The notes under the pieces are model-generated. The model saw only the letters and a program-made list of their open reading frames with translations, searched no databases and was not told the DNA's origin. The translations under genes and the position numbers were made by a program. 32,000 nt of DNA from Paramicrosporidium saccamoebae KSL3 (lineage: Eukaryota; Fungi; Cryptomycota), in contig MTSL01000208.1 in the NCBI GenBank assembly GCA_002794465.1, forward strand, positions 135,793 to 167,792. The letters are read 5' to 3'. Position 1 is the stretch's first letter; each line of letters starts with the position of its first letter. Of this stretch, positions 1 to 32,000 are shown one piece after another.

Positions 1-1858
1 TTGTATTAAAGAGAACAACTCGACCGCCGTGAGATTTCATTGCTTCCAAAGCAAAGGCAGCTGCAGCACCAAAACAAGAGTCGACGATTCTAGTCTCGGT
101 GAACAAGGAGGGAAGACGATCCAAAAGAGCAAAGGCTTGTTCAGAGGCAACAAGAGGATCAAAGAATAACCCATCATTGAGGGGAACGAATGGTTCATGA
201 ATATCGGACATTACCAAAATCTGCGGTTCAGATGCTCTCAGATCATAAACACTAATGTTCTTATCAAAAGTAATGATTCCCATTTTTTGAAAAGTCTTCG
301 CCTCGCCTCCGTTCAGATGGGCTTCCATTTGTTCTCTAATGGCAATCAGGGCGGAGGCAAAAGCACCATTCTGTATGGATGAACGGGACGTATCAATTAC
401 AAATAACAAATAAGGCGGTTCGGGCTTTTTCGAAATATACTCCTTTGATGCTACAAAATCGACTGTTCCATAAAGTAGCTCTGGTCTCTGACCAATATCG
501 CTTCTTCTTCCTGAGGCATCCAGATTGCAAAAATACTCATCAGGGACATCATTGTTCATGGTGCAAATGTTGCATTCAAATGTTCGTCCTCCTCTTAAGA
601 ATTGTACAAAAACGTTGATATATGCCCTGCATCGGGTACACCTCAGAGGTCCATTCACACCAAAATCCACAACGGGAACAGGAGACTGGCGAGGGGTCCT
701 TTTTGCAAACGGCTGCACAATTAAAGAAAGGGGAAGCTTTGACGAAGCAGCTAAATCTTCTGAATTGGGTATGTGATACAGGGTGGATCTCATGAATTGA
801 GAACTACAATTTCCATCATCCACGATGGTCACATCTGTCGTGGGCATCGGAGGTAGCATGTCAGAAATGATGCTGCTACGGAATAGTCCTTCTCCCGAGC
901 TATAGCGTGCCTCGTCAGCTTCTTGTACGGCAACGACGTTGGGCATTTGCGCAGCACTTATTTTCGGAGGGGCCGCCGTAGCTTGCGGGGCATACATCGG
1001 CCGTCCCGGTGACGTTTGTGTCGGCATTCCAGTATAGGGAGGCTGTTGTTGTGACGGGAAAGGAGGCACACCTTGAGCCATTCCCCCGACCTGAGGGGGA
1101 AATGATCCTTGCTGGCCTGATGGATGAGCAGGATAAGATCCTTGTTGACCTGCTGGGTGGGGAGGATAAGGACCTTGCTGACTCGATGGGTGAGGAATAT
1201 AGGATCCCTGCTGACTCGATGGGTGAGGGATATAAGATCCCTGCTGACTCGAGGGGCGAGGAGGATAAGATTCTTGCTGACTCGATGGATTTACAGTTCC
1301 TTGCTGGTACGATGGATTTATGGCTCCTTGCTGACTCGGTGGATTCATGGCTCCTTGCTGACTAGGCGGACTCACCATTCCTTGCCGATTCAGGGGGTTT
1401 ATCATTCCCGGTTGAAATCCTTGCTGACCCGGCAGATTCATCATTCCGGGATGAGGGGCCTGCGGGAGCGGCGGATTCATTGCTGGACTATATCCGGGCC
1501 TTGGCATATTCTGCATCTGTGGTATTGTTCCTGCCGAGGCAGCTGGGCTAAATGGCATGGGTGGCCTCATAGGCGAAGGGCTGACCATTCCCTGTGCCGG
1601 CATTGGGGGAACGGGTGCCGATGCCAGAGGGCTCACTTGCCCATAACCAGTCTTTGGCTGTCCATAAGCACTCTGAGGAGGGGGGGACTGTCCAGATGTC
1701 TGCGGCGCCTGTCCGTATGACTGAGCATATTGCGACGCAGAATGCCCATTTGCCAGAGGCTGTTGTCCGTAGGTTTGAACAGGTTGCAAAGGAGGTGACG
1801 GATGAGAGGTGGCAGAAGGTGCACCGTACATGGGACGGGGCGGCTGCTGAGGTTGCAT
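1..1858 (-). CDS. SEC24: COPII coat subunit Sec24 (Sec24C/D, Sfb3/Lst1 type); 3' part lies outside the window
   Basis: Open frame from ATG 1858 (MQPQQPPRPMYG) to the left edge; probably absent from the ORF track because it has no stop in the window. Pro/Gln-rich N-terminus, then DDGNCSSQFMRSTLYHIP, LPLSLIVQPFA, a zinc finger (GPLRCTRCRAYIN...FECNICTMNNDVP) and a vWA trunk (YLLFVIDTS, GGRVVLFN). Confidence 0.93.
   Translation of the reverse strand, partial: MQPQQPPRPMYGAPSATSHPSPPLQPVQTYGQQPLANGHSASQYAQSYGQAPQTSGQSPPPQSAYGQPKTGYGQVSPLASAPVPPMPAQGMVSPSPMRPPMPFSPAASAGTIPQMQNMPRPGYSPAMNPPLPQAPHPGMMNLPGQQGFQPGMINPLNRQGMVSPPSQQGAMNPPSQQGAINPSYQQGTVNPSSQQESYPPRPSSQQGSYIPHPSSQQGSYIPHPSSQQGPYPPHPAGQQGSYPAHPSGQQGSFPPQVGGMAQGVPPFPSQQQPPYTGMPTQTSPGRPMYAPQATAAPPKISAAQMPNVVAVQEADEARYSSGEGLFRSSIISDMLPPMPTTDVTIVDDGNCSSQFMRSTLYHIPNSEDLAASSKLPLSLIVQPFAKRTPRQSPVPVVDFGVNGPLRCTRCRAYINVFVQFLRGGRTFECNICTMNNDVPDEYFCNLDASGRRSDIGQRPELLYGTVDFVASKEYISKKPEPPYLLFVIDTSRSSIQNGAFASALIAIREQMEAHLNGGEAKTFQKMGIITFDKNISVYDLRASEPQILVMSDIHEPFVPLNDGLFFDPLVASEQAFALLDRLPSLFTETRIVDSCFGAAAAFALEAMKSHGGRVVLFNT
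1100..1450 (-). repeat. Coding tandem repeats in the Sec24 N-terminus: 33-bp (SQQGSYxPxPS) and 27-bp (SQQGAxNPx) units
   Basis: Recurrent ccttgctgactcg-type cores at 27-33 bp spacing on the + strand. Confidence 0.85.
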
Positions 1859-1960
1859 GACACCCCTCAATGAACCGATTAACTTTGTATTTTTCGTTTT
1901 TTATCGTTCATCTCAATGTTGCAGAACTAAACATTTATTCTTGTACAAACTCTTGTCCAA

Positions 1961-3310
1961 TTATTCGCGCGGTTGTTGCTGATTACTGTTTCGGCTACTG
2001 GTATAGTGGCGTCGATTTTGGGTGGTGGGAGCGTCGCGGGGCTGGGAATCTCTACGTCCTGCACGACGAGGTTCAACAGCAAGAGTCGATCCATTGTAAA
2101 CAATCTTGGCGTTTACAGCGGCGTTGCGGGCCTCAACAGTCTCGTACTCAATAAAGGCAATCCCCTTGCTTATTACCGCTTCAAAGGCCTTGATGGCACC
2201 AAATTCTTCAAATTTCTTGGACAAGTGATCACGGTTAATGCGACCGGAAATTTCATGGATATAGAGAGCCTTTGCGGGATCGTATTCGGGAATGGGACGT
2301 TTTTCAGAGTGACCATCTCTCGGCTGATCTCGCTGTTGCGACTGAGACTCGCCACGACGTTCGCCGTTAGTTCTGTAGTTCAGGCGGCCAGCAGGCTCGT
2401 TGGATGGCTTTTCGCCCTCCACAGCAATCGATGCAACCGGTCCCTTTGACTCGGCAACAACTCCCGATTGCCAGCGACTCTGTTGAACAGCAGCCAGTTT
2501 AGCCCAAGAGGAGGGAGTGGTAGCCGTTACCCGCTCCTCCTCGGCCTGTGATGAGACGGCCTTGCTGGGAGTATTCTGTGTCTGCTGTGACTGTTGTGGT
2601 TGCTGTAGTTGCTGTGGTTGTTTCTTCTTCTCCCCTCCAGCCTTGGGAAGGGGTTTCTCAACCGACTTTTCCTTCTCCTTCTCGGCCGGCTTTGATACCT
2701 TTTCTGCCTCCACAGTCTTCTCTTTAACCACAGGCTCGGCGGCTGGCTTCTGGGGCTGGGTCTTGGTATCCACAACCACAGGTTCGGGAATGGATACGAC
2801 TGTTTCAATTGAAACTGGCTTGGTGATAGTTGGCTTCTTTTCCACGGGATTGGGCACGGCAGCCTCAGAGAGGATGCGCATAATGTCGTTCAAGACAAAG
2901 TAGCCATTGGGTTGCTCAGCTAGGAGGAACGTTTGCGTAAATTTGCGAACAACGCCTGTAGGCCAATGCATTGTGCCCAGGACAAAAATGAGGATTCCAC
3001 CGTTCATGGAGGGCTGGCAATCAATGTTTCCAATGACTACACGGGCACCGTTGTATCCCATTGAGGCAAGACGTTCGTGGATCTCCTCCAGGCCAACACA
3101 CACGGTGGCTTCAGTCTCGTCCTCCTGGCAGTGCAGCAGGCTGGACTGCTTTCCGTAGAAACAATGCAGACGCTCGGGTTCACAGCTCAGCATCGTATAG
3201 TATTCACGACCAAAGTGCATTACAATGTCGTTGACGTCATACTTGGTGGGTGCGTTGTAGCTTGGGACGCCACTACCATTCTGTGCCAATAATCCTTCCG
3301 TTGCTGTCAT
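1961..3310 (-). CDS. G3BP/Nxt3/Bre5-like NTF2 plus RRM protein
   Basis: NTF2 domain (FGREYYTMLSCEPERLHCFY; KFTQTFLLAEQPNGYFVLNDIMR), low-complexity linker and C-terminal RRM (ALYIHEI; KGIAFIEY). First ATG at 3310. Probable 31-nt 5'-UTR intron at 3318-3348 (GTATTG...GCTAAT...GTAG). Confidence 0.9.
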   Translation of the reverse strand: MTATEGLLAQNGSGVPSYNAPTKYDVNDIVMHFGREYYTMLSCEPERLHCFYGKQSSLLHCQEDETEATVCVGLEEIHERLASMGYNGARVVIGNIDCQPSMNGGILIFVLGTMHWPTGVVRKFTQTFLLAEQPNGYFVLNDIMRILSEAAVPNPVEKKPTITKPVSIETVVSIPEPVVVDTKTQPQKPAAEPVVKEKTVEAEKVSKPAEKEKEKSVEKPLPKAGGEKKKQPQQLQQPQQSQQTQNTPSKAVSSQAEEERVTATTPSSWAKLAAVQQSRWQSGVVAESKGPVASIAVEGEKPSNEPAGRLNYRTNGERRGESQSQQRDQPRDGHSEKRPIPEYDPAKALYIHEISGRINRDHLSKKFEEFGAIKAFEAVISKGIAFIEYETVEARNAAVNAKIVYNGSTLAVEPRRAGRRDSQPRDAPTTQNRRHYTSSRNSNQQQPRE

Positions 3311-3607
3311 TCCAATCCTACACAACCATTAGCTACTCTGTCCAATACAGCAAAAAGGAAAAATGTCCTAGCAATGCCAGGAGCCGACCTAAAGTGCACA
3401 GGAACGGTGGCGTACATGAACTTTCGAGACAATCCTTCCCAGCCGGGGCTTGGCCGGGGATTCGCATGTCTAGCTTATGCGTCGCGGAGAGGCTTTGCAT
3501 TCTGTGATTGCTAGATCCCCTTTGCCAGTGCGCAAGTTAGTTTCATTAAATTATGTGGCGTTTTCACAGATCACCATCATAGATACGCCTAGATTGGATT
3601 GGATTGG

Positions 3608-3769
3608 AGGATAGTTATTAGGATTACCAATCTTGATACTGTTTAACAGAATCCTTTATAGTGCGTGAGAATACATCTTCAAAGGTGCCTTTATAGGCCA
3701 GCGCCCCCACACTGTAGTAGGATAGTTATTAGGGTTACTAATCCTAATGCCGTTTAACAAACCTTTTAT
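3608..3769. repeat. Two-copy ~50-bp intergenic direct repeat
   Basis: aggatagttattaggattaccaatcttgatactgtttaaca at 3608 versus aggatagttattagggttactaatcctaatgccgtttaaca at 3719; offset 111 bp. Confidence 0.85.
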
Positions 3770-3773
3770 TATC

Positions 3774-4837
3774 TTACAAAATAGCGCTAATGACAGCGAC
3801 AGCAATGATAAAGACGAAAAAGGCTATAAAGGCAATGAAGCAAATGTTCCCTCTTCTCCTGCGATGGCGATCTCGGGCAACGACTAGCTCCCTCACTGCT
3901 GCGCGAGTCCGAACAGCTGACGATTCTATGTTTGCCTCAATGTTGTCTATAATTAGGAATGCATGGAGGGATCTCACCAAGAACGCCCTGCTGTTCACTG
4001 ACAAGCAGACCAAGGTCACAGAATAGCTCGTGGACCTCGGCCATGGCTGTCTCAATTTCCTGGATTCCCTGCTCCCTCTCCTGTATCAAGGCCTGGTTAT
4101 ACGAGATTTCGTTCTCTAATCCCAGCAGATCTTGTCTTTGCTGCTGTTCTCTAAACATAAACACGGCGGCTCATTTATGCGCTACCGAGACACCAGGGGG
4201 GCTTCCTCTGACTCTGAAAGCGCTGCATCATCAGTTGGGGATGTCTTGGCGCTGTCACGGGCAATCGCCTGTGCTCGAATGACAAAGTCCTGACATTTCT
4301 TTACTGACAGCCGCTGGATTTCCTGGAAGCGGCTCATCAGGATTTGAAACTCGCGGGTCATTCTGGTCAGTCTGGACATTTCCGTGTCCTACAATGTTAG
4401 TGTGAATTCCCCAGCATACAGTGAGCATTTCATGCTGGCCGAGGCGCCGCAGATCCAAGTTGGCCTTCATTATCATATCCTTTGTGACTTCAGCGAGTGC
4501 ATTCCTACCGTCGTTAATTGTACAATAAACAGAATACAATTTTGCTCGATGATCATGCGAGTCATCCGGTCCGCCTAGCTGCTCACTCTGACTGCGCATC
4601 TCGCCCAAATTGGTGCCTATTTTGTAGAGAGTGCGGGAAAAGTCATCAATGAGGGCAGTGGAGCTAATTGAGACCCGCGGGGTTGGGCGGAGGTCCTGGG
4701 AAAGACTCGCCTCGCCTCCCAACCGAACCAACTCTTCCACTAGAACTAAGTAAATTTGATAAACAGGTACGTGAAATGGAAGAGTGCAGAGGTTCATTGC
4801 TCTTCGCGTCTTCACTTTGCTGCCCCTCGCTCGTCAT
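3774..4837 (-). CDS. Endosomal/vacuolar Qa-SNARE syntaxin (Pep12/Vam3/STX7-like), 5 exons, about 311 aa
   Basis: Introns at 4740 (or 4746)-4770, 4389-4419, 4151-4185 and 3947-3977 give one continuous frame. Habc-like region, SNARE motif (IQEREQGIQEIETAMAEVHELFCDLGLLVSEQQGVLDNIEANIE) and C-terminal TM helix. Confidence 0.9.
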
Positions 4838-4999
4838 GATGTGTGTTCAGCCAGCCAATGGAAATTGCTATTGGTGGCATTTAATGCGACAACACTGACA
4901 CATACAGATCGCCCCGCTAGATCGTACTGCCAGCCACCATAGTGTTGTAGTGATACATCTTTCTAGTTATTGTCCATTTGCATTCAACCTTTCAATGAC

Positions 5000-5228
5000 A
5001 TAAATAGAGGGCTATCCCCGGCCGCCCAGATAGTGTCCGTTCCTCTGGACGCACCATCCATCCGTCCGGTTCTCAGCAGTCAGGTACAGATTCTTAGACG
5101 AATGATGAGTATTCAACACAGACCTGTACTGAAATTGCATGACTGATATCGTTGAACCTGACGTCTCCATGTTGTGAACGTTTCTAACTCTTCATAGGCT
5201 ATTGGACCACATGTTTGCATATAATAAA
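5000..5228 (+). ncRNA. Putative spliced non-coding snoRNA host transcript (114-nt intron at 5084-5197)
   Basis: TATA-like ATAAATAG 5000-5007; CAG|GTACAG donor at 5084; branch TTCTAAC 5182-5188; CATAG| acceptor at 5197; AATAAA 5223-5228. No ATG in the putative exon 1. Confidence 0.65.
5096..5166 (+). ncRNA. snR56: Box C/D snoRNA, snR56/SNORD25 (U25) family, 18S rRNA 2'-O-methylation guide
   Basis: 5-bp terminal stem AGACG (5096-5100)/CGTCT (5162-5166); C box ATGATGA 5102-5108; D' CTGA 5129-5132; D CTGA 5158-5161. Guide CACAGACCTGT (5117-5127) is complementary to the conserved 18S sequence ACAGGUCUGUG. CACAGACCTGTACTGA matches the yeast snR56/human U25 core as I recall it. Confidence 0.9.
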
Positions 5229-5315
5229 TACCCATTGACATGCTATTACGGAATAAGGATAAGGACTCGAAGTTTTCTATTACAGTAACTACTACAGCAA
5301 CTATGGCAGAGGTCA

Positions 5316-6728
5316 TTACAGGGACTTTAGTTTAAATCTATCCAGTGCGCTCTTCTTTTCTGGAATGGCTCTGTGCTCAAAATTGGTTACAATTTCTCCA
5401 TCTCTCTTCTCCCTCTCAATGATATTCTCTCGTCTCTTTGCCCTCTCTTTTGCCGCCTTGTCGGCCTTTCGTTTCCTCTCGGGTCGATGTCCTTCTAGTT
5501 CATCCCTCAACCTGCGTCGTTCATCGTCAGTCTTGGCGATGCTTCCAATGGCAGTAGGATCCAGCATGATTGTTTCAGGCTGCAGCTTATCGAGGAGCTG
5601 CTTGACAGTGGCTTCGCGCCGCTGATTGCGAGTGGAGAAGGGGTTGGCTTCGTAGCTGTCATAATTGGGCTCACCGGCACCGGGGACAATTAGAGAGGAG
5701 ACGCCTTGCGAGTGGCCCGTACCCAAAACGTCGTCATAAGGGCAGAACCTCACGGAAGAAATTGTGCATCCCGGCTGAAGATGATGCATATACGGTTCCT
5801 TGACACGCCGGCCGAGACAGTCCTTCCACATTGTCACATGCGGTCCATTTCCTGCCGCCAATACCCCGCGTTGGCTGATATCCAAGGTAGTGGCGGGTCG
5901 GATCGGGAAATATTCATGCAACTTTTTGTATGTGCGCATATCCCAAACTCTGATCCGTCCGTCTAGCCCGGAGGTTGCCATGTAGTTGCCCTGGGGGTCG
6001 AAAGCAATAGCCTCGACAGGTGAACTATGACACTGCATCGTAACTAATGGGCCACCCATTGAGGGTGCCCATAGAGTAACGTATCCACCGGAATGGCCAA
6101 GATGCATTATCCCATTCCCAGGGTTCTGTCTCATAGACCGACACCTGCCGTATTTGGAGTGATGCTCAGCTACAATTTGTCCGGTAGTCATGTCCTGGTA
6201 CCGCAGCATTCCCTTGTTCCCAATAGAGGCGAGCAGAAAGTGATACGGAAGATACTCTAAAAAATCGACTTCAGCGTGCTTTCCTAGTCGATGCACCTCG
6301 GAGCCGTCTGTATCGTAGACATAAACGTAGTTTGTTTGAGCCACAGCAAAAAACGTCTCATTCTGCAGCCATTTTGCGGCACGCACCGTGTCGTCCAGTT
6401 GCAGTTCGCAGCGAAGACGTCCACACTCCCATTCGATGGCTGCGACGTGTCCCCTTCTCCCAGCAATGAGCAAATGACGTCCATCACGAGTGTAATCAAT
6501 ATTGTAGCTTCCACTGTCAGTCAGCTTAAGCTCAAAGTGTTTCTTCGATGACTGCAGCGACACTGCTTTGGAAATCTCGTCTTGGCTGATACGATAAGTC
6601 TTTTCTACACCTTCTCCCTCCAAGTATCCCGCCGTCTCTGTCTTTAACAGTCCCAGCATCTGTTCAAAATCCTCTTCCTCTCCTTTCTGGGGGCGCATCT
6701 TGCCCTTCTGTCGTCGTTCTTTTGCCAT
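5316..6728 (-). CDS. UTP7: U3 snoRNP/SSU processome WD40 protein Utp7 (WDR46/BING4)
   Basis: YTRDGRHLLIAGRRGHVA, WD repeats, and the BING4CT motif GEPNYDSYEANPFSTRNQRREATVKQLLDKLQPETIMLDP. Confidence 0.95.
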   Translation of the reverse strand: MAKERRQKGKMRPQKGEEEDFEQMLGLLKTETAGYLEGEGVEKTYRISQDEISKAVSLQSSKKHFELKLTDSGSYNIDYTRDGRHLLIAGRRGHVAAIEWECGRLRCELQLDDTVRAAKWLQNETFFAVAQTNYVYVYDTDGSEVHRLGKHAEVDFLEYLPYHFLLASIGNKGMLRYQDMTTGQIVAEHHSKYGRCRSMRQNPGNGIMHLGHSGGYVTLWAPSMGGPLVTMQCHSSPVEAIAFDPQGNYMATSGLDGRIRVWDMRTYKKLHEYFPIRPATTLDISQRGVLAAGNGPHVTMWKDCLGRRVKEPYMHHLQPGCTISSVRFCPYDDVLGTGHSQGVSSLIVPGAGEPNYDSYEANPFSTRNQRREATVKQLLDKLQPETIMLDPTAIGSIAKTDDERRRLRDELEGHRPERKRKADKAAKERAKRRENIIEREKRDGEIVTNFEHRAIPEKKSALDRFKLKSL

Positions 6729-6783
6729 CGCACCGTCCAGTCCTGCCTATAGAACTGGGATCCCCGGCCCCACTTACGGACCA

Positions 6784-7425
6784 ATGAACTCGTCGCAAAA
6801 GTCCGACGCTCTACCTTCACCTCCGTCACGATACTACGACGACCTGGACGAGTTTGGTTACGACCGAAAGCTTCCCCCCTCTCTGGAGCATGAATTCCAC
6901 TTTGAGCCCAACATATTATCCGAAAAACTGGTGTTGCTACAACGTTTTATTCACGAGAACCATGGGACAGTAGAGTATTATATCGACCGCACTGTGGATA
7001 GCCTCTTCTATACGGAGAGGCAGGTGCTGAGGGGATTTCGGTGGCTGCGCGAGGATATGCCTTCCATGATCCTTCCATCCGCCCAAGTAGCAGCATCGGC
7101 GTCACTAGGCTATTTTGCCAACCACCCAACTCCGCTCGGTACACGTCTCTTTTTCACCACGTCAATGGGTCTGATGGCCGGGTTCCTAGTGTTTCCGTCC
7201 TGGCGGCGTAGGACAGCAGAATTGGCACAGCATCATATAGTGGAGCCTTTGCCTGCTGTACAAAATGCGCTAGTCACCACTCGACGGGGATACAATGGAT
7301 TTGTAATGTACTGGGTCTCTGTTTGGGATTCCTATGACCATGCTGTTGCATCAGTCAAGAATAAGCTTGCCGACACTCGATATAGGATAATCTCGTTCTT
7401 TAAACCTCCTCGCTCTAATCCATAA
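6784..7425 (+). CDS. MICOS subunit Mic26/Mic27 (ApoO family)-like
   Basis: Helical region (PNILSEKLVLLQRFI...TERQV) followed by two hydrophobic segments joined by a basic loop (ILPSAQVAASASLGYFANHPTPLGTRLFFTTSMGLMAGFLVFP). This fits the fungal ApoO pattern as I recall it. Start taken at ATG 6784. Confidence 0.6.
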   Translation: MNSSQKSDALPSPPSRYYDDLDEFGYDRKLPPSLEHEFHFEPNILSEKLVLLQRFIHENHGTVEYYIDRTVDSLFYTERQVLRGFRWLREDMPSMILPSAQVAASASLGYFANHPTPLGTRLFFTTSMGLMAGFLVFPSWRRRTAELAQHHIVEPLPAVQNALVTTRRGYNGFVMYWVSVWDSYDHAVASVKNKLADTRYRIISFFKPPRSNP

Positions 7426-7491
7426 ACATCTGTGCATGTCTGTCTACCTACACAATGCGCTATGCTAAAATTGGGCTGTTTACTTTGATTT

Positions 7492-8252
7492 CTATTGGTT
7501 TAACTGTCGAAGGTTTAACCTCGAAGCTGGCGCAATGGGCAGATTTTCATCTTTCTGCGCTACTACGCACGGATTTGTCGTGCCATGTATCTGTTGACTG
7601 AGGATTGCATTCTCTCGAAGCAGAAACTGCACTTTTGTTTGCAGAATCTTCTCCTGTCGCTTTAGATGGACGATGTAATTAACGGCAGCCTGTAGCAAGT
7701 TTGCCTTGCTGGGCTTCCGATATTCGCTGGGTGGGAGTAGTTGTTGGAGACGTCCGAAGCAGTTGCGCATATCAGCGCGACGACGCTGCTCAGAGGCCAT
7801 ATGGGCATCGCGGCGCTGTTCGCTACAGCTCGTTATGGGAGAGCCAGTGGAAATTGTAGAGGGCGATCCCAGCTCCTCAAGAGCATAGAGTGTTCCATCC
7901 GAGGAGGGTAGGAACTGCTTTGCCCCCGATTTTTCTACATTAGTGGGAAGAGATTGCGAAAAGGGGTATTGGTGGTTAAAGTCCTTCGGCCGGGCTGCAA
8001 TCTGCAGATGCGGCTCGTTTGTTAGTTTTGAGGGTGCGATGGTTTCTGAAAGAGGCTGCTCTGTAATTTCAGCACCCAACATGGGATCGAAAGACAGAGA
8101 GCTGCTCGGGGGCCCTAGAAAGGTTTCGAACAGACCATCATCGTGTGCAAACAACAGGCTACTGGAATTCGGACCTATGTATTAGTTCTCCCTTTGTAGC
8201 CATTACCGTTCAGATAGTCTTGCCATGATTCGCCGAGGTCCGGTGGATTCAT
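7492..8252 (-). CDS. bHLH-leucine zipper transcription factor (Max/Mlx/Ino2-Ino4-like basic region), 242 aa
   Basis: RRDAHMASEQRRRADMRNCFGRLQQLLP...SKANLLQAAVNYIVHL plus a zipper. ATG 8252 joins the main ORF through a 32-nt intron at 8175-8206 (GTAATG...ACTAAT...CATAG). Confidence 0.9.
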
Positions 8253-8459
8253 GAAGCAGTTCTTAGTATTTTCGTGAATAATGTGTGTTTCGCTATGGAT
8301 TAGTGTCGCAGTGGAGGAGAGAGGGGTGGATCCTGGGGGTTGTCGTAACAATTATGCAGCAATATCAATGGATCCGATACTTCCTAATTGAGCATGCTAC
8401 TGCTGAACGGTCTGTACCGGGTCGGGCCTTTTAGTCCTATGCGTGGACACTTGGCGGCA

Positions 8460-8652
8460 CCAATGAGATCGGCGCAAAGAAAGACGACACGGACATTTCC
8501 ATCCAATGAAGGGAGACAAAGCATCCACTTTGGTCCAATCATTATATCCAGAGGCATTGTCTAATTGCTTTTCCCAGTTGTGCCCAATCCCATTACTGTC
8601 CAATCAAATGAATCTGCGTAGTATCCTTGCACGAGCTTAAGTCCCTTATTGG
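8460..8652. promoter_or_regulatory. CCAAT-box cluster upstream of the bHLH gene
   Basis: CCAAT at 8460, 8503, 8535, 8584 and 8600, and ATTGG at 8648. Confidence 0.45.
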
Positions 8653-8671
8653 GCTGACATTTATAGTAAAG

Positions 8672-8770
8672 GATTCCGTGTAGATTCCGTGCGAATTCTG
8701 TGTAGATTCCGTGCAGATTTTGCGTAGATCCCGTGCATATTTCGTGTAGATTTTGTATAGACTTTTTGGA
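8672..8770. repeat. 11-bp tandem repeat, 9 degenerate units (consensus GATTCCGTGYA)
   Basis: gattccgtgta gattccgtgcg aattctgtgta gattccgtgca gattttgcgta gatcccgtgca tatttcgtgta gattttgtata gactttttgga. Confidence 0.9.
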
Positions 8771-9203
8771 TCACTTGGTACTCAATATCGCATGGTAAAA
8801 AAATCCTTAGACTTGGTAACTGATGACGGTTTTGAAGCGATAAAAAACAATTTCCATCCTCCATTGGCGACTCTGATCAGAACATCTACTCGGTGAACCC
8901 GATCTAGCATGCTGAGAGTAGTCGCCTACATAAAGAGATACGTGTAAAGCAGTATATAATATATACGAACCCGACCCCAACAAAGGTTCTGTTGATGAGC
9001 GAATTTGTTTTATTAAGGTATCTGATCCCAACCCAGATAGCCCTTAGTATGACTGGATTGAACTCTAGAATAGCATAAATCTCTGGGTTGGGGCCACTAA
9101 TCATAAAAAGATGCTACCGAATAGGATTTCTACTTCCAACTCAACCCTTCCCCATCCCAGCTATAACCTCACGCTTTAATAAATACCCGCATCCAAATTT
9201 ATT

Positions 9204-11103
9204 TTAGTATACCCTCTTGACTGGTGGGACTGGGGCACATTCTGCAGAGTCCAGCGTCTTCATAGTGACTGGTCGATAGTCAATTCGCGTCTTGTTGTCC
9301 TTTTGATTGTTCCATGAAAGCGTATGTTTCATCCAGTTTGCGTCATCACGTTCCTTAAAATCTTCACGAGAGTGGGCACCACGACTCTCCTTGCGATCTC
9401 GGGCAGAATACATGGTCTGCACTGCATTTGTCATTAGATTCTGCAGCTCCAGAGCCTCCACCAGATCAGTGTTCCAAATCAGACTGCGATCAGTCAGACT
9501 AAGATCATTCAGCCGACTGGCAATCTTGTCGATTTGAACGACACCCTCTTCGAGGGATTCCTGCGTGCGGAATACGGCAGCATTTGCCTGCATACACTTT
9601 TGCATCGCCAGACGTACCTCGGCGGTGGGTGAGCCGTCTTTGGAGTTACGAACACGATCAAAATTGCTTAGGGAGGCTTCGCCAGCATCAGCTGATAGGA
9701 CAGGGAGAGGGGTTCCTGGCTTCAAAGTTTCAGCAATATGAAGGGCACAGGCGCGTCCAAATACCACCAGATCCAGCAGCGAATTGGCACCAAGTCGATT
9801 TGCTCCATGCACAGAGACACAGGCAGCCTCGCCGGCAGCATAGAGGCCAGGAACTATCTTGTCCTCGCCCGTCTTGCTGTCATGTGTAATGACTTCTCCA
9901 GTGTAACGTGTGGGAATGCCTCCCATATTGTAATGCACCGTGGGAAGTACAGGAATCGGCTCCTTGGTAACGTCAACACCGGCAAAGATGGCTGCAGTCT
10001 CTGATATTCCAGGCAATCGTTCCTTGAGCACCTCAGCAGGGAGATGGGAAAGCTGTAAGTAAATGTGATCTTTATCGGAGCCACATCCACGTCCCTCCCT
10101 GATTTCGACAGTCATTGAACGTGACACAACATCGCGGGAAGCCAAGTCCTTTGCTGTCGGAGCATATCGTTCCATGAAGCGCTCTCCATTGGCATTTAAT
10201 AGGATCCCACCCTCACCACGACATCCTTCTGTAATTAGACATCCAGCACCGTATATTCCCGTGGGATGGAACTGCACAAATTCCATGTCCTGAAGGGGTA
10301 GTCCTGCTCTCGTCACCATGGCGTTCCCGTCGCCGGTGCAAGTGTGCGCAGAGGTACATGAAAAGTACGCTCGTCCATATCCGCCCGTTGCTAAAACAGT
10401 TTTATGTGCTCGGAAGCGATGAAGGGTGCCGTCCTCCATGCAATATGCCAACACTCCACGACATTCGCCATTCTCCATCAACAGATCCAACGCAAAGTAC
10501 TCTATAAAGAAGCGCGTGTCATGCTTCAATGCCTGTCCGTAAAGAGTATGCAGAATTGAATGTCCTGTCCGATCCGCTACTGCAGCACAGCGATACGCCT
10601 GGCCGCCTTTGCCAAAGTTCAGGGATTGTCCTCCAAAGGCACGTTGATAGATTTTTCCCTCGTCAGTACGGCTGAATGGAACGCCATAGTGCTCCAGTTC
10701 TATAACTGATTGCGGCGCTTCACGGCACATGTAATGGATTGCGTCTTGGTCTCCCAGCCAGTCACTGCCCTTTACCGTATCGAACATGTGCCAGCGCCAG
10801 TCATCGCTTCCCATATTTCCCAATGCCGCGTTAATGCCACCCTACCAATAAGTCGTGGCTTACTCATACCTGGGCAGCGACCGTATGTGAACGGGTAGGG
10901 AACACTTTGCTGATGCAGGCAACATTAAAGCCCGCTTCTGCCAAGCCAAAGGCTGCACGTAGTCCAGCTCCGCCAGCTCCGACGACAACCGCATCAAATG
11001 AGTGATCCACAATAGTGTATGCAGGCTGTCCTGCAAAGGTCCTCTTTGCTATCCGGCCAACAGTGCGACTGAATAGACTAGTAGCGGACTTGAATTGAAT
11101 CAT
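9204..11103 (-). CDS. SDH1: Succinate dehydrogenase flavoprotein subunit, mitochondrial, 623 aa
   Basis: Presequence-like N-terminus and [10 protein letters not shown]. The FAD motif [16 protein letters not shown] is restored by a 28-nt intron at 10842-10869. Also QFHPTG and [13 protein letters not shown]. Confidence 0.98.
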
Positions 11104-11203
11104 TAGTCAATTTCCTGTCCCCGGCAACTCCCATTTTGGATGACATTGACAGACTTACATAAGCAATACATAGCAAAGCCCCTCTAACAAATATAAGCAA
11201 TCT

Positions 11204-14200
11204 TTATTCGCCATCAGTCTCGTCGCTCTCATCGTCATCCTCATCGGTGGCAAAAAGCTCCCGGGGAAAGAGGCGGCCTTGTTGGGGGTTTCTTGCAATA
11301 AAGGCTGGAATGCCTCCTGCTATGTAGAGCCTCTTAAGAAAATCATATCGGTATTCAGACAATCGTAGCGGCCCACCTCGCCTATAGAAATTATGAACAC
11401 TGGGATATGCTTACTTGAAACCAAGATCTGCTTCTCCATGTTTGTCGACGTAGGGTGCAGGTATGGCACATATCCTTTGACGGCCGCTGCTGAGGGTCCC
11501 ATGAGTGAGAATCACGGTGCACTGATGGACATCTATGATCATGGACTGGGAACTCTGACATCTAAAAAGTAAATTATCAGCTAGAGATTCGTACAGTGGG
11601 CAGGGGAAGTCAGCGCCACAGCAACTTGGATTTGCACAAAACCATTCTTGGCAGACTAGGCAGAGCAGAGACATTTTCCCCAAGGAGCACGATGTGCAGC
11701 GCTTGCTACTAAACATGACAAGATCAGAGTACTCTTCGGGGAGTCGCATAAAGGTCAATGGGACAATGGGATGTTCCACATCTTGGACCATGGCAGCCAA
11801 ATCAATACTAGCACCAGCGGCCTTGGATTTAGCGACCAGTCCCTTGATAAATTCAAAGTTGTCAACTCTTTCAAATTCAGGGAAGAGCCAGCGAGCGTCC
11901 TCGGGTATATCGAGCACTGATTGACCAAACCAAAGATGGACCAATACAGCAAGCCCCTTTACATCCATGGTGATCATGGAATACAGGTTCTGGTACCATG
12001 TATTACGCAACTCCTCGGATAGCCCATCCGCTGCAGTGTAATTGCTGATGGAGCATACTTCAGAAAAGATTTGCATCTTCATCAACGATACCAAATATGG
12101 CAATTTTTCCACCGATTCCTCCAGCTTGGAGAAATTAAGATACATGCGATACATAAAGGCAAGGATGTTTTTGTTGGTGACTTTTAGGGGTCCTGGGTCG
12201 TCTTGATTCGCAAATACAGATGCTCTTATACAATTTGCCATTCTCAGAACATTATCCGCCTCAGGGCCACTCTCAAGGAAACACAACTGCTGGGCACACC
12301 CAGCTAAATAACCAAGAGAACGGGCGGGAGCATTTGTCACTTGTTCAAGAAACTCCATAGTTAATTCGCTGCAGTGTTCACTAATTAGACCCATCACAGA
12401 GTCATCATCAAGACTTTTAGCAATTCTGGGCAAATCTACTTTGACTGCTATCACAGGTGGGTTTCGATTCACTGGGAAAAGCCTATGGGCCGGAAAGCTA
12501 CACAGGGGACAATTGGCCATTGCGTCCTCAGAGGATTGCTTCAGGCGATTGTAGCATGATTGGTGCATCAAGTGGAAGCACGAGACTAAACTGGCACGTG
12601 TCGATGATACAAACGACTGCGAAGAAACCAGGTCCGAGCGGAGAGAGATGCCTACAGCATATGAGGCGAGGCCATATTCCTCAGTGTTATAGTCGGCGGG
12701 TTCGGTGCAGACAACGCAGGTTCCATTCTCAACCATTTCAACGTGCTCCATCTCCACCAATTCGCCGTCTGCTGTGAGCGCATCCGCATTTGTACATGCA
12801 AATGTCTCCTGAGCCTGTCTCATAGAATCCAGCATCTTTTGTCGTCTTGCCTCGGCAAGTTCCCGTCCTTGCCTTTTGGTAGATTCGTCAACATCAGCCG
12901 GAACATTGAATCCAGCGATCAGATGGGAAAAAAGGTCCACAAGTCCTTCTCTGCACTCGGCATCCGACTGCCGAACAAAATTAACAAGAACATCCTTTGT
13001 TCTCTCTTCCTTGAATACATCATCTCCATCATGACCCCGTGCACACTCTTCCAGTGAGCCTGTAACCTGTTGAACGAATAAAGCCAACGCAACAAAGTCG
13101 TCAAGTAATTTAAGATAGGATGGTCCTTGTAAACAATGTTGCATCAAATGCTGAAGTGTATAGTAACCGAGGGTAGAAAATAGTTCCCGGATGTGGTAAG
13201 AATTCGGATATTTTTTGGCTAGGATCAGCGACAGAGGCTTGATTTTGAACCGGTGCTGCAGAAATTGAAATGCCTTCTGTCTCGCGCTCGCTTGGAATCC
13301 CCAATAATATTGATTAAACTTGTGTACAGATTCACTCTTCAAATGGTATTGGGCATTAGATAGGATTGAATCAGATTCTAATAGATTGGCGACATTCAGC
13401 AGGGCAGTAACTAAAGAATTGGGGCCATTACCTCCCGATATTTGACTCTTCAGCTTTGAAAAGGTTTTTGGGCCGTCAGACAACGCATGAACTAGCGCTA
13501 CCTCTAGAGATTCATTAGTGCCTACTTCGACATCAGATCCACAGAACGACGCAAGAATGACTTGCTGGTAAAGTAGCAGCAGAATTGTCACATTTGCTTG
13601 CTCATCCTGGTATCTTGGTACTAGGGGCAGCATGTCATCAAGGAATTGACGAAGCACATCAGGATTAGAAGCAGATGCATGCCAGAAGACGGTAAGATAC
13701 AGACTATTAATGGCAGTGCTGCTCACTGCAATCTCTGCCTGTGCTCTCACGGCAATTCCATTCCTAATCCAATAACCTGATCGAACCTCGGACAAAAGTG
13801 ACAAGCAAGTCATAACACGCGATACATAAGTGGGTGGGATCGGCACTGGCCCGAAATCATCATCATCGGAAATGTGCCTATATCGCTGCAGAAGCGAGCC
13901 CAATAGCCATACGGATGGCTGTTGGAAAGAGGCTCTTCCACTATTCTGCTCATCTGCGAGTTCATACTTTGCGATGAAACTCAGGAATCGAAAGATAGCA
14001 TCTTTGTTGGGAAAGGAGAACGTAAAATCGGAAACGATTCTAAGAAGCATCAGAGATAAATTGATCTGACCCATCCAATCTTCGTCCTCGTACAATACAT
14101 GCTCTCCAATGACCCGCGAGTAGGCAAAGGTCATATCATAAGATCGAATGGTAGCCATAAACGCTTCCCAGTGCTCCTCGTCATGAAGCAGGCCCATTTC

Positions 14201-15523
14201 AATGACAGAATCGTCTGTTGCCACGTACCGAAGCATGTGCACCAGTCCGGACATGTAGTTTGTCCGAACAGTACCACTTCCATGAGTAAGGCCTTCCACA
14301 AAAAACAGAGCCTTATAAAGTTGTTTAACAAAACCCTTCCTCGCAGCCGCCTGGGCAAGCGACGGGACGGTTAAAATCTGCACTGCAAAATGGGAAGTCC
14401 CGAGATGCGACTCTCTATCAGTCAGTTGGCCCTTAATCAAGGAGACTCCATGGCGGACAAAATAATCCAAAAGTGTCATTTTCACAAAATCAAACTGAAG
14501 ACCCACTGTCAAAAGCTCCTGCCAAGTCTTCCGATAGAACTTCCATAACTGGCGTTCATGAGTAAAGAGAAGCTCTACGACAGGTTGAGATGCACCATCA
14601 AATACGCATTGTTGATGCAAGACGGCTTCCATTAATGGCTGTCTTAAGGAGGGATAGTCATGCGCCATCATTGCAAGCCAATTAATAAGGCCATTGATAA
14701 TCAGTTTGGCCACCACGACCGAAGAACATTCCAGGGACACTCTGAGGCCAATGCTACTGATAATCTTTTTCATACGCTCCGCTTGGTCACACTCCGTGGA
14801 CCTTTGGTAATTCCATACACTCGTGAAGCCTTGTTGGTCCACTTCTGTTGCGATCTGACGGGCGAAATCTGAGCTTTTGTCTGTGGCCGCACAGACTATT
14901 TCTATAACCTGAGGAAATGAATGTTTCTCATCATTGAGGAGCACCACAGAATAGTTATCGGATTCAAGCTCCTTGCTTCCAAGGACATGTTCCAAATTTT
15001 CAGCCATCAAACCCATAACCATTGCAAAGACTTGCTGAGCTCGTGATACAAGCTTCTCAGAGTCGGGTAAGTGCGAGTTGGGACTGGGTTCAGTTACTTC
15101 CAGGTGCTTAGGGCAGCTGAGGGGCTTTTTCCAAGATTCCAGCTCTCCACAGTCACAGCTTCCACCGCTCCCTTTACTCAGATAGTAATTATAGTTGTGT
15201 CCCTCGTGGTCACTTCTTTGGAAACAGTCGTTACACAGGACGCAAGTTTCGTCGACAGCACATTCTTTGCAGTGATAAATAAGCTCATCCCGTTTAAAGA
15301 CCCGGCCACAGCTCGGCGACGGAGACTTTTGCTCTCTCTCAAGTATCTCCCGCAAAGATTCATCGTCACCAACGAGCTGCTCGTCACATATATCAGAGAT
15401 GCACCGAATTAGTTGTAATCCAGGGATTGGAGGTTCAAGTGAAACGGCGGCATTGAGACGACGACTAAAAGTGGCATCCATGCTTAATGACTCCCTGGCT
15501 AGCAGCCTGGGCCTCTGATCCAT
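11204..15523 (-). CDS. UBR1: N-degron E3 ubiquitin ligase Ubr1
   Basis: UBR box (CGRVFKRDELIYHCKECAVDETCVLCNDCF), ClpS-like domain (VVLLNDEKHSF) and RING-H2. The C-terminal motif YVDKHGEADLGFKRGGPLRL is restored by a 33-nt intron at 11382-11414. Probable extra in-frame intron at 11562-11594. Confidence 0.95.
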
Positions 15524-15719
15524 ACTCGCCTATTGTAGCCGCTGATCGCACTCACTAATTGTACTCTGCTGTTCGGTTATTTTTGGGATCTCTCTTACTG
15601 CAAAATTACAATACTAGCGACTATTTCCAGATCGAGAACGAGCTACAGCCTTTGTAACCTACCTGCTGATTGAGCCTATCTGCGAGGGAAGATCTGTATG
15701 TACAAGAGGCATGTAGGGT

Positions 15720-16357
15720 TTATTGCCTATGATGGGGATTTTGTGGATGCGCCCAAGGAGCATGAGGCGGCGGGGCAGACATTCCGGGAGGCATCATCCT
15801 GGGACCCAATGGCATATCTGACGGAAACATTCCAGGCTGCATGGGTGGTGCTGGATACATTCCCTGTGGCATTGGCATCATTCCAGGCTGACCAGGAGAC
15901 ATCATACCCATTCCACCAGGCGGCATCATTCCAGGTTGGCCAGGAGACATCATACCCATTCCACTAGGAGGCATCATACCCATTCCGCTAGGAGGCATCA
16001 TGCCCATTCCACCAGGCGGACCCATACCCATTCCATTAGGAGGCATCATTCCCATTCCACCGGGTGGCCCCATGCCAGGCGGCCGAGGGGGGATTAGACC
16101 CGGTGGTGGTCGCATCATAATAGGTGCTGGCACAGGCACCAATTCTCTCCTGGCCTCGTAATCCTTCACAATCTCTCCCACCGTCCGCTGGAGACGATCC
16201 TGGGAGGCGGCGAGAAAGTGCGCGCGAACCTGCACGGCATGTTTCCAGCCAGCATTGTGGTCTTTCCGGACACGGGGGGCGTCATGTGTGAGGAATATGT
16301 CGCAGTAATCTACGCATTAGCAAATGCAAAAAGTCTACCGCAATAGTACTTGGTCAT
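15720..16357 (-). CDS. SNRPC: U1 snRNP protein C (U1-C/Yhc1), 202 aa
   Basis: Spliced N-terminus [30 protein letters not shown] (matrin-type zinc finger) via a 29-nt intron at 16310-16338; Pro/Gly/Met-rich tail. Confidence 0.95.
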
Positions 16358-16389
16358 GACTGCAGACCCCCGGAAGGCTTTGGTCTCAC

Positions 16390-18130
16390 TTATGGCTTAT
16401 GGAGACGAGGGAACAATTGTTCTGTGCTGCACTGCAGCTTGGAAGTGCTAATGGTATTCTGTGCCCAATTCGGATAATACCGATGTTCATTCTTTACGCC
16501 GATCATGTCCAGGATCTGTGTTGCAGTCTTTGGAATGACTGGCTGGACCATGACACAATATGCCGATACGGCATATGCTACATTACCCAGTAATTCTCCA
16601 ACTGCCTGCCATTGGCCCAATTTTACCATATCCCACGGCTTTTCTTCTGAAAAAATTCGATTTGCTTCGTGCAGTACAGGTTGCAGTCTCTCCAGACCTC
16701 CGCTGAAATTGTGTTCGTCGAACAAGGCGGCACTCTCTGCGCAAATGCTATTAACCTTTTCAGTTAGTGTTGGATCGGGAATTCCCAAGCTGCCGGTCTG
16801 ATGATTGAGGAATTTTGGATTAAAGGCACGCGACACTAGATTCCCGAGTTGATTAACCAATTCCCCATTAACCGTCTTGATAATCTGTTCTCTCGAAAAG
16901 TCGCCATCTGCATCCAGCCGACCGTTCCTCAGCAAATAGTATCGGAGAGTTGATTCGCCGTATTCGGACACTGCATCATGGGGTGAGATGACATTTCCAA
17001 CGCTTTTGGACATTTTCGCCCCATCCATAGTCCAGTGGCCATGGACGACAAGACGGGTGGGCAATGGTAGCCCTGCAGCCATCAGGAACGCTGGCCAGTA
17101 TACAGCATGAAATCTACAAATCAGCTACAGACGGCATCTCAGAATCTTACTTGAAAATATCCTTGCCAACTACGTGGACATTCGGCGTGCGAGCCACATC
17201 GGGATATCCTGTGCAGGTCAAATAGTTAGTAAGGGCATCCAGCCACACATAAACCATCTGACTGTCGTCATCTGGAACTGGAATACCCCATCGCACCGTC
17301 TCTTTCCGTCGACTCACTGAAATATCACCAAATTCCTCGTCCGTCAAGAAGGCATGGAGATCGTTTGTCCGTGCGTGTGGAACCACAGCATTCTTTAGCC
17401 ATTCGATGATGCGGGTGCGATAGGCGGAAAGTCGGAACATGTAATTGCGCTCTTCCACCCATTCCACCCGCTGACCAGTCGTCTTTACAATCTTTCCCGC
17501 GGCAGTGTCAACAAGTTTGTGTTCTGGATAGAATGTCTCCTCTGACACGCAGTACCAACCACTATGTACTCCTGCATAAATATCGCCGTTCTGCACCAAT
17601 CTCCTCCACAACTCATGGACGGCACGTCGATGTGACGGTTCTGTGGTGCGTATGAAGCGGGTTGCCGTGATACCGAGCAGCGGTAACATTTCTCTAAATG
17701 TTTTAGAGACATTATCGCACCAGGTCTGAGGGCTCATGTCCGCTCTCTGTGCTGCCTCATACACCTTCTGGCCGTGCTCGTCAGTCCCCGTGTATAGCTG
17801 TGATATTGCACCATCTCTATTACGGACACTCTCCCAGCGTCTGATTGCATCCGCAAGAATTAAACTGTATGCATGTCCAATATGCGGAGCTGCATTTACA
17901 TAGAAAATTGGTGTAGTCACTGCATGAAAAGTAGTAGTTACGGGGGTCTTGGAAGTATTAGTAGAGTCAAGAGAAGTGAGGTCCGGAGTAGCAGAGTCAA
18001 GAGAAGTGAGGTTCGGAGTAGTAAAGTCCGGAGTAGCAAATTCCAGAGTGGTCACATTCGATGCAATAGTTGCATTCGACAATGCTCTTCTTGTAATCAA
18101 CGCTCTCCACGGACCCAAAGTTTTTTGCAT
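16390..18130 (-). CDS. MSM1: Methionyl-tRNA synthetase, mitochondrial type, 567 aa
   Basis: FYVNAAPHIGH (HIGH), YVWLDAL, GKDIFKFHAVYWPAFL (joined by a 37-nt intron at 17114-17150) and KMSKS. Arg-rich presequence-like start at ATG 18130. Confidence 0.95.
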
Positions 18131-18302
18131 GCTTGATATCACCACACTCAATGCCCCAGTCTGGAACTCGCAGAAATATCACATTGCTTTTAGTAGATCC
18201 GTTCTGCATTGTTTTTCATTGATCTAGATCAATTTGCATCTCATTGATTCATACCATATTGAATCGCACAATACTACATAGCACCACACAAAATTACATA
18301 AT

Positions 18303-18349
18303 ACCACACCACACCACATAACACATAACACATAACACATAACACATAA
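18303..18349. repeat. Simple repeats (ACCAC)3 and (CACATAA)5 just after the PPR stop codon
   Basis: Read directly; UG-rich on the transcribed minus strand. Confidence 0.85.
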
Positions 18350-18356
18350 TAAATCA

Positions 18357-21007
18357 CTAGTTTTTCGTGTACAATCTATGGGAATTGGTAGTCTCTTCGA
18401 GCTGGGAAACATAGTCCAAAAGTCGCTGGTCGGGGATGAAGCCGTTGGCCTGCATGGCCTCAAGAGTGTCTTTGGCCCGCTCCACGGCCATTATCCGTCC
18501 GTAGTAGTAAATCCACGCCAAATACAGACCCGGCATGGACAATGTCTTGCTTGACAATGTCTTGGCCCGTTGGTAAAATTCATCGTTCTCCCTAAACGAC
18601 AATCGCAACATTCCACCGATCAGATGAGTTCGCGCCGAATTGGCCACCTCCGAGTCACTGGATTCTAGATCTATTACCAGCTGCTCAGCTTCGTCAAATT
18701 GATTCAGTGCCACTTTTAGACGAACGGTCAGTGCGTAGGAATACTTGTTGGGCTGCACCTGGCCCAGACGCATCCGCTCTAGAACTCGAGAAAATCCGTC
18801 CTGGTCAGCAAGACGACTGTAATGGTTGAGCAGGACGTTGTAGGTACGCACTGTGGGCGACATTAATCCAGCATCCATCTCTGTCAGTGTTGTCCAGACA
18901 GCGTCAATACGATCCATGGCCACCAAGGCTTCTATATAAAAGGAGTAGATGGCCTCGCATAGGATTGGCCCGTGCTTGTTCTGGACCATGGAAAAGATCT
19001 GTATGGCCCTTTCGGGCTTTTCGTTCCGGATGTAAGCCGCCATGACACTTTTCACCGGCCCTGACAACAGCTTCAGTCCAGAAGCCCTATATTCCTGCCA
19101 TAATTCATCCACTCGCCCCAGATCGCCTGCTTCACCTGCCAGATAGATGAGCAGCGCGTAGCTCGTGTGAGTGGGGAAACACTTCATCCGTCGCATTAGC
19201 TCTAGAAACCGTTCCATTTCGGCATATTTTCCATCTACGGCAAGTCCTTGGAGGACAATATTGTACAAGTGGGTATCGGGACGCGTGGAGTTGCGACGCA
19301 GTTGTTCCAGACATTGGTAGGCTGAATCGTAGTCTGAAATCCGTGTGAATGCATACAAAAAGGTCCGCGTGGCATACAAATTGTCGGCCTTGAAAATCAG
19401 TGTTCGGTTCAGATGTTGAACCACGTCCCGCAGGGTCTCAATATCCTCCAACCCCAGGAGATGTCGCACCAGGTTACTGTATTCCATCAGACGCACATTA
19501 CCCTTGTCCTTGAGTTGATACCAGAGCTGTCGCAGCTCATTCGTCTTTCCCTGTTGTCCAAGTAAACTGATGGCCATGGACCGGGCGTAGTGGCCCCCAT
19601 CGATTCCATTTTCTCGCATGTGATCCAAGAGGGTGAAGAATTGCGAATACATGCTCCGTCGATGGTAGTAGGATAATAGATGATTGTAATTCTGGCTGTT
19701 GGGCTCGAACCCGGCCGCCTTCATGTGATCGAGGATCTCTAGAGCATCCTGGAGTCGGTCCAAATCGAGGAACATGCCAAATAACATGGAAAATGTCATG
19801 AACACTGGCACAGTCTCCCGCTTAATCTGTTCGTAGATCCGCAAAGCATTCTTCACATCTCCCACCCGAGTGTAGGCTGATAGCAACGAATTGAGACAAT
19901 GAATATTGGCCAGTGTCTGATTCTGTTCAGTGTATTGCTGCAGGAAATCCTCTGCCTTTCGGACAAGGCCGTTGTTGGCATACAAATGCGTCACCAGTCC
20001 GCAAATATGCTCATCAGTCACAATTGAATACATTGACATTTCTGACAGAATCTTTTCCCCAAACTCAACGTTGCGCATCCTTGTAGCCAGGAGCAGCATC
20101 AGGGTGAAAAAGTGGTTATTAGGCGTCAATCCATCGCGCAGTACCATTTTGTAGATCCCAATCGCAGTGGTCGCATCTACAAGACGTACTTGTTCCTGCT
20201 GGACATGTTCAGAAAAGGGTTGTCGGTTTCGCACATAGGCTTTCTCCGTCTCAGTCCTAGTTCGATTCGCAAGCTCCAAGTCTACCGTCTTGACAAATGC
20301 CTGAAGTAGCTCAATGTATCCATAAATGCTAACCGGCAATTGCTTTGCCCGCATCTCTTCATATACGGCAAGGGCGCCGCCGTAATCGCACATCCTCGCA
20401 TGACATCCCATCAGAGCAATGTACACGGAGGAAATGCCCCGATGCGGGCCATCCTCGCCCTCCGCCATCTTTAAAAGATGCTCAGCAAGTCGTATTTGAT
20501 ACATTTCGCCGCATGCAACGATCATCCGGCCGTATTGTTCATAGCTTCGACAAGGCAATGCAACAAACTTGTGCAACATGGCAATGAAACATTCGGACAA
20601 GTTATTATCCCGAGCAGCCGCCAATATTTCGTCCCAGGAAACGCATTTGTGGCTGGACAGCACCCTATCTAATGCGGGAATGTCCGGATACGGTGCATCG
20701 TTCAGCAGAATGTCTTTGGTCGAATGGCCCTTGATCCTTCGGTCACCCGAATGCTGTCGGGCCAACAGTATCAAAACTTTGAGTGCTGCATCGAATGCAA
20801 CTATTTGACATTCTGGTGTGTCCTTGGGCAGGGTTTGCAGCTTCTCCAATGCCTCGGAAATTCCTTCCCTCTTTCCCATTGGCCTGCTCCTTGCATGAAC
20901 CGTCTACAATCAACACATGAACCGTCTCATACACTAAACCGAAGCCGTGGATGCTCGATGCACCGTGGGGAGAAAAGTCTCCCGACGGAGCGGAACATGC
21001 GCAGCAT
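18357..21007 (-). CDS. Mitochondrial pentatricopeptide repeat (PPR) protein, about 873 aa
   Basis: Many 35-aa PPR units (e.g. HCLNSLLSAYTRVGDVKNALRIYEQIK; YNIVLQGLAVDGKYAEMERFLELM). An upstream exon 21007-20933 (MLRMFRSVGRLFSPR, presequence-like) joins in frame through a 29-nt intron at 20904-20932. Confidence 0.9.
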
Positions 21008-21039
21008 TTCTGGGCCCAGCCGGAGAAATGGCCCCTGCC

Positions 21040-21437
21040 ATGGCCGCGGAGTTGCAGAAAGAGGCACTGCGGGTGTTTGCTCGTCTCTTGCGGGTGCAAA
21101 GGAAGACTTTTGCGGGAGATGCACCACTTATTAGAGGTAAATTGCGGAATGGCCACTCAACTTGAAGCGGCAAGGGAAAAGACCCGAAAGGAGTTTGAGG
21201 CGGGACGGAGTGCCATTGGCGACCTCGAAAACTTTCAAAAGGCAGTCGCCGGGTGTCAGATTGATTTTGTAGAAGATAAAGGAGGCAAAGGAGGTCTGTG
21301 AGCTCCTGGAGCACAACATAATCCAGGGTGAGATGATTGCAGGCACGCCCAGCCAGCCATACTTTCGTCTGAATTTCCGGCCTGAAATTGAGATCAATGA
21401 TGGACATATGAAAGGCAAGTTTGGCAAGTGTTGCTAA
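21040..21437 (+). CDS. MZM1: LYR-motif complex III assembly factor Mzm1/LYRM7, about 112 aa
   Basis: ALRVFARLLRVQRKTFAGDAPLIRAAREKTRKEF...EVCELLEHNIIQG...YFRLNFRPEIEIND. Needs introns at 21137-21167 and 21245 (or 21242)-21272. Alternative ATG at 21028. Confidence 0.8.
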
Positions 21438-21499
21438 TCGCATATATAAAGATTTTTATCATGGCCAACTTTATTATTCACATCGTGCATCTTTGAGAA

Positions 21500-22381
21500 T
21501 CACATGCATTCAGACTTGTGCTCGCTGACCCAGTCTTGGAGGGACTTTGGAGGAGTGCCGCAAATATCTTTGAACTCTTCAGTCACCTTTTCAAAGGTGT
21601 TTTCCTGAGCCAATGCGTAAAAGTCCAGCAAGGCCTTGATCTCCACCTCGGGCACATTCTGACTCTTCAGGATGGTACGCGCCTCCTCCGCCGGGATGTC
21701 TTTATAGAGCACCTCCCTTGCACAAAACTTTTCAAAGACTTTGGCCATCTGCTTGCCGTCCAAGGCCTCGGTACCGGTAATGTTATAGGTCATTCCCTTG
21801 TGTGGGGCGCAGTCTTTGAGAATCCAAGCAGCCAGTTTCCCCACATCAGCCACATCAATTGGAGCGAATTTGCCTTCTTTGAGGGGTAGCGGGAGGTGGC
21901 CCTGCTTGATCTGCTGTTTGTAAAGCATGAGGTTCTGCATGTAGAAGGGCACACGGATAATGCACCAATCTGTTGATCCTGTTTCCTTCAGGTCTCGCTC
22001 GATCTGGTTAAAGGGGGCTCCCCACGAGTGACTCGCTCCGTCAGCACCCTGTACTGATAGCAACAGCACAAATTTGACGTTTGCCTCTCGTGCTGCCTTT
22101 ATGTAATTGCAGGCCACCTCTCTCTTGTCATCAGTAGAGGGTGGTACAATGAACAGATCTTGTACATCGCGGAAGCAATCCACCAATTGCTTGTGGTCTG
22201 CACCTTCTGTGACACATGGACAGCATTTGAATGACTTGACAACATCCTCTTGACGAGACTCCTGGCCCTTGTGGATGCCAGCATAGACTTCCATGTTCTC
22301 TCCCACCTGGTTGAGCCATTTGAGGGTCTGAGTGCCGGTTTGGCCGCCGGCGCCAGTAACAAAGACTTTCTTGGCAGTCAT
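21500..22381 (-). CDS. NmrA-like atypical SDR, NAD(P)-binding protein
   Basis: VFVTGAGGQTG Rossmann motif, IIRVPFYMQNL, KFAPIDVADVG and TYNITGTEAL. Intronless. Confidence 0.88.
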   Translation of the reverse strand: MTAKKVFVTGAGGQTGTQTLKWLNQVGENMEVYAGIHKGQESRQEDVVKSFKCCPCVTEGADHKQLVDCFRDVQDLFIVPPSTDDKREVACNYIKAAREANVKFVLLLSVQGADGASHSWGAPFNQIERDLKETGSTDWCIIRVPFYMQNLMLYKQQIKQGHLPLPLKEGKFAPIDVADVGKLAAWILKDCAPHKGMTYNITGTEALDGKQMAKVFEKFCAREVLYKDIPAEEARTILKSQNVPEVEIKALLDFYALAQENTFEKVTEEFKDICGTPPKSLQDWVSEHKSECM

Positions 22382-22792
22382 GAGCTTGTCCGTAGCAACG
22401 CACAGGCGGCTTTATAGTTGTCTCGTTTGGCTCGCCGCGAGGCAGAGCCTACGAGGGCCAATGCATTTTATAGTTTGGCCGTTAAAGGAAGCATCGCCGA
22501 CAATATGTGTTGAATCTTAAGCCTGTTTGTAGTCTTGTCACAAGGCAAATTCTATGGGAGCCAATACACCTCTAGATGAGGTTTGTCGGCCCCAGGGGAA
22601 AAACGAAATGATTGCTACTACATCTATGATTCAATACCATGCCGATGAGTTTATTAAAGGTGGAATGATTAGCTGGGTATTCGTTGCTGGGGGACTAGAT
22701 GTGAAAAGGAGTCAGAGGCGAGGAATGAAAAGATTGTTACTGCATCTACGGCTTGGTATCTTTCCCACTACGCGACAATACACTGTATTTTA

Positions 22793-23077
22793 TTACCATA
22801 GTTTGCCCGTTGTCGGATCCTATTTTGTAAGAGACCTTACCAATGACAGTACCAATTGGACATTGGGAGCGCCTGCAATCCGCTCATCTCGGGCAATCAT
22901 CTTTTTATCCCAGCCATCCACCATTATCCGCTTCGGCTACACCTATCAACGAACCCGTCGTATGCATACTTTGCCATTGTGGAATAGGCGGTACGTGTAG
23001 TCCAAGGCAAGACCGCCGCCCGCTAGAGCCGCTCCAATAATGAGCAGCGGATAGACTGCCTCCACCGGAACCGGCAT
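22793..23077 (-). CDS. NDUFA1: NADH:ubiquinone oxidoreductase subunit NDUFA1/MWFE, 72 aa, 3 exons (not in the ORF track)
   Basis: MPVPVEAVYPLLIIGAALAGGGLALDYTYRLFHNGK|PKRIMVDGWDKKMIARDERIAGAPNVQL|DPTTGKLW*. Introns at 22937-22969 and 22820-22852. Matches the MWFE pattern (VP.EA..P TM helix; D.WD..M..RD.R..G). Confidence 0.85.
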
Positions 23078-23136
23078 GGCCACCCCCGACTATCAAACAG
23101 ATTGTACACAAGTACTTCATTCAAAATATTAACTAA

Positions 23137-23717
23137 TTAGAGACCTGCTTCGGTCATGATGGCAATAAACTCTTGCTCGTTAATCTCACCATCTCCATCC
23201 AAATCAAATTCGTCAATCATGGCACGCAGTTCGTCATCGTCAATATTCTCCCCAAGCTCCAATGCAATGTGACGGAGGTTGCGCAGCGAGATGCGGCCGG
23301 TGCCGTCTTCGTCAAACAACTTGAAGGCCTTTCGAACCTCCTCCAATGGGTCGCGGCTCAGAATCTTTTCCGTCACTATATTTGATGAGAACGCACATGG
23401 TGGGTTACTGAGTTTGTTGAACTCTGAAAATTCAATGCGGTTGGTATTGCTTTTGTCATGTTCCTTGAGCATTTTGAGGATTTCTGGCTTCTTGTACTCA
23501 AAGCCCAACGCCCTCAGCGCGACCTACAACTGAGCATTATTGCGCAGCAAACCTTGAACTCGTGGAAATCCAAAGCGCCGTCCTTGTCCATGTCGAAAAT
23601 CTCAAAGGCCTCGCGGACCTCGGCTTTCTGCTCCTCCGAGAGGTCGCGTGCACGACGACGCGCCAAAAGATTGGCATTGGGTTGGGCGTAGCTGACGGAT
23701 TGATTGATGGTGTTCAT
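23137..23717 (-). CDS. CDC31: Centrin (Cdc31/centrin-3 type), 172 aa
   Basis: Four EF-hand positions; [31 protein letters not shown] and [20 protein letters not shown]. Introns at 23524-23552 and 23376-23408. Confidence 0.93.
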
Positions 23718-23806
23718 TAGTGTGTGGATGTCGTTGAGGGGCCGCTCAACAAAGGGAGGGGTGCGCGGGAAATTTGAGGGTTTGCGGACTTTTGATTGGC
23801 AGGACG

Positions 23807-25320
23807 ATGGACAATGTGCGACAGCTTAGTGAGTTTGTGAACGGAAACGTGGAGCATTTGAATGTGTTGATAGCGTATTAGTGGCGGTGCATGGTTGATT
23901 AGATAGACTGGCAAGAAACCGGCCGTGGAAGCCCATTGTTGAGTTTCTGGCCGAGAATGAATTCAATACTACACGGTATCTCATGTGGTCAGTTATACAG
24001 CTATTCTTAGAAAGATTGCTGCGATTAGAAAGATTTTAAAATCGTACCATTGGCAGATTTATTCATGTCCTAGATTTGAAAACTGCGAGGACGAGGCGGC
24101 ACTGAAGAAGAGATACTTGCAGGTGCGAGTGCAAAAGGCTGTAGAGTCCAAGACTATTTTGACGGAAGAAGAAATTATCCGGAATCTGGAGGCTAGACGT
24201 GCTGAATTAATCCAGCAACTGCGCGAGGGTGACCAGAGGATACAGATGGCAAAGGCAACACTAGAACGGAGAGTCACGAGCTCACTAGCAATGAACGGAT
24301 TAACAGAATTCAAGAATGACATTTGTAGTCTCGCCAGGAACACTGATGAAGCATTGCAGACTTTGGCCAAAGAGGAACCCCTTGCATGCAAAGAGATTCC
24401 AGCGTCATTGATCGTATCTATCACTGGAATAGAATAACCATTAGGTCTCTGTCAAAAATTCCTGTAATGGTCTCGAAAAATCCTTCCAATCGGCAAACAG
24501 GGCCAAAATTAGAGAACAATTTCCAACAAAGTTCAAGTGCGCCGAGATCCTGAAAGCAGTGTGTCATTGTCTTGAAGAGGTTCAATATCAAGCCATTGGC
24601 GTTGGACGAAACGCCTCGGATAAGAAAGACTCTATCACGCAATACAAGAATATTCAGCAGGTGGCTCTTGAACTGGCAAAAATACTGGTCATAATCAAGT
24701 GTGGAGGTAGTAGGGAGGAAGCCGAACGTCGTATTGAAGCTCTCAGGCCTTTTGTAAATATGGACGTGGAACAGGCTCATTTGGATCCAGATCATTCGAA
24801 GAATATGGAATCCAACATGGATAAATCTCTAAAAACGGAAAGGGAAGGAGATCATTTGGATCTGACCTATCTGGGGAGCATACGATCCAACATGGAAGAA
24901 CTATCAGCAAAAATGGCATCTTTATCCACACATACAAATCACATATTCGAAGAATTGGAACAGTCTACGTTGGAATACTCTAGGCTACTGTCAGAGTTGC
25001 CCCAAACTATCGATAGTGCTCAGTCAAAGATTTTGAAAGCACCAATGTACAAGGAACCCGTGATAATTAATGCTCTGGACACGTCCAGTCTCGAATCGGT
25101 TGTAATCCGACATGCCTTGGCTCGGCCGGTGCCAGATTTGCGTTCCTTCATAGAGTCTGTCGACATGACCGAAGCATCCTTGCTAGAAAAGATGCGACAG
25201 ACTAGGTCGAGTGTAGCTCGATGCAAGGACAACTTTTTGAATCGTTCAGCCAAATTTTCTGCCGAATGTCACGCTCTTGAAATGCTTCAGAACCCCGACT
25301 TTAAAGCCCTTTTTCCATAA
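23807..25320 (+). CDS. 461-aa coiled-coil protein, possibly augmin subunit HAUS5/Dgt5
   Basis: Four GT-AG introns (23875-23906, 23976-24010, 24044-24073, 24414-24444) join the 23985 and 24559 ORFs into one 1386-nt frame. The gene itself is well supported; the family assignment is only a by-eye resemblance. Confidence 0.7.
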
Positions 25321-25356
25321 ATCAACTTTTTATGTAGCTCATGTTGCCGTGTCTAA

Positions 25357-25929
25357 TTATTTACAATGCTCGTCATTAGTAGCCAGGACTGATCGCTTTC
25401 CATCCTGTAGATCCCCCTCAGAGTCGGACTCGGCAGATGATGAAGCTAGTGCAGCATAGACAGCGCTCTCCACCGAATCAACAGTCTCCTGCATTGTCCG
25501 TATATAAGTCACATCTTCAAACACTGTCCGCTTGTCTGTACCCTCCAAATCTTTCATCATCTTTTCCTTCTTTTCGGCCTCCCTCCTCCGCTCCATCTCG
25601 GGCTCCCTTCGCAAATATTCCTCAATCAGTCGCGTCTCGTTGACGGTTCGGAGACGTCGGCCAGAGAGGTCGCGGCAAGCATCGTTGCCACCAGAGCGTT
25701 TACGAGCGGACATTTTGTTGCCTTGCGCACGAAGGTTGGAACCAAAGCCGCCCTTACCGCCTGGGAGCCGAAGGCGAATCCGAATGTACGGGCTATCGGG
25801 TCGACGATCAAGCCAGTAGTAAGCCTTCTGCAGACCATATTCTCTGTACAAGTAATCCGGCAAGTCCCTGATGTCGCTATTATACACCCGCCGCCCACAA
25901 CCGGGTATAGTGAGTATCATGGAATTCAT
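25357..25929 (-). CDS. SDE2: Sde2, ubiquitin-fold-activated splicing factor
   Basis: LRLPGG-KGGFGSNLRAQG processing motif and DACRDLSGRRLRTVNE. Confidence 0.92.
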   Translation of the reverse strand: MNSMILTIPGCGRRVYNSDIRDLPDYLYREYGLQKAYYWLDRRPDSPYIRIRLRLPGGKGGFGSNLRAQGNKMSARKRSGGNDACRDLSGRRLRTVNETRLIEEYLRREPEMERRREAEKKEKMMKDLEGTDKRTVFEDVTYIRTMQETVDSVESAVYAALASSSAESDSEGDLQDGKRSVLATNDEHCK

Positions 25930-25972
25930 GCTCTTTGGCCACCCTGGTCAGGCCAACTTGAACGTTCTTCCG

Positions 25973-27972
25973 ATGACAGTGCCACCTCCTCAAGTCGCGA
26001 CCTTCCTCCAAGTCTATCACTTTTTGTTGCAAAATGGGTTCGAAAAGTCTGCATCTGATTACGAAAGTGAGTGCAAAGAGGTATGTGGACTTTGGATGAT
26101 CTGATTTCATAGGTGAAAAAATGGAACAAGGACAACTCTTCGCTCCTCAAGTCCAAGAAGGCTATTGAGCTCCTCGCTAAAACGATTACACCACTAATGA
26201 CCGTCTCCAAAAAGGCTGCCAAGAAGGCCGAATCATCATCAGAAGATTCCTCCAGTGATAGCTCGTCCGACTCTGAGGCTGAGCCGGCACTCAAGACTTC
26301 CACAAAGTATCCCATTGCTCCCCCACCCAAATTTGTTGCTGCCCAAGGTCCCCCTCAGCCAGCCAAGCAGGAGAACATCCGAACTCGCTTCAACAACGAC
26401 AGTAGCTCCGATTCGACCAGCAGTGATTCAGAATCCGAGGTGGAGATTAAGCCAAAGGCCAAGTTGATCGCCAAGAAACAAGTACCATCTAAGACTGCAG
26501 TCAAGAAGGTTGAATCCAGTGATGACTCTTCAGACACCAGCTCGTCTGATTCCGAAGCCGAGAAAGCCGTTGCCAAAAAGGCCGACTCTAGTAGCAGTGA
26601 TTCCTCATCCTCTGAAGAGGAAAAACCTGTAGTGAAGGCTGCCATTAAGAAAGCCGTTGTCAAAAAGGCCGAATCTAGCAGCAGTGATTCCTCATCCGAC
26701 TCGTCCTCGGAGTCGTCCTCGGAAGATGAAAAGCCCGTTGTGAAGGCTGCCGGTAAGAAAGCTGTTACCAAAAAGGCCGAATCCAGCAGCAGTGACTCTG
26801 ATTCCTCCTCTTCTGAGGAGGAAAAGCCCGCAGTGAAGGCTGCCATTAAAAAGACCGTTGCCAAGAAGGCTGAATCTAGCAGCAGCGATTCGTCATCCGA
26901 TTCATCTTCTGAAGACGAAAGGCCGGCTTTGAAAGCGCCCGTAAAGAAAGCTATTGTCAAAAAGGCAGAATCCAGCAGCAGCGACTCTGATTCATCTTCT
27001 TCTGAGGAGGAAAAGCCGGTAAAGAAGACTGCCATTAAGAAGGCCGAATCTAGCAGCAGCGACTCGTCGTCATCCGAGTCGTCTTCTGAAGACGAAAAGC
27101 CGGCTTTGAAAGTACCTGTAAAGAAAGCTATTGTCAAAAAGGCAGAATCCAGCAGCAGCGACTCTGATTCTTCTTCTTCCGAGGAGGAAAGACCTGCGAA
27201 AAAGGCTGCTACTAAGAAGACTGTCGCCAAAAAGGTCGAGTCCAGCAGCAGCGATTCGTCATCTGACTCATCCTCTGAGGATGAAAAGCCCGTGGTGAAG
27301 GCTCCTATTAAGAAAGCCGCTGTCAAAAAAGCCGAGTCCAGCAGCAGTGACTCTTCGTCTGATTCGTCTTCTGAAGATGAGAAGCCTGCTTTGAAGGCGC
27401 CCGTAAAGAAAGCGGTTGCCAAAAAGGCCGAATCCAGCAGCAGTGATTCCTCGTCTGATTCATCCTCTGAAGATGAAAAGCCGACTCTGAAGGCGCCCGT
27501 TAAGAAAGCTGTCGCTAAGAAGGCCGAATCAAGCAGCAGCGATTCTTCATCGGATTCGTCGTCCGAAGATGAAAAGACTGCCAAAAAGTCAGCTTCCAAG
27601 CGCAAAGCCGAGTCATCATCATCTGATTCCAGCAGCAGTTCTGAAGATGAACCCCCAAAGAAGATTAACAAGGCCCTCCCCACGCCCGATGCGACACCCA
27701 AGGACACACCCATCAAAGCACTCTCTGAGCAGAAGCGTTTCCAGCGCGTCGATCCGACCAAGGTCACCTTCAAGGACGATCGCCTTCGTGACAACACGTA
27801 CAAGAACGGCATTGCGGGCACATATGGCGACAAGGCGAGCGAGGACCTGCTTCCGACGCGAGGAAAGTCATTCAAACAGGAAAAGAACAAGAAGAAGCGA
27901 GGATCGTACCGCGGAGGCTCAATTGACACTCAGGGTGTAAATTCCATCAAGTTTGCCAGCGACTCTGAATAA
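25973..27972 (+). CDS. SRP40: Nucleolar phosphoprotein Srp40/Nopp140 (NOLC1), 655 aa
   Basis: N-terminal LisH (VYHFLLQNGFEKSASDYESE) joined by a 32-nt intron at 26081-26112. Alternating acidic-Ser and Lys/Ala/Pro repeats; SRP40_C domain (FQRVDP...GKSFKQEKNKKKRGSYRGGSID). Confidence 0.95.
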
Positions 27973-28091
27973 TTAGGTCCATAGAGTAGATTACTATAAA
28001 GTTCTTTTTGTCTGCAGTAATTCCTTTTATTTGGTTTACTGGGAGATCTCAAGGTGACTAATTGACGGGAAACCGAGTCGTCTCCACAGCC

Positions 28092-28775
28092 CTACAAGAC
28101 CCCAAAGACCAAAGCAAGCATGATATCGTCGTTAGCCAGCTCTGTTGTCGTGACGAGATTTGCCTTTTGTCCTGGATCGGACATGTTCACATTGAGGCCT
28201 TGTGGAGCAAGAATCGAGTCAATCCGAGTTGCACGCATCTCCAGCTCGTTTTCCAAAAGTTCCGACTCTAGAGCTCCACAATTATCTCCTTCAACCGATG
28301 GCTTTGGATGCCCATAGGCACTCTCCTGAAAAAGTTGTTCCAAATGGAGCTCTTCACTGGCTAGTAACAACGGGATTGATTTGTGAGTAACAAGTAAGAA
28401 TCGTTCCAAATCGAGGCAGAATTCTTCCTGCAGGGCGAGGAGCAATTCATCACCATCGCCTGGGCAACGACATCTGGCCTGGTGGTTTTCAAGACCACAA
28501 GTCACACGATCCTGTTTTGTAAGCATTGCGATCCATTTCATTGTATTCGGTACAGCCTCGTCAACATTAACATTTGTCTTCCCAAACTGTAATATGTACT
28601 CGGAAAGGGTCATTGGACCGAACCCGGGCCTTTTGTGACGAAATACTTTTCGGATCCTGCTGCATAGTCTCTGGAGAAGAATACGGAAGGGGATGCGTGA
28701 CTTTGGAGATTGTTCTGAGCAAGGAGCAGGCGCAATACAAAGGGCACTGACACGGGAGGGCTGCATCGACAACAA
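28092..28775 (-). CDS. Hypothetical protein, about 227 aa; ends uncertain
   Basis: Longest ORF in an otherwise empty ~1.1-kb gap of a gene-dense genome; no recognisable motif. Confidence 0.45.
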   Translation of the reverse strand: MLSMQPSRVSALCIAPAPCSEQSPKSRIPFRILLQRLCSRIRKVFRHKRPGFGPMTLSEYILQFGKTNVNVDEAVPNTMKWIAMLTKQDRVTCGLENHQARCRCPGDGDELLLALQEEFCLDLERFLLVTHKSIPLLLASEELHLEQLFQESAYGHPKPSVEGDNCGALESELLENELEMRATRIDSILAPQGLNVNMSDPGQKANLVTTTELANDDIMLALVFGVL

Positions 28776-28916
28776 GCGCTTGGTCTCCCGTTGCCTAGCA
28801 CCGTCTTATGGTCGTCCCATGGACTGGCACAATGATTGGGTCATCGGTTCCCATGGAGCCCTCCGTAGAGCCGTGTTTGGAGCATTCCCAAGTGGGACGG
28901 ACTCTTGGATGGACTA

Positions 28917-28978
28917 ATTGGCTGGACGATCTGAAGCAATTCTGCTCTGATTGGCCAGAGTCGCGAGTCAATAAATAG
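28917..28978 (+). promoter_or_regulatory. Putative antizyme promoter: two reverse CCAAT boxes and a TATA-like ATAAATAG
   Basis: ATTGG at 28917 and 28950 (33 bp apart); ATAAATAG at 28971-28978, the same octamer as at 5000-5007. Confidence 0.4.
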
Positions 28979-29104
28979 GAGGCGAGTAAGCGAAGCCGAC
29001 GCTAGTTCACGCAACAAGGCACATCCACAGACTCGCTTATTCGCCTATTCGGTTATCCTCTTATCGAACACTAAACCCTCTGACACCAAAACCAAGCCAA
29101 ATCA

Positions 29105-29798
29105 ATGCAGGAATCCTTCCTTTCACGCTCCACCTCGCCAGCGGGGAGTCTACATAGCGTCCGCGCCAAAGTAGTCATCCCGGGCGAGGATTTAGCCATC
29201 CGCTCGACTTGTGCGGCGGTGTGTGTAGTGGACCGTTGTAGCGCGCACCGACGGGAGACGTTTTATTATCACATTGGTAAGAAAAGCGGGTGGTGCTCCT
29301 GATGTCCGCTCGGGGTCGTCGCTGAGTATGGGCGCAGTCGCCCGGCCTTCCTCCCACGAGGCTGCACAGGTCGCTGAATTCCTTAAGGTTTCGGATGACT
29401 TTCGAATGACACTGACCAACGGAGATGTGGATATGGGAGTGGGGGTGGGGGTGGAGGATCGACTGAGAATTGCCCAACCCGTGTCGGTAAACTGGAATGA
29501 CATTATCTTCTATGACGGCTTTACCGTAGATATGGGCATCGAAAAGATATTGCTGGCCAAATTCCCGAGAGCCGACGGCTGGCTGGATGACGACTTTACG
29601 CCGGCAGTGTTGGCTTTGATTGAGCTGGCCGAAGTCATCTTGGACTGCGATCGACTCTATGTCTGTATTGATAGAAATGCCACTGAAATTAACTGTCTCG
29701 TCCGCTCCTTGTTGTATGTTGGATTTTCTGTAGCCGAGTCGCCCTTTTCTTCCCAGTCGGCCGAAAAATACCTGATGCTTTCTTATGAAACTGAATAA
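29105..29798 (+). CDS. OAZ1: Ornithine decarboxylase antizyme, expressed by +1 programmed ribosomal frameshift (230 aa)
   Basis: ORF1 (65 codons) ends ...FYYHIGKKSGWCS at TGG TGC TCC TGA (29291-29302). The +1 frame from 29301 encodes the antizyme domain (AVLALIELAEVILDCDRLYVCIDRN...LVRSLLYVGFS...YLMLSYE). Confidence 0.96.
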
Positions 29799-29989
29799 AA
29801 GCTGTAAACATCGTAGAGGCAGTCTGTCAATCACCTTGTAAAGTTGTAAAAATCGTCGAATCAATTTGTCAATCACCCCATCAAGCTGCAAAATTGATCG
29901 GTCCATCACCCCCTATAATTGCAAAGGAGTCGTGCGTCAATCACCCACAGAAAGCTATAACAATCGTAGAAGCAGTTTGGTAATCATCT
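29799..29989. repeat. Five degenerate tandem units of 33-42 bp between the convergent OAZ and DTWD1 stops
   Basis: Units start at 29799, 29841, 29883, ~29916 and 29952, each with an aagctgtaaa-like head. GTCAATCACC-like cores at 29826, 29868, 29901, 29936 and ~29980. Confidence 0.8.
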
Positions 29990-29999
29990 CAAATGCTTG

Positions 30000-30869
30000 T
30001 CAGTCATGTTTTGGCCTCTTAGTGATATAGTCCTGCCGATGTTTTGCAGTGTACCGACGGTCAGGGTTTTGGGCGTAATCATCCTGGATCAGCCCGTAGA
30101 AGAAGGAAAAGATGTACAGCAAATCATCAAAAGCCTGTGTAGTCTGTCCATGCTGATGCTGGTGGAGCTCTTGGAAAAAATGATGCACTGCTTCAATGGT
30201 AGAGAGACAGTGCGGGCCAATCTGCTGATATCGCCAAAATAACGTCTTGTTAGACTCGTTCAGTTTTACTCTCCTCGTGAGGTGTTGCAAACAGGACGAC
30301 TTTACCATGGCCTTTGCTTGCTGCCAGGTGCCATCAATCACCACCAGTCGTTTAACGTCTCGCCAATCTATCTCGTCTACTCGTTGCGCAGTTTCGTCGG
30401 GAAAGAGCAAAACTGATTCATTGGGATCTAAGGCAGCCAAGCGGTCCATTGTTTCCTGTGTCTTTGGATCATAAGTTGTCAATGTGACGTCCTCCGGAGC
30501 GAGCAGTTTGGCGTGAACCGCAGTGCTCTTTCCCTCCAACTCTCTGGCATGTTTCACCACGAGCAACTCTAGCGGCAGACTGACTTGAGGAACCTCCAAC
30601 CCAGGAGCAAGTCGCACACACCGATAGCAGAAATATCGGACACTTTTTTTGCATCCTTCACAGACATGACGTTCCTCAACTGCTCGCAAAGGCGAATGAG
30701 AGGAGATGCGCAGAGAACTAAACGGCGATGATGAAAGAGTTGGGGACGATGACTCGGACAATGGAAATGACGGCTCGGATAATGGAGATGACGACTCGGA
30801 TAGTGATGGCGACTCGGATAATGGAAATGACGACTCGGGTAGTGACAATGACAAGGGAAACTCTTCCAT
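30000..30869 (-). CDS. DTWD1: DTW-domain tRNA-uridine aminocarboxypropyltransferase (DTWD1-like)
   Basis: CEGCKKSVRYFCYRC, KHARELEGKSTAVHAKLLAP, LVVIDGTWQQAK, LFWRYQ, LSTIEA and FDDLLYIF. Confidence 0.92.
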   Translation of the reverse strand: MEEFPLSLSLPESSFPLSESPSLSESSSPLSEPSFPLSESSSPTLSSSPFSSLRISSHSPLRAVEERHVCEGCKKSVRYFCYRCVRLAPGLEVPQVSLPLELLVVKHARELEGKSTAVHAKLLAPEDVTLTTYDPKTQETMDRLAALDPNESVLLFPDETAQRVDEIDWRDVKRLVVIDGTWQQAKAMVKSSCLQHLTRRVKLNESNKTLFWRYQQIGPHCLSTIEAVHHFFQELHQHQHGQTTQAFDDLLYIFSFFYGLIQDDYAQNPDRRYTAKHRQDYITKRPKHD

Positions 30870-30877
30870 GGCCCCGG

Positions 30878-31778
30878 ATGCTCCGGTGGGGTAGTCAAAC
30901 CCTTCCCAATGCCGCCTTGTTGAGGATGCAGCAACGTCTGGTCCTTATCTATGGAAAAAAACCACAAGCATTAGAGGTTCTGCAGAGTGCAATTGCGAGG
31001 AGGAGGAAATTCACTTTGCTGAAGGGCGATGCTTCCAAATTGCGGGATGAAATCGACTTGGTGGTGACGTATGGTGGAGATGGGACGTTTCTGCAGGCAG
31101 CCTCTCTCTTCCCCGAACGTGCACCAACATTCATGCCCATATCCGGGGGAAGTTTGGGATTCATGCTGCCATGGGAGCTGCGAAAGCTTAAATCGGCATT
31201 TCCCTCCATAGCCGATGGCACTATTGTGAACAGAATGCGTCTGAGCGTGTCCATCGAGGGCCACGCCAACATGACGGCACTAAATGAAGTCAACATTCAT
31301 CGAGGTGCATCTCCGAGCTTAACTCGGCTGGATTGCAGTATTAATGGCCAACTGCTTACCGAAGTGATTGCTGATGGGTACGGTCCATGATGCCGGAGCA
31401 TCACTTTGTAGGCTATTGTTGTCTACCCCAACGGGCTCAACTGCCTATTCATTGTCGGCTGGTGGACCTATCATCCATCCATCTGTAGAGGGAATGCTTC
31501 TAACGCCCATCTGTCCGCGTTCGTTGTCATTCCGGCCCGCCATCCTGCCGTCTTCCTCCGAGGTGTGTGTCACTGTCAATCCCTCAAGCCGCGCCGTGGC
31601 CCAAGTTTCTCTGGACGGACATTTGCCCATCGAGCTAACTCAGACGTCAAGAGTGACTATTCGACGCTCATCCCATCCCATCTCAGTGCTCTCTCCGGTC
31701 GATGTCACCCGGGAATGGATCCAGAGCATTAATGACCTACTTGAATATAATCGTCGCTTCAAGGAACGTCATGCGTAG
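30878..31778 (+). CDS. NAD(H) kinase, probably mitochondrial Pos5-like, 288 aa
   Basis: YGGDGTFL, GSLGF and ALNEV. [23 protein letters not shown] is restored by a 34-nt intron at 31378-31411. Presequence-like MLRWGSQTLPNAALLR start; alternative ATG at 30926. Confidence 0.92.
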
Positions 31779-31822
31779 AATCCATAAAAGGCAATTTATT
31801 ATGCATATATCCGGGATCCATT

Positions 31823-32000
31823 ATGGTTGGCGATGCATCGAGGCGGGTGCATGTGCTGCAGGACACACCGCAGCTGAGGGCAATGCTGACCATGATTCGC
31901 GACCAGAATACGTCGCGTTCCGACTTTGTGTTTTATTCGGACCGCATTATTCGCCTCCTTGTGGAGGAAGGTAGTCGACCCAAATGCTCATGACCATAGG
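31823..32000 (+). CDS. FUR1: Uracil phosphoribosyltransferase, 5' part; continues beyond the window
   Basis: VHVLQDTPQLRAMLTMIRDQNTSRSDFVFYSDRIIRLLVEEG; 29-nt intron at 31971-31999. Confidence 0.93.

Follow-up and report, generated by a model that had tools for sequence, protein, structure and literature searches.

Two overlapping open reading frames on the forward strand of the 32-kb stretch of DNA analysed here (the window) raise a simple question: are they two small genes, the remains of a damaged one, or a single gene that can be read from end to end only if the ribosome changes frame on the way? We consider it highly probable (roughly 90%) that the segment 29105-29798 is a single antizyme gene, whose 230-aa product can be made only via a +1 shift at UCC-UGA (29297-29302; Table 1). 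ORF1 terminates in ...GKKSGWCS, and the nucleotides around its UGA stop codon (29285-29305) read AGC GGG TGG TGC TCC TGA TGT. A frame +1 to ORF1 stays open between 29274 and 29798 and overlaps ORF1; when T29300 is skipped, the two frames are joined as ...GWCS-DVRSG.... The first ATG of the ORF2 frame is at 29328, inside the gene, and it is there that the public gene call P0001 (156 aa) begins. In its description of the site the original prediction, which had proposed a frameshifted antizyme at this position, was accurate to the base (ORF1 stop at 29300-29302, ORF2 in +1, GWCS-DVRSG junction); it had also held that ORF2 has no plausible start that would take in ORF1, and the ORF2 frame does indeed have a stop upstream and no ATG before the shift site. 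The exact 12-mer TGGTGCTCCTGA occurs a single time in the 32-kb window, against a chance expectation that we calculate as ~0.004 in 64 kb of two-strand sequence.

Table 1. Location of the features discussed in the text, numbered from the first nucleotide of the window.
Feature	Position	Strand	Details
Antizyme ORF1	29105-29302	+	ATG at 29105; 65 sense codons and UGA stop (29300-29302)
Antizyme ORF2 after the shift	29301-29798	+	165 codons and TAA (29796-29798); ODC_AZ at product residues 135-228
Shift site UCC-UGA-U	29297-29303	+	Module A (UGG-UGC) directly 5'; exact 12 nt at 29291-29302
Frameshift cassette GGT AAG AAA AGC GGG TGG TGC TCC TGA	29276-29302	+	Invariant in 11 loci save for the AGC codon
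Leader motif TTAACCCTCT(G/A)AAC	29072-29085	+	Window reads TAAACCCTCTGACA; 21-25 nt before the ORF1 ATG
Inverted CCAAT box (TGATTGGCC) and TATA-like AATAAATA	28948-28977	+	Promoter-like by sequence resemblance only
MetRS intron	17114-17150	-	37 nt, GTAAGA...CTGAT...TAG; removal restores DIFK/FHAVYWPAF (slash, junction)
SDHA intron	10842-10869	-	28 nt, GTATGA...CTTAT...TAG; removal restores conserved motif starting HTVAAQ/ (slash, junction)

The gene is an ornithine decarboxylase antizyme, since the joined product carries an ODC_AZ domain (Pfam PF02100, 49.5-50.5 bits with a curated cutoff of 24.2) and the AlphaFold2 model of ORF2 (pLDDT 74.5, pTM 0.71) matches human antizyme 1 in the PDB. The same domain scores above the cutoff in all 16 members of the clade alignment, and no other family was matched. 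The best PDB matches that Foldseek returned for the ORF2 model were 4zgy_B (E 1e-5) and 5bwa_B (E 9.5e-5), both of them human antizyme 1 in complexes with ODC, followed by the rat antizyme 1zo0, with TM values of 0.54-0.72 for these matches when normalised on the target. Matches to the solved antizyme 1 chains by sequence only are weak (E about 1e-3 to 2e-2), and the protein is only some 20% identical to AZ1.

Relatives of this gene are known only from metagenome and read-archive assemblies. An indexed protein search recovered 16 of them and an exhaustive search yielded 15 representatives at E<1e-30; scans of metagenome contigs, with a protein profile and with the exact cassette, gave no match from either. 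DNA was obtained for 10 further distinct loci (L001, L003-L006, L008, L010-L012 and L014), which differ in sample and in source (JGI, ENA, Logan), have protein identities of 42-57% and, with the window, make up the 11 loci compared here. The two-ORF layout and the same ORF1 stop are found in the window and in all 10 of these independent assemblies. Across the loci ORF1 starts with an ATG, is 65-84 codons long and ends in TCC TGA, the antizyme ORF2 then following in the +1 frame. The sequence of L014 is cut at its 5' end and offers only the last 43 ORF1 codons and the site, which leaves a complete ORF1 in the window and nine others; in the window and in 9 of 9 complete relatives, ORF1 has its own AUG and a stop that overlaps a +1 ORF2 lacking a conserved start. 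The ORF1 protein is itself conserved in the 10 other loci (M-E-S..SPA.S.HS...CAAVCVVDR.SA.RRETFYYHLGKKSGWCS, followed by the stop), and the window and its relatives have a common gene order, in which the antizyme is followed by a DTW-domain gene on the opposite strand and then by a NAD kinase. The public gene calls in the relatives take ORF2 from arbitrary starts and sometimes give ORF1 as a separate small gene.

These loci bear directly on the most prosaic explanation of the frame break. A single-base break in one assembly looks just like an extra T produced by a sequencing or assembly error, and the gene could also be a decaying one. However, the break occurs at the same codon in the 10 other assemblies, in spite of their diverse origins and their protein divergence, and both ORFs are under purifying selection; on these grounds we regard sequencing error and gene decay as excluded, at a probability that is practically nil.

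Around the shift site the conservation extends to the nucleotides themselves. A 27-nt block, GGTAAGAAA-NNC-GGGTGGTGCTCCTGA, is identical in the 11 loci, with every synonymous position included, and the sole cassette codon that varies is AGC, which is replaced by GCC or ATC in relatives. This cassette consists of module A plus a clade-specific 5' extension. Where a degenerate amino acid is invariant among the loci, it is encoded by a single codon in 6 of 6 columns within the cassette versus 0 of 34 elsewhere in ORF1 and ORF2 (Fisher exact p about 3e-7 by our own calculation); outside the cassette the synonymous sites are saturated across the 11 loci. This demonstrates purifying selection on the RNA sequence around the shift site that goes beyond the constraint on the protein. 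Just 5' of the block the variation is at ORF1 third positions (TTT/TTC, TAT/TAC, CAC/CAA/CAG), and just 3' of it the base after UGA varies between T, C and G among the 11 loci, to give either Asp or Glu, and is the third position of the +1 codon. It follows that the frame under selection switches inside the block.

Could ORF2 nevertheless be expressed on its own? ORF1 would then be a separate uORF or small protein, with ORF2 translated alone from ATG 29328 or by reinitiation; the public call does use this ATG, and some relatives have an ORF2-frame ATG inside ORF1. There is no conserved ATG, however: the window and L001 are without any upstream ATG in the ORF2 frame, and L004 runs on past the site for more than 100 codons without a Met. 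Moreover, conservation of the +1 frame as coding sequence sets in at the stop codon, upstream of 29328. Between the ORF1 stop and the first conserved ORF2 block, the +1 frame has 0 stops in the 618 codons of the 11 loci summed, and the other two frames have 27 and 32 stops in the same stretch. Since no AUG is conserved and the coding conservation runs from the stop codon on, an independent initiation of ORF2 seems very unlikely; it also gives no role to the nucleotide invariance centred on UCC-UGA.

The stop-free +1 frame over these 618 codons, taken with the lack of a conserved AUG, makes splicing unlikely too. In this alternative GTAAGA at 29277 would be a 5' donor, and excision of a 3n+1 intron, such as 29277-29337 (61 nt), would take out the stop and fuse the two ORFs. 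It is true that GTAAGA is the donor hexamer of the genuine 37-nt MetRS intron of the window, that in each locus one or more AGs follow it at a 3n+1 distance and that annotators have used such introns (PMC1874602). Nevertheless, the AGs that could act as acceptors do not occupy homologous positions in the different loci (37-118 nt away), and their frequency is about that of chance (roughly one phase-correct AG per 48 nt by our own estimate), whereas what would be the intron stays open in the +1 frame and is conserved there at the protein level (E/D-V-R-S-G...) in 11 of 11 loci. The 20 nt after GTAAGA are invariant and coincide with the canonical antizyme site, something that an intron does not explain. 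The verified introns of the window are 28 and 37 nt long, and it contains no 3n+1 candidate of 28-40 nt. Finally, the very distant antizymes found in the exhaustive search keep GG[AVI]PD in the ORF2 frame, which is the +1-frame translation of GGU-GNU-CCU-GA, but they lose the GT (as in ARKPGGAPD). We therefore consider it most improbable that splicing joins the ORFs, and return to frameshifting as the preferred reading.

What the window contains is a textbook antizyme recoding site, already known from yeast to humans and here present in a new lineage. All of the known animal and fungal antizymes need +1 frameshifting (Ivanov & Atkins 2007, PMC1874602), and reports of antizyme covered six fungal phyla by 2015, the Blastocladiomycota and Neocallimastigomycota among them (PMC4505036). 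Human AZ1 and the S. pombe antizyme have the same 12 nt, UGG-UGC-UCC-UGA, and a typical antizyme has an ORF1 and ORF2 of ~60 and 160 codons (PMC1874602). The window is like human OAZ1 and S. pombe SPA in this 12-nt site, in its ORF sizes (65/165), in the +1 arrangement, in the ODC_AZ domain and in its fold. With mammals it also has the UGA-U context in common, but within the window's clade the base that follows UGA varies. The S. cerevisiae OAZ1 belongs to the same family and likewise shifts by +1 at the ORF1 stop; that this yeast uses a different site, as the original prediction had stated, is correct, since S. cerevisiae and its relatives have GCG-UGA or CCG-UGA, which in yeast is tied to its tRNA pool (PMC1874602), whereas the window keeps the ancestral UCC-UGA. 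A more remote parallel is the bacterial prfB gene (release factor 2, RF2; named in PMC1874602), also an autoregulatory +1 shift (at CUU-UGA) in which a poorly decoded A-site UGA competes with the shift; the protein is unrelated. Taken together, the domain, the fold, the 10 two-ORF loci, the invariant cassette and the published site bear out the central proposal of an antizyme decoded by a +1 frameshift at UGG-UGC-UCC-UGA.

From the characterised antizymes one can infer how the locus would operate; frameshifting itself, the polyamine control and the action of the product on ODC are all taken from this analogy. A ribosome translating ORF1 would come to hold Ser-tRNA on UCC in the P site with UGA in the A site; it would then skip U29300, read GAU (Asp) next and continue in ORF2. 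The shift and termination at UGA would compete, and polyamines, by homology, would be expected to stimulate the shift. High polyamine levels would lead to more antizyme, which would bind ODC and direct it to the proteasome, and a negative feedback loop would thereby be closed. Among the 20 ORFs (>=150 aa) of the 32-kb window that were scanned, none has an ODC domain, and an intact polyamine circuit, as supposed in the original prediction, is not established by the window.

The locus presents two modest curiosities, an extended invariant 5' block without a 3' structure and a conserved leader motif. With respect to the first, Rfam gave no match in the whole window at the gathering threshold, nor in 28900-29900 at E<=10. 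RNAalifold, applied to the 100 nt after the stop in the 11 loci, produced 4 unsupported pairs and no consensus structure or covariation, and when folded one by one, the sequences 3' of the stop do not exceed their shuffles in stability in any locus of the 11 (z -1.1 to +0.7). Partial conservation 3' of the stop is limited to about 12 nt (GTTCGCTCGGG), which also encode V-R-S-G. As no conserved 3' stimulator was found, the efficiency of the shift may be low, or it may rest on unrecognised elements. A 3' pseudoknot of the vertebrate type was not found in the window; S. pombe and S. cerevisiae are also without an analogous pseudoknot, the 3' stimulator being lineage-specific (PMC1874602).

On the 5' side, the invariant block reaches 15 nt beyond the 12 nt in common with humans (GGUAAGAAA-NNC-GGG), and the ORF1 peptide FYYH(L/I)GKKSGWCS is conserved. 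The stimulatory information in this clade appears to reside 5' of the site, in a 24-nt invariant RNA block after the conserved ORF1 peptide ...ETFYYHLGKKSGWCS. In the agaricomycete antizyme, too, the amino acids of ORF1 immediately preceding module A are conserved (Yordanova et al. 2015, PMC4505036), but FYYH-LGKKSGW-CS here is only loosely similar to YYYSTTFSGGP(G/E)WRF, the nascent-peptide stimulator of agaricomycetes; the shift site and the peptide differ, and the 3' stacked stem-loops of basidiomycetes are absent here. A speculative possibility, one that we would put at well below even odds, is that the Rozella-related clade practises a 3'-structure-free frameshifting that depends on GGUAAGAAA-NNC-GGG as a new 5' stimulator, possibly along with FYYH(L/I)GKK as a nascent peptide, and that the leader UUAACCCUCU(G/A)AAC is a second, hitherto undescribed point at which antizyme expression is controlled. 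In prfB the 5' stimulator is a Shine-Dalgarno-like sequence that pairs with 16S rRNA, and the sensor is RF2, not polyamines.

Another candidate on the 5' side was a hairpin, UACCACCU(G)/(C)GGGUGGUG, located 45 nt ahead of the ORF1 stop. Folding predicts it as the MFE structure in 7 of the 11 loci (L003, L004, L005, L006, L008, L011 and L012), and in L004 and L005 an AGC-to-GCC change lengthens it (z -2.5 to -3, lowest in L004). We have rejected this hairpin as a conserved element because it is missing in the window (as it is in L001, L010 and L014), because there are no compensatory changes and because the ribosome would enclose its 3' arm when the shift takes place.

As to the organism that harbors this gene, it is tentatively an early-diverging fungus near the Rozellomycota. 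This placement is based on SDHA (9204-10823, minus strand), whose best named matches are Rozella allomycis (83% identity), chytrids and zoopagomycetes and whose single-gene NJ tree puts Rozella together with the window and its metagenomic relatives (84% bootstrap), and on the distance of the nearest named antizyme, that of Basidiobolus ranarum, which matches at only E 1e-15. Other genes of the window are of the housekeeping kind: a G3BP-like NTF2+RRM protein, BING4/UTP7, a bHLH factor, a UBR1-type N-recognin, an organellar-type MetRS, a PPR protein, NmrA, SDE2, Nopp140/SRP40, the DTW protein and the NAD kinase. The window is compact, being roughly two-thirds coding by our own estimate, and introns of 28-37 nt are unusual for fungi. 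The original prediction had spoken of a highly reduced genome, but this is not established by a compact window with tiny introns, given that its housekeeping genes are quite ordinary.

The value of the locus is mainly one of annotation. The antizyme gene and its recoding event are invisible in the public calls for these genomes, since these either consist of ORF2 alone, begun at an arbitrary position, or break the locus up into two small, unrelated ORFs. Every public call annotates ORF2 only or splits the gene, just as had been anticipated of standard pipelines, and the problem has been described before (PMC1874602). Beyond this, the locus extends the range of the ancestral design, UCC-UGA with module A, to an early-diverging lineage of fungi close to Rozella, which fits the published view that this design is older than the split between fungi and animals.

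The second curiosity, the leader motif, lies in upstream DNA that is otherwise unalignable; its AACCCTCT is invariant in 11 of 11 loci, and the motif is found once per locus. It is probably situated at the transcription start or in the 5' UTR, since CCAAT-like and TATA-like boxes are present ~100-125 nt further upstream. Boxes of the TGATTGG and TATAAA type are found at a similar relative place upstream in several related loci. Two other interpretations of the motif were discarded: it is not the end of a uORF, there being no in-frame upstream AUG and none that is conserved, nor is it the branch point of a 5'-UTR intron, as the sequence from the motif to the ATG contains no AG in L003 and L008.

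There are also differences between the window and its relatives in the vicinity of the gene and within it. The gap between the Nopp140-like gene and the antizyme (27973-29104) measures 1.1 kb, versus about 320 nt in L001, and it contains, on the minus strand, a 227-aa ORF (28092-28775) with no Pfam match. In ORF2 itself, an 18-nt in-frame insertion (~29433-29455, GGAGTGGGGGTGGGGGTGG) is absent from all of the related loci; it codes for a G-V-G-V-G-V repeat and falls in the linker that precedes ODC_AZ, where conservation is poor.
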